Assembly (NCBI RefSeq): GCF_036365525.1
Contig: NC_090399.1
Coordinates: 23,260,529-23,324,528, forward strand
DNA length: 64,000 bases
Source of the DNA: Heterodontus francisci
Lineage: Eukaryota
Direction of reading: 5' to 3'
The position numbers and the translations under genes are program-made. Each line of letters begins with the position of its first letter. Position 1 is the stretch's first letter. Under the pieces are notes generated by a model. The model made no database searches. It worked only from the letters and a program-made list of their open reading frames with translations, and was not told the DNA's origin. Of this stretch, positions 1-64,000 are shown one piece after another.

Positions 1-239
1 GGAAGGTCATTGACGTGAAATGTTAACTCTGTTTCTCCCTCCACAGTTGTTGACTTGAACCATAGAATCATTCCAGCACAGAAGGAGGTCACTTGGCCTG
101 TCGCGTTCTGCTCAGTATTTCCATCATTTTCTGTTTACATTTCATCTAACCCTATCCGCATATCTTATTGCTTTCTCCCTCATGTACTCATCTACCTACA
201 CCGTATAATGCACCAATTCTATTTCCTTCAAATACCCCA

Positions 240-590
240 TATAGTAGTGAGTTCCACATTCTCACCACCCGCTGCGTAAAGTGTTTCCTAAATTCTTTAC
301 TGAATTTAAGAGTGACTGTCTTACAATGATGTGCCCCACAAGCGGAAACATTTTTTCTACGTCTATGCTAACAAACCCCTTCATAATTTTAAAGGCTTCT
401 ACCACATCACCCCTTGGCCTTCTTTCTAGCGGAAAGAGCCCCAGCATGTTCAATCTTCCCTGATAGTTATAACCTCTCAGTTCTGGTACCATCCTTGCAA
501 ATCTTTTTTGCTGCTTCTCCAGTGCGTCTACATCCTTTTTGATAATATGGAGGTTAGAACTATGCATTGTCCTCCAAGTGTGTTTTAACC
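240..590 (-). mobile_element. CR1 LINE 3' fragment (degenerate ORF2 C-terminus)
   Basis: ORF 262..594 reads KDVDALEKQQKRFARMVPELRG...LGLFPLERR..RGD, matching the ORF2 C-terminus of the intact CR1 in this window. Confidence 0.8.
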
Positions 591-644
591 ACAATTGAGT
601 TTCTTCATTCTGCCACTTTACAATGCAACCAGTCCATACAAAGC

Positions 645-1135
645 CACATTATAGGAAGGATGTGATTGCACTGGAGAGGGTGCAGAGGAGATTCACCAGG
701 CTGGAGCATTTCAGCTATGAAGAGAGACTGGATAGGCTAGGGTTGTTTTCCTTAGAGCAGAGAAGGCTGAGGGGGACCTGACTGAGGTATACAAAACTTT
801 GAGGGGCATAAATAGGAAGAAACTTTTTCCCTTAGTGAGATGTCAATAAAGCACAGATTTAAGGTAAAGGACAGGAGGTTTAGAGGGGATTTGAGGAAAG
901 TTTTTTTCACCCAGAGGGTGGTTGGAATCTGGAACACACTGCCTGAAGAGGTGGTAGAGGCAGGAACCCTCACAACATTTAAGAAGTATTTAGATGAGCA
1001 CTTGAAACTCCTCAGCATACAAGGCTACGGGCCAAGTGCTGGAAAATGGGATTAGCATAGATAGGTGCTTGATGGCCGGCATGGACATGATGGGCCGAAG
1101 GGCCTGTTTCTGTGCTGTATAACTCTATGACTCGA
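645..1135 (+). mobile_element. CR1 LINE 3' fragment
   Basis: [18 protein letters not shown]...FFTQRVVGIWNTLP motifs; CR1 tail GGCCGAAGGGCCTGTTTCTGTGCTGTATAACTCTATGACTC. Confidence 0.85.
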
Positions 1136-1321
1136 ACAGGTTTTCTCAGACAGGTACCCCTGTTGCCCTGCTAATGATGCAGGCCATTGCCTGATTCAGG
1201 CAAGTGCCCTGACTACGGAATTTAGGTCAAGTTCAAAGGTCCCCAATAATGCTTAAGTAAATGCTCTCCATCCATTCAGATCTTCCCTCCCAAAAGAAAA
1301 TTGTTGGCTGACATCTTTTTA

Positions 1322-1748
1322 AAGTGTCAGCTCTTGCAGCTGAGTCAGAATGGTTGTGGGATTGCATCCCACTCAAGCACAAAATCAAAGTTGATGCTCT
1401 CCAGTGCAGTAATGAGGGAGTGCTGCAGTGTCGGAGGTGCCGTCTTTCGGATAAGACGTTAAACCGAGGCTCCGTCTGCCCTCTAACATGGATGTCAAAA
1501 TCCCATGGCACTATTTTGAAGAGCAGGGGAATTCTCCCCTGTGTCCCGGTCAATATTTGTCCCTCAACCAACATCACTCTCAGGTCATTATCACATTGCT
1601 GTTTGTGGGAGCTTGCTGTGCACAAATTGGTTGCTGCATTTCTTACATTACAATAATAAATATACTTCAAATGTATTTTATTGGCTGAAAATTGCTTTGG
1701 ACCATCCTGAGGTCATGAAAGGCACTGTATAAATACAAGTCTTTCTGT
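1322..1748 (+). mobile_element. DeuSINE-family SINE (SacSINE1/AmnSINE1-like)
   Basis: Deu-domain-like core GAGGGAGTGCTGCA..GGAGGTGCCGTCTTTCGGAT..AAACCGAGG..CCCATGGCACT and L2-like tail TATAAATACAAGTCTTT; about ten related copies in the window. Confidence 0.7.
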
Positions 1749-2426
1749 TTTTAATAACCATATAAATAACTGAAAATAAAGATTTCAGGAGGGAAGCAGA
1801 AACAAATAAATGCAAATGCTTACATCTTAAACAAATACTTATAATACACCATGGGAAGAAAGGGAAAAAATATACATGGAATAAAAGGGACAGTGGCAGC
1901 ATTGATATGAAGTTGGTTGAATGGTAGGAAACAATAGTAGTGAAAGGTTGTTTTTCAGCCTGGAGGAGGGTGTATAGTGGGGTTCCCCAGGGGTTGCTAT
2001 TAGGATCATTGCTTTTCTTAATATAGACCTAGACTTGGGTGTACAGGGCACAATTTCATAATTTGCAGATGACACAAAATTGGGAAGTATAGTGAACTGT
2101 GAGGAGGATAGTGATAGACTTCAAGACGACATAGACAGGCTGGTAGAATGGGCAGACACATGGCAAATGAAATTTAATGCAGAGAAGTGTGAAGTGATAC
2201 ATTTTGGTAGGAAGAATGAGGAGAGACAATATAAACTAAGGGGTACAATTCTAAAGGGGGTACAGGAGCAGAGGGGCCTGGAGGTTTATAGGCACAAATC
2301 ATTGAAGGTGGCAGGGCAGGTTGAGGAAGTGGTTTAAAAATCATATTTTTAGAATTAGAATTAGAATTAGAATATTACAGCGCAGTACAGGCCCTTCGGC
2401 CCTCGATGTTGCGCCGATCATCTGAC

Positions 2427-5318
2427 CTACACTATTCCATTTACATCCATATGTCTATCCAATGACCACTTAAATGCCCTTAAAGTTGGCGAGTCTACTA
2501 CTGTTGCAGGCAGGGCGTTCCACGCCCCTACTACTCTCTGCGTAAAGAAACTACCTCTGACATCTGTCCTATATCTTTCACCCCTCAACTTAAAGCTATG
2601 TCCCCTCGTGTTTGCCATCCTCATCCAAGGAAAAAGACTCTCACTATCCACCCTATCTAACCCTCTGATTATCTTGTATGTCTCTATTAAGTCACCTCTC
2701 CTCCTCCTTCTCTCTAACGAAAACAACCCCAAGTCCCTCAGCCTTTCCTCGTAAGACCTTCCTTCCATACCAGGCAACATCCTAGTAAATCTCCTCTGCA
2801 CCCTTTCCAAAGCTTCGACATCCTTCCTATAATGCGGTGACCAGAACTGCACGCAATACTCCAGGTGCGGCCTCACCAGAGTTTTGTACAGCTGCATCAT
2901 GACCCCGTGGCTCTGAAACTCGATCCCCCTACTAATAAAGGCTAACACACCATATGCCTTCTTAACAGCCCTATTAACCTGGGTAGCAACTTTCAGGGAT
3001 TTATGTACCTGGATACCAAGATCTCTCTGCTCATCTACACTACCAAGAATCTTCCCATTAGCCCAGTACTCTGCATTGCTGTTACTCCTTCCAAAGTGAA
3101 TCACCTCACACTTCTCCGCATTAAACTCCATTTGCCATCTCTCAGCCCAGCTCTGCAGCCTATCAATGTCCCTCTGTACCCTACAACACCCTTCGACACT
3201 ATCCACAACTCCACCGACCTTCGTGTCATCCGCAAATTTACTAACCCACCCTTCTACACCCTCATCCAGGTCGTTTATAAAAATGACAAACAGCAGTGGC
3301 CCCAAAACAGAACCTTGCGGTACACCACTAGTAACTAAACTCCAGGATGAACATTTGCCATCAACCACCACCCTCTGTCTTCTTTCAGCTAGCCAATTTC
3401 TGATCCAAAGCTCTAAATCACCTTCAACCCCATACTTGCGTATTTTCTGCAATAGCCTACCGTGGGGAACCTTATCAAACGCCTTACTGAAATCCATATA
3501 CACCACATCCACGGCTTTACCCTCATCCACCTGTTTGGTCACCTTCTCGAAAAACTCAATAAGGTTTGTGAGGCACGACCTACCTTTCACAAAACCGTGC
3601 TGACTATCGCAAATGAACTTATTCTTTTCAAGATGATTATAAATCCTGTCTCTTATAACCTTTTCCAACATTTTACCCACAACCGAAGTAAGGCTCACAG
3701 GTCTATAATTACCAGGGCTGTCTCTACTCCCCTTCTTGAACAAGGGGACAACATTTGCTATCCTCCAGTCCTCCGGCACTACTCCTGTCGACAATGACGA
3801 CTTAAAGATCAACAACAACGGCTCTGCAATCTCCTCCCTGGCTTCCCAGAGAATCCTAGGATAAATCCCATCTGGCCCAGGGGACTTATCTATTTTCACT
3901 CTTTCCAAAATTGCTAACACCTCCTCCTTGTGAATCTCAATCCCATCTAGCCTAGTAGGCTGTATCTCAGTAATCTCCTCGGCAACATTTTCTTTCTCTA
4001 CTGTAAATACTGACGAAAAATATTCATTTAACGCTTCCCCTATCTCCTCTGATTCCGCACACAACTTCCCACTACTATCCTTGATTGGCCCTGTTCTAAC
4101 TCTTATCATTCGTTTATTCCTGATATACCTATAGAAAGCCTTAGGGTTTTCTTTGATCCTATCCGCCAATGACTTCTCGTGTCCTCTCCTTGCTCTTCTT
4201 AGCCCTCCCTTTAGATCCTTCCTGGCTAGCTTGTAACTCTCAAGCGCCCTAACTGAGCCTTCACGTCTCATCCTAACATAAGCCGCCCTCTTCCTCTTGA
4301 CAAGCGCTTCAACTTCTTGAGTAAACCACGGCTCCCTTGCTCGACAACTTCCTCCCTGCCTGACAGGTACATACTTATCAAGGACACGCATTAGCTGCTC
4401 CTTGAATAAGCTCCACATTTCGTTTGTGCCCATCCCCTGCAGTTTCCTTCCCCATCCTACACATCCTAAATCTTGCCTAATCGCGTCATAATTTCCTTTC
4501 CCCCAGCTATAATTCTTGCCCTGCGGTATATACCTGTCCCTGCCCATCGCTAAGGTAAACCTAACCGAATTGTGATCACTATCGCCAAAGTGCTCACCTA
4601 CATCTAAATCAAACACCTGGCCGGGTTCATTACCCAGTACCAAATCCAATGTGGCATCGCCCCTGGTTGGCCTGTCCACATACTGTGTCAGAAAACCCTC
4701 CTGCACACACTGGACAAAAACAGACCCATCTAAAGTACTCGAACTATAGTATTTCCAGTCAATATTTGGAAAGTTAAAGTCCCCCATAACCACTACCCTG
4801 TTACTCTCGCTCCTGTCGAGAATCATCTTCACTATCCTTTCCTCTACATCTCTGGAACTATTCGGAGGTCTATAGAAAACTCCCAACAGGGTGACCTCTC
4901 CTCTCCTGTTTCTAACCTCGGCCCAGACTACCTCAGTAGACGAGTCCTCAAACGTCCTTTCTGCCGCTGTAATACTTTCCTTGATTAACAATGCCACACC
5001 CCCCCCTCTTTTACCCTCTTCTCTGTTCTTTCTGAAACATCTAAATCCCAGAACCTGCAACATCCATTCCTGCCCCTGCTCTACCCATGTCTCCGAAATG
5101 GCCACAACATCAGGATCCCAGGTACCAACCCATGCTGCAAGCTCACCCACCTTATTCCGGATGCTCCTGGCGTTGAAGTAGACACACTTTAAACCAAGTT
5201 CTTGCTTGCCAGTGCCCTCTTGCGTCCCTGTAACCTTATCCCCTACCTCACTACTCTCAACAGCCTGGACACTGGCACTGCAATTTAGGTTCCCATTCCC
5301 CTGCTGATTTAGTTTAAA
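2427..5318 (-). CDS. CR1 ORF2: APE endonuclease + reverse transcriptase (frame open from 5318, no AUG before the first EN motifs)
   Basis: LKCVYFNARS, ISETW, GDFNFP, SDHN, YRPVSLTS, QHGF, DFSKAFD, GVPQGSVLGP, FADD; I translated 5151-5318 in frame and found no stop and no ATG. Confidence 0.93.
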   Translation of the reverse strand, partial: FKLNQQGNGNLNCSASVQAVESSEVGDKVTGTQEGTGKQELGLKCVYFNARSIRNKVGELAAWVGTWDPDVVAISETWVEQGQEWMLQVLGFRCFRKNREEGKRGGGVALLIKESITAAERTFEDSSTEVVWAEVRNRRGEVTLLGVFYRPPNSSRDVEERIVKMILDRSESNRVVVMGDFNFPNIDWKYYSSSTLDGSVFVQCVQEGFLTQYVDRPTRGDATLDLVLGNEPGQVFDLDVGEHFGDSDHNSVRFTLAMGRDRYIPQGKNYSWGKGNYDAIRQDLGCVGWGRKLQGMGTNEMWSLFKEQLMRVLDKYVPVRQGGSCRAREPWFTQEVEALVKRKRAAYVRMRREGSVRALESYKLARKDLKGGLRRARRGHEKSLADRIKENPKAFYRYIRNKRMIRVRTGPIKDSSGKLCAESEEIGEALNEYFSSVFTVEKENVAEEITEIQPTRLDGIEIHKEEVLAILERVKIDKSPGPDGIYPRILWEAREEIAEPLLLIFKSSLSTGVVPEDWRIANVVPLFKKGSRDSPGNYRPVSLTSVVGKMLEKVIRDRIYNHLEKNKFICDSQHGFVKGRSCLTNLIEFFEKVTKQVDEGKAVDVVYMDFSKAFDKVPHGRLLQKIRKYGVEGDLELWIRNWLAERRQRVVVDGKCSSWSLVTSGVPQGSVLGPLLFVIFINDLDEGVEGWVSKFADDTKVGGVVDSVEGCCRVQRDIDRLQSWAERWQMEFNAEKCEVIHFGRSNSNAEYWANGKILGSVDEQRDLGIQVHKSLKVATQVNRAVKKAYGVLAFISRGIEFQSHGVMMQLYKTLVRPHLEYCVQFWSPHYRKDVEALERVQRRFTRMLPGMEGRSYEERLRDLGLFSLERRRRRGDLIETYKIIRGLDRVDSESLFPWMRMANTRGHSFKLRGERYRTDVRGSFFTQRVVGAWNALPATVVDSPTLRAFKWSLDRHMDVNGIV

Positions 5319-6244
5319 CCCCCCCGAAGAGCACTAACAAATCTCCCCCCCAGGATATTGGTACCCCTCTGGTTCAGGTGAAGACCATCCTGTTTGTAGA
5401 GGTCCCACCTACCCCAGAAAGAGCCCCAATTATCCAGGAAACCAAAACCCTCCCTCCTACACCATCCCTGCAGCCACGTGTTCAACTCCTCTCTCTCCCT
5501 ATTCCTCTCTTCGCTAGCACGTGGCACAGGCAACAACCCAGAGATAACAACTCTGGTTGTTCTCGCTCTAAGCTTCCACCCTAGCTCCCTGAATTTCTGC
5601 CTTAAATCCCCATCTCTCTTCCTACCTATGTCGTTGGTGCCTATGTGGACCACGACTTGGGGGTGCTCCCCCTCCCCCTTAAGGATCCCAAAAACACGAT
5701 CGGAGACATCACGTACCCTGGCACCTGGGAGGCAACACACCAACCGTGAGTCTCTCTCGTTCCCACAGAACCTCCTATCTGTTCCCCTAACTATGGAGTC
5801 CCCAATGACTAATGCTCTGCTCCTCTTCCCTTTTCCCTTCTGAGCAACAGGGACAGACTCTGTGCCAGAGACCTGCACCCCATTGCTTACCCCTGGTAAG
5901 TCGTCCCCCCCAACAGTATCCAAAACGGTATACCTGTTGTTGAGGGAAACGGCCACAGGGGATCCCTGCACTGCCTGCTGGTTCCCTTTCCTTCCCCTGA
6001 CGGTAACCCATCTACCTACTTCTTTTACCTGAGGTGTGACTGCCTCCCTATAACTCCTGTCAATAATCCCCTCCGCCTCCCGAATGATCCGAAGTTCATC
6101 CAGCTCCAGCTCCAGTTCCCTAACGCGGTCTGCGAGGAGCTGGAGTTGGGTGCACTTCCCGCAGATGCAGTCAGCAGGGACACTCTTGGCGACCCCTACC
6201 TCCCACATTCTGCAGGAGGAACATACAACTGCCTTTACCTCCAT
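5309..6244 (-). CDS. CR1 ORF1p: zinc finger/leucine zipper + SGNH (GDSL-type) esterase
   Basis: CxxC...CxKC, LADRVRELELEL zipper, VIGDSIVRG, HIGTND, DGLHLN; ATG at 6244 (GTG at 6250). Confidence 0.92.
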   Translation of the reverse strand: MEVKAVVCSSCRMWEVGVAKSVPADCICGKCTQLQLLADRVRELELELDELRIIREAEGIIDRSYREAVTPQVKEVGRWVTVRGRKGNQQAVQGSPVAVSLNNRYTVLDTVGGDDLPGVSNGVQVSGTESVPVAQKGKGKRSRALVIGDSIVRGTDRRFCGNERDSRLVCCLPGARVRDVSDRVFGILKGEGEHPQVVVHIGTNDIGRKRDGDLRQKFRELGWKLRARTTRVVISGLLPVPRASEERNREREELNTWLQGWCRREGFGFLDNWGSFWGRWDLYKQDGLHLNQRGTNILGGRFVSALRGGLN

Positions 6245-6443
6245 TCCCACTATTCTAGATTCCCAATAAATCTACTGAAAAACCAAACGAAAAAAAAAGT
6301 CAAAACTTGTTCGCTTAGCAATCCGACGGACTGAAGTTTTAAATAAAAAGCTTACCTTATCAACACCCTAGAGTCCTTTTTTTTTGGTTAGAGGAGGAGG
6401 GTGGGTGGGAGACACTACACGTGTAGTGTCTCGGGTACTGCCA

Positions 6444-7450
6444 CTGCCCAAATAAATAGTTTTCCCCTACCCAGCAGTCCCCGGTCCTCCGAAACAAAAA
6501 AGGGATTAACTTGTAACTTACTGAAATTGACCGCTCAGCTGAAAGTCCGCTCCGCACCCCGTTCTATCAAGGCTGCTCCTCGCAAAAGACAAAGATTTTA
6601 AAACTGCCCAAATAAATAGTTTTCCCCTACCCAGCAGTCCCCGGTCCTCCGAAACAAAAAAGGGATTAACTTGTAACTTACTGAAATTGACCGCTCAGCT
6701 GAAAGTCCGCTCCGCACCCCGTTCTATCAAGGCTGCTCCTCGCAAAAGACAAAGATTTTAAAACTGCCCAAATAAATAGTTTTCCCCTACCCAGCAGTCC
6801 CCGGTCCTCCGAAACAAAAAAGGGATTAACTTGTAACTTACTGAAATTGACCGCTCAGCTGAAAGTCCGCTCCGCACCCCGTTCTATCAAGGCTGCTCCT
6901 CGCAAAAGACAAAGATTTTAAAACTGCCCAAATAAATAGTTTTCCCCTACCCAGCAGTCCCCGGTCCTCCGAAACAAAAAAGGGATTAACTTGTAATTTA
7001 CTGAAATTGACCGCTCAGCTGAAAATCCGCTCCGCACCCCGTTCTATCAAGGCTGCTCCTCGCAAAAGACAAAGATTTTAAAACTGCCCAAATAAATAGT
7101 TTTCCCCTACCCAGCAGTCCCCGGTCCTCCGAAACAAAAAAGGGATTAACTTTTAATTTACTGAAATTGACCGCTCAGCTGAAAGTCCGCTCCGCACCCC
7201 GTTCTATCAAGGCTGCTCCTCGCAAAAGACAAAGATTTTAAAACTGCCCAAATAAATAGTTTTCCCCTACCCAGCAGTCCCCGGTCCTCCGAAACAAAAA
7301 AGGGATTAACTTGTAATTTACTGAAATTGACCGCTCAGCTGAAAGTCCGCTCCGCACCCCGTTCTATCAAGGCTGCTCCTCGCAAAAGACAAAGATTTTA
7401 AAACTGCCCAAATAAATAGTTTTCCCCTACCCAGCAGTCCCCGGTCCTCC
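6444..7450 (-). repeat. 160-bp tandem monomer array forming the CR1 5' end (~6.3 copies)
   Basis: CTGCCCAAATAAATAG recurs at 6444, 6604, 6764, 6924, 7084, 7244, 7404 with very few substitutions. Confidence 0.95.
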
Positions 7451-8010
7451 TATGGGGCCCTGGGCTTTATAAGTAGAGGCATAGAGTAAAAAGGTAAAGA
7501 AGTTAAGGGGAACTTTATAAAACACTTGTAGAGCATCAACAGGAATATAGTGTGTAATTCTGGACACCACACTTTAGGAAGGATGTGAAGGATTAGAGAC
7601 GGTGCAGAATAGCTCCAGGGATGAGGGATTTCAGTTAAGTGGATAGATTGGAGAAGCTGGGGTTTTTCTCCCCAGAGCAGAAAAGGTTGAGAGAGGATTC
7701 AATAGAGGTGAGAATCTGTTCACATTGACGGAAGGATCGAGAACCAGAGGACACTGATTTAAAGTGATTGGCAAAAAAAACAAAAGACGACGGGTGTCAC
7801 GCTTACGAGAAGTGTGATGATGAAAATTACAGACTAAAACTGAAGTTATAAAACAACTTAACTTTGCCTTTTTAAGAAAATGGACACTGTATTCAAACAT
7901 TGCCACACTGTGAGAGAAAAGAATACCTTCAAAGCTAAGAGGTGTCAACTGCACCCATGCTAAACCCATCCTGAAACATTCCTGAATTGAATGGGTTCTA
8001 CTGAAACAAA

Positions 8011-8736
8011 GGCCAGAATTTTACATTGGGCAGGAAGTCTCACTCACCGGCCAAAAAGTCAGCCGCGAGCCCACCTCCATCGGGCCTGGGAGCCACGCTA
8101 TTTTACGTTCCCCAGGCCCTTATTTGACCTTGGGTAGGACTTCCGCCCCTCTGAGGCAAGAAATCCTGCCCCCAAGAACTGCCGGCCAATCAGCAAGCCA
8201 GCAGCTTTCCGGCCCAGCAGCGCCACCAGGAGCCAATGAGAGGAGCAAGAGGGAAGTCAGCCCCTAAAAAAACGTTAAGTATGTGAGGCCTTGGCGGGGA
8301 CAATCGGCTGTGCCCCGGCGAGGCAAAGTGTGTCGGTTGAGGGGGGGTGGAATGTAGTGCAGTGGGTGCAGTTGGGCCATTGGGTGGGGGGGGGGGGTGC
8401 CCTCTGTGGGGCACAGGGTACCCAATCAGGAGGATCCCACCCCCCTCCCCCCAGCCCGCAAGGAAGCCACCAGGTTTTACTGTGCCGTCCTGGGTGTCCT
8501 GAGATGATCCTTAAGTAGCAGTACATTGGCCACTTAAGGGCCTTAATTGTCCTGGGCCGGGCCAGGCCATTCCTTGACATCGCTGCCCCTTGTAATATTA
8601 CAGCAGGGGCCGGAAGGTGACAGGAATGTACCCCCCCCCCCCCTCCCACCTCCCACTCAATTTAACGACCACCCGCCTCCAGCCCGCTCCTGTGGGTGGG
8701 GAGCGGGAGTGGGGGTGGGCGCGTAACATTCCGGCC
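8011..8736. mobile_element. GC-rich MITE / non-autonomous DNA transposon
   Basis: Imperfect terminal inverted repeats GGCCAGAATTTTAC / GTAACATTCCGGCC; GC-rich non-coding interior. Confidence 0.6.
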
Positions 8737-9376
8737 AGTTAAGTTATGAAGTGAGAACATCATAACCGGATTATTCCCATCCTGGGCCATTGTGTGATCA
8801 CCATGATGTTGTGACAAATGTTTTACCTTAAAATAAGACAGCCCTCAAAGAGAGAGGCTCCCAGAAAAGCTGCATCATCAAACTGCTTGTCCAGCTAAGG
8901 GGCTGGGAGAAGATCCAGCGAACCATAAGGGTGGCTCCCTGCTGTAAAATTCTACATTTTTAACTTGCACAGCGGTGAAATTGGAAGTGGCCCTCTGTCT
9001 TCAAACTGTACTTTCAACCAAGGGAGAAACCTACAAACACCTCAGGCTTGCAACCAACGGGAACTCGACTTCCGAGAGAACTCAACAGCTTTAGAGTGAA
9101 CCCCGAAACCTGAAATCACTTGAAAATCACTTACCCCCTTTTCCTCTCTATCTGTCTCTTCTTGCGTGTGCGAGTGATGTGTGAGTGGATACGGTTGCAA
9201 CAATTTCAGGATAAGGCATATCGTTCAATAAATGATTGATCTTCAATTTGAAACCTACAAGAAAACCTGTCGCTCTTTGTTTATTTGACAAATAAAACAC
9301 CAAGGGGTTAAACCCGAATAACACAAAAAACATTTGCTGCGGTCAGCTGAGAGTTAAACAGTGGGAATGACCCATA

Positions 9377-9589
9377 TGTTACATTCCAGAAAGCTTGTTA
9401 TGCAAGGGTAATACTGGACCCTATATTTACTCAGTTTCTCATTGATTGTGCAGAGCAACATGTAACTCCTCACTCAAAACTTCCAGCAGCCTCAATGAGT
9501 ATCTGCTTATAAGTGCTCAACGAAGACCCCAATTAACACCTTTCACCTGCATATAAACAAACCATGGGCACACAATTAACAGATTAACA
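9377..9589 (-). mobile_element. 213-bp solo LTR
   Basis: TGTTA...TAACA termini flanked by a perfect 5-bp duplication CCATA (9372-9376 / 9590-9594). Confidence 0.75.
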
Positions 9590-9902
9590 CCATACCCTTC
9601 ACCACGTGGTCAGAACTCAGCCAATGGTTACGATAGGGATACACTTCCTGAAAGGGTGATGGAGATTCAATCATGGCTTTCAAAAGGGAATTGGATAAGC
9701 ACCTGAGGGGCAAAAATTTACAAGGCTCTACAGGGAGAGGGTGGGAGAGAGTGAGACTAACTAAACTGTTCTTGGAGAGAGCTGGAATGGGCTCCATGGG
9801 CCGAATGATCTCCTTCTGTGCTGCTACGATTCTATTTAAATAACTGGGAATAAGAGTCTTTTAGGGGAGTAGAGAGCCGAACAAATATACTTGCATCTTA
9901 AA

Positions 9903-10312
9903 TGTCAGCCATGGCTCAGTATAGCACTCTCATCTCTGACTCTCCTACCTTGGAGAATTGTGCATTAAAGTTGGGCTGACGCTCCAGTGCAGGACTGAGG
10001 GAGTACTGCACTGCTGGAGGAGCCACCTTTCAACTGAGATGTTAAACTGAGGTCCCATCTGCCCTGTCCCCAGAGCAATATTCAAAGAAGAGCAGGGGAG
10101 TTCTCCACAGTGTCCCGGCCAATATTTATCTCTTAACATACACCACTTGTAAAAACACAGATTCATTGGTCATTAATACATTGCTGTTTGTAGGAATTTG
10201 CTGTGTGCAAATTAGTTTCCACATTTCTCTATGTTACACCAGTGACTATACTTCAAACATATTTCATTAGCTGTAAAGGGCTTTGTGATTTCCTGAGGTC
10301 ATGTCAATGCAA
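9903..10312 (+). mobile_element. DeuSINE copy
   Basis: Same core as 1322-1748; head TGTCAGCCATGGCTCAG. Confidence 0.65.
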
Positions 10313-10782
10313 ATGTTTGTAAAATTATAGGTAAATAGGATTACAAATGTTGTATCTGAGATGCATGTCATTCAGTTGGTTTAAGGAGTGTAATATTTTA
10401 CCTCATGTCAGTCACATGGTACATTGTTTAAGTAATTTTGCTGTAATGCAGAACTGGGTGAAAGGCTGCCATGCTTAGGCTGTGGTCAAACTACACTAAG
10501 CATCAATAACCGTGCTCCAAGGCCTAGAGCAATTCTACGGAAGAACAAATGAATGGCTGAACCCACAGTCCATTTGCAGCTCCAGCTATCTGCAAACTCT
10601 GTTTAAATGACTTTGAAGTGTAATTTTACAAGTCCATGCACCATTTGAGGAGCCTTGTCCTAATGGGAACACATACTGGAAATACAGGCAAACACTGTCC
10701 ACAATTTTCTTTAAATACGAATGAGTCAGTGCGCTGGGAATACGTAATGTATTCAATTATCCCCTTAAATATAGATAGAGAA

Positions 10783-11575
10783 TTCTGAAAATACTCAGCA
10801 GGTCAGGCAGCACCTAGTGGAGCAAGAAACCGAGTGAACTGGAAAGTGTTACAGATGTTACAGGCTTTACGCAAGAACAGGTGCAAGGGAAGATTTACTT
10901 GTACTTCTTTCAATTTAGTTACTGAATTTGCTGCTCACAATGCTGTTCTCCTCTAGACTGGAGAGACCAAATGCAGAATGGGTGATCGCTTCGCTGAACG
11001 CCTCTATTCAGACTGCAAGTGTGACCCTGAACTTCCGGTTACCCTGATTATTTTAATTCTGCGCTCCACTCCCACCCTGACCTCTCTGTCCTTGGCCTCC
11101 TACACTGTTCTAATGAAGCTCGAGGAACAGCACCTCATCTTTCAATAAGAAACGTCACAGCACTCTGGACTCCACATTGAGTGCAACAATTTCAGATCAT
11201 AACTGCTGTTTCAGACGGCAGATGCTGGTAATAATTCTGCGGTTGCCATTTACAGCTCTTCCAGACCCATCTTTTCCTCCTTCACCTGTCCCATTACCAT
11301 CCTCTTTTGTCTCGATCACCATCCCTCTTAGCATTTAAATCACTCCTGCCTTCCACTCTATCACAGACCTTCCCTTTTGTTCTTTGCTCTCCTCCCTCCT
11401 TTCCCCGCACCTGTACTTGCTGAAAAGCTGTTACATTTTCCCAGTTTCGACGGTCACTGACCTGAAACATAAACACTGTTGCTCTCTCCGCCTATGTTGA
11501 CATATCGCAAAGTATTTCCAACATTTTCTGTTTATTTTTCAGATTTCCAGCGTCTTCAGTATTTTGTCATTTTTT
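10783..11575 (+). mobile_element. Penelope-like element remnant: GIY-YIG endonuclease end plus pseudo-LTR, with an inverted pLTR piece upstream
   Basis: Degenerate FTCTSFNLV..CCSQC...GETKCRMGDRFAE...EEQHLIF...GLHIE.NNFR at ~10895-11197; 10783-10890 is an inverted copy of the 11430-11570 pLTR segment. Confidence 0.7.
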
Positions 11576-11721
11576 GAAACTCTTTAATGCCCTGGACCCA
11601 CTTCAAGAAGACCCACCACCACCATTTAAAGTCCACTAGAAATGGACAATAAATCCCAGCCTTGACCATATCCCGTGAGTAATTTTTTTTTTTAAATTAA
11701 CAGTGGAATTGATTTTTTTAC

Positions 11722-11817
11722 CTTCAGTTCGTCCATCTTTGCCTCTTCTTTCTTTTTGTTTTCAATCACTTCCTCCATTTTCCTTTCCAACAAATCCAAA
11801 GCTATTTCAAATTCTTC
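11722..11817 (-). CDS. TRIM-A coding exon 2 (coiled coil, 96 bp)
   Basis: TTCCAG|EEFEIALDLLERKMEEVIENKKKEEAKMDELK|GTAAAA; phase 0/0; same size as TRIM-B exon 2. Confidence 0.9.
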
Positions 11818-12039
11818 CTGGAACATTTAATGTATTTAAGTTGTATGAATGAATGAGAGTTCCAGTAAAACCAATAACCTGAGTGTAATTATTGGATCAG
11901 ACGTACTTCATCAGTTCAGTCAACAGTGTGACAGCCAATGTAGGAAAACACTTTGCGTTGGAACCTGAACAATATCAATTAGGAACCATTGATGTTCCTT
12001 AGACATATCTCAGTGTCAGGATAACCACGTGCAATGCTA

Positions 12040-12422
12040 GGCACTGGGACACCTCATATACACAGCCAGGCACTGCGTTACCCCCGTATATATAGTCAGA
12101 CACTGGGTTACCCCATATACATAGCTAGACAATGGAATACCCTTATATACATAGTCAGACACTGGGTTACCCCATATACATAGCTAGACAATGGAATACC
12201 CTCATATACATGGATAGACACTGGGATACCCCATATACATAGCTAGAGACTGAGATATACCATATACATAGCTAGACACTGGGTTACCCCCCATATATGT
12301 AGCTTGAGACTGGGATACCCCATATTCAAGGCTAGACACTGGGATACCCCATATGCATGGCTAGAGACTGAGATACACCATGTACATAGCCAGGCACTGG
12401 GTTAGCCCCCGTATACATAGCT
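12040..12422. repeat. ~29-30-bp minisatellite (ATACATAGCTAGACACTGGGATACCCC-like)
   Basis: About 13 degenerate units visible. Confidence 0.85.
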
Positions 12423-12425
12423 AAA

Positions 12426-12602
12426 GATGTTCCCTGTAAGCTGTGCAGCCACACAGCAACCTGAAAATCCCTATACAGGCCACACACACGTCAGCCTCTT
12501 TAAGTTTCTGTTCATGCATTGCTGTGCACAAAATTTTAAAGGGGCCGTGCACTTTAAAAAAAAAAAATCACCCATGCACACCCCAAAATTTTAGAGGGAA
12601 TC
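12426..12602. mobile_element. Short hAT-like MITE
   Basis: Inverted ends GTTCCCTGTAA ... TTAGAGGGAAT. Confidence 0.45.
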
Positions 12603-12874
12603 GAGTTGGAGGAGGTTACAAAGATGGGGAGGAGCAAGGCCATGGAAAGATTTGAGCACGAGGGTGAGAATTTTAAAATCAAGCTCCCTGACAACACTAT
12701 GAGTGTACGTACACCACTTGGACTGCAGCGGCTCAAGAAGGCGGCTCACCATCACCTTCTCGAGGCCAATTAGGGATGGGAAATAAAATCTGGCCTTGCC
12801 AGCACTGCCTGCATCCCAGGAATAAATAAAAACAATGGGGCGTTACTGGATCAGAAGCCAAAGTGGATTAAACC

Positions 12875-13148
12875 CACCCTCTTTCTTCCCCCCCCCCACC
12901 TTTCTTTCCTCCTCCTCTCCCATTCTCTCCTATCCTATCCCTGTTCCCTACCTCTCTCCCTTCTCCCCTGTCCCTCTCCCCCCCTACCTCTCCATTCATT
13001 CTCTTTATACTTATTCTTCCTCTCCTACCCTCCTCTTTCCCCTTGCTATATTTCTTCCCTCCTCTGTCTACCTCTCCTTTAACTCTCCTACCTCTCTTTC
13101 TCCTCTCCCCTCTATTCCTCCTACCCAACCCCATTTCTCCCCTTCTCA
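12875..13148. repeat. Polypyrimidine/polypurine low-complexity tract in TRIM-A intron 1
   Basis: Almost exclusively C/T on the + strand. Confidence 0.8.
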
Positions 13149-13184
13149 ATATCTACCTGTGCCAGTCGGGTAATGATCCATTAC

Positions 13185-13595
13185 CTTGTATATCTGGGCA
13201 GCCTCTTTTATAGCAACAACATGGTGAGTTTGATGCTCTGAGCTCCAGCAGTCCACACAGATCGCTTGCTGCTCTTCCATACAGAACATCTTCAGCTTCT
13301 CCTTGTGTTCCTCACAGTAAATCTCCTCCACCCGCTGGGTCACCTTCTCCTGCAGCAGTCTGAGCTTCTCCACAACATTGCCCAGGGTCCGAGCCGACCT
13401 GACGTTCCTCTGAGTGAAGAGCTGCCGACACTGGGGGCAGGAAACATCTCCCGGGACCTTCTCCCAGCTCTGAGAGATGCAGCTTCTGCAGAAATGATGC
13501 TCACATTCCAGAGACACCGGGTCGGTGAACATCTCCAGGCAGATGGCACAGGTTAGTTCATGTGTGAGATCCCCCATCTCTTTCCCTGATGCCAT
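13185..13595 (-). CDS. TRIM-A coding exon 1 (RING + B-box2), TRIM39/TRIM69/A33-like E3 ligase
   Basis: MASG..ELTCAICLEMFTDPVSLECEHHFCRSCI..CPQC; CEEH..FC..ICVDC..EHQTH; ends YK|GTAATG donor; 411 bp. Confidence 0.93.
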
Positions 13596-14159
13596 TCCAC
13601 AGCTTGTTGTTCATCTGCCTTTTAGTTTTAACTTTCAGTTCTGCTTCTGAAAAACATTCCCACCCTTTCTGAAATATCACATGGTTCAGAATCAAGAAAG
13701 TTCGTGTTTTTCCCCTGAGTCATCAACAAACATAATTAGACCCAATTGGCAACAAATCAAAGTTCAGACAGGAAATACATTCCAAAAAGTGCTTTTCTAA
13801 AGGGTCAAGGAAATAAGAATGGAAAATTCATTGAAACAAGAGATGGATTAAGAAGAGGTGATAATGGTTCACCTCCTTTCAGATGCTCTTTAAAACATAT
13901 CTCGGACCAAGATTTTGGCAATCTGTCCTAATATCTCCTTAAATGGCTCAGTGCCAAATACAGTTTGTTAACTCTGCTGAGAAGCATCTTGAATGTTCTC
14001 CTCACTTAAAGCTGTTGTTTTTGTTGTTGGAGAATGTCGAAGAGAAAATGGACATGGGTTCAGGTGGTTGAGATCTAAATCCGTTAAACTCCTTTTGCCT
14101 TGTATCATGATCCCTTTTGCTATTTAATCACTCCCGCCCTCCACTCTAACACGGACCAT

Positions 14160-14260
14160 GCAGTCACGGGGAGAACTTGCAAACTCCACACAGGCAGTAC
14201 CCAGAACCGAACCCAGGTCGCTGGAGCTGTGAGGCTGCGGTGCTAACCACTGCGCCGCCC
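14160..14260 (-). mobile_element. HE1/V-SINE 5' part inserted in a Penelope pLTR fragment (14095-14320)
   Basis: tRNA-like head GGCGCAGTGGTTAGCACCGCAGCCTCACAGCTCCAGCGACCTGGGTTCG. Confidence 0.7.
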
Positions 14261-14454
14261 CCAGTCGTTCATCTCCAGCATTTTCCAGTTCTGGTGAAAG
14301 ATCATTGACCTGAAACATCCATACTTTTAAACGGAGGGGCGGTGCGTTCACCATTTTAAGAAACCCAGACAGTAGGAATGTCCAGAAAAGAACTTTATGA
14401 CGCTGCTGGCTGACCTTAGACTCCAAGAACAGAATACACACTTCAGAAAACAGA

Positions 14455-14852
14455 TAGAACCTACATTTATATGGCATCTTTCACAACCCCAGGACGTTCC
14501 AAAGGGCTTCACACTAATAAAGTATTATTGAAGTGTTGTCACTGTTGTGGTGAAAGGTAGCAGCCATATTGTGCACAGGAAGGCCCTGTAAACAGCACTG
14601 AGATCAAGGCCAGATAATCCTGTTTTACTAATATTAGTTCAGAGATAAATGTTGGCCAGGGCATCAAGGAGAAATCTCCTGCTCTTTATCGAATTATATC
14701 CTTTATAGCCACCTGAGAGATCAGGTATAATGTATCATCGAAAGGATGGCACCTCTGATAGTGTAGACCTCCATCAGTACTGCACAGGAATGCCAGCCTA
14801 GATTAGGTGCTCAAGTCTCTTGAGTGGAATCTGATCGCCCGAGCTTCTGACT
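14455..14852 (-). mobile_element. DeuSINE copy
   Basis: Reverse-complement similarity to 1322-1748. Confidence 0.55.
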
Positions 14853-15458
14853 CCCCAGAAGGGGGTGAATTTCCATGAGGGTTCTCCCGCTCATCTGAGG
14901 AAAGCTCAGTGGAAGTGCCACAGAAATCCCAGTCTTTATATTCCTAGAGTCCCCTGTTGATTTACTCACCACTTCTCCTCAACAAGAAGTTGTATTTACA
15001 TAGCATCTTTTAAGATAGTAAGACATCCCAAGGTGCTTCACAGGAGCGTGATCGAATAAAATTTGACCAGTGTTATCAGCCTCCATCACCCTGTCTTGAC
15101 ATTCACCATCCCTTTTGAGCCTCATCCAGTTCCCCATCTTTACCACTGTCAGCGTCATGGTAACCAGTTTCTCTGGGTTTGACTTGTGAATACACTGTTT
15201 TCTTGGACCAGCTTTCCCTTGTTCCTTTACAGTCCACTGGATTCTGAAGGTTAATGGGGAGTTTTGAAGAGCGGTGGAGGTGGGGATGGTGGGAGCGTGT
15301 GTGACACTTTTTACATCGAATACATAGCATTTTACAGGACAGAAACAGGTCATTCAGTCCAATAGGTTGTCAGTGTTGAGTCCACATGAGCCTCCACCCG
15401 TCTTACTTCATTTCACCTTGTCAACATACGCTTCTATTTCGGGCTCCCTCATGCACTT

Positions 15459-15655
15459 AAAAACAAGAAATGCTGGAACCACTCAGCAGGTCTGGCAGCA
15501 TCTGTGAAAAGAGAAGCAGAGTTAACGTTTCGGGTCAGTGACCCTTCTTCAGAACTGACAAATATTGGAAAAGTCACAGGTTATAAGCAAGTGAGGTGGG
15601 GGTGGGGCAAGAGATAACAAAGGAGGAGTAGATTGGACCAGGCCACATAGCTGAA
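15459..15655 (-). mobile_element. Penelope pLTR fragment
   Basis: ACTCAGCAGGTCTGGCAGCATCTGTG..GAGTTAACGTTTCGGGTC motif shared with 1-50, 10783, 11430, 18415, 62005. Confidence 0.7.
15517..15560 (-). ncRNA. Minimal type-I hammerhead ribozyme motif (Penelope-type)
   Basis: Minus strand: CAGUU CUGAAGA A GGGUC-ACU-GACCC GAAAC GUUA ACUCUG; CUGANGA and GAAA cores, stem II, palindromic AACGUU stem III. Confidence 0.65.
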
Positions 15656-16004
15656 TTTTGCTTTTATTATCCCTCATGTACTTATCTGGCTACCCCTAAA
15701 ATGCATCCTAGTTATTCGCCTCAACCACTCCAGTAGTTCCACATTCTCGGCACTGTCTGAGTAAACTTCTCTCCTGAATACCTTATTGTGTTTGTTTGTT
15801 ATATTATTAGCTATTTCTTAAATGTATATTTTATATTTATGGCCCCGAGTGACCCTTGATCTCAATGTTTGTTTTCTACAGCAGGAGTTGATAACCTATG
15901 ACCATGGAAACCATCTTCCGTGCCACCCCCACTTTTTTCCCTCCCCTCCTGAAAGTGCAGTCAGCTCGACACTGTCTCGAACAAAAGAGACCGCTCAATC
16001 GGCA

Positions 16005-16365
16005 GCACTTCCTCCACCATAAACGTCCACTCCCTCCACCGTGGCTGCACTGTGTGCTATCGACAAGAGCACAGCAAACTTGCCAAACGTGCAGCCTATA
16101 CTACCGAGAAAGACAAGATCAGCAGGCGCATGGGAACACCCACCAACACCAAATGACCCATGAGGTCATACACCATTCTGGCTTGGACATCTATAACCGC
16201 CATTCCTTCATCATTGCTGAGTCAAAATCCTGGAACTCCCACTCTAACAGCATTGTGGGTGTATCTACACCACATGGACTGTTGCAGTTTAAGAGGATGG
16301 TCCACCACCACCTCCTTATGGGCAAGAAATGCTGGCCTTGCCAGTGATGCCACATCCCAAGGGTA
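16005..16365 (+). mobile_element. LINE 3' end fragment (tail shared with SINEs at 39575 and 41255)
   Basis: Ends ATGGGCAAGAAATGCTGGCCTTGCCAGTGATGCCACATCCC; the same tail occurs at 12690-12830 and 62570-62725. Confidence 0.55.
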
Positions 16366-16527
16366 AATTTTTTAAATGTTTGGGGTACACTTTTGCATCC
16401 GGTGATCATTTGTTGGTGTCTTGTCCGAGTGGCCATTCTGCATGCCTCATCCTGCACAATGGGTAAGACATTCCACCTTGTGAAAGTCAAAGCCAAGTCG
16501 CTCCTCAACAGCACTGTAACGCCAAGG

Positions 16528-17725
16528 GGGACAGGGGTCGGTACTGCAGCGCCGTGCCCCCTTTGGTGGCTGGGATCGGTACTGCAGCGCCATTGGTGGC
16601 TGGGATCGGTACTGCAGCACCATTGGTGGCAGGAGTCGGTACGGCAGCGCCGTGGCCCCTTTGGTGGCTGGGATCGGTACTGCAGCGTCATTGACGGCGG
16701 GGGTCGGTACTGCAGCGCCTTTGGCGGCAGGGATCGGTACTGCAGCGCCGTGGGCGGTTTGGCGGCAGAGATCGGTACTGTAGCGCCGTGGGCCCTTTGG
16801 CGGCAGGGATCGGTACTGCAGCACCATTGACGGCAGTGGTCGGTACTGCAGCGTCATTGACGGCAGGGGTGGGTACTGCAGCGCCATTGGTGGCTGGGAT
16901 CGGTACTGCAGCACCATTGGCGGCAGGGGTCAGTACTGCAGCGCCTTTGGCGGCAGGGATCGGTACTACGGCAGCGCCGTGGCCCATTTGGTGGCTGGGA
17001 TCGGTACTGCAGCGTCATTGACGGCAGGGGTCGGTACTGCAACGCCTTTGGCGGCAGGGATCGGTACTGCAGCGCCGTGGGCCCTTTGGCGGCAGGGATC
17101 GGTACTGCAGCACCATTGGTGGCAGGGATCGATACTGCAGCGCCGTGGCCCCTTTGGCGGCAGCGATCGGTACTGCAGCGTCATTGACGGCAGGGGTCGG
17201 TACTGCAACGCCTTTGGCGGCAGGGATCGGTACTGCAGCGCCGTGGGCCCTTTGGCGGCAGGGATCGGTACTGCAGCGCCGTGGGCCCTTTGGCGGCAGG
17301 GATCGGTACTGCAGTGCTGTGGGCCCTTTGGCGGCAGGGATCGGTACTGCAGCGTCATTGACGGCAGGGGTCGGTACTGCAGCACCATTGGCGGCAGGGA
17401 TCGGTACTGCAGCACCATTGACGGCAGGGATACTGCAGCGCCGTGGGCCCTTTGGCGGCAGGGATCGGTACTGCAGCGTCGTGGGCCCTTTGGCGGCAGG
17501 GATCGGTACTGCAGCGCCGTGGGCCCTTTGGCGGCAGGGATCAGTACTGCAGCACCATTGACGGCAGGGATCGATACTGCAGCGCCGTGGCCCCTTTGGC
17601 GGCAGGGATCGGTACTGCAGCACCATTGACGGCAGGGATCGATACTGCAGCGCCGTGGCCCCTTTGGCGGCAGGGATCGGTACTGCAGCACCATTGGCGG
17701 CAGGGGTCGGTACGGCAGCGCCGTG
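16528..17725. repeat. CpG-rich minisatellite, 28-38-bp variant units (GGCAGGGATCGGTACTGCAGCGCCGTGGGCCCTTTGGC)
   Basis: About 36 units each with GGTACTGCAGC; CpGs largely retained. Confidence 0.93.
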
Positions 17726-17887
17726 AAGCCCACAATCCCAGGGGAGAGGGTTTCGTCACTTCCAGAGAATGGGCAGGAGGGAAACATTGTGACAGTGAAT
17801 GAAAGAAGGTTGTGTGTAAAAGGAACTGAAGGTTTGTTTTCAGAGCGCCTTCCTTCGCAGCCAGATGCTAACATTGGGTTAAACTGG

Positions 17888-17903
17888 GAAATGAAAGTGA
17901 AAG
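17888..17903 (+). promoter_or_regulatory. IRF-binding element / ISRE (GAAATGAAAGTGAAAG)
   Basis: Three GAAA cores including the canonical AAGTGAAA / GAAAGTGAAA IRF-E, between two divergent TRIM genes. Confidence 0.7.
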
Positions 17904-18519
17904 CACCTTTTCCCTGCAGTTTGCAAAGTGTGAATGTGGCGTGTGCAGAAGTTTGAATAAGTGACGGTGGTGCTGGCAGAGGCAGTGCTGCATCTTAAAC
18001 AACAGCCCAGGAGATTCCAAAATTCGCTTATGAATTGAGAAACTTTTAATTTGTTTGCAAAGTTTTGTGAGGAGTGTCTATGCCCATGCACAGTGTTTAT
18101 GCGTAAAGATGTTGATTTGTAAACACCTACTGCAAACTTTATGAGGGGGAAAAAAGTGTTTTGGGAGCGTGGTGGCATATATCGACAGCACAGGGACTTT
18201 TTCTTTTAAATAACATTGCTGAAATTACTTAAAATGGCGATTTAAACAGTAGCTGTTTGAAACATAAACTCCAGAGCTGAGCTGAGGGAAGTTACCTTGT
18301 GGGCCAGGGTCCATTACCCAAAGCAACAGTCGAATCTGGAAAATCAAGGCTGCCTTTAAGTTCCCCTCACCCTCGAAATTTTGAACTATCACAAGGGTTT
18401 CATTTTACTGTAATCAAAGCAGAAAATGCTGGAAAATTGCATCAGGTTATGAGAGAAACAGTTAATTCCGGTTGATAACCTTTCACCAGAAGTTTGCTTG
18501 ATAGAAAATATATCAAGCT

Positions 18520-18861
18520 AAGTTTAGTTTAGAGATACAACACTGAAACAAGCCCTTCGGCCCACCATCTGAGTCTGTGCCAACCATCAACCACCCATTT
18601 ATACTAATCCTACACTAATCCCATATTCCTACCACATCCCCACCTGTCCCTATATTTCCCTACCACCTACCTATACTAGGGGGAATTTATAACGGCCAAT
18701 TTACCTATCAACCTGCAAGTCTTTGGCATGTGGGAGGAAACCGGAGCACCCAGAGGAAACCCACGCAGACACAGGGAGAACTTGCAAACTCCACACAGGC
18801 AGTACCCAGAATTGAACCCGGGTCGCTGGAGCTGTGAGGCTGCGGTGCTAACCACTGCGCA
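18520..18861 (-). mobile_element. HE1-like V-SINE (tRNA head, CR1-derived tail)
   Basis: A/B boxes, V-domain GTGTGGAGTTTGCAAGTTCTCCC..GTGGGTTTCCTC, tail GGCCGAAGGGC..GTATCTCTAAAC. Confidence 0.85.
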
Positions 18862-19309
18862 ATTGTACATATGTGAATGTACATTATTTAACAGAATTTG
18901 TGTTTTAAATATTCTTGAGTAGGAAACTATAGTTATGGGGAGGGCACTTGCTCTGGGATTATTTTCACTGGAGGCAGGATGAGATTTAATTAAGGTTTTT
19001 AAAATTATGAAGTGAGTTGACAGAAAATGAGACTGATGGGGTCTCAGTGATAAAATGTCATCAATTGAGAAAATTTCAGAAATGTATTTACATAGAGTTG
19101 TTGGAGCATCGAATGTTTTGCCGCAGGGAGAGGTTGAAGCAGTGACCATTGCATTTTGGGACAAGTTGTTGAAATATTTGAAGCAGAGAAAAATATATGA
19201 TTTTGGGGGGGGGGGAGTAGGCGTACAGTGGGGTTAGACTTTGATTGCTCGAGCAAAGATGTGATGGGCCTAATGGCCTCTTTCTATGTTGTCAGTTTTA
19301 GTAAGAAAG

Positions 19310-19742
19310 AACTTTAATTTACTGGGTGGCTTTCATGTCATTGGGATGTCCCAGAGTGTTTTACAGCCAATGAAGTGCCATCTAAAGTATAGTCACTGTT
19401 GTTCTGTAGGAAATGGAGCAGATCATTTGCGCACAGCAAGGTCCCACAGCCAGTAATGACTAGATAATGTGTTTTTAAGGGACAGAACTTTTGGGTACTA
19501 GGGAGAACGCCCCTGCTATTCTTCAAAATAGTGCTGGGGGATCTTATATGTTTACCAAAGAGGACTGGGACCGACCATGGTTCAACACCACCTCGTAAAG
19601 ACGGTTCCTCTGACAGTGCAGCACTGTCAGTACCGGGCGGGAGTGTCAGCCCAGATTATGGGGTCAAGTCTCTGGAGTGCGGGTTGAATCCAAAGCCTCC
19701 TGACGCAGGTGAACGTGCTACCCACTAAGCAGTAGCTGACAG
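19310..19742 (-). mobile_element. DeuSINE copy
   Basis: Reverse-complement similarity to 1322-1748. Confidence 0.55.
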
Positions 19743-19902
19743 TTTGCGATTAAAAGTTCCACTTAATCTGAAATGAAGGTGACTGGGAAGGTCATAGTGA
19801 GGATGTGTATTAATTTTGATTTTTTTTTATATATATATAACTGTTTTTAAGGTGGATATTTGAGAAGGATTGGAAGGATATTCTTTCCAAGTTGGGTTGA
19901 GA

Positions 19903-20316
19903 ATGGCAACTGGTCAGCATGTCAACCGACTCTTTGGTGAAGTGACCTGCTCCATCTGCCTGGATTTCTTCCAGGAGCCAGTGGCACTGGAGTGCGAACA
20001 CAACTTCTGCCGGCTCTGCATCTCCCGAAGTTGGGAGCAGGGAGGCACCTTCTACTCCTGCCCCGAGTGCCGGGAGGAGTTCCGTGAGAAGAAGCTGAAG
20101 CCCAACCGCATGCTGGCCAACATCGTGGAGGGGGTAAGGGAGCTGAAACTGGAGCCTCACCAGGGCCACCCTGCCTTCTATTGCCAGCGGCACGAGGAAC
20201 GCCGCAAGCTCTTCTGCCAGGACTGCCAGGAGGCCATCTGTGTGGTGTGCTCGTGTGCCAGGGAGCATCGGGGCCACAGCTTCATCCCCGTTGAGGAGGC
20301 TGCTGTTCTCTACAAG
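19903..20316 (+). CDS. TRIM-B exon 1 (RING + B-box2)
   Basis: MATG..EVTCSICLDFFQEPVALECEHNFCRLCI..CPEC; CQRH..FCQD..ICVVC..EHRGH; YK|GTGAGA donor; 414 bp. Confidence 0.95.
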
Positions 20317-20319
20317 GTG

Positions 20320-23300
20320 AGAGGTGTGGATGCACAGGGGCAGGGAGAGGGGTGTGGGACATAAAGGGGGCAGAGGGAGGGGTGTGGGACATAAAGTGGG
20401 CAGGGAGAGGGGTGCGGGACATAAAGGGGGCAGGGAGAGGCGTGAGGGACATGCAGGGGGCAGGGAGAGGGGTGTGGGACATGCAGGGGGCAGGGAGAGG
20501 GGGGAGATAACATACAGGGGGCAGGGAGAGGGGTGCGGGACATAAAGGAGGCAGGGAGAGGGGTGTGGGACATAAAGGAGGCAGGGAGAGGGGGGAGATA
20601 ACATACAGGGGGCAGGGAGAGGGGTGCAGGACATAAAGGAGGCAGGGAGAGGGGTGTGGGACATAAAGGAGGCAGGGAGAGGGGTGTGGGACATAAAGGA
20701 GGCAGGGAGAGGGGTGTGGGACATAAAGGAGGCAGGGAGAGGGGTGCGGGACATAAAGGGGGCAGGGAGAGGGGTGAGGGACATGCAGGGGGCAGGGAGA
20801 GGGGTGTGGGACATGCAGGGGGCAGGGAGAGGGGGGAGATAACATACAGGGGGCAGGGAGAGGGGTGCGGGACATAAAGGAGGCAGGGAGAGGGGTGCGG
20901 GACATAAAGGAGGCAGGGAGAGGGGTGTGGGACATAAAGGAGGCAGGGAGAGGGGGGAGATAACATACAGGGGGCAGGGAGAGGGGTGCAGGACATAAAG
21001 GAGGCAGGGAGAGGGGTGTAGGACATAAAGGAGGCAGGGAGAGGTGTGTGGGACATAAAGGAGGCAGGGAGAGGGGGGAGATAACATACAGGGGGCAGGG
21101 AGAGGGGTGCAGGGCATAAAGGAGGCAGGGAGAGGGGTGTGGGACATAAAGGAGGCAGGGAGAGGGGTGTGGGACATAAAGGAGACAGGGAGAGGGGTGT
21201 GGGACATGCAGGGGGCAGAGGGAGGGGTGAGGGACATATAGGGGGCAGGGAGAGGGGTGTGGGACATGCAGGGGGCAGGGAGAGGTGCGGGACATACAGG
21301 GGGCAGGAAGAGGGGTGCAGGACATACAGGGGCAGGGAGAGGGGTGTGGGACATGCGGGGGGCAGAGGGAGGGGTGAGGGACTTGCAGGGGGCAGGGAGA
21401 GGGGTGTAGGACATGCGGGGGGCAGAGGGAGGGGTGAGGGGCATGCAGGGGGCAGGGAGAGGGGTGTGGGACATGCGGGGGCAGAGGGAGGGGTGAGGGA
21501 CATGCAGGGGGCAGGGAGAGGGGTGTAGGACATGCGGGGGGCAGAGGGAGGGGTGAGGGGCATGCAGGGGGCAGGGAGAGGGGTGTGGGACATGCGGGGG
21601 CAGAGGGAGGGGTGAGGGACATGCAGGGGGCAGGGAGAGGGGTATGGGACATGCGGGGGGCAGAGGGAGGGGTGAGGGACATGCAGGGGGCAGGGAGAGG
21701 GGTGCGGGACATTAAGGGGGCAGGGAGAGGGGTGCGGGATATACAGGGAGCAGGGAGAGGGGTGCGGGACATTAAGGGGGCAGGGAGAGGGGTGCGGGAC
21801 GTACAGGGGGCAGGATTGGGGTGCGGGACGTACAGGGAGCAGGGAGAGGGGTGCAGGACGTACAGGGGGCAGGATTGGGGTGCGGGACGTACAGGGACCA
21901 GGATTGGGGTGCGGGACGTACAGGAGGCAGGGAGCGGGGAGCGGGACGTACAGGGGGCAGGAGTGGGGTGTGGGACCTGCGGGGGGCAGGGAGAGGGGTG
22001 TTGAATGTACAGGAGGCAGGGAGAGGGGTGCGGGACATGCAGGGGGCAGGGAGTGCGGTGTGGGATATACAGGGGGCAGGGAGAGGCCTGTGGGACATAG
22101 AGGGTGCAGGGAGAGTGGTGTGGGACGTACAGGGGGCAGGGAGAGGGGTGTTTGATATACAGGGGGCAGGGAGAGTGGTGCAGGACATGCGGGGGGGCAG
22201 GAGTGGGGTCCAGGACGTACAGGGGGCAGGAGTTGTGTGCGGGGCGTACAGGGAGCAGGTAGAGAGATGTGACATATGCAGGGCTAGGGAGTGGGGTGTG
22301 AGATACATATGGGGCAGGGAGAGGGGTCTGGGATGTGCAGGGGGCAGGGAGAGCGGTGTGTGACGTACATGGGGCAGGGGGAGGGGACTGGGACAAACAG
22401 GGTGTAGGGACAGGGGTCTGGGACAAACAGGGTGTAGGGACAGGGGTCTGGGACAAACAGGGTGTAGGGACAGGGGTGCGGGACATACAGGGTGCAGGGA
22501 GGGGGTTGCTGGAGTGACGGGGCAGGGAGAGGGATGTTGAATGTACAGGAGGCAGGGAGAGGGGTGTGAGATATATAGGGGGCAGGGAGGGGGTTGCGGG
22601 AGTGACGGGGCAGGGAGAGGGATGTTGAATGTACAGGAGGCAGGGAGAGGGGTGCGGGACATGCAGGGGGCAGGGAGTGCAGTGCGGGACATGCAGGGGG
22701 CAGGGAGAGGGGTGTGAGATATAGACGGGGCAGGGAGTGGGGTGCGGGACATGCAGGAGGCAGGGAGAGGGGTGCGGGACATGCAAGGGGCAGGGAGAGG
22801 GGTGTGAGATATAGACGGGGCAGGGAGTGGGGTGCGGGACATGCAGGGGGCAGGGAGAGGGGTGCGGGACATGCAGGGGGCAGGGAGAGGGGTGCGGGAC
22901 ATGCAGGGGGCAGGGAGAGGGGAGCGGGACATGCAAGGGGCAGGGAGAGGGGTGTGAGATATAGACGGGGCAGGGAGTGGGGTGCGGGACATGCAGGGGG
23001 CAGGGAGAGGGGTGTGGGACATGCAGGGGGCAGGGAGAGGGGGGAGATAACATACAGGGGGCAGGGAGAGGGGTGCGGGACATAACGGAGGCAGGGAGAG
23101 GGGTGCGGGACATAAAGGAGGCAGGGAGAGGGGTGTGGGACATAAAGGAGGCAGGGAGAGGGGGGAGATAACATACAGGGGGCAGGGAGAAGGGTGCAGG
23201 ACATAAAGGAGGCAGGGAGAGGGGTGTAGGACATAAAGGAGGCAGGGAGAGGTGTGTGGGACATAAAGGAGGCAGGGAGAGGGGGGAGATAACATACAGA

Positions 23301-26300
23301 GGGCAGGGAGAGGGGTGCAGGGCATAAAGGAGGCAGGGAGAGGGGTGTGGGACATAAAGGAGGCAGGGAGAGGGGTGTGGGACATAAAGGAGGCAGGGAG
23401 AGGGGTGTGGGACATAAAGGAGACAGGGAGAGGGGTGTGGGACATGCAGGGGGCAGAGGGAGGGGTGAGGGACATATAGGGGGCAGGGAGAGGGGTGTGG
23501 GACATGCAGGGGCAGACGGAGGGGTGAGGGACATGCAGGGGGCAGAGGGAGGGGTGAGGGACATATAGGGGGCAGGGAGAGGGGTGTGGGACATGCAGGG
23601 GGCAGAGGGAGGGGTGAGGGACATGCAGGGGGCAGGGAGAGGGGTGTGGGACATGCAGGGGGCAGAGGGAGGGGTGAGGGACATATAGGGGGCAGGGAGA
23701 GGGGTGTGGGACATTCAGGGGGCAGAGGGAGGGGTGAGGGACATATAGGGGGCAGGGAGAGGGGTGTGGGACATGCAGGGGGCAGAGGGAGGGGTGAGGG
23801 ACATATCGGGGGCAGGGAGAGGGGTGTGGGACATGCAGGGGGCAGGGAGAGGTGCGGGACATACAGGGGGCAGGAAGAGGGGTGTGGGACATGCGGGGGG
23901 CAGAGGGAGGGGTGAGGGGCATGCAGGGGGCAGGGAGAGGGGTGTGGGACATGCGGGGGCAGAGGGAGGGGTGAGGGACATGCAGGGGGCAGGGAGAGGG
24001 GTGTAGGACATGCGGGGGGCAGAGGGAGGGGTGAGGGGCATGCAGGGGGCAGGGAGAGGGGTGTGGGACATGCGGGGGCAGAGGGAGGGGTGAGGGACAT
24101 GCAGGGGGCAGGGAGAGGGGTATGGGACATGCGGGGGGCAGAGGGAGGGGTGAGGGACATGCAGGGGGCAGGGAGAGGGGTGCGGGACATTAAGGGGGCA
24201 GGGAGAGGGGTGCGGGACGTACAGGGGGCAGGATTGGGGTGCGGGACGTACAGGGGGCAGGATTGGGGTGCGGGACGTACAGGGAGCAGGGAGAGGGGTG
24301 CGGGACATTAAGGGGGCAGGGAGAGGGGTGCGGGACGTACAGGGGGCAGGATTGGGGTGCGGGACGTACAGGGGGCAGGATTGGGGTGCGGGACGTACAG
24401 GGGGCAGGATTGGGGTGCGGGACGTACAGGGGGCAGGATTGGGGTGCGGGACGTACAGGGGGCAGGATTGGGGTGCGGGACGTACAGGGGGCAGGATTGG
24501 GGTGCGGGACGTACAGGGACCAGGATTGGGGTGCGGGACGTACAGGAGGCAGGGAGCGGGGAGCGGGACGTACAGGGGGCAGGAGTGGGGTGTGGGACCT
24601 GCGGGGGGCAGGGAGAGGGGTGTTGAATGTACAGGAGGCAGGGAGAGGGGTGCGGGACATGCAGGGGGCAGGGAGTGCGGTGTGGGCTATACAGGGGGCA
24701 GGGAGAGGCCTGTGGGACATAGAGGGTGCAGGGAGAGTGGTGTGGGACGTACAGGGGGCAGGGAGAGGGGTGTTTGATATACAGGGGGCAGGGAGAGTGG
24801 TGCAGGACATGCGGGGGGGCAGGAGTGGGGTCCAGGACGTACAGGGGGCAGGAGTTGTGTGCGGGGCGTACAGGGAGCAGGTAGAGAGATGTGACATATG
24901 CAGGGCTAGGGAGTGGGGTGTGAGATACATATGGGGCAGGGAGAGGGGTCTGGGATGTGCAGGGGGCAGGGAGAGCGGTGTGTGACGTACATGGGGCAGG
25001 GGGAGGGGACTGGGACAAACAGGGTGTAGGGACAGGGGTCTGGGACAAACAGGGTGTAGGGACAGGGGTCTGGGACAAACAGGGTGTAGGGACAGGGGTG
25101 CGGGACATACAGGGTGCAGGGAGGGGGTTGCTGGAGTGACGGGGCAGGGAGAGGGATGTTGAATGTACAGGAGGCAGGGAGAGGGGTGTGAGATATATAG
25201 GGGGCAGGGAGGGGGTTGCGGGAGTGACGGGGCAGGGAGAGGGATGTTGAATGTACAGGAGGCAGGGAGAGGGGTGCGGGACATGCAGGGGGCAGGGAGT
25301 GCAGTGCGGGACATGCAGGGGGCAGGGAGAGGGGTGTGAGATATAGACGGGGCAGGGAGTGGGGTGCGGGACATGCAGGAGGCAGGGAGAGGGGTGCGGG
25401 ACATGCAAGGGGCAGGGAGAGGGGTGTGAGATATAGACGGGGCAGGGAGTGGGGTGCGGGACATGCAGGGGGCAGGGAGAGGGGTGCGGGACATGCAGGG
25501 GGCAGGGAGAGGGGTGCGGGACATGCAGGGGGCAGGGAGAGGGGAGCGGGACATGCAAGGGGCAGGGAGAGGGGTGTGAGATATAGACGGGGCAGGGAGT
25601 GGGGTGCGGGACATGCAGGGGGCAGGGAGAGGGGTGTGGGACATGCAGGGGGCAGGGAGAGGGGGGAGATAACATACAGGGGGCAGGGAGAGGGGTGCGG
25701 GACATAAAGGAGGCAGGGAGAGGGGTGCGGGACATAAAGGAGGCAGGGAGAGGGGTGTGGGACATAAAGGAGGCAGGGAGAGGGGGGAGATAACATACAG
25801 GGGGCAGGGAGAAGGGTGCAGGACATAAAGGAGGCAGGGAGAGGGGTGTAGGACATAAAGGAGGCAGGGAGAGGTGTGTGGGACATAAAGGAGGCAGGGA
25901 GAGGGGGGAGATAACATACAGAGGGCAGGGAGAGGGGTGCAGGGCATAAAGGAGGCAGGGAGAGGGGTGTGGGACATAAAGGAGGCAGGGAGAGGGGTGT
26001 GGGACATAAAGGAGGCAGGGAGAGGGGTGTGGGACATAAAGGAGGCAGGGAGAGGGGTGCGGGACATGCAAGGGGCAGGGAGAGGGGTGTGAGATATAGA
26101 CGGGGCAGGGAGTGGGGTGCGGGACATGCAGGGGGCAGGGAGAGGGGTGCGGGACATGCAGGGGGCAGGGAGAGGGGAGCGGGACATGCAAGGGGCAGGG
26201 AGAGGGGTGTGAGATATAGACGGGGCAGGGAGTGGGGTGCGGGACATGCAGGGGGCAGGGAGAGGGGTGTGGGACATGCAGGGAGCAGGGAGTGGGGTGT

Positions 26301-26968
26301 GGGACATGCAGGGGGCAGGGAGTGGGGTGCGGGACATGCAAGGGGCAGGGAGAGGGGTGTGAGATATAGACGGGGCAGGGAGTGGGGTGTGAGATATAGA
26401 CGGGGCATGGAGTGGGGTGCGGTACATGCAGGGGGCAGGGAGAGGGGTGTGAGATATACAGGGGGCTGGTAAAGGGGTGTGGGACGTACAGGAGGCAGGG
26501 AGTGGGGTGCGGGATATGCAAGGGGCAGGGAGAGGGGTGTGAGATATACAGGGGGCTGGTAAAGGGGTGTGGGACGTACAGGAGGCAGGGAGTGGGGTGC
26601 GGGATATGCAAGGGGCAGGGAGAGGGGTGTGAGATATACAGGGGGCTGGTAAAGGGGTGTGGGACGTACAGGAGGCAGGGTGTGGGGTGCGGGATATACA
26701 GGGGGCAGGGAGAGGGGTGTGCGATACATAGGGGGCAGGGAGAGGGGTGTTTGATATGCAGGGGGCCGGGAGAGGGGTGTGGGATGTCCAGGGAGCAGGT
26801 GTGGGGTGCGGGACGTCCAGGGAGCAGGTGTGGGGTGCGGGACGTACAGGGGCAGGAGTGGGGTGCGGGACATACAGGGGCAGGAGTGGGATGCGGGACG
26901 TACAGGGGCAGGAGTGGGATGCGGGACGTACAGGGGCAGGAGTTGGATGCGGGACGTATAGGGGGCAG
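20320..26968 (+). repeat. ~30-bp G-rich minisatellite (GGGGGCAGGGAGAGGGGTGTGGGACATGCA), about 220 units
   Basis: Direct tandem repetition starting right after the TRIM-B exon 1 donor. Confidence 0.97.
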
Positions 26969-27233
26969 AACAAGAACCAAGAACAAAGAACAGTACAGCA
27001 CAGGAACAGGCCATTCAGCCCTCCAAGCCTGCGCCGATCTTGATGCCTGCCAAAACTAAAACCTTCTTCACTTCTGGGGCCCATATCCCTCTATTCCCTT
27101 CCTATTCATATATTTGTCAAGATGTCTCTTAAACGTCACTATCGTATCTGCTTCCACCACCTCCCCTGGCAGCAAGTTCCAGGCACTCACCACCCTCTGT
27201 GTAAATAACTTACCTCGCACATCCCCTCTAAAC
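26969..27233 (-). mobile_element. CR1 3' end (partner of 32371-33274)
   Basis: YFTQRVVSAW-like motif and (TTCTTG)n tail abutting the minisatellite. Confidence 0.8.
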
Positions 27234-28446
27234 TTTTGTATTCATACATCCTCTCACGTTGCCTAATTAATTTCTTAAGTTGCCAAATTAAGTAGGTCAA
27301 AAATAACACCATGATACCCAAAACCACTATCAGGACATGGGAGATAATTCTAAACCAGGGGTGTATCTGCACGTCTGATCCCCAGTTCCATAAGTCCTCC
27401 TGTCAGGTAGAATCATTTATCTCGTCAATCTCATCTTGTAGCATCTTCGACTGTTGTTCCAGATTGTAGTACACTACAGCAATGACTTCTCGCTGCTGTC
27501 TCTCTTTACCCAAGCGTGTGGGCAATGGCTGTATAGTGTATTCATATTCCCGGAGGTAATTTATCAAATCCTCCCTAATACTTTCTGTCACAGTTATTGT
27601 TTCTGTCTTTTGTTTATGTATCTCTACCAACTCCATCTTCCCTACTCGGGTTGGTATTAGTGGGTTGAACCAAAATGTACTATTGCTCACCGGACAAGTC
27701 CGTTTATGTCCATACTGGTACTCCTTCGCTGTGGTGGTTAAGCAATATCTCCCTTTTCCCATATAGGCCACTTGGGTTAGCCCTGACACTGCTTTCCTAG
27801 TTTCCATGGTGCAATTTGCAGTGGCATTAAATCCACATTTTGATTCTGCCATTTTATATATGAGGACATATGACCACATGGTTTTCCAGACTACACTCAG
27901 ACAATGTTGTTCCAATTACCTCTTTTCCAATTTCCACAACATTTCCATAACATAGGGTAATATATCATCGTATTTTATGTAATCTTTTCCCCTTATCACC
28001 CCTATATTTTCTACTTCATGTAATTGCATCCCTAACTTATCTCTCAGAATTACAGGTATTCCCAACACTACTCCAATACTCATAGATCCTGTATTTACAC
28101 ATACCTGACCTTTCCATACCTTAAGTTTTCTGATTTGGCACTTGGTAATTTTATCATTCGTGTGACTAGTTAAGTATTCCAACTGGGTGTCATTGATCCA
28201 AACTGGCACCTGTCCTGCATCAATTTGCCTCAAATTTTCCTTTGTTTGTTCTAACATCCACGGACCATGTGTACTACAAACACTTTCATTATTTGAAATG
28301 ATATCATTAATAGTATGAGCATGACCTTCTGGTACTCTCATCAGTCCTGTAATTAGTTCAGTTGCTCTGCATGTAACAAATCACATTTTCTTCCATTCCC
28401 GGTATCTCTTTGCATACCAGGTGGTGTTTATTTTGGAGTCTGTCAT
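27234..28446 (-). pseudogene. Envelope glycoprotein: leader plus C-terminal part (disrupted)
   Basis: ORFs 27916-28341, 27403-27915, 27187-27372; Cys-rich ectodomain with N-glycan sequons, HR2-like LEQQSKMLQDEIDEIN, Trp-rich membrane-proximal region, TM IISHVLIVVLGIMVLFLTYLIW. Confidence 0.75.
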
Positions 28447-28694
28447 TTGCTGTTGACTTTATATACCTTCATTTGGGACCAGTGTTTCCATCGGCCCTTC
28501 CCTTTTACCATTACTTTGTCTCCCACAACAGGCACCTCCGTCTGTTCCTCTTTCATGTTTCTATAGACTCTCCTGCCTCAGCTCATACAGTTGCCTGCAC
28601 AGCTCCTTCACAAATCTTTAACCCTTTCTCTCTTGGGTCCTACTTCCTTACTACCTCCTACTACATACCTTGGCAGTCTCATCACCCTTCCTGT
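28443..28694 (-). pseudogene. Integrase C-terminal fragment
   Basis: TGRVMRLP, PVVGDKVMVK, WKHWSQMK; its stop overlaps the env ATG (ATGA at 28446-28443). Confidence 0.65.
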
Positions 28695-29040
28695 CACCGT
28701 ATTCATCAAATCCTTTCCTACTTTAGCTAAACCACTCTGTCCCTTTTGTTCCTTTTTCAAAATATCCTTTACTAGCTGACTAAGAGTTCTAACCTTCTGG
28801 TCCACATTTTCCAAATCTATAGTATTGACAATTAAGGACTGTGGCTGCGTCATTCACTGAACTATGTTTATGTCTCTTTCCCTTTATTATTCCCTCATCA
28901 CCAAATTCTTGTCTTAGCAGTTGTTACAGTAATACTTTGTACAACTTTCGGGTCTTCTCAGGGCACCAGCCAGGTAGCTGGATATCTGAGATATTCAATA
29001 TTACCGGTACCAACTCGAGCTTTATATTATCATAAACAAT
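28695..29040 (-). pseudogene. Displaced env N-terminal block (pre-cleavage domain, furin-like site, HR1)
   Basis: IVYDNIKLELVPVILNISDIQLPGWCP..., KRHKH (one CpG transition from KRHKR), SSVNDAAT, then heptad repeat VNTIDLENVDQKVRTLSQLVKDIL. Confidence 0.6.
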
Positions 29041-29042
29041 TT

Positions 29043-29099
29043 TAGTGGTATGGACCAGAACCCATTGCTAATGTCCAACACAGTAAACCACTTAGACTG
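29043..29099 (-). pseudogene. Retroviral reverse transcriptase fragment
   Basis: QSKWFTVLDISNGFWSIPL (LDxxxGFWxIP motif). Confidence 0.75.
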
Positions 29100-30841
29100 C
29101 TTTGTTTTTTACTTTCTAAAACTTTGGGATTGTCCTCTTAAATATTAGATAAATTTCCCTTTGAGTGCTTTAAATAACCACTCATATTAATTAAATTGTG
29201 TTTATTGATTCCAATTTCTTATGCCCAGACTTGGTGATATTTTTTGTACGTTAAGGACAGAAGTGCTTACAACTATCTCTCCTTCTCAAGCACTTTGCCT
29301 CATTGATAAAGATGCTGTGACATTTGATGTCTGCAATTCAGTTCTTAAATTCTCAAAGCTGCTGGATCTCTTGTTGTGGCATCAGTTCTCACGTGGCCTT
29401 GGAACCTGCTGTCACCTGCTTATAAAAAAACATGAATCCATTGTGGCTCTGCCCCTGAGCCCAATGGGTTAATTTGTCCACCTATATCTGTCAATTTAGA
29501 AATTTAAAATTTAACAATGTCCAATATGTATAACTTTTACCCTCAGCAATGCAAAAAGCTGCAGCAGGGTTAATTTCTTTGTTTGTCTCCAAGGGGGCGG
29601 AGCAAAACATTCTCAGCTGCGTCACTTTACGTAACCTTTTTTTCTGATCGAAAAAGGACTACTCTCCATTTTAAACTTTTTTCAATCTTTTTGGTATCCT
29701 TAGGTTTGAAAACAACAAAATCATTAGTAACACTATCAACTTCAAAGGAAAGCATCTCCATCAAGAAAGACAGCATTTTAGATTAAAGTCCAATTATTAC
29801 CAAACTTTTAACATCTTTTGTAAGAGGTTCCTAATGCCAGGATTTTTTTATATCAAAGATGATTCCAAATTCCATTTCACTGCAATAAATATTTAAAAAT
29901 CAAAACTGCCAATGTTAAATGAACGATTCTCGTGTCCGGAACTGAAGACTCCTCCAAAACTTGACATAATAAACTTGAAAGTTCATTGTGGCCACAAATG
30001 AAATTTCCAGTTTTTCAACCTACAGGTCAATTAACCATAATAGTATAAACTTAACTCAGACTTATTAACTTGCAATACTTATTAACTACACACAGAACAG
30101 AATAGCACGTGCTTTTTAAAAAAAGATATGTAAATTACGTCATTTTTCTTGTTCTTCAGGCGCCTTTTCAAATGCCTGTAATAAAACTAAAAACTAAAGG
30201 AAAAGTTATTTAACATTCTTAACACAAAAGATTTAACACCAACTCCTTACACAAACTTTAAACAGGATTTCTTTCCCATATCTCCTTTGTTTATCCTTCT
30301 CTCCCTTAAACCAATATCCTATTCCTGACATTTGCTACTTAAACACAGTCAGTAAAACATGTCTTCAAGTTTAGACTGCAAAATAAAGCAATAGCAGAGT
30401 TTCCAATTAAAGCAGTGTTTTAAACTTCAAATTGGATTTTTGCCAGACATCTTCAGACCTTCAAGGCTGAAGCTTATCTCTTAGAAAATTGTTCATTGCC
30501 TTTTCACAGTTGCAAAACCAACTTTTAAAATAAAAATAAAACTTTAACTTAAAATATAATTCAATTTTATATCCCATTACTGGGTGCACAATCTTAAATT
30601 GAAATTAATACACTCAACAATCACTTTTCTCACCCATTCAATTCCAAACAACTTAATGGACCCATGCTTTCAATATTAAAGCCAGACAACAAAGAGTTAA
30701 CAGTCCATTCTACGGAACGCAAGTTGTACAGAACACAAGCTGTACATCCCAGGGACATTCAGTTCATTCGTGGAAGCTTCCAACATTCACACATTCAAAT
30801 CAAAGACGCAGTAACTTGTTTTTACTCTAAAACATAGTCTT

Positions 30842-31138
30842 TTATGTCACTCTGCCATAAACTTTGTCATGGAGCCTTCTGGCCTTTATCGGCCAAGGAC
30901 CATTGGGTCCGTTCTTTATCCTCACCCAAACTCTCTTTATATCTTCCAGGGACCACTGTCCCGTGGAGGCGCCATATTTTTGCCCAATTTCAGTGTACGT
31001 TTTAGCCAGATTAAACTGTTGCTCTACATATTCTTTCAACTGCCGAAGTATTTCATCTTCGGGAATGTCAGGTGGGGCCCGCCCACCTTTGTCAGTAGTT
31101 GGTAACTGTCGGTTGCCTTCGTCTGTCATTTTATCCAT
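30842..31138 (-). pseudogene. Probable gag N-terminal fragment (98 aa)
   Basis: First ATG ORF directly after the ERV leader; position-based, no motif recognised. Confidence 0.45.
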
Positions 31139-31185
31139 TCAGGTAGGAAAGTAGGTCTCGAGGCGTCAGGCTTTTCGCCAAGTAT

Positions 31186-31470
31186 GTATTTCATCAAATA
31201 CCGCCAAGTTAGACGTCAAGAACGGGGGTCTCGAGCCGCACAAGAAAGGGTATTTCCGTCAAATACCGCCAAGTTAGACGTCAAGAACGGGGGTCTCGAG
31301 CCGCACAAGAAAGGGTATTTCCGTCAAATACCGCCAGGTTAGACGTCTAGAACGGGGGTCTCGAGCCGCACAAGAAAGGGTATTTCCGTCAAATACCGCC
31401 AAGTTAGAAATCTAGAACGGGGGTCTCGAGCCGCACAAGAAAGGGTATTTCCGTCAAATACCGCCAAGTT
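31186..31470 (-). repeat. 65-bp tandem repeat (~4.3 copies) in the ERV leader
   Basis: CAAATACCGCC at 31195, 31260, 31325, 31390, 31455. Confidence 0.92.
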
Positions 31471-31589
31471 CGGGATCGCGTGGCAGGGAACCGAAATTTA
31501 GACAACGACCAAGGACTTTTAACATAAAGAGGAGTCCTTACCTCTGGGGCGCCGATATAGGTCCGATGTCTGTGGCTTCGGTCTTAATT

Positions 31590-31607
31590 CTCCAGCGGTC
31601 TACGCCA
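31590..31607 (-). promoter_or_regulatory. Primer-binding site, tRNA-Ser-like
   Basis: TGGCGTAGACCGCTGGAG 3 nt after the LTR end; 14/18 match to the Ser PBS TGGCGTAGTCGGCAGGAT. Confidence 0.7.
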
Positions 31608-31610
31608 AAT

Positions 31611-32370
31611 TGTTGGATCCCATTAGTTGCACAAAGAGAGACGAAGTCCAACTGTAGCTTTAAGAAACTTTATTGCAGTACTTAATTGTTACATCTTCAG
31701 AAAACTTCACAATGAACTGAACTAAAACTAAAAGCAACACATACACTGAACTAACACTGAAACTAATAGCAACACATACACTAAACTAACCCCCGAACTA
31801 ACCCCCCACCCCCCCCCCCCCCCCGAACTAACTATTCGCGCCAAATCAATCCTTATTATAGTTATTCATACAAATCAGTAACACCTACTCTTTGTTCCCA
31901 ATTGGTCTACAAACTTCTGCAGTTTCTTGGTGTCGGGGCCTGGTTGGGGTACTGCCTTGTCACCTTCTCCTCAAACAGTTTCTCATTCCCCTATCTCTTC
32001 GGACCGTTAGGCTGAGCCACCCTTGGACAAGGGGCGTGGGTTTGCCTGGTCAGTATGTTTCTCACACTAACTGTTCCTTAGGAATGTGTCATGTCTGGGT
32101 GATGAGATAAGAAGAGTGTTGTTGAAGCATAAAGTCTCTTTCTGCTATTGCGCTGTACCAGCTGCAAGGCCAATGGTGAGATTCCTGTTAGTTTCTGCTT
32201 GTTAGTCTGTTTCTGCTGATAAGTTGCCTCTGCAGCCCTGAAGTTATGAAGTCATTTCTGATATGCTGTCTCTGCAACTCTGAGATTATTTTGTTAGTAG
32301 GCTATACTTAATTGATTAGCTCACTTTAAATGTCCCCAATAGTTCTGTTCTTGAAAATTCTGTTCCCATA
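31611..32370 (-). mobile_element. ERV 5' LTR (~760 bp)
   Basis: CCAAT ~31900, TATAATAA 31860-31853, AATAAA 31674-31669, ends CCAACA before the PBS. Confidence 0.8.
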
Positions 32371-33274
32371 CCTGGTTACCCTCTTGCTCTTTATATACGT
32401 ATAAAAAGACTTGGGATTTTCCTTAATCCTGTTTGCCAATGACTTTTCATGACCCAAATGCTTCCTTTTTCTTTTTGACTAGGTTCGCAATATCCCGCAT
32501 TATCCAAGCTTCCCAAAACTTGCCAAACTTGTCTTTCTTCTTCACAGGAACATGCTGGTCCTGGATTCTAATCAGCTGACGTTTGAAAGACTCCCACATG
32601 TCAGATGTTGATTTACCCTCAAACAGCCGCCCCCAATCTAAATTCTTCAGTTCCTGCCTAATATTGTTATAATTAGCCTTCCCCCAATTTAGCACCTTCA
32701 CCCGAGGACTACTCTTATCCTTATCCACAAGTACCTTAAAACTTATGGAATTATGGTCACTGCTCCCGAAATGGTCCCCCACTGAAACTTCGGCCACCTG
32801 GCCGGGCTCATTCCCCAATACCAGGTCCAGAATGGCCCCATCCCTAGTTGGACTATCTACATACTGCTTCAAGAAGCCCTCCTGGATGCTCCTCACAAAT
32901 TCTGCCCCATCCAAGCCCCTAGCACTAAGTGAGTCCCAGTCAATATAGGAGAAGTTAAAATCACCCACCACTACAACCCTGTTACCTTTACATCTTTCCA
33001 AAATCTGTCTACATATCTGCTCCTCCACCTCCCGCTGGCTGTCGGGAGGCCTGTAGTAAACCCCCAACATCGTGACTGCACCTTTCCTATTCCTGAGCTC
33101 CCCCTATATTGCATCGCTGCATGACCCCTCTGAGGTGTCCTACCGCAGTACAGCTGTGATATTCTCCTTAACCAGTAATGCAACTCCCCCACCCCTTTTA
33201 CATCCCCCTCTAGCCCACCTGAAATTTCTAAAACCTGGAACATTTAGCTGCCAATCCTGCCCTTCCCTCAACCA
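32371..33274 (-). mobile_element. CR1 ORF2 5' part (endonuclease), 5'-truncated host of the ERV
   Basis: ORF 32447-33070 with YRPP, GDFNF, LDLVL, SDHN; GHEKSLANRIKENPK next to the LTR. Confidence 0.88.
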
Positions 33275-33642
33275 GGCAGGAGCGGGGTGCGGGACGTACA
33301 GGGGGCAGGGAGAGAAATGTGAGATCTGCAGGGCTAGGGAGAGAGTTGTGAGATGTGCAGGCGGCAGGGAGAGGGGTCTGGGGTGTGGGACAAGCATGGG
33401 GTAGGGAGAGGGGTGTGTGACGTATAGGGGGAAGGGAGAGGGATGTGGGACATACAGGATGCAGGGGGAGGACCGTGGAATGGACAGGAGGCAGGGAGAG
33501 GGGTGCGGGATGCACAGGGGGCAGGGAGAGGGGTGCGGGATGTACAGGGGGCAGGGAGTGGGTTGTGGGACGTACAGGGGCAGGGAGTGGGGTGTGGGAC
33601 GTACAGGGGGCAGGGAGTGGGTTGTGGGACGTACAGGGGTTT
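33275..33642 (+). repeat. Distal remnant of the G-rich minisatellite
   Basis: Same GGGGCAGGGAGAGGGGTGCGGGA units resume after the CR1/ERV insertion. Confidence 0.88.
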
Positions 33643-33844
33643 GGAAGGTCCTTAACAGCCTTTCTGTCTCATTTCCTCGCAGTATGTTTGCTTCAGAGTA
33701 CTCATTCTTATCCTGAAATTCTCCAGTGGCCTCGGTTCACCCAACCTCCGGTCCTCTCTGACCTGTCATGCACTCTTTGCTCTTCCCAGTTCCAGTCTGC
33801 TGCCTGCTGAGTGTTTCCCCCTCCTGTATTCCGCCATATTCTGC

Positions 33845-36440
33845 CTCTGGAACAGCAGTGGGCTATTCAGCCTATTTTGCTATGCAGTAAGATCATGGCT
33901 GATCTGTGATCAAAGTCCATATACATGCCTTTACCCCATTTTACACTTTGTGTCTTTGGTTATCTCTCCTAACTTCTCGCTTCCACCTCTCTGCTGTTCC
34001 TTCCTGGGAACTTGCTACATGTCAGGTGCTGCATAAAGTAAGTTTGATCCTCATGGAATCATAGTCATTACAGCACAGAAAGAGGCCATTTTGCCCATCG
34101 AATCCATGCCAGCCCTCTGGAGAGCAATCCAGTCAGTCCCATCCCCCCATTCTATCCCCATCGCCCTGCAAGTTTATTTCCCCTAAGTGCACGTTCAATT
34201 TCCTTTTGAAATCATAGATTGTCTCTGCTTCCACCACCTTGGTCGGCAGCGAGTTCCAGGTCGCTGCATAAAAAAGTTCTTTCCTCACATCCCCCTGCAT
34301 CTCTTGCCTAAAACCTTAATCTGTGTGTCCTAGACTTTGTACCAACAGTTAATGGTAACGGCTTTTCTTTGTCTATCTTATCCATAATCTTGTACACCTC
34401 TATCAAAATCTCCACTCAATCACCTTTGTTCCAAGGCGAACAAACCCAGCTTCTCCAACCTAACCTTGTAACTAAAATCCCTCATCCCTGGAACCATTCT
34501 GGTAAATCTCCTCTGCACCCTCTCAAGGACCCTCACATCCTTCCTAAAGTGTGGTGACCAAAACTGGGCACAATACTCTCGTTGTGTCCTAACCAGAGCT
34601 TGTAAAGGTTTGGCATAACCTCCCTGTTTTTGTACTCAAAGCCTCTATTTATGAGACCCAAGATCCCATATGCTATACGAACCACTCTGTCAATATGTCT
34701 TGCCACCTGCAAAGACCTATGGAAATGAAACCCAGGTCCCTCTGTTCCTGCACACTCTTTAGAACTGTACTATTAAGTCTAGATTGTCTTTTCCTATTTC
34801 TTCTTTCCTATATCATCTCTCACTTCTCTATATTGCATTCCATTTGCCTCTTGTCCGTCCATTCTGCTAGCTTTTCTGTGTCCTTTTGCAGTCGATTGGT
34901 ATCATAATAATTTACAGTGCTGCAGGAGGCCATTCGGCCCATCGAGTTCATGCTGGCTCTCCATGGAGCTGTGCTGTCAGTCACACTGCCCGGCTCGATC
35001 CCCACAGCCCTATAAGTCTGTTTCTCTCAAGTGGCCATCCAACCTCCTCTTGAAGTCGTTGATCGTCTCAGCTTTCACCACCTTGTGGGCAGCGAGTTCC
35101 AGGTCATTACCAGCTACTGCATCAAAATCTTCTTCCTCATATTCCCACTGCATCTTTTGCCCAAAACTTTCAATCTGTGTCCCCTGGTTCATATACCATT
35201 TGTTAATGGGAACAGCTTTTCCTGTCTAACTTATCTAAGCCTGTCATAACCTTGGACAGTTCTATTAAATCTCTCTGCAAACTCCTCCTGTTTGCCACAT
35301 CTCCAAGCTTGGGATCGTAAGCAAGTTTTGAAATTTTATTCTGTATTTCAATAACAAAGACATTTATATATATGTATTTAAAAAGTAGTTGTCCTGGACC
35401 GACCCTAGGGGAATACCATCTTACTAGTCTACCATCAACCAGTCTGAAAAACAACCATTCACCATGACTCGCTGATTTCTGTCCTTTAGCCAATTTTTTT
35501 ATCCAAGCTGACACTGGCTCCATTTCATGAGTCTCAAGTTTGTTAACTAGTCTTATGTGCTACTTTGTCAAACGCATTTTTAAAATCCATATCAATGACA
35601 TCCATTACTTTTCCTTCATCAACCTTCTCTGCTACTTTATCAAAAAATTCAATTAGATTAGTCAAGCATGATCTGCCTTTTAAAAATCTGTGCTGGCTAT
35701 CCTTAATTAACTCAAATCTTTCAAAGTGTCTGTTTTCTTTTCCTGATTATTGTTTCTAAAACCCTACACACCACTGATGTTAAGCTATCAGAACTGCCCT
35801 TATGCCCTTTCTTGAATAGGGGCGTCAGATTTGTCACTCTCCAATCCTCTGGCACCCCTCCCGTATCTAAACAAGATCAGAAGATTATGGGAAGCCCTTC
35901 CGCTATCTCCATATTTTAGGAAGAATATGTTTGCCTTGAAGGCAGTACAGTTGAAGTTTTACTAGATGAGAGGGTTGTCCTATGATGTGAGACTGAGTAA
36001 ATTGGGCCTGTAGTCTCTGAGGTTTAGAAGAATGAGGTGAAACATTGAAACATACAAGGTTCTGAAGGGGCTTGATAGGGTAGAAACTGAGAGGCTCCCC
36101 ACACCCCCACCCCCCACCGCCCTCCCGGGCTGGGAAATCTAGAACATGGGGGCATAGTCTCAGGGTAAGGGGCCGATCATTGAGGTCAGAGATGAGGAGA
36201 AATTTCTTCCCTCACAATTGTGAATCTTTAGAATTCTCTACCCCCAGAGGGTAGTGGATGATCAATCGTTTAATATATTCAAGGCTGTAATCGACAGATT
36301 TTTAGGCTCTTGGGGATTTGAGGTTTATGGGGAGCAGGTGGGAAAGTGGAGTTGAAGCCAGCGATCAACCATTATCATATTGAATAGTGGAGCAGACCTG
36401 AGGGGCCATATGGTCTACTCTTGCTCCTATTTCTTATGAT
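33845..36440. mobile_element. Cluster of degenerate CR1 fragments (mostly -, last +)
   Basis: Repeated CR1 tails (GGCCATTCGGCCCATCGAG) and RT remnants (DFKNAFDKV, FNIEKC). Confidence 0.7.
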
Positions 36441-36514
36441 TTTATGCTACATTAATTAATCATTAATCTACACAAACCTATCCTTACACAGCTCACTGAC
36501 TGTTTCTCCTGCAG

Positions 36515-36610
36515 GAAAAATTGGAACAAGCCATCGACTTCCTCGAGTCCCAGAAGCAGCAGGCCTGTCAAAGTCAAAGCCAAGAAGAGGCAAAGATTTG
36601 TAAAGTAAAG
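36515..36610 (+). CDS. TRIM-B exon 2 (coiled coil, 96 bp)
   Basis: CTCCTGCAG|EKLEQAIDFLESQKQQACQSQSQEEAKICKVK|GTGAGT. Confidence 0.92.
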
Positions 36611-36939
36611 GTGAGTGTCATATCTTTACATGTCTCATCATTTGGCTTTCTAGGTGAAGGATTCTTTGAGCAGAAGATTTGCAGTGGACCCGAATATTCC
36701 AGTCTCTGGAATGCGCTTCCTTACACCTTCAGTGTCTGGTGATTAAAATCCATTTGGATTAATTGGAGCAGGGAATAGTCCTTTGTCTATACAAGCAGCG
36801 TCTCTTAGTATGCAGCCCAGTGACTGGTGATCTTCAAACAAGTCATTTCTTCACTCCAGCAACAGTTTAAAATCAATGTTCATATGACAAAATCAATATG
36901 CCTCATTCTTGGCGGGTGGGGGTCTGCATGACAGCAGGA

Positions 36940-39360
36940 AAAGTTGACCAGGCTGTTTAAAAAAAGCATATGGAATCCTTGATTTCAGAAGTGGAGGCAT
37001 ATTTTTGAACCAAAGAAGGATAAGTTTGAGTATTATTTAAATACTGAAAATCTAGGAACAATGGATGTCAGAAAGAGATTTGGGATTCCATATACACAGA
37101 TCATTGAAATGTAGTAGTCAAGTACAACAAAAAACAATGCCTAATGCATGTTAGCCTTTATAGCGAGAGGCTTAGAAATGACAGGAAGGACATCTTGCTG
37201 CAGCTGTGCAAAGCCCTGGTTAGACTGCATCTGTACTGGGCTGTGCTGTGTACAGTTCTGGGCACCACACCTTAGCAACGATATGTGGCTTCAAAAGGAG
37301 TGCAGCGTAGATTCACCAGAATGTTACCAGGGTTCCAAGGGTTAGATTACAGCAAGAGGCTAAACTAAGTCTGTATTCCCTGGAATGTAGAAGGTTAAGA
37401 TGTGATTGATTGAGATATTTAGGATTTTGACAAAATTGGTACGATAGAGAGAAATTCTCTCCACTGGTGGGGGAGTTTAGAACAAAGGGACATAAACTTA
37501 AAGTGGCAATCGGTGTGTGGTGCCGGAGAACATAGGTGAGGTTTTTAAATGATTACTTTTCATCTGTGTTCACTATGGAGAAGGACAGTGTAGGTGTAGA
37601 GATCAGGGAGGGGGATTGTGATGTACTTGAACATAATAGCATTGAAAGGGAGGAAGTATTAGCAGTTTTAGCAGGCTTAAAATTGGATAAATCCCCAGGC
37701 CCAGATGAGATGTATACCAAACTGTAATGTGAGGCAAGGGAGGAGATAGCGGGGGCTCTGACACAAATTTTCAAATCCTCTCTGGCCACAGGAGAGGTGC
37801 CAGAAGACTGGAGAACAATGAATGTGGTACCATTATTTAAGAAGGGTAGCAGAATTTAAACCAGGTAATTACAGCTGATGAGTCTAACATCAGAGGTTGG
37901 GAAACTATTGGAAAAACTTCTGAAAGACAGGTTTAATCTCCATTTGGAGAGGCAGGGATTAATTAGGGATAGTCAGCATGGCTTTGTCGGGGGAGATCAT
38001 GTCTAACATATTTGATTGAATTTTTCAAGGAGGTGACTAGGTGTGTAAATGAGAGTAAAGCAGTTGATGTAGTCTACATGGACTTTAGTAAGGCTTTTGA
38101 TAAGGTCCTGCATGGTAGGTTGGTCAAGAAGGTAAGAGCCCACGGGATCCAGGGCAATTTGGCAAATTGGATCCAAAATTGGCTTAGTGGCAGGAGGCAG
38201 AGGGTGATGGTCGAGGGTTGTCTTTGATTGGAAGCCTGTGACCAGTGGTGTACCGCAGGGATCGGTGCTGGGACCCTTACTGTTTGTAGTGTACGTTAAT
38301 GATTTCGATGTAAATATTGGAGGTATGATCAGTAAGTTTGCAGATGACACGAAAATTGGTGATGTTGTAAATAGTGAGGAGGAAAGCCTTAGATTACAGG
38401 ACGACATAGATGGGCTGGTAAGATGGGCAGAGCAGTGGCAATTGGAATTTAATCCTGAGAAGTATGAGGTGATGCATTTTGGCAGGACTAACAAGGCAAG
38501 GGAATATAGAATGGGTGGTAGGACCCTAGGAAGTACAGAGGGTCAGAGGGACCTTGGTGTAGTTGTCCATAGATCACTGAAGGCAGCAGCACAGGTAGCT
38601 AAGGTGGTTTGGAAGGCATATGGGATACTTGCCTTCATTAGCCGAGGCATAGAATATAAGAGCAGGGAGGTTATGATGGATCTGTATAAAACGCTAGTTA
38701 GGCCACAGCTGGAGTACTGTGTACAGTTCTGGGCACCACACTATAGGAAGGATGTGATTGCACTGGAGAGGGTGCAGTGGAGATCCACCAGGATGTTGCT
38801 TGGGCTGGAGCATTTCAGCTATGAGGAGAGACTGGATAGGCTGAGGGGGACCTGATTTGAAGTATACAAAATTATTAGGGGCATAGATAGGGTAGATAGG
38901 AAGAAACGTTTTCCCTTAGCTGAGGTATCAATAACCAGGGGGCATTGATTTAAGGTAAAAGGCAGGAGGTTTAGAGGGGGATTTGAGGAAACAGTTTTTC
39001 AACCAGACGGTGGCTGGAATCTGGCACACACTGCCTGAAGAGGTGGTAGAGGCAGGAACCCACACAACATTTAAGATGTATTTAGATGAGCACTTGATAG
39101 CCATAGCATACAAGGCTATGGGCCAAGTGCTGGAAAATGGGATTAGAATAGATAGGTGCTTGATGGCCACACGGACACAATGGGCTGAAGGGCCTGTTTC
39201 TGTGCTGTATAACTCTATGACTTCATAACTTGAAAAGGAAAAAAATTACAGAGCGCTGGGGAAACAGCAGGAGAGTGGGACTAATTAGATAGCTCTTTCA
39301 AAGAGCTAACACAGTCTCAATGGACCGAATGGCTGCCTCTTGTGCTGTGCGATTCTATGA
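36940..39360 (+). mobile_element. CR1 fragments including a 5'-truncated copy ~37505-39222
   Basis: KSPGPD, DFSKAFDKV, GVPQGSVLGP, FADD, CR1 tail at 39180-39222; frameshifted. Confidence 0.85.
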
Positions 39361-39574
39361 TTCCTGCTGCTGCATTAGTTCTCGGTGTTAACTTGTTTAT
39401 CATTTATTTTACCCTGAATTATTATAAAAATTGACATAAAGATCAAAAATCGTGAACACACAAAATTTGAGATAAAAATAGAAAATAGCAAATGGCGACA
39501 GCAAATAAAAGGGGTATGAGAGACATAGTATATAGTATGTTTTTTGTGTTTAGGGAACTGGCTAGATGGCACTT

Positions 39575-39950
39575 TGGGGGAGGCGGTGATGTAATGGTTC
39601 TGTGACTGGACTAGTAATCCAGAGCCTGGAGGTATGGGTTCGAATCCCACCATGGCAGATGGTGAAATTTGAATTCAATTAATAAATCTGGAATTAAAAG
39701 CTAGTCTAATGTTGACCATGAAACCGTTGTTGATTGTTGTAAAAACCCATCTGATTCACAAATGTCCTTTAGGGAAGGAAATCTGCTGTCCTTACCTGGT
39801 CTACATGTGACTCCAGACCCACAACAATGTGGTTGAGTCTGTGCTCTCTGAAATGGCCCAGCAAGCCACTCAGTTCAAGTGCAATTTGGGATGGGCAGTA
39901 AATGCTGCCTCGTCAGCGATGCCCAAATCCCACAAACAAATAAAAAAAAA
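39575..39950 (+). mobile_element. tRNA-derived SINE (third family)
   Basis: GGTGATGTAATGG / GGGTTCGAATCCC boxes; LINE-type tail and A-run; second copy at 41255-41660 (-). Confidence 0.7.
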
Positions 39951-40404
39951 ACTTGCTGTTCCCATGCACGCTAATGCAGGAAATAACGAGCCACGTCCAT
40001 TCGACTCGCGACAAGTAAGCTAAAACTTTGGGTGGGCTTCATCCTTTTGTAATCTCGTTTTACCTTTGATCGGAAGCGACTGAGAGCTCACCTCATACAG
40101 GCATGTAGTAAATAAATTCACCAGCATCGAAATGGTGTATCCTGAACTGAACAATACTAAGCTGTGACAGCAAGACTTCTGGGCACAGATTCAAACTGTT
40201 GAAGATATATTTAGGACTGACATCAAAATTCTCTTCACGCAGAGCCCTCAACACGGAGTATGAGCAACAGGTAGGGTAGTAAAGGGCAGCTTCTGGAATC
40301 ATTCAGGAAATAGTGGTGGTCTTCCTGAATCAGTGAGCCAAGGGTGGTCTCCTTCATCCAGATCTTGCATATTTAACCTTCCTATTGACTAATTCTGCCA
40401 AGTT

Positions 40405-41080
40405 TCATAAGAACAAGGAGTAGGCAATTCAGCCCCTCGAGCCGACTCCGCCATTCAATACGATCATGGCTGATCTCATCTCGGCCACAACTCCACTTTC
40501 CTGCCTGTTCTCCATAACCCTTCAATCCATTTCTAATTAGAAATCTGCCTATCTCCTCAAATTTACCCAATGTCCTGGAATCCACCGCATGCTGGGTCAG
40601 TGAATTCCACAGATTCACGACCCTTTGAGAGAAGTAATTTCTCCTCATCTCTGTTTTAAATCTGCTACCCCTTATCCTAAAACTATGACCTCTCGTTCTA
40701 GATTGCCCCACAAGAGGAAACATCCTCTCTAAGGGGATTGACAAAGTAGACATAATCATCTTATGTACCTCAATTAGATCTCCTCTCATTCTTCTAAACT
40801 CCAGAGAGCAAAGGCCTAAACAGCTGAATCTCTCTTCATTAGACAAACCCCTCAGCCCTGGAATCAATCTAGTGAACCTCCTCTGAACTGCCTCCAATGC
40901 AACTACATCCTTTCTCAAGTAAGGGGAACAAAACTGTACACAATACTCCAGGTGCGGTCTCACTAATGCCTTGTACAGTTACAGCAACAATTCCTTACTT
41001 TTATATTCTATTCCTTTAGCAATAAATGCCAAAATTCCATTTGCCTTCCTTATCACCTGCTGTACTTGCAAACTAGGGTA
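40405..41080 (-). mobile_element. CR1 3' fragment
   Basis: ORF 40382-40963 RPHLEYCVQF...FSQRVVNLWNSL. Confidence 0.85.
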
Positions 41081-41254
41081 CGTTTCTTGGGTACATTCTC
41101 AGCCACATTGTTACTGGCAGGAACAAACTGTGAGAAACTTGCAATCCTGCACCTCATTGATAGCATTGATCTGTGAGATTAATTTGTTTTTTTTATTGGT
41201 AATGATTCCACGGTAAGGAAGTGGTAGTTCCTCTTCAGTTCACCTTGGTATTAT

Positions 41255-41660
41255 CTTTTTGATTCTTTCATGGGATGTGGGCATCACTGGTAAGGCCAGC
41301 ATTTGTTGCCCATCCCTAATTGCCCTTGAACTGAGTGGCTTGATAGACCATTTCAGAGGGCCGTTAAGAGTCAGCCACATGGCTGTGGGTCTGGAGTCAC
41401 ATGTAGGCCAGACCAGGTAAGAACAGCCGATTTCCTTCCCCACCTAAAGGGCATTAGTGAACCAGATGGGTTTTTATGACAATTGATGATCGTTTCGTGG
41501 CACCATTACTGAGACCAGCTTTCAATTCCATATTTTCAATTAATTGAATTTAAATTCCACCAGCTGCCGTGGTGGGATTTGAACCCGTGACCCAGAGCAT
41601 TAGGCCTGGGCCTCTGGATTACGAGCCCAGTGACATTACCACTATGCCACCGTCTTCCCC
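41255..41660 (-). mobile_element. tRNA-derived SINE (same family as 39575-39950)
   Basis: Reverse-complement similarity; GGGTTCAAATCCC B box. Confidence 0.65.
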
Positions 41661-41964
41661 CGAGGGAAGGTGGATGGATATTGAGAAGGTAGATGGATAG
41701 ATTTATTTCTATGTTTTTCATTTGATTTTATTTGACGGCTTAGTAGAAAGAGGTGGCTCGACTGTGGTGTCCTCCAGGGTCCAGTGCCCTGCTGATGCTG
41801 TCTGCCCTGGGTTACATGTGCAGGGTACCATCTGTCAGCTTGTGCTTGTAGAACCGTAATTCCAGCTGTGCCTTTCAGTGGGGAGGGTAGGCAGGGGGAA
41901 ATTAAGAGCGAGGGTGAGACGCAACACATTTGCAGTGTGATTCTACCAGGTCATTTTCACCCAG

Positions 41965-42198
41965 GAACAAGGCAAAATGCTGAAGGAGCAGGTTGAGGGC
42001 GATCTGGTCACCATCTATCAATTTCTAGATGCGAAGAAGCAGGAGCTGGAGTCGAAGATTGAGGAGGAGGTATGCAGGACCATCGAACCCGTGCAAGAAA
42101 ACCTGGTGAAGATCCGCCAAGAAACCTCCACGATTGAGCGAGTCATCCTGGATGTGCAAGTGCAGCTGAGTTTCAAGGAGCCACTGGAGCTGCTTCAG
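41965..42198 (+). CDS. TRIM-B exon 3 (coiled coil, 234 bp)
   Basis: TTTCACCCAG|EQGKMLKEQVEGDL...EPLELLQ|GTGAGA. Confidence 0.92.
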
Positions 42199-42329
42199 GT
42201 GAGAGGCAGGTCTGAGCATGCAAACCCCGCCCCCCCCCCCCCCCCCCCCCCCAGCCCCTCTTTCACCTGTGTTGCTCTTTGTTCACTGTCTCGTGGGCTT
42301 TGGGGAATTTTTACTGGATGAGAAAAGAA

Positions 42330-43275
42330 AAGAACGAGCGTGCATTTTATATCGCAGCTTTCCCGACTCGGTATCCTGAACGTTTTACCGTTAAAAGTGC
42401 AGTCACTTACAATGTAGGAAACGTGACAGCCAATTTACACACAGCAAGCTCCCACAAACAGCAAGGTGATAATGACCAGATGTAGTTGAGAGGTAAATAT
42501 TGACCAGGAGGAGAACTTCGCCCCCTCCCACCTCCACCCAGTATGATGGTATCTTTTAAATCCACCTGATAGGGCAGGCAGGGCCTTGAGCTAACATCTC
42601 ATCTAAAAGACAGCGCCATCGGCAGTGCAGCACTCCCTCAGGATGGCACGGAAGTGTCAGCCTTGTGCTCAGATTTCTGGAGAGGGGCTTCGACCCTTGA
42701 CCACCTGATTTAGAGGCAAGAGTGATACCCACTGAGTCACAGCTGACACCTGAGCTGCATATATTCCCTGCAGGGCATGTGATATGTGTCATTGTGCTTG
42801 TATAAGTACTGACCATCTGCATCATCAACTTCCTTTCTCCCCTGCTTCAGTAATCTGCCTCAGGCCTGAGTTCAGTAGGGTTCCCCTTGCTGCAGTGCAG
42901 TGACATTTCCAGTTCCTAAATCAGCCTTCCTTATGGCCTCCTGGAGTAAAATTGCCAATCTGTTCCAAATTATATATTGAGGGCAAGTGCTGTGGCCCTC
43001 TCACCTCTGACCCCAGTAGACGTCAAAGATTCCACGGCAATGTTTCGCAGAAGAGCAGGGGAGTTATCTCTGGTGTGCTGGCCAATATTTATCCCGCAAT
43101 CAGCATCGCAAAAACAGGTTATCTTATTATCACATTGCTGCTTGTGGGAGCTTGCTGTGTGCAAATTGGCTGCTGTGTTTCTACAGTACAACAGTGACTA
43201 CACTTCAAAAGTAGTTGATTGGCTATCCAGTTGTCATGAAAGATGCTATATGAATGAAAGTCTTTTCTTTCTTTA
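42330..43275. mobile_element. Two DeuSINE copies (- 42330-42750; + 43010-43275)
   Basis: Shared TCACATTGCTG..GTGGGAGCTTGCTGTG core. Confidence 0.6.
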
Positions 43276-44723
43276 ACCTATCCATCGTGAAACTGACGGG
43301 ATCAGGAGTAACGCTGGTTTTATACCTGCCTGATTTTACACCCTATTGAACTAAGTGGGGAGTAATATGCACTGTCATGAATCCCTGCCTTTTCGGTTCT
43401 TTAGGTATCCTGGCCAACATTCCTCCCTCAACAAATACAGACAGAAAACATGATCTGCTGGTCATTCATCATCTTGCTGTCTGTGGGAGGCGGTTGTTTT
43501 TGCTAAAGTAACATTCACTGCACCTCAAAGGTATCTCATGGTGTGACTGTTGCCTGCGTTTATGGAACAGAAGGAGGCCATTCACCCCATCAAGTCCACG
43601 CCGGCTCTCCACAAAACTGTGTATTCAGTCCCACTCCCTGGCTCGATCCCCTAGCCCTATTGTGACTATTGCCAGGGAAGAGGAGCCTTTCACTGCCATC
43701 AGTCTGCGCTGCACACATAGCCAGCTTGGCAGCCACTCCACTAACCAGTATTAGAGCGATGTTTTACCATGTCAACGGTGCTGTATAACAACTTCTTGTA
43801 TGTCCGTGCATGGGGCTGAAGGTGTGTATAGCTGAGGCTGTGAGTATATATGGGTGAGGTCTTGGATAGTTATTCAGTTACTGTACCCATTTGTGTGTGT
43901 GTGTGGGGCACTGGGATCTGGGAGAGTCAATCAATCACTGTTGCTATTCTGAGTGTGCGCATTGGTGAGGTTTAGGGTAGTCATTCAGTTGCTTCCCTAT
44001 TCTGTGTGCTTGTGTCTGGGAGGGGCTCTGTGGTCTGGGATGAGTCTCGGTGACTCTTCTGTTTCTGTGTGTGCTGGGGGGAGAGTTATTCAGCTCGTGT
44101 CCCTATTCTGTGTGCGCACGCGCTTTTGGGGGGTCTGGGAGAGTCTCAGTTACTGCCCCTATGTATGTATGTGTGGCGGGGGTGAGGGGTGATGATGCTG
44201 GGGTCTGGGAGAGTCTCAGTTACTGTCACTGCCCTGCTGACTCGCAGGGAAAAGGCTGAAGCTTTGCTGCTATGGTTTAAGCTATCACCAGAGCTGTTTG
44301 ATCAAGTTACTGCCCTGTACCTCCCCCACAGTCAGCTGTTACTCTGTCCTTGCTCTTCATTATATGCGACTGTTGGGGGGAGGGGGGACAGGGGTGTCTT
44401 GTCCCTAATCAACCTGACACGCAAAACAACATGGGAATAAAATGACCAATTGTGTTTTAAAGCAAGCATCACCATTTTGCTTTTGGACTGTACACAAACT
44501 GAAGCAAGATCTTTCCCCAGTTCTCTTCCTCCACCACAGTCACCCTGGAGTCCTGCCAGCCATACACATGACTGTGACAGTTTCAGACTGTTGCTATATT
44601 TGCCTTTTGACACTGCACAAGAACAAAGGCTCTTTCCCAATGGGGCATGTGTGCAGAGCCAGTGAGAGCAACTCCAACCTGTATTTTACTGCAGTTGCTG
44701 CAAGACTCATTACCCAAATCCAA

Positions 44724-44818
44724 CCACACACACACACACCCAAAACCACACACACACACACCCCAACCATACACAAAACAGACACACACACTCTATCTCT
44801 CTCTCTCTCTCTCTTTCC
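44724..44818. repeat. (CA)n/(CT)n microsatellite
   Basis: Direct inspection. Confidence 0.85.
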
Positions 44819-45259
44819 CCACCCACACCAACATCCCCAGGCACATCCACCCCAAGTCCTTTAGGCTCAAGCCCTCCCGGGCACATGCTTCTGCTCCAGC
44901 CCCTGGGCACATTGAAATAGAATCACAGAAAGTTTAAGGCACAGAATGAGGCCACTTGGCCCATCGTGTCTGTGGTGGGTGTCCCTTCTCACCAAGTCAC
45001 ACTGTGTGCTTTTGACCTATTTTTGTGCCCTTTCCTTTTGAGCTCCTCCCCTTGTTCCACTCCTCTCACCTCTCCTTTAAGATCGATATTGTCTACTGCT
45101 CCCTCCAAGCTCTTGCCCTGGTCTCACTGAGAAATCCCAGCTCTTTTCCTTTCTCAGCCATTGCACTAATGAATAGATAGGTGCTTGATGGCCAGCATGG
45201 ACACGAGGGGCTGAAGAGCCTGTTTCTGTGCTGTATAACTCTTATAACTAAAATACCTC

Positions 45260-47995
45260 TCATCCTCAGTGCTTTGTTTGACCATTGCAGCTGTCCTTGC
45301 CCTCTTTGAATTCACTGCCTTCCTGCCTCTCTAGACCTCTCCCTCCATATATACTCTCCCACCCATATTGGCTGCCAATCTCCGGATCTTGCCGTCTCTC
45401 CCTTGATCTCAATTGCCTTGACAACACATTTGTATCCCTCACCACCCATAACCCCACCTCAGTCTGTATCCATTCTAGGGAAAAAAAATTCTCTTTCCCC
45501 AAGTCATTTACAACTGTGCTTTGAAAATGCCACTGCCTGATTTTTGGTCTTCCATTCGCCACAAATACTTCTGCACTTGTTGATTTTCGCAACCACTTGC
45601 TCACCTTCAACTTTGATGCTTTATCTCTAGCAAAATCTTTTCTCTCTCTCGTACCAGCCGTTCTTCCTGATGTCACCTCCGTCTTTGTTTCCTCAGTCCA
45701 AGGTGTGCAAACTTGAGTGTATCTGGTGCACAACTGGTATAGCCATCCATCACCAGATCTGAATGAACCACATCAAGCGCCTATCCTACACTAAAACCAG
45801 ACATTACACATTATCACAAAGAATAAAGATAATTCCTCGATTCCTTTTCTCCACTATCAATCGTCTCCTTAAACCCCTCTCCCTTGCCCTCACCCCTCAG
45901 CTTCAGCAGCAAGTGCAAGGAATTCTTTGTCACTTAAGGCTGAGTTTATCCATTCAGATACTTTTGCTGTTTTCCTCCAGCTTTGCCATTTCCCACCATC
46001 CCAATCTCCCTACTGCTCCAATCCTGAACCTGTATCTCTCTCCAGTCTCTTTCCCATGTCCCCTCACGCACTCTCTGAACTCATCTTTGTGATTCACCTT
46101 TAGCTTCCTTGAACCCATTCCTATTCAATAGTTGGTTACTCAACTACTATTCCTGGCCCTCTGCGAGGTGAGGTTGAAAATGGTTTCCCTTCCTCAGGTA
46201 TTGTCCCTCTTCTTTCAAAACTGCCATCATTACCTCCTATTTTTTATCAAAAAAAAAAATACCATATGCCCCTATGTCCTAACAGACTACCAGCCCATAC
46301 TCTCAAATCTCCTTTTCCTCAAAGTCCTTAAATGTATTGTCACCTCTCAAAGCCATATCAGTGGCGCAGTGGTTAGCACCGCAGCCTCACAGCTCCAGCG
46401 ACCTGGGTTCAATTCTGGGTACTGCCTGTGTGGAGTTTGCAAGTTCTCCCTGTGTCTGCGTGGGTTTCCTCCGGGTGCTCCGGTTTCCTCCCACATGCCA
46501 AAGACTTGCAGGTTGATAGGTAAATTGGCCATTATAAATTGCCCCTAGTATAGGTAGGTGGGGATGTAGTAGGAATATGGAATTAATGTAGGATTAGTAT
46601 AAATGGGTGGTTGATGGTCGGCACAGACTCAGTGGGCCGAAGGGCCTGTTTCAGTGCTGTATCTCTAAATAAATAAATAAAAATAAATATCCATCTTTTG
46701 CACAACTCAACCTTTGAGTCCCTCCAATCAGGTTTAGTCCTTGCCATCACACTGAAATGGCCCTGACTAAAGTCACAAATGATGTCCTCTGTGACTGTGA
46801 TCATGGTGCCTTATCCATCCTCCACCTTTTCTCAGCCTTGGACGTGGTCGACCGAACCATCCTGCTCCAGTGCCTCTCCTCTCTTGTCCAGCTCAGTGGG
46901 GTTAATCTTGCTTGGTTCCACTCTTGCATATCAAACCATAGCCAGATCTCTGCATATCTCATATCTCCAGCAATGGCCCCTCTTCTCACCCCTACACCAT
47001 CAGCTCCGGAGTCCCCTAAAGATCTAACCTTGCCCCCTCCTCTCTCATTTGCATATTGCCCCTTGGTGACATCATCCAAAGGCATCGGGTCACTTTCCAC
47101 TTTTGCTGCCTCTTAACCATCTCATTGAGGCCCTCCACTCCCTGTGTTGCCAGACTGTTTATTCAATATTGGTCTTGGATGAGCTGTGATTTCCTCCAGT
47201 TAAACAAGGGTAAGACCAAAACCATTACTTTCAGTCACCACCACAAACTCCGTACACTTGTTACTGATTTTATTCCTCTTTTCAGCCACTCTCAGGCTGC
47301 AACGGACTGTTTGCAAATATCACATCCTATTTGACCCTGTTCTGTCCATCACACAGACAAATTATCCATCTTGCCTTGGCTCATCCACTGCTGTAAATCT
47401 CATCTATTCCTTTGTCACTTTTGGACCTGACTGTTCTAATGCTGTCCTGGCAGCGTCTCATCACTTCCCCCCGCCCCTCAATAGAGTCAAATCCACTCTC
47501 TGTCGAGTTTAAATCATCTGGAACTCTGGTGCCCTTATTCCAAACTGCACCAAGTCCCATTCACCCGTTATCCTGGTCCTTACTGACCTATGTTGGCTCC
47601 CAGTCCCACAAACAACTCAAATTTAATATTCTCAAAACTTCTTTTTAATTCCCTTCAGAACTTCACCCTGCTTTACATCTGTAAACTCCTCCAGACCTAT
47701 AAACCACCTCCCCAACTTCCAGGACTCTCCATTCTCTGACTCTGGCATCATGTGCAGCTCTTCATCCCATCATTGGCCAATGCCCCAATCTCCAGAATTG
47801 CCTCCCTGAACCCCTCGCACTCTCCAACTCCCTCTGCTAGCTAAAGACCCTCCTTGAAGTCCAGCACTTGAAGGAAGCTTCTGGTTAATATCTTCCTTTG
47901 CCGCGGTGTCTTTTCCTTACGCCTCTGTGAAGTGCTTTTGGATGTTTTCTTCTACATTAAAGGGACTATATCAATGAAAGTTGCTGCTTGTTGTT
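45260..47995 (+). mobile_element. Degenerate L2-clade LINE
   Basis: QSGF..HHTEMALTKVTNDVL..SALDVVDRTILL, LQLNKGKTK; L2-type tail TGTGAAGTGCTTTTGGATG..TATATCAATGAAAGTTG. Confidence 0.7.
46359..46688 (+). mobile_element. HE1-like V-SINE inserted in the L2
   Basis: Full head with A/B boxes, V domain, CR1-type tail with (TAAA)n. Confidence 0.88.
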
Positions 47996-48089
47996 ATGTT
48001 GGTAACGAAGAGGATAACTGGGCACATCAAAAAATAAAGGAGAGGTTAGCAAAAATATTTTTAATGTAGATGGTTATCAAGACACAGAA

Positions 48090-48685
48090 TTAGAGCAATT
48101 ATATAAAGCCTTGGGGAGACCACATCTGGAGTATTGTGCACAGTTTTGCTTTCCTTACCTAAGGAAAGATATACTTGTCATGGAGGGAGTGCAACAAAGG
48201 TTCATCAAACTGATCCCTGGGATGGAGGGATTGCCCTATGAGGAAAGATTAGATAGACTGGCCTTTATTCTCTGGAGTTTAGAAGAATAAGAGGTGATCT
48301 CATTCAAACATACAAAACTCTTACAGGGCTCGACAGGGTTGTTGCAGGAAGGATGTTTCCCCTGGCTCGGGAGTCTAGAACCAGAGAGCACTGTTTCAGA
48401 TAAGGGGCAAACCATTTCGGACTGAAATTAGGAGGAATTTCTTCACTCGGAGGGTGGTGAATCTTTGGAACCTTATTCCCTCGCCTCCCCCCACCCCCCC
48501 CCCCCCCCCAAGGCTGAGGAAGCTCAGTCGTTGAGTATGTTCAAGACTGAGATAGATAGATTTCTGATTTTTTTTTTAAATCAAGGGATAGAGCAGGAAA
48601 ATGGTGTTGAAGTAGAAGATCAGTCATGATCTCATTGAACGACGAAGCAGACTCGAAGGGCTGAATGGCCTACTCCTATTTCTTA
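48090..48685 (+). mobile_element. CR1 3' fragment
   Basis: RPHLEYCAQF...FFTRRVVNLWN; tail GAAGGGCTGAATGGCCTACTCC. Confidence 0.8.
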
Positions 48686-49357
48686 AACAATGGTGAAAGA
48701 ATCCACAATAGCTTTTAAAAGGGAAGTGGGTAAATATTTGAAAAAGATAAGAAAGGAAGAAAAGACTTGCATTTATATAACGCGTTTTACCACCTTAGGT
48801 TGTCCGAACATATTTTGCAGACACTTAAGTACTTTTGAAATGTAGTTGCTGTTGGGAAATGTGGCTGCTAATTTGAACAGAACAAGATCCCGCAAACAAC
48901 CATGTGATAAATGACCAAATAATCGACATTTTAAATATACTGGTTGAGGGAGAAATATTGCCCAGGACACTGGAGAGAACTCCCCTGCTTTTCTTCAGAG
49001 TTATGCCATGGATCTTTTGCGTCCATGTGAGAGGGCAGGCAGGCCCTTGGTTTAACGTGTCGTTTGAAAGACGATGTTTGACAAATCAGTACTCCTTCAG
49101 TACTGCAGTGGAATGCTGATCAAAAATTAAGAGGGTACAGAGAGAGACACTAAGTGGATAGCTCTTTCAGACAACCAGTGTATTGGGTCAAGAAGCCTCA
49201 TTCTGTGCTGTAAAAGTCTACTGAGTGTTAATTAGCTTCTACTGCACGACCCTTATTGATACATTCATTTATATACTCTGGACAATTTATTTGATTCTTG
49301 CTAGTAATTGTCAAATGTGGAGATTATAACCTAGTTTTTTTTTTTGCTTTTCTTTAG

Positions 49358-49380
49358 GACATTAAACTGCTGCTGGACAG
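49358..49380 (+). CDS. TRIM-B exon 4 (23 bp)
   Basis: T-tract TTTAG|GACATTAAACTGCTGCTGGACAG|GTGAGT = DIKLLLD(R); micro-exon typical of PRY/SPRY TRIMs. Confidence 0.9.
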
Positions 49381-50274
49381 GTGAGTGAGTGCCTTAAGTT
49401 CTTTCTGATCGTATGCTCCTGAGTTCCCACTAGTAGCCCCACTGGATATATTCATAGCCCTGAGCCCCGCATGCTACGAAGCTCCCAGCTTCGATACCCA
49501 ATCTGTGACGATTTAATTTGTATTGTCTGGGGTCGTGGCCCCAATTTCATGGTTGATCTGAGCGCCTGTGGAATTGGGAGGGGATCGGTCACTACCCAGT
49601 AACTCTGACTAGCAAGCACACTTGATGTCAGTCATGGCTCAGTTGGTGCTCTCGCTTCCCAGTCAACCCCCACTCCAGAGACTTGAGCACAAAATCCAGA
49701 CTGGCACTCCAATGCAGAACTGAGGGAGCACTGCACTGTCAGATACCAGCCTTCCGATAAGATGCTAAACTGAGGCTCCATCTGCCCTCTCGGGTGAACG
49801 TAGAAGATTCCATGGCACTACTTCAAAGAACAGAGGACTTCGCCAAGATATATCCCTCAATTGACACCTAAGAACAGATTATCTGGTCATTATCACATTG
49901 TGGAGCCTTGTACAAATTTAATTCCTATGTTTCCAATGTTACATCAGTAACTGGATTTCAAAAAAAAAAATTAGCTGTGAAGTGTTTTAGAACATGTCCT
50001 GTGATAGTGAAAGGCGTTAATTCTTTCGCGAACTGCAAACAGTCTCTGGCTTGGTCTGATACTCCTAGCCAAATGCTCTGCCAACATTTCACTGTCTAAA
50101 GCTCGCATAGGAAGAGTAACCACTTGGGAATGATGCTCAGAAGATGCCCATCCCTGGGGAAGCGTATCTCAGCAAGAGTCCTCGGCTTCAGGAAAGGAGA
50201 AATTTGGGGGATTTTGTTTCTGTAAAGCATTAATTTGTCACCCTTACCTCTGACACTCCAGTTCTCCATTCCAG

Positions 50275-50390
50275 GTGCAAACAGGGACACCTCAAACCAG
50301 TGGACGTTCCCGCTGAGCTGTGTACCGACTCCATCATCACGCCTTTCCGCTACGTTAAAATCTGGGACGAGCTTAAAGCATTTGTGCCAG
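50275..50390 (+). CDS. TRIM-B exon 5 (116 bp linker)
   Basis: TTCCAG|G CKQGHLKPVDVPAELC...VKIWDELKAFVP G|GTACGT; phases fit exons 4 and 6. Confidence 0.88.
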
Positions 50391-50856
50391 GTACGTGATC
50401 AGGGTTTGCAGGGTTTGAGCTGTAACTGAATCGGCTACGCAGCGGTTATAGTGGCCTGTGCTCGGTTGGCCCCTGTTTCAGAGGGTTGTGGGTTCAAGTC
50501 ACTCCAGAGACAAAATCTGGGATGGCATTGCAGTGCAGTACTGAGGGAGTGCTGCATTGTTGGAGCTGCTGTCTTTCGGATGAGGCGTTAAACTGAGGCC
50601 CCGCCTGCCCTTCCATGTGACCTCATGCCTGTATTTTAAAGAAGAGCAGAGAGTTGTACCCAGTGTCCTGTCCAGTATTCATCCCTTAATCATGACTAAA
50701 AAAGCAGAATATCTGGTCATTATCACACTGCTGTTTACAGGAGTTTGCTGTGTAAATATTGGCTGGTGAGTTTCCCAGTGTCATACATATTAAGGGAGTG
50801 AGCTCTGTAGCAATGAATGGACAGTCTGCATCTCTAATAGAATGTGTGTCTTCTAG

Positions 50857-51401
50857 CCAAGGAGTTTCTGAAACTGGACCCAAAGACAGCACACCCTAGA
50901 CTCATCCTGTCTGAGGACCTCGTCAGTGTGATTGATGGCGACAAACGTCGGGAGTGCTCAGCCATGCCCCATCGCTTCAACTACTGGCTCTGCGTTCTGG
51001 CCAGCAGCAGCTTCCTGTCGGGGCAACACTACTGGGACGTGGAGCTGGGCAGCAACACGGCGTGCGTCATCGGTGTGGCCAGCGGATCTGCCGACCGGCT
51101 AACAACCAGACAGCTGACGCCACAGGACGGCTACTGGGTAATCGAGCTGCTCAACGGGAACCTGGTCAACATCAACACACCCGGTGCCAGGATCCTCCCT
51201 CTCCGTCGCAAACCTCGTTCCATCCGTGTCTACCTGAATTACGAGGGGGGGCAGGTGTCCTTTTATGACGCCGATGACCTGTGTCCTATTTACACCCTGC
51301 GGGATAAGTTCAAAGAGAAGCTGTATCCCCTCTTCAACCCTCACAACAAAAAGGAAGGGAATTCCGAGCCACTGAGGCTGTGCAATCCGATGGGATGCTA
51401 A
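50857..51401 (+). CDS. TRIM-B exon 6 (PRY/SPRY, B30.2); spliced CDS 1428 bp = 475 aa
   Basis: LKLDPKTAHPRLILSED, HYWDVEL, GYWVI, RVYLNYEGGQVSFYD, KLYPLFNP, TAA. Confidence 0.95.
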
Positions 51402-53294
51402 GATTAATTTGACCCTGGCAAGTTGGGGGCGGGGGGGGGTTAGAAATTGTGATGATCCTTCTTATAACACTCTGGCAAATAAATGAGCCCCTGTCCGTAT
51501 TTTTCAATCATCTTTTGTTGCCAGATATTAAACATTAAAGGTGCTGCTTGGAATGAGCTGGATTTTCACTTTGGTGTTCCTGGTTCCGGTCGGGAACTCG
51601 CATTAGTCAAATCTGCACTGTCAGTCTGTTACCTTCCCATCACTAAATTTAAAGGGGGTAATACCACAGGCTGGGTCAGGAGGAGCAGGGGTTGCTGAAT
51701 GTCCCCTTCAGCATCAGGAGCACGGAGGTGGGAAATCTCAGTCACTATGTAATATGGTGATTTTCAAACCGGTCCACTTCGGCTGGGAGGTTGAGGGATC
51801 TGCAAAGAAACAACACGAGATCTGGATCCCTCTGTGCTTGCGGAGTCCAGAGTTGGTGCTGTGTTTCTGTCATGAGAAGTTTTCCACAGTGCGCACATTG
51901 GTGTAGAGACTATACCTCCTACTACCCCTCTCCGCGATTCCATGAGTGGAATTGGTGATCCGTGATGGTGTCGGGATTCCCCGAGCATGGGCAGAAATCC
52001 AGATTTCACCTGACCTCACAGTCCCCAGTCTGAAAACCGCCACTGCGTACAAGAGGAGGGATGGGATACTTTGGTGAGGCCCTATGTCACGAGCTGGGGT
52101 GTAAGCAGCCCCTGATTTTTCACCCACTGACATTGAGGGCAAACCACATGAATTGATAAACCATCCACAAAGTTGTGGTACAAATGGGAGCCTTGGAGCA
52201 GGACCCCCTCCCCTTCACTTCCACCCCCCACCCTATCCCCAGCTCCCATGGGCCATCTCTTGAGCTCCACCTAAGGTGAAGCTTTAAAGCATTAAGCCGA
52301 TAACAGAAGTCGAGATATTCCGGAAAGATGTTACCTTGATGTATGAAGCAGTGTTTCCCCAGGTTACCTAGCAGGCTGCAGGCAGCAATAGGGAGAGCTC
52401 AGCGCTCACTTTAACTAAATGGGTTGAATTTGACTCGAAACAGCTGAAAACAATTCACCCATTCACTCTACTAAACTTCAGTGATGAATTTATGGCTGTC
52501 GGAGTCGTGTACACTAGCAAAACAATGACTGTAATTAATAATCTAATATATATCTTGATCACTTTGCAATAGTTTTTCTCCCGTCCACTCTTGTAGAAAA
52601 AAAACTTTTTGCAGTTTATCCTCAGTGAGAATAAACGATAGGCCATGAGGGAATTACTGGGTGACCTTTGACCTCTGGGATCTGTGTTTTAATCGAGGGC
52701 AAGCGGATGGCATGAAGGCCATTTCAGCCCATTTGCCCAAAGTTTTGTGCAGCGAGCAGACCTGATCGACCTACCGTTAGGTAATGGGCCTATATCATTA
52801 AACTGCAGCTTACAGGTCACAGAATGACTCACTCGTGTGGGTAACGAGGAAGAGGAGAGTGACACCATTACTGCTTTCCTGAGGTTTAAGGTAAGGTGCA
52901 TTGTCAAGTTTTGCCCAATATATAATTTTGCTGTATGTGATACATGGCTGAGTACAGGAAATGGGGAGAGTGTTCTATTCCCCAATACTGATATCCCGCG
53001 TCTTAATGAGGATGGGGAAAAAGAATGATCAAAATCTTCTGTGACTACATAGTACGTTTCTGGAAGTCTTTGTCAGTGCCCATTGATGAAATTTGAGTCA
53101 GAAGTTACAGCACAAACTGAGGTTCAGTTTTTTTTGATAGATCATTATCTATCGGTTAGTCCCAAACACTCGAGTTCGGGAGGGGGAGGTGGGGTGTGCT
53201 AGAATATTGATTGTACGTAAGAAATTTGAAGTTGTTGAAGTTTTGGTCAGCACTGGAAATTTGACCAGACATTGCTTTTGCAAAGTATTCAAAA

Positions 53295-53300
53295 AATAAA
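53295..53300 (+). terminator. Candidate TRIM-B polyadenylation signal (alternatives at 51478 and 54942)
   Basis: AATAAA followed by a GT-rich tract. Confidence 0.35.
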
Positions 53301-53464
53301 TTTGTCTCAAGTTAAGCTGCTTGTGTGTTTAATACTTCTGTTACTGCTGGTGGTTAAATAGAAGAAATAGGAATTCTGTTTGCACAAGATACATCAAAAG
53401 GAGAAAATTTCAACTGATGTTTGTTATCCTATTGAGTGAATATTGTTTTGAGCTGCGCACCTGT

Positions 53465-53808
53465 TATTTTATTTTTTATTTATTTCGAGATACAGCACTG
53501 AAACAGGCCCTTTGGCCCACCGAGTCTGTGCCGACCATCAACCACCCATTTATACTAATCCTACATTAATCCCATATTCCTACCCCATCCCCACCTTCCC
53601 TCAATTCCCCTACCACCTACCTATACCAGGGACAATTTATAATGGCCAATTTGCCTATCAACCTGCAAGTCTTTGGCTGTGGGAGGAAACTGGAGCACCC
53701 GGCGAAAACCCACGCGGTCACAGGGAGAACTTGCAAACTCCGCACAGGCAGTACCCAGAATCGAACCCGGGTCGCTGAGGCTGTGGTGCTAACCACGGCG
53801 CCGCAGTG
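53465..53808 (-). mobile_element. HE1-like V-SINE
   Basis: Same structure as 18520-18861. Confidence 0.85.
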
Positions 53809-55914
53809 TCGGAGAAAAAGGAGGAACAACTTGCATTTACAGAATTCCTTTCACAACTTCAGTGCATCCTAAAATACTTTATACCCAATGAAGTACCTTT
53901 GAATTGCAGTCAAAGGCAGCCCTTTGACACGAGCTCTTTCTTCCTCATACTCTCTCCTAACCCAGTTACAATTTTGTTCCTTGTGGGAATGTTGTTCTGT
54001 TTTATCCCCCTTTTCCTGAGGTATTCCCTTCACCCATCTTCCCGAACAAAGCCTCTTTATATAACCAGGTCCAAGGAGATGACTCAGTAAGCCGCAGGAT
54101 AACTCCCACTTATTTATATCCCCAAACTCCACAGAAAGGCCTGACCTCTACTTGGGGCATCACCATAACAATGTGGTTAGTGGGCACTGGGTGCCAACCT
54201 ATACTATACCATTCTGTACCAAAAGCCACTACACTGTCTCCTCCATGTGTAGGTAGTTACATTGGATGATATAAGCAAGACCCTACATGAACCTGAGTCT
54301 CGATTGCAAAACAATCAGAAACGATTTCATTTTTCCCCTTAGAGGTTTAACGGGGGGAGTTATTGGGTCGACTTGGGTCCTTAATTGTTCCATTCTGCTT
54401 TAAAGCTGCTCAGCTGGATGAACCTACCAGTTTTGGGGCATAAAGTTTGTGCTACAAACTTCACAAAACAGTATTTATGTTTTTCTCCCTGCAGTATAAA
54501 AAATGTTGATCATAGCAATGGGTGCGAAAAGGCTGAAGGCATCGTATCACGGAAGAATGGCATGGCCAGACTCTGGACTGGGCAGCTACATGTCCCTTTA
54601 AAGCAGCTTTCATTGTAATCAGTTCAATGCCAATATTTTGTTTAGAATGAAGTGGCACAAACATACCTCAGAAAGACTGACGAGAGGAATACTTTGTTTG
54701 TGAAGTGCTTTGGCACGTTTTACTCCATTATAGGTGCTCTCTGAATGCAAGTTGTTATGCTTAGTAGACACTGCAGATTGATATTGGGTGGGGCAAACTG
54801 AGGAAGCTTGATAGAGACTTTTTAACAGTGATGCGAGGAAAAAATTGAAACGCATGATGAGCAAATGTGCTATCTCACCTTGTATTGTAATAAATGCATC
54901 ATGAATGTTTGCTCGTTGCAGTTTTGAAGGATTTTATGTTAAATAAAGTTTTTCCATTGAATGCATTGTAAGGTTTCCCTCTGCTTCTGTTCATGTCAGC
55001 ATTATGGATGCCACTCCAAGACTCTCACTTTGCTCCCACTTTTCAGCTTTTTCTGGAAACTGATCTGCTTTCTCCTCTTCATCCCATTTGGCCATGCCAC
55101 TTTTTAATCCATTTCTCGGTGCCATTGCTCCCTTTAGCCTTTCTCCAAGATGACGCTATCCCTCAGCCTTTCCGCCTTCTATTGTCAAGCTGAAGACCCT
55201 CAGGATCAAGCCCTCAATCTGTATCTATGACCCTCTTTGCATCTTTTCATTATGGTCATCGCAGCATCTCATTACTGGCCCTTCCACAGCAGGAACGCCA
55301 AGTATGCCCTCCATTGCTTTTGGCGACAGTCTTGTGCTCGGGGGTTATATTTGCTCTCCTCTTCCCTGACTTGCTTATCTCTTTCATTGCCCCACACCTA
55401 ACTCCTGCCAGAAAATTATCAATAAATCCCTACTATATTGGTCTCCAATTTATGAATAATGCTGTACTGGGAGAATATGTCAACATACTGGCACTGACAA
55501 AAACATGACTTATGGTGAGCCTAAGAAGGGTTTTGATAGAATGAATAAGGAGAAACTGTTTCCACTGCGGGTGTGTTGATTAACAAGATACGGGCTTTAC
55601 ATGGTCCTGGCACGGTTCCAAGTTGATGACTGCATCAAGGCGTTGGTAGGGAGTCTCCAATATGAAATACATTGAGATACTGCCGCTGCTGTGTCAGCTG
55701 TAATACCCAAGGAAGAGCTTGCTCAGCTCAGGCAAGTTATTTTATAGGACGTAAAGAAGAGGCTTTCCTCTTAAAAATACAGATATTCTGGTTGGGACGC
55801 AGAAAAGTGTACAGTAATTCGTGCTCACGATTGTAACTGATTAACAAGAGTATCCTTGGGGTTGATTTTACGAAGAAGAATCATTGATCTTACTAACTGT
55901 GTTGCATGTCCACT

Positions 55915-56295
55915 GTTGCTCAGCCGGCAGCGCACTCACTTCTGAGTAAGATCATCATTGGTTCAAGTCCCATTTCAGAGACTTGAGGCCAAAAATCTAG
56001 GCTCATACTCTAGTGCAGTACTGAGGAAGTGCTGCACTGACTGAGGTGCCATCTTTCAGATGGGGAATTAAACCGAGGCTCCACCTGCCCTCTCAGGTGG
56101 ATGTAAAAGATCCTGTGGCACTATTTCAAAGAGCAGCAGGGGAAGCCTCCCTGGTATCCTGGTCAATCTTTACCCCTTAACTAACATCGCAAAAATAGAT
56201 TATCTGGTCAATTTAAGATTGCTGTTTGTGGGAGCTTGCTGTGTACAAATTGGCTGCTGTGTTTCCTACTCTGCAACAGTGATTAAACTTCAGAA
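55915..56295 (+). mobile_element. DeuSINE copy (others at 48770-49120, 49625-50015, 50480-50790, 57230-57400)
   Basis: CAGTACTGAGGAAGTGCTGCAC..AAACCGAGG..CTCTCAGGTGGATGTAAAAGATCC. Confidence 0.7.
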
Positions 56296-56479
56296 AAGGC
56301 TAGCATTGATGTAATGCCTTGTACAACCTCAAGCCAGTTAAGTACTTTTGAAGTGTAGTTCACAATGGTAATGTAGGAAATATGACAACCAATTTTTACA
56401 AGCAAAGTCCCACAAAGAGATAAATGATCAGATAATCTGTGTCTACTGATGTCTTCAAAATAGTGTCATGGGATCTTTT

Positions 56480-57225
56480 ACAGCCATTGAAGGTGGAAGG
56501 GCAGGTTGAGAGAGAAGTTAATAGAGCATGCAGCATCCTCGGCTTCATTAATAGGGTTATAGAGTGGTCGGCACAGACTCAGTGGGCCGATGGGCCTGTT
56601 TCAGTGCTGTATCTCTAAATAAAATTTTTTTTTAAATAAATAAAGATTAAAAAAAGCAAGGAAGTTATGTTAAACTTGTAGAGAATGCTAGTTTGGTCTC
56701 AACTGGAGTATTATTTCCAATCTGGGTGCCACACTTAGGAAAGCTGTGAAGGCATTGGAGAGAGTGAAGAAAATGTTCACAAGAATGACTCCAGAAATGA
56801 GGAACTTGAGTTACGTGAATAGATTGGAGAAGTTGGGACTGTTTACTTTGAAGAAGAGAAGGTTGAGGTGATTTGATAGACGCATTCAAAATCATGAGGG
56901 GTCTGGACAGGGTAGATAGGGAAAAACTTTCCATTAGTGGAGGGATTGATAACAAGAGGGCACAGGTTTAAGGTAATTGGCAAAAGAAGCAATGGGGAGA
57001 TGAGGAAAAACTTTTTCATGCAGTGTGATTAGGATCTTAGACTGCACTGGTAGAGGCGGGTTTAATCGAGGCATTCAGGAGGGAATTGGATTGTTGCCTG
57101 AAAAGGGAGAATGTGCAGGTTATGGGGAGAAGGCCAGGGAGTGGCACTTGGTAAACTGCTCTTTCAGAGTCGGCACAGACACAACGGACTGAATGGCCTC
57201 CTGTTGTGCTGTAATGATTTTGTGG
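56480..57225 (+). mobile_element. CR1 3' fragment with an inserted SINE tail (56565-56625)
   Basis: LEYYFQ...ALERV..MFTRM; CR1 tail. Confidence 0.7.
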
Positions 57226-57679
57226 ATTCATCCGAGAGGTTAGATGGTTAACAGCTCATCTTAAAGATAGCACCTCGACAGTGCAGCTGTCCTTCCGAAG
57301 GATGTTGGAGTGTCAGCCTGGATTTAGTGCTTAAGTCTCTGGAGTGGCAATATCAAGCCACAACCTTCTGATTCAGAGATGAAACTGCTACCCACTGAGC
57401 CATGCGGGAACTTTAGATCAATAAATGTGTTGAAATCTCTGATCCTGACCCACCGGCTCAGAGACAATAACCTGAGTCGAGAGAGGCAGTTCCACATCTA
57501 CTGTAGACGATCGAGTCTCTCGCAGACCAAAGATTGGCCCAGACCCATGTGTCCCAAACCAGTGCACCCATCAGTATGGAAACCTTGTAAAGTGAACAAG
57601 GCAACCCTGATCTGTGCCCCGATAGTGTCATCAGCCCTTATTTATTTCAAAAAGTAGCAGTTTTAAGTTTATTCCTTTT

Positions 57680-58745
57680 TTTTCCTCCTTTTCCTTTGGC
57701 CTCCTTGTCCCGAGAAACAATGGGTAAGCACCTGGAGGTGGTCAGTGGTTTGTGAAGCAGCGCCTGGAGTGGCTATAAAGGCCAATTCTAGAGTGACAGG
57801 CTCTCCCCTTGCACTTCTGTCTTTTTTCCTGCTAACTGCCAAGTCTCTTCAACTCGCCACAATTTGGCCCCGCCTTTATGGCTGCACGCCAGCTCTGGCG
57901 ATCGCTGGCAACTGACTCCCAAGACTTGTGATCAATGTCACAGGACTTTATGTCGCGCTTGCAGACGTCTTTAAAGTGGAGACATGGACGGCCGGTGGGT
58001 CTGATACCAGTGACAAGCTCACTGTGCAATGTGTCCTTGGGGATCCTGCCATCTTCCATGCGGCTCACATGGCCAAGCCATCTCAAGCGCCACTGGCTCA
58101 GTAGGGTGTATATGCTGGGAATGTTGGCCGCCTCGAGGACTTCTGTGTTGGAGATACGGTCCTGCCACCTGATGCCAAGGATTCTCCGGAGGCAGCGAAG
58201 ATGGAATGAATTGAGATGTCGCTCTTGGCTGACGTACGTTGTCCAGGCCTCGCTGCCGTAGAGCAAGGTACGGAGGACACCGGTTTGATACACTCGGACT
58301 TTTGTGTTCCGTGTCAGTGTGCCATTTTCCCACACTCTCTTGGCCAGTCTGGACATAGCAGTGGAAGCCTTTCCCATGTGCTTATTGATTTCTGCATCGA
58401 GAGGCAGGTTACTGGCGATAGTTGAGCCTAGGTAGGTGAACTCTTAAATCACTTCCAGAGCGTGGTCGCCGATATTGATGGATGGAGCATTTCTGACATC
58501 CTACCCATGGTGTTCGTTTTCTTGAGGCTGATGGTTAGGCCAAATTCATTGCAGGCAGCCGCAATTCTGTCAATGAGTTTCTGCTGACACTCTTCTGTGT
58601 GAGATGTTAATGCAGCATCGTCAGCAAAGAGGAGTTCCCTGAAGAGGACTTTCCATACTTTGGTCTTCGATCTTAGATGGGCAAGCTTGAACAACCTGCC
58701 ATCTGATCTTGTGTGGAGGAAAATTCCTTCTTCTGAAGACTTGAA
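57680..58745 (-). mobile_element. RTE-clade LINE 3' part
   Basis: LLFADDAAL, FGLTISLKKT, LLYGSEAWT, RLRWLGHVSRMEDGRIPKD. Confidence 0.88.
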
Positions 58746-59399
58746 GTTTATTCCACCTTGAGCATATCTAGCAGTCATTTCTCCTGATAGGGGAGAGCCA
58801 GTATAAGTTGTCTTTAAGTGTGAAGGGTGACTGTATACTTGGACGTACTTACAATTACCACAAGGGCTTCCTACTTCTCTGGTGAGTTTCACCACTACAT
58901 AGGACATTGGAGGAGTTTTCATTGCCCAGAAATGTGTTTCAATATGTGAATAATATTGGTCTGACAACAAAGGCCAAACAGCAGAGCTCTCCTGTGCCTT
59001 TAATGAAAAGTCAGTTTAAAGTTTAACCCAAATCCAAACCCAGCCAATGAAACTTCAAGTCTCTTTAAGGTGGTGTTCTTTTGAAAGGAGGGAATTCTGA
59101 TCAGCAAAAAGTGGAGGTACTTTGTCCAATCTCACTGCTGGCATCTGTAAATACCGTGAGGTCCTCCATGGGTTTGGTAAGCTATCAGTGGGCTTTCATC
59201 CTGCACTTCACTGTAACCACTGCCCCACCCTGGTATCAGCTCCTCAGAAATGAAGTTGGGGTGAGAGGGAAACCAAATCTGTGGAAGGGCTGAAGCACTG
59301 CCCTTGAGGCACCCATCCCAATTGGCTGCAAGCCAAACAGCTTTTGCCTCCATCCTGACTCAGGAAGGGCAAATAAAGCAGTTCGATGGAGTCCTGCTT

Positions 59400-61410
59400 T
59401 GACAGAGTGCTTAAGTCCAGAATTTGGTGAGTGTGGGAATTCGGTGCTGTGAGTGAAGAGGTACTGTTCTGGTCTTTTAAGAACAAGTGGTCTGAGAGGG
59501 TGTGCAGGGCACAGTGAGACCTGAGAGCTGAAGTCTAGAACCATTAATTAGGTAAGCAGGTCGAGGATTGGTGAGTTTCAAGGATTATTTTATTTTCTGT
59601 AAACTGTGGCAATCGTTTGAACCAGTACTGGGGAGATAGAAGCACAGTATTACATTTATAACTGAATTATTTAAGCTACTTAATATAATTAAAACTTATC
59701 ATTGAGTGATATTTCTAAATTTGAAACCATAGTTAAACAAAATAAAATAAACATGGCAGGGCAGATGACGTGTTGCAGCTGTAACATGTGGAAGCTGGTG
59801 GACACTAGTGTAATCCACTGCAACTATGTCTGCTGTGTCTGCAGTTTGAGGAACTTCGGCTCAGAGTTGATGAGCTGGAGTCTGAGCTCGGACACTGGTG
59901 CATCAGGGAGGCACAAAGTTACCTGGACCCTTTGTTTCAGGAGGCAGTCACACCCATTAGGTTAGATACTTTCGATTTGGTCTGTGGTCAGGGATAGGAA
60001 GGTGTGACTATGAGTGAGGAAGGTGTGACTATGAGTGAGGCAGGTATGGGGGAGTGAGGCTTAGCAATGGAGGAACCTCAACCCTTGAATTTGTCCAACA
60101 GGTTCGAGGTTCTTGCAGGCTGTGTGGGCAAGAGCGGGGACTACAAGGAGGATGAACAAACAGACCGCAGCACACTGGTGCAGGGATCCATTTAGGTGGG
60201 GGGAGTAAAATGGAGTCTAGTAGTAGTAGACAGTATAGTTAGGGGGATAGATACTGTTCTCTGTAGCCGAGAGCATGAGTCCCAAAGGCTGTGTTGCCTG
60301 CCCGGTGCCAGAGTTAAGGGCATTTCCGTGGGACTGGAGAGGAACTTGGAGTGGGAGGGAAAGGGAGTGCTGTTGTGGTTCCCATGGGTACTAATCACAT
60401 AGGTAAGACTAAGAAAAAGGTTCTGACAAGGGAGTATGAGTAGCTGGCGGTTAAATTAAAAAGCAGAAACACAAAGGTAATAATCTCTGGATGACTACCT
60501 GAACCATGAGCAAATTGGCGTAGGGTAAGTAAGATTAAAGAGTTTAATGCGTGCCTCAAAGATAGCTGAGGGAGAAATGGGTTTCAATTCATGGGACACT
60601 GGCACCAGCACTGGGGAAAGAGGGAGCTGTATTGTTGGGATGGCCTTTGCCTGAACTGTGCTGGGACGAGTGTCCTGGCGAATCATATAACACTAGGGCT
60701 ATGGAGAAGGCTTTAAACTGAATAGCGGTGAGAGGAAATTTAGAAAGGAAATGAGAAAGGACAAGTCAATAGTGAAGGGTAGTGATACGGAAGAAGAGGA
60801 ACAATTTTGTAATGAAATTAGAGAGAAATTCAAGAATTATGGAGTAGGTGGGGTGGGGGGCTTTAATTATCCAATATTGACTGGGATAATAGTAGTGTAA
60901 AAGACAGAGAGGGCAAGAGTTCCTAGAGTGTGTTCAGGAAAAGTTTCCACAGCAGTCTGTTTCCAGTCCGACGAGAGGGGAGGCAATGATGGACCTGATT
61001 TTGGGGAATGAGAATAGGCCAAACATTTAGGGGACAGTGATCATTGTATCATAAGGTTTAGGTTGGTTATGGAAAGGGGCAACGAACCATCTAGAGTAAG
61101 AATAATTAACTGGGGGAAAGCCACCTTCAGTTGGCAAGAATGGATCTGGGCTATATAAATTGGAATCAAAGGTTGGTAAGGAAAAGAATAGCTGAACAAT
61201 AGGCTACCTTCAAAGAAGAGATAGTTTAGGCACTGTCAAGGTATATTCCCTCGAAGGGGAAAGGTAGGGCAAGAAAATCCAGAGTTCCCTGACAAAAGAG
61301 TTAGAGATGAAGATGAAGAAAAAGTGTGCTGATGACAGATGTCAGGTAGATAATACAGTGGTGAATGTAGAAGGTTCAGAGGGGAAGTGAAAAGCAAATA
61401 AGAGAGGAGG
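59400..61410 (+). mobile_element. Degenerate CR1 5' part (ORF1 59753-60721 and start of ORF2)
   Basis: MAGQMTCCSCNMW, VVDSIVRG, CCLPGARV, ends ALN*; ORF2 FNYP and GDSDH remnants. Confidence 0.8.
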
Positions 61411-61499
61411 AGTCTGCCTGTTCCAGGATTGACTTCCTGTTTGTGTCCCATGCATTTCATGGTCAGATCCACCAACATCAAGTTGGTGTTCTTCTCTGA

Positions 61500-62545
61500 C
61501 CACTGTTTCCTACATCTTGTTAATCAGAAAATGACCCATTTATGTCTGCTCTCTATTTCCTGTTAGTTAGCCAATCTTCTATCCATACCAATATGTTACC
61601 CCCTACACCATGAGTTTTTTTCCCACAATAACCTTTGATGTGGCACCTTCTGAAAATGCCTTCTGGAAATCTAAGTACAGTACATCCACCAGCTCCCCTT
61701 TATCCACAACACATGTTACTTCTTCAAAGAACTCCAATAAATTGGTGAAATATGATTTCCCTTTCACAAAACCATGTTGACTCTGCTTGATTACCTTGAA
61801 TTTTTCTAAGTGCCCTGCTATAACATCTTTAATAATAGCTTCTAACATTTTCCCTATGACAGATGTAAGCTAACTGGCCTGTAATTTCCTGCTTTCTGTC
61901 TCCCTCTCTTTTTCAATAAAGGAGTTACATCCGCTATTTTCCAATCTTCTATGAATCTAGAAAATTTTGGAAAATTAAAACCAATGCATCAACTATCTGA
62001 AATAAAAACAAGAATTGCTGAAAATACTCAGCAGGTCAGGCAGCGGCTGTGGAGAGAGAGAAGCAGAGTCAATGCTTGAGGTCAGTGACCCTGGCAAATA
62101 TTAGAATCTTAAAGGTTTTAAGCACATAAAGTGGGGGTGGGGCAAGAGATAACAAAAGAGAAGGTGTTGATAGGACAAGGTCACAGAGAAGAACTGACTA
62201 GAAGGTCATGGAGAAAAGGCAAATGGTATGTTAATGGTGTGGTGAAAGACCCCTAGCCACTTCTTTTAGGACCCTAGGATGAAGTCCATCAGGACCCAGG
62301 GACTTGTCAACCATCAGCTCCAAAGGTTTGCTCAGTACCACCTCCCTGGTGATTGTAATTTTTATGAGTTACTCCCTCCCTTCCATTTCCTGATTTACAG
62401 CTATTTCTGGGATGTTACTTGTGTCCTCTGTCGTAAAGACCAATGCAAAATACCTGTTCAGTTCATCTGCCATCTCCTTACTTTCCCTTATTAATTCCCC
62501 AGACTCACTTTCTATAGGACCAACATTCACTTTGATAACTCTTTT
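61500..62545 (-). mobile_element. CR1 ORF2 middle segment (inverted), interrupted by a Penelope pLTR at ~62000-62250
   Basis: ELNRYFA, KSLGPDG, QHGFVKGKS, DFQKAF. Confidence 0.75.
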
Positions 62546-62962
62546 CTGCTGTCTTTACTTGTGTGGCCTACGTGTGACTCCAGATGCACAGCAATGTGGT
62601 TGAATTTTAACTGCCCTCTGAAATGGGCTAGCAAGCCATTCAGTTCAAGGGCAATTAGGGATTGCACAACAAATGCTAGCCTTACCAGTGATGCCCACAT
62701 CCCATGAAAGAATCAAAAAAAAAATTAAGGCTTGTAAATGGTGCAGAGGATGGTCACTTGAGTAATTCCCAATTGAAAGCATCTTATTTATCAAGATAGG
62801 CTAAAAATGCTGGGACACGACACTTTAGAAAAGAGGAGACATATTGGTGATCTGATTGTGGGTTGTAAGATATAATGATTGCTATAATTAAATAGATTAG
62901 GGTGAACCAGGGGTCACAATTTGAAGCTGTATAAGGACAGCTCCTATATTAGATAAATAAAT

Positions 62963-63273
62963 GAGTTTTAGTTTAGTTTAGAGATACAGCACTGAAACAG
63001 GCCCTTCGGCCCACCGAGTCTGTGCCGACCAACAACCACCCATTTATACTAATCCTACATTAACCCCATATTCCCTACCACATCCCCACCATTCTCCTAC
63101 CACCTACCTACACTAGGGGCAATTTACAATGGCCAATTTGCCTATCAACCTGCAAGTCTTTGGCTGTGGGAGGAAACCGGAGTACCTGGCGGAGGGAGTC
63201 ACAGGGAGAGCTTGCAAACTCTGCACCGAGTCACTGGAGCTGTGAGGCTGCGGTGCTAACCACTGTGCTGCCC
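62963..63273 (-). mobile_element. HE1-like V-SINE within an older LINE 3' end (62725-63730)
   Basis: Same structure as the other HE1 copies. Confidence 0.8.
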
Positions 63274-64000
63274 ATTTTTTTTTTCTACTCCAGAAAGCTA
63301 GTGGAGGTAAAGAGGTATATTGAGAAATCAAGATGTCTTCCTTTGCCGGAGAATAGTGAAACTCTGGAATGAGCTGCTCATGTGGTGGATGCTAATTTGT
63401 TGAATTCCTTCAAGCAAGAGCTGGACCTGTTTCTGGCTGGGGTACCGATCACCTTTTACCAAAAGTAGCTACAACAAGGAATTTGGGCCAGAGGGACCTC
63501 CTGGACTGGTTTTGATTGCCTTGGTGATCGGAGAGGAATTTCTCAGATTTTCTTTCCCCAAATTGGCCTGGTTTTTATCTGTCTTTCACCACACCCAGGA
63601 GATCACGTGGATTTTGGGCAGGATGGAGAGTACATATATTGTGATATTTGTAGATATCACAATTGTGTGGCATGGGCTAGATGGAGCAGAGGGCCATTTG
63701 TTGTCCTTCATTGTTTGTATAATAGTTCTAATGGTTATTATATAAGCTTAATAAATCTGTGACTATCTAACTGTAATGTTGTGAATTCTGTTAGTTTTGA
63801 GCAGTAACTTTTCTAAGTAAAAGCATCCTTCGTCTAACCCCTCACCCAATAGAGTCACACTGTGGGTTTAATAGTTCAGTATGACCTATGAAACAACAGA
63901 CTTGGATGAAGGGACCGAGTGTATTGTCGCCAAATTTTCTGATAATATGAAGATAGGTAGAAATGCAGTTTGTAAGGGATATAGATAGGTTGAGTGAGTG

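Follow-up and report, generated by a model that had tools for sequence, protein, structure and literature searches.

A conserved slippery heptamer at the ORF1 stop codon of esterase-type CR1 retrotransposons points to probable -1 frameshifting into ORF2

Results

An intact esterase-type CR1 element

The window, by which we mean the whole 64,000-nt stretch of Heterodontus francisci DNA that was analysed, carries on its minus strand a young, intact and high-copy LINE with an ORF1 of the esterase type (Table 1), which from its architecture we take to be a CR1 element. The esterase domain of ORF1 corresponds to PF13472 (E 3e-15, above cutoff), while ORF2 (961 aa, counting from the codon after the heptamer) harbours PF03372 (APE endonuclease) and PF00078 (RT) domains, the endonuclease also aligning to L1 endonuclease structures. 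From its position, the array of 160-bp units is presumed to be the 5' UTR/promoter of the element, and the 3' tail consists of short tandem repeats instead of poly(A), as is characteristic of CR1. No target-site duplication was found in the 50-nt flanks. CR1 is very abundant, with more than 140,000 first-look candidates counted here.

This organisation resembles that of CR1 subgroup 7 with ORF1 type IVB (the vertebrate esterase CR1 of PMC4120745), both in the zf/lz-like N-terminus and SGNH esterase of ORF1 and in the APE-RT ORF2 and short tandem-repeat 3' tail. Whereas that subgroup is called exclusively vertebrate (PMC4120745), we find this type of ORF1 in a sea-cucumber-related clade as well, together with a single DNA example of the junction described below. 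PMC4120745 does not use the word 'frameshift'.

Table 1. Positions of the CR1 features within the window
Feature	Position	Strand	Source
5' region, tandem array of a 160-bp unit (6.3 copies)	6443..7450	-	repeat analysis
ORF1, 311 aa, N-terminal Cys-rich/zipper-like part and SGNH/GDSL esterase, ends ...GGLN*	5309..6244	-	reading frame, domain match
Slippery heptamer T_TTA_AAC (X_XXY_YYZ), in ORF1 phase	5312..5318	-	
TAA stop of ORF1, immediately 3' of the heptamer	5309..5311	-	
G-rich motif G4-AAT-G3, +11..+20 after the heptamer; candidate stimulator (putative role)	5292..5301	-	
Linker, 119 nt, open in the -1 frame only, that frame without ATG	5192..5311	-	
ORF2 (APE endonuclease and reverse transcriptase), -1 frame	2427..5318	-	
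First in-frame ATG of ORF2 (codon 91), 3' of endonuclease motifs I and II	5061..5063	-	
Terminal 3' hexamer repeat, 4.2 copies, CR1-type tail	2349..2373	-	repeat analysis
Heptamer and TGA closing ORF1 in the second CR1 copy, which is decayed and belongs to a different family	60712..60721	+	

The ORF1-ORF2 junction

As the first-pass annotation had read it, ORF1 ends on TTTAAAC followed directly by its stop, in the phase T_TTA_AAC_TAA, so that an X_XXY_YYZ heptamer lies in zero-frame phase inside the ORF overlap. The -1 frame is indeed open from 5333 to 2427 (968 codons), running through LKCVYFNARS and ISETW, and its first ATG comes beyond these endonuclease motifs. Alignment to L1 endonuclease structures pairs the Glu of ISETW with that of IQET (chain position 43), and because the first ATG is downstream of ISETW, an ORF2 protein started at an AUG would miss the former, a catalytic-motif residue. 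The second CR1 copy also retains the junction (TTTAAAC and then TGA), as had been noted; it is decayed, with frameshifts and stops in ORF1 and the start of the endonuclease missing, and therefore shows homology only. By itself the heptamer is common (16 occurrences in the window on both strands, with a chance of about 1% per 77-nt stretch), and the case rests on its position, phase and conservation.

Conservation of the heptamer across lineages

We picked 13 lineage representatives by ORF1 intactness, without regard to the junction, whose ORF1 C-terminal regions share 21-78% amino acid identity (median 34%); the lineages are related, so that counts are non-independent and correspond to about 5-8 deep lineages. 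The terminal Leu is encoded by TTA in 13/13 (against 12.7% among all Leu codons of these frames) and the terminal Asn by AAC in 13/13 (43% background), whereas only one of 45 other conserved columns uses a single codon throughout. Conservation thus exceeds what amino acid coding accounts for, and the comparison at synonymous positions proposed in the first-pass annotation found TTA-AAC fixed across divergent lineages. The preceding base is T in 12/13, in codons for six different amino acids (T makes up 28% at four-fold sites), and the stop directly follows the heptamer in all 13. The lone exception reads G_UUA_AAC; in a tree built from the ORF1 C-terminal region only, the element carrying it clusters with the ORF1s of sea cucumbers. 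GUU is a tolerated XXX triplet in equine arteritis virus, and few heptamers are as shift-prone in mammals as U_UUA_AAC (PMC3542737, PMC5009743).

Among the 57 loci examined, 13 of CR1 type show the junction (12 TTTAAAC, 1 GTTAAAC), five run off the contig edge, and the others are distant esterases or lack the C-terminus; in an unbiased 1-Mb sample the heptamer is exact at 20 of 28 ORF1 ends and has one mismatch at 6. At the protein level, 59 of 68 CR1-type ORF1 homologues reaching the C-terminal motif end in LN (from sharks, rays, chimaera, coelacanth, Xenopus, turtle and mormyrid), compared to 0/23 distant esterases, and 8/19 proteins of the invertebrate clade end in SN instead, the Ser breaking a perfect heptamer. 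GTDB and IMG/VR scans returned distant or unrelated esterases only, and P0019, searched against the element's own genome, gave no match at E 1e-150, a threshold that was too strict. By these sequence comparisons, the heptamer junction is common to shark-, bird- and sea-cucumber-type relatives.

Could the heptamer be kept for a non-translational reason, namely a function of Leu-Asn together with an RNA or DNA element, with ORF2 made from a spliced or separate RNA? Leu-Asn is nearly invariant in the protein and the site overlaps a short palindrome, yet a protein constraint is unable to fix TTA and AAC, and the -1 frame stays open as far as the heptamer. As to splicing, single contigs span the junction colinearly, the linker is purine-rich with no conserved pyrimidine tract, and none of the 7 joints listed from contigs of 4 runs is a splice-type joint between ORF1 and ORF2; this check is weak, as one of the 4 runs is recorded as RNA and three are guessed, and contigs show presence, not absence. 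We regard this explanation as highly improbable.

Reading phase and the start of ORF2

ORF2 lies in the -1 phase in 11/13 representatives, with linkers of 80, 92, 116, 119, 125, 134, 149, 188 and 260 nt, that is, eight lengths besides the 260-nt linker, which holds one stop. The -1 frame is without a stop in 10 of these 11, the other frames having 1-13 stops. The remaining 2/13 are out of phase, and in three older families 5/12, 6/12 and 9/13 copies are in -1; we read their off-phase copies as 1-nt indels in dead elements. Upstream of the heptamer, the -1 frame overlaps ORF1 openly by 3-15 nt in 11/13, with no ATG within. ORF2 had been described as AUG-less, which holds for the window's CR1 family and several others, but not for 8/11 in-phase representatives with a linker AUG.

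These linker AUGs bear on the main competing explanation, termination-reinitiation as in L1/SART1, by which ribosomes would restart either at a codon overlapping the stop, likewise in -1 phase, or at an AUG within the linker; on this view the heptamer and the G-run described below would form a reinitiation signal. Such a restart is compatible with the stop always adjoining the heptamer, and a UAAUG overlap gives the same phase; the L1 process is AUG-independent (PMC5009743) and SART1 uses UAAUG (PMC3708506). However, the codon overlapping the ORF1 stop is not conserved (AUG in 1/13 representatives): UAAUG occurs at 2/23 junctions, in two lineages, a near-cognate codon at 7 more, and a non-cognate codon at 14/23, including the window's CR1 family (AAU). 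With UAAAU at that place, a SART1-type signal was rejected for this family, as was a conserved near-cognate start in the linker, since none of its six candidates is shared. The linker AUGs sit at unaligned places, and reinitiation leaves unexplained both the in-phase X_XXY_YYZ fit of seven conserved bases and the fact that shifting is tolerated at the sole variant seen in DNA. We judge reinitiation improbable.

A G-rich motif downstream of the heptamer

The first-pass annotation had seen no obvious hairpin downstream, and folding agrees, with z = +0.24 to +1.26 for three windows 3' of the junction. Over 23 junctions no conserved nested fold was found (mean z -0.18; 2/23 below -2), and a canonical stem-loop 5-9 nt downstream was rejected as stimulator. 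A long-range pairing of the linker with the 3' end of ORF1 is strong in the window's CR1 family (z -3.55) and present with a different partner in one other (z -2.95, both against mononucleotide shuffles); it is absent in 11/13 and so not conserved.

What is conserved near a fixed spacer of about 10 nt is an unstructured motif: G occupies +11 in 23/23 junctions (linker background 32%), +12..15 in 19-22 and +18..20 in 18-20. Typically the motif reads G5-NN-G3 and starts at +8 to +11, giving a spacer of 7-10 nt, near the upper bound of the canonical 5-9 nt range. As regards a pseudoknot, most lineages have no pyrimidine partner strand in the region, and a G-quadruplex appears in the ViennaRNA MFE of only 5/23 junctions. 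Codon bias by itself would favour G at +11 to some extent (CAG 79%, AAG 59%).

The frameshift might instead, as the first-pass annotation had it, need the heptamer and adjacent stop only; the G-run would then be just the start of a Gly-rich linker. We count this version within the frameshift explanation and consider it rather unlikely. The stop is invariably adjacent, the G-run encodes G-x-G in ORF2 and the elements are G-rich, but G is kept at third codon positions while amino acids change, and GGG makes up 16/19 Gly codons versus 31% in the background. Moreover, tandem slippage happens before the stop enters the A site, so that the stop is still outside during slippage. The G-rich motif is likely the stimulator, and on sequence grounds a better candidate than the adjacent stop alone.

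Discussion

Programmed -1 ribosomal frameshifting on U_UUA_AAC, yielding a predicted ORF1-ORF2 fusion of 1272 aa, is probably the explanation for the junction. Of the earlier proposal to this effect, the parts concerning the heptamer (fixed at synonymous positions) and its phase (kept) are supported. Most ribosomes would terminate at UAA/UAG, yielding the 311-aa esterase ORF1p, whereas a minority would stall while Leu- and Asn-tRNAs occupy UUA-AAC; these tRNAs would then slip to pair with UUU-AAA, and translation would continue as ...GGLN-LNQQGNGNL.... The most likely cause of the pause would be the G-rich motif, lying just beyond the entrance of the mRNA channel and acting either through a protein bound to it or by adopting a G-quadruplex-like structure; the adjacent stop may contribute. 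The two products would then be made in a Gag-Pol-like fixed ratio, and the RT would enter the RNP by way of its ORF1 part.

The same heptamers and phase, and a polymerase in the -1 frame, are found in frameshifting of the coronavirus IBV and of equine arteritis virus (PMC5009743, PMC3542737). Unlike the viral cases, here there is no conserved stem-loop 5-9 nt downstream, the zero-frame stop comes right after the heptamer, and the host is a non-LTR retrotransposon. The -2/-1 frameshifting of PRRSV nsp2 likewise lacks a stimulatory RNA structure, is protein-stimulated, and has a short conserved motif rich in a single base about 10 nt past the slippery site, with an efficient spacer of 9-11 nt (PMC4937337). 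That motif is C-rich and bound by nsp1beta-PCBP (PMC4937337), whereas the CR1 motif is G-rich and a candidate signal from sequence alone. Tentatively, and with somewhat less than even confidence, we propose a structure-free -1 frameshift in esterase-type CR1 elements from sea cucumbers to sharks and birds, triggered by a factor on the G-rich motif, which by analogy would mirror the C-rich signal of arteriviruses; the factor may be a host G-tract-binding protein, ORF1p itself or a quadruplex.

Among LINEs, the APE-type TRE5-A and TRE3-A of Dictyostelium are described in a review as requiring a -1 frameshift for ORF2 (PMC5911963); they differ from CR1 in clade and ORF1. L1 and SART1, the LINEs in which ORF2 translation has been tested, also have a bicistronic RNA and low-level ORF2, but make a separate ORF2p by termination-reinitiation, without the fusion proposed for CR1 (PMC5009743, PMC3708506). 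LINE ORF2 translation has been described as unclear (PMC3708506), and in birds CR1 is the predominant LINE (PMC11835228). The literature searched yielded no description of a CR1 frameshift, although chicken and turtle CR1 papers from 1997-2001 may mention the overlap.

If frameshifting holds, the CR1 RT would be a fusion protein, ORF2 annotations beginning at a linker AUG would be wrong, and the ratio of ORF1p to RT would be set as in retroviruses; it also predicts sensitivity to inhibitors such as Shiftless and would guide CR1 retrotransposition assays. Should a factor indeed trigger the shift, a dominant vertebrate LINE clade would make a Gag-Pol-like fusion. Being about 30 nt long, the CR1 signal is directly testable, and it may represent a frameshift stimulator of a new class.

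A probable -1 frameshift heptamer at the ORF1/ORF2 junction

The window carries an intact minus-strand LINE (see table), presumably a CR1, a name that we take from its architecture (type IV ORF1, compared with PMC4120745). Its 5' array resembles a tandem promoter array. The genome measures 6.0 Gb, and the family is young and abundant, as all 150 scored matches to the ORF1 C-terminus (out of 140,730 candidates in the search) were 100% identical. Named homologues are for the most part from sharks and rays; one shark-type CR1 ORF1 (P0007) is filed as bacterial (Pseudomonas), a label that probably reflects contamination.

Features of the window
Feature	Position	Strand	Description or basis
Intact LINE	7450..2349	minus	tandem array, ORF1, APE-RT frame and repeat tail
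5' array	6443-7450	minus	6.3 near-identical copies of a 160-bp monomer; repeat analysis
ORF1	within 7450..2349	minus	311 aa, carries SGNH esterase; ORF and domain analysis
3' tail	within 7450..2349	minus	hexamer repeats; repeat analysis
Heptamer	5318-5312	minus	end of ORF1 reads GGT TTA AAC TAA
ORF1 stop	5311-5309	minus	
Possible stem, ~15 bp	about 5345-5325 with 5225-5200	minus	ORF1 3' end with linker; would enclose slippery site
Heptamer, second CR1	60712-60718		copy decayed
TRIM-like exons	13146-13610, 19864-20364, 50841-51401		RING/B-box, SPRY-like; translations inspected
Low-complexity tandem array	19800-27090		very long open Pro/Cys-rich minus-strand frames
Decayed coding element	27403-28380	minus	two neighbouring frames, 170 and 154 aa
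Different LINE RT, pieces	57832-59015	minus	RTE-like by inspection

The first-pass annotation had placed TTTAAAC directly before the ORF1 stop, with ORF2 open in the -1 frame, its first ATG beyond endonuclease motifs and the heptamer repeated in a second, diverged CR1; all of this was borne out, the -1 frame opening 5 codons upstream of the heptamer and its first ATG being codon 91, past the Glu aligned with L1 endonuclease position 43. The junction is a real feature. Since the heptamer occurs 16 times within the window, a single instance carries little weight; it is kept in 26 of 30 close copies.

LN forms the C-terminus of 60 of 120 ORF1 homologues among the matches listed and, among proteins reaching the C-terminal motif, of 59/68 CR1-type proteins versus 0/23 distant esterases. 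When ORF1 ends were located in DNA by an HMM lacking its last 8 columns, an unbiased sample (100 x 10 kb) gave the exact heptamer at 20 of 28 ends and one mismatch at 6 (chance ~1%), one of these six being no true junction. Metagenome host contigs contributed 13 CR1-type junctions (12 TTTAAAC, 1 GTTAAAC).

The check at synonymous positions suggested in the first-pass annotation came out in favour of the heptamer. We clustered 128 copies with a downstream endonuclease at 85% into 27 clusters and kept 13 representatives (at least 110 open ORF1 codons), leaving out 14 decayed clusters. Terminal Leu was TTA and terminal Asn AAC in 13/13 (backgrounds 12.7% and 43%), and T preceded them in 12/13, across six amino acids (background 28%), while just 1 of 45 other conserved columns used a single codon. 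These counts are non-independent, yet cover several deep lineages: the tree of ORF1 C-termini has lineages from sharks, an amniote clade that includes a turtle protein, the L061 lineage and a clade with sea-cucumber proteins.

From sequence, we infer for every translation step that a -1 slip on UUA-AAC probably makes a predicted 1272-aa ORF1-ORF2 fusion, which would be joined at ...GGLN-LNQQG..., with ORF1p expected to remain the chief product. Reinitiation at the junction, by which ORF2 of L1 and SART1 is made according to passages in PMC5009743 and PMC3708506, would be compatible with the -1 phase, but it does not fit the codon-level conservation and we regard it as unlikely. Splicing or other causes appear very improbable; splicing found no support among contigs of four runs, a weak test.

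Phase and start codons

The -1 phase was found in 11/13 representatives despite linkers of 80 to 260 nt, and 10 of these 11 lack a stop in that frame; other copies from the families of the two out-of-phase representatives are frequently in -1. Three older families have 5/12, 6/12 and 9/13 copies in -1, with linkers that translate nearly clean. The open overlap upstream spans 3-15 nt in 11/13 representatives and contains no ATG. The earlier description of ORF2 as AUG-less holds before motif I for the window family, the L203 and L061 lineages and those L207- and L152-family copies that are in phase, but not generally, as 8/11 in-phase representatives have an in-frame linker AUG; these are unaligned in position, and their frequency is, by our own estimate, about that expected by chance for 30-85 codons. 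UAAUG occurs at 2/23 junctions. In two lineages, L233-L250 and L091, this stop-start overlap lies immediately 3' of the heptamer, and these could take either route, frameshift or reinitiation.

A G-rich motif downstream of the heptamer

Folding of window-family and cluster-representative junctions found no conserved RNA fold near the junction, in line with the initial failure to see an obvious downstream hairpin. The possible ORF1-linker stem (z -3.55) is specific to the window family. Of the 27 cluster representatives, 23 have a heptamer and stop that can be recognised and were chosen on that pattern, not on downstream sequence; in these, G stood at +11 in 23/23, at +12 to +15 in 19-22 and at +18 to +20 in 18-20, compared with 32% further downstream. 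CAG/AAG codon bias contributes to G at +11; the Gly codon of the motif is GGG in 16/19 (ORF2 background 31%). The layout of this candidate stimulator resembles the PRRSV nsp2 site, described in sections of PMC4937337 as unstructured, with a conserved C-rich motif, an efficient 9-11 nt spacer and stimulation by protein, whereas the CR1 motif is G-rich. G-quadruplexes can also stimulate -1 shifts, according to part of PMC3919603.

LINE frameshifting has a claimed precedent, since the Dictyostelium elements TRE5-A and TRE3-A depend on a -1 frameshift according to a review figure legend (PMC5911963). A literature search, whose reach did not extend to the original CR1 papers, found no paper on CR1 frameshifting; 'CR1' is absent from 300,000 of the 449,034 characters of a 2016 frameshifting review, and 'frameshift' from the accessible parts of a 2024 CR1 paper and an ORF1 survey (PMC4120745).

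Relatives in the sea-cucumber clade

Locus L065 (3-3601) is a complete esterase-ORF1/APE-RT element with the junction G_TTA_AAC_TAG and an open -1 frame, and falls in a clade with sea-cucumber proteins (support 100/98). Equine arteritis virus tolerates GUU as XXX, as excerpts of PMC3542737 and PMC5009743 report. Among 19 proteins from the L065-clade search that reach the C-terminal motif, 8 end in LN and 8 in SN. The SN ends count against a strict heptamer requirement; were their Ser codon TCA, A_AAC would stay and the P-site part alone would relax. Esterase-ORF1 elements with a CR1-like ORF2 (L065; proteins P0121-P0137), ending in LN or SN, group with sea-cucumber proteins, whereas the esterase subgroups are called exclusively vertebrate in a portion of PMC4120745.

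Elsewhere in the window, the low-complexity tandem array is probably an intronic minisatellite.
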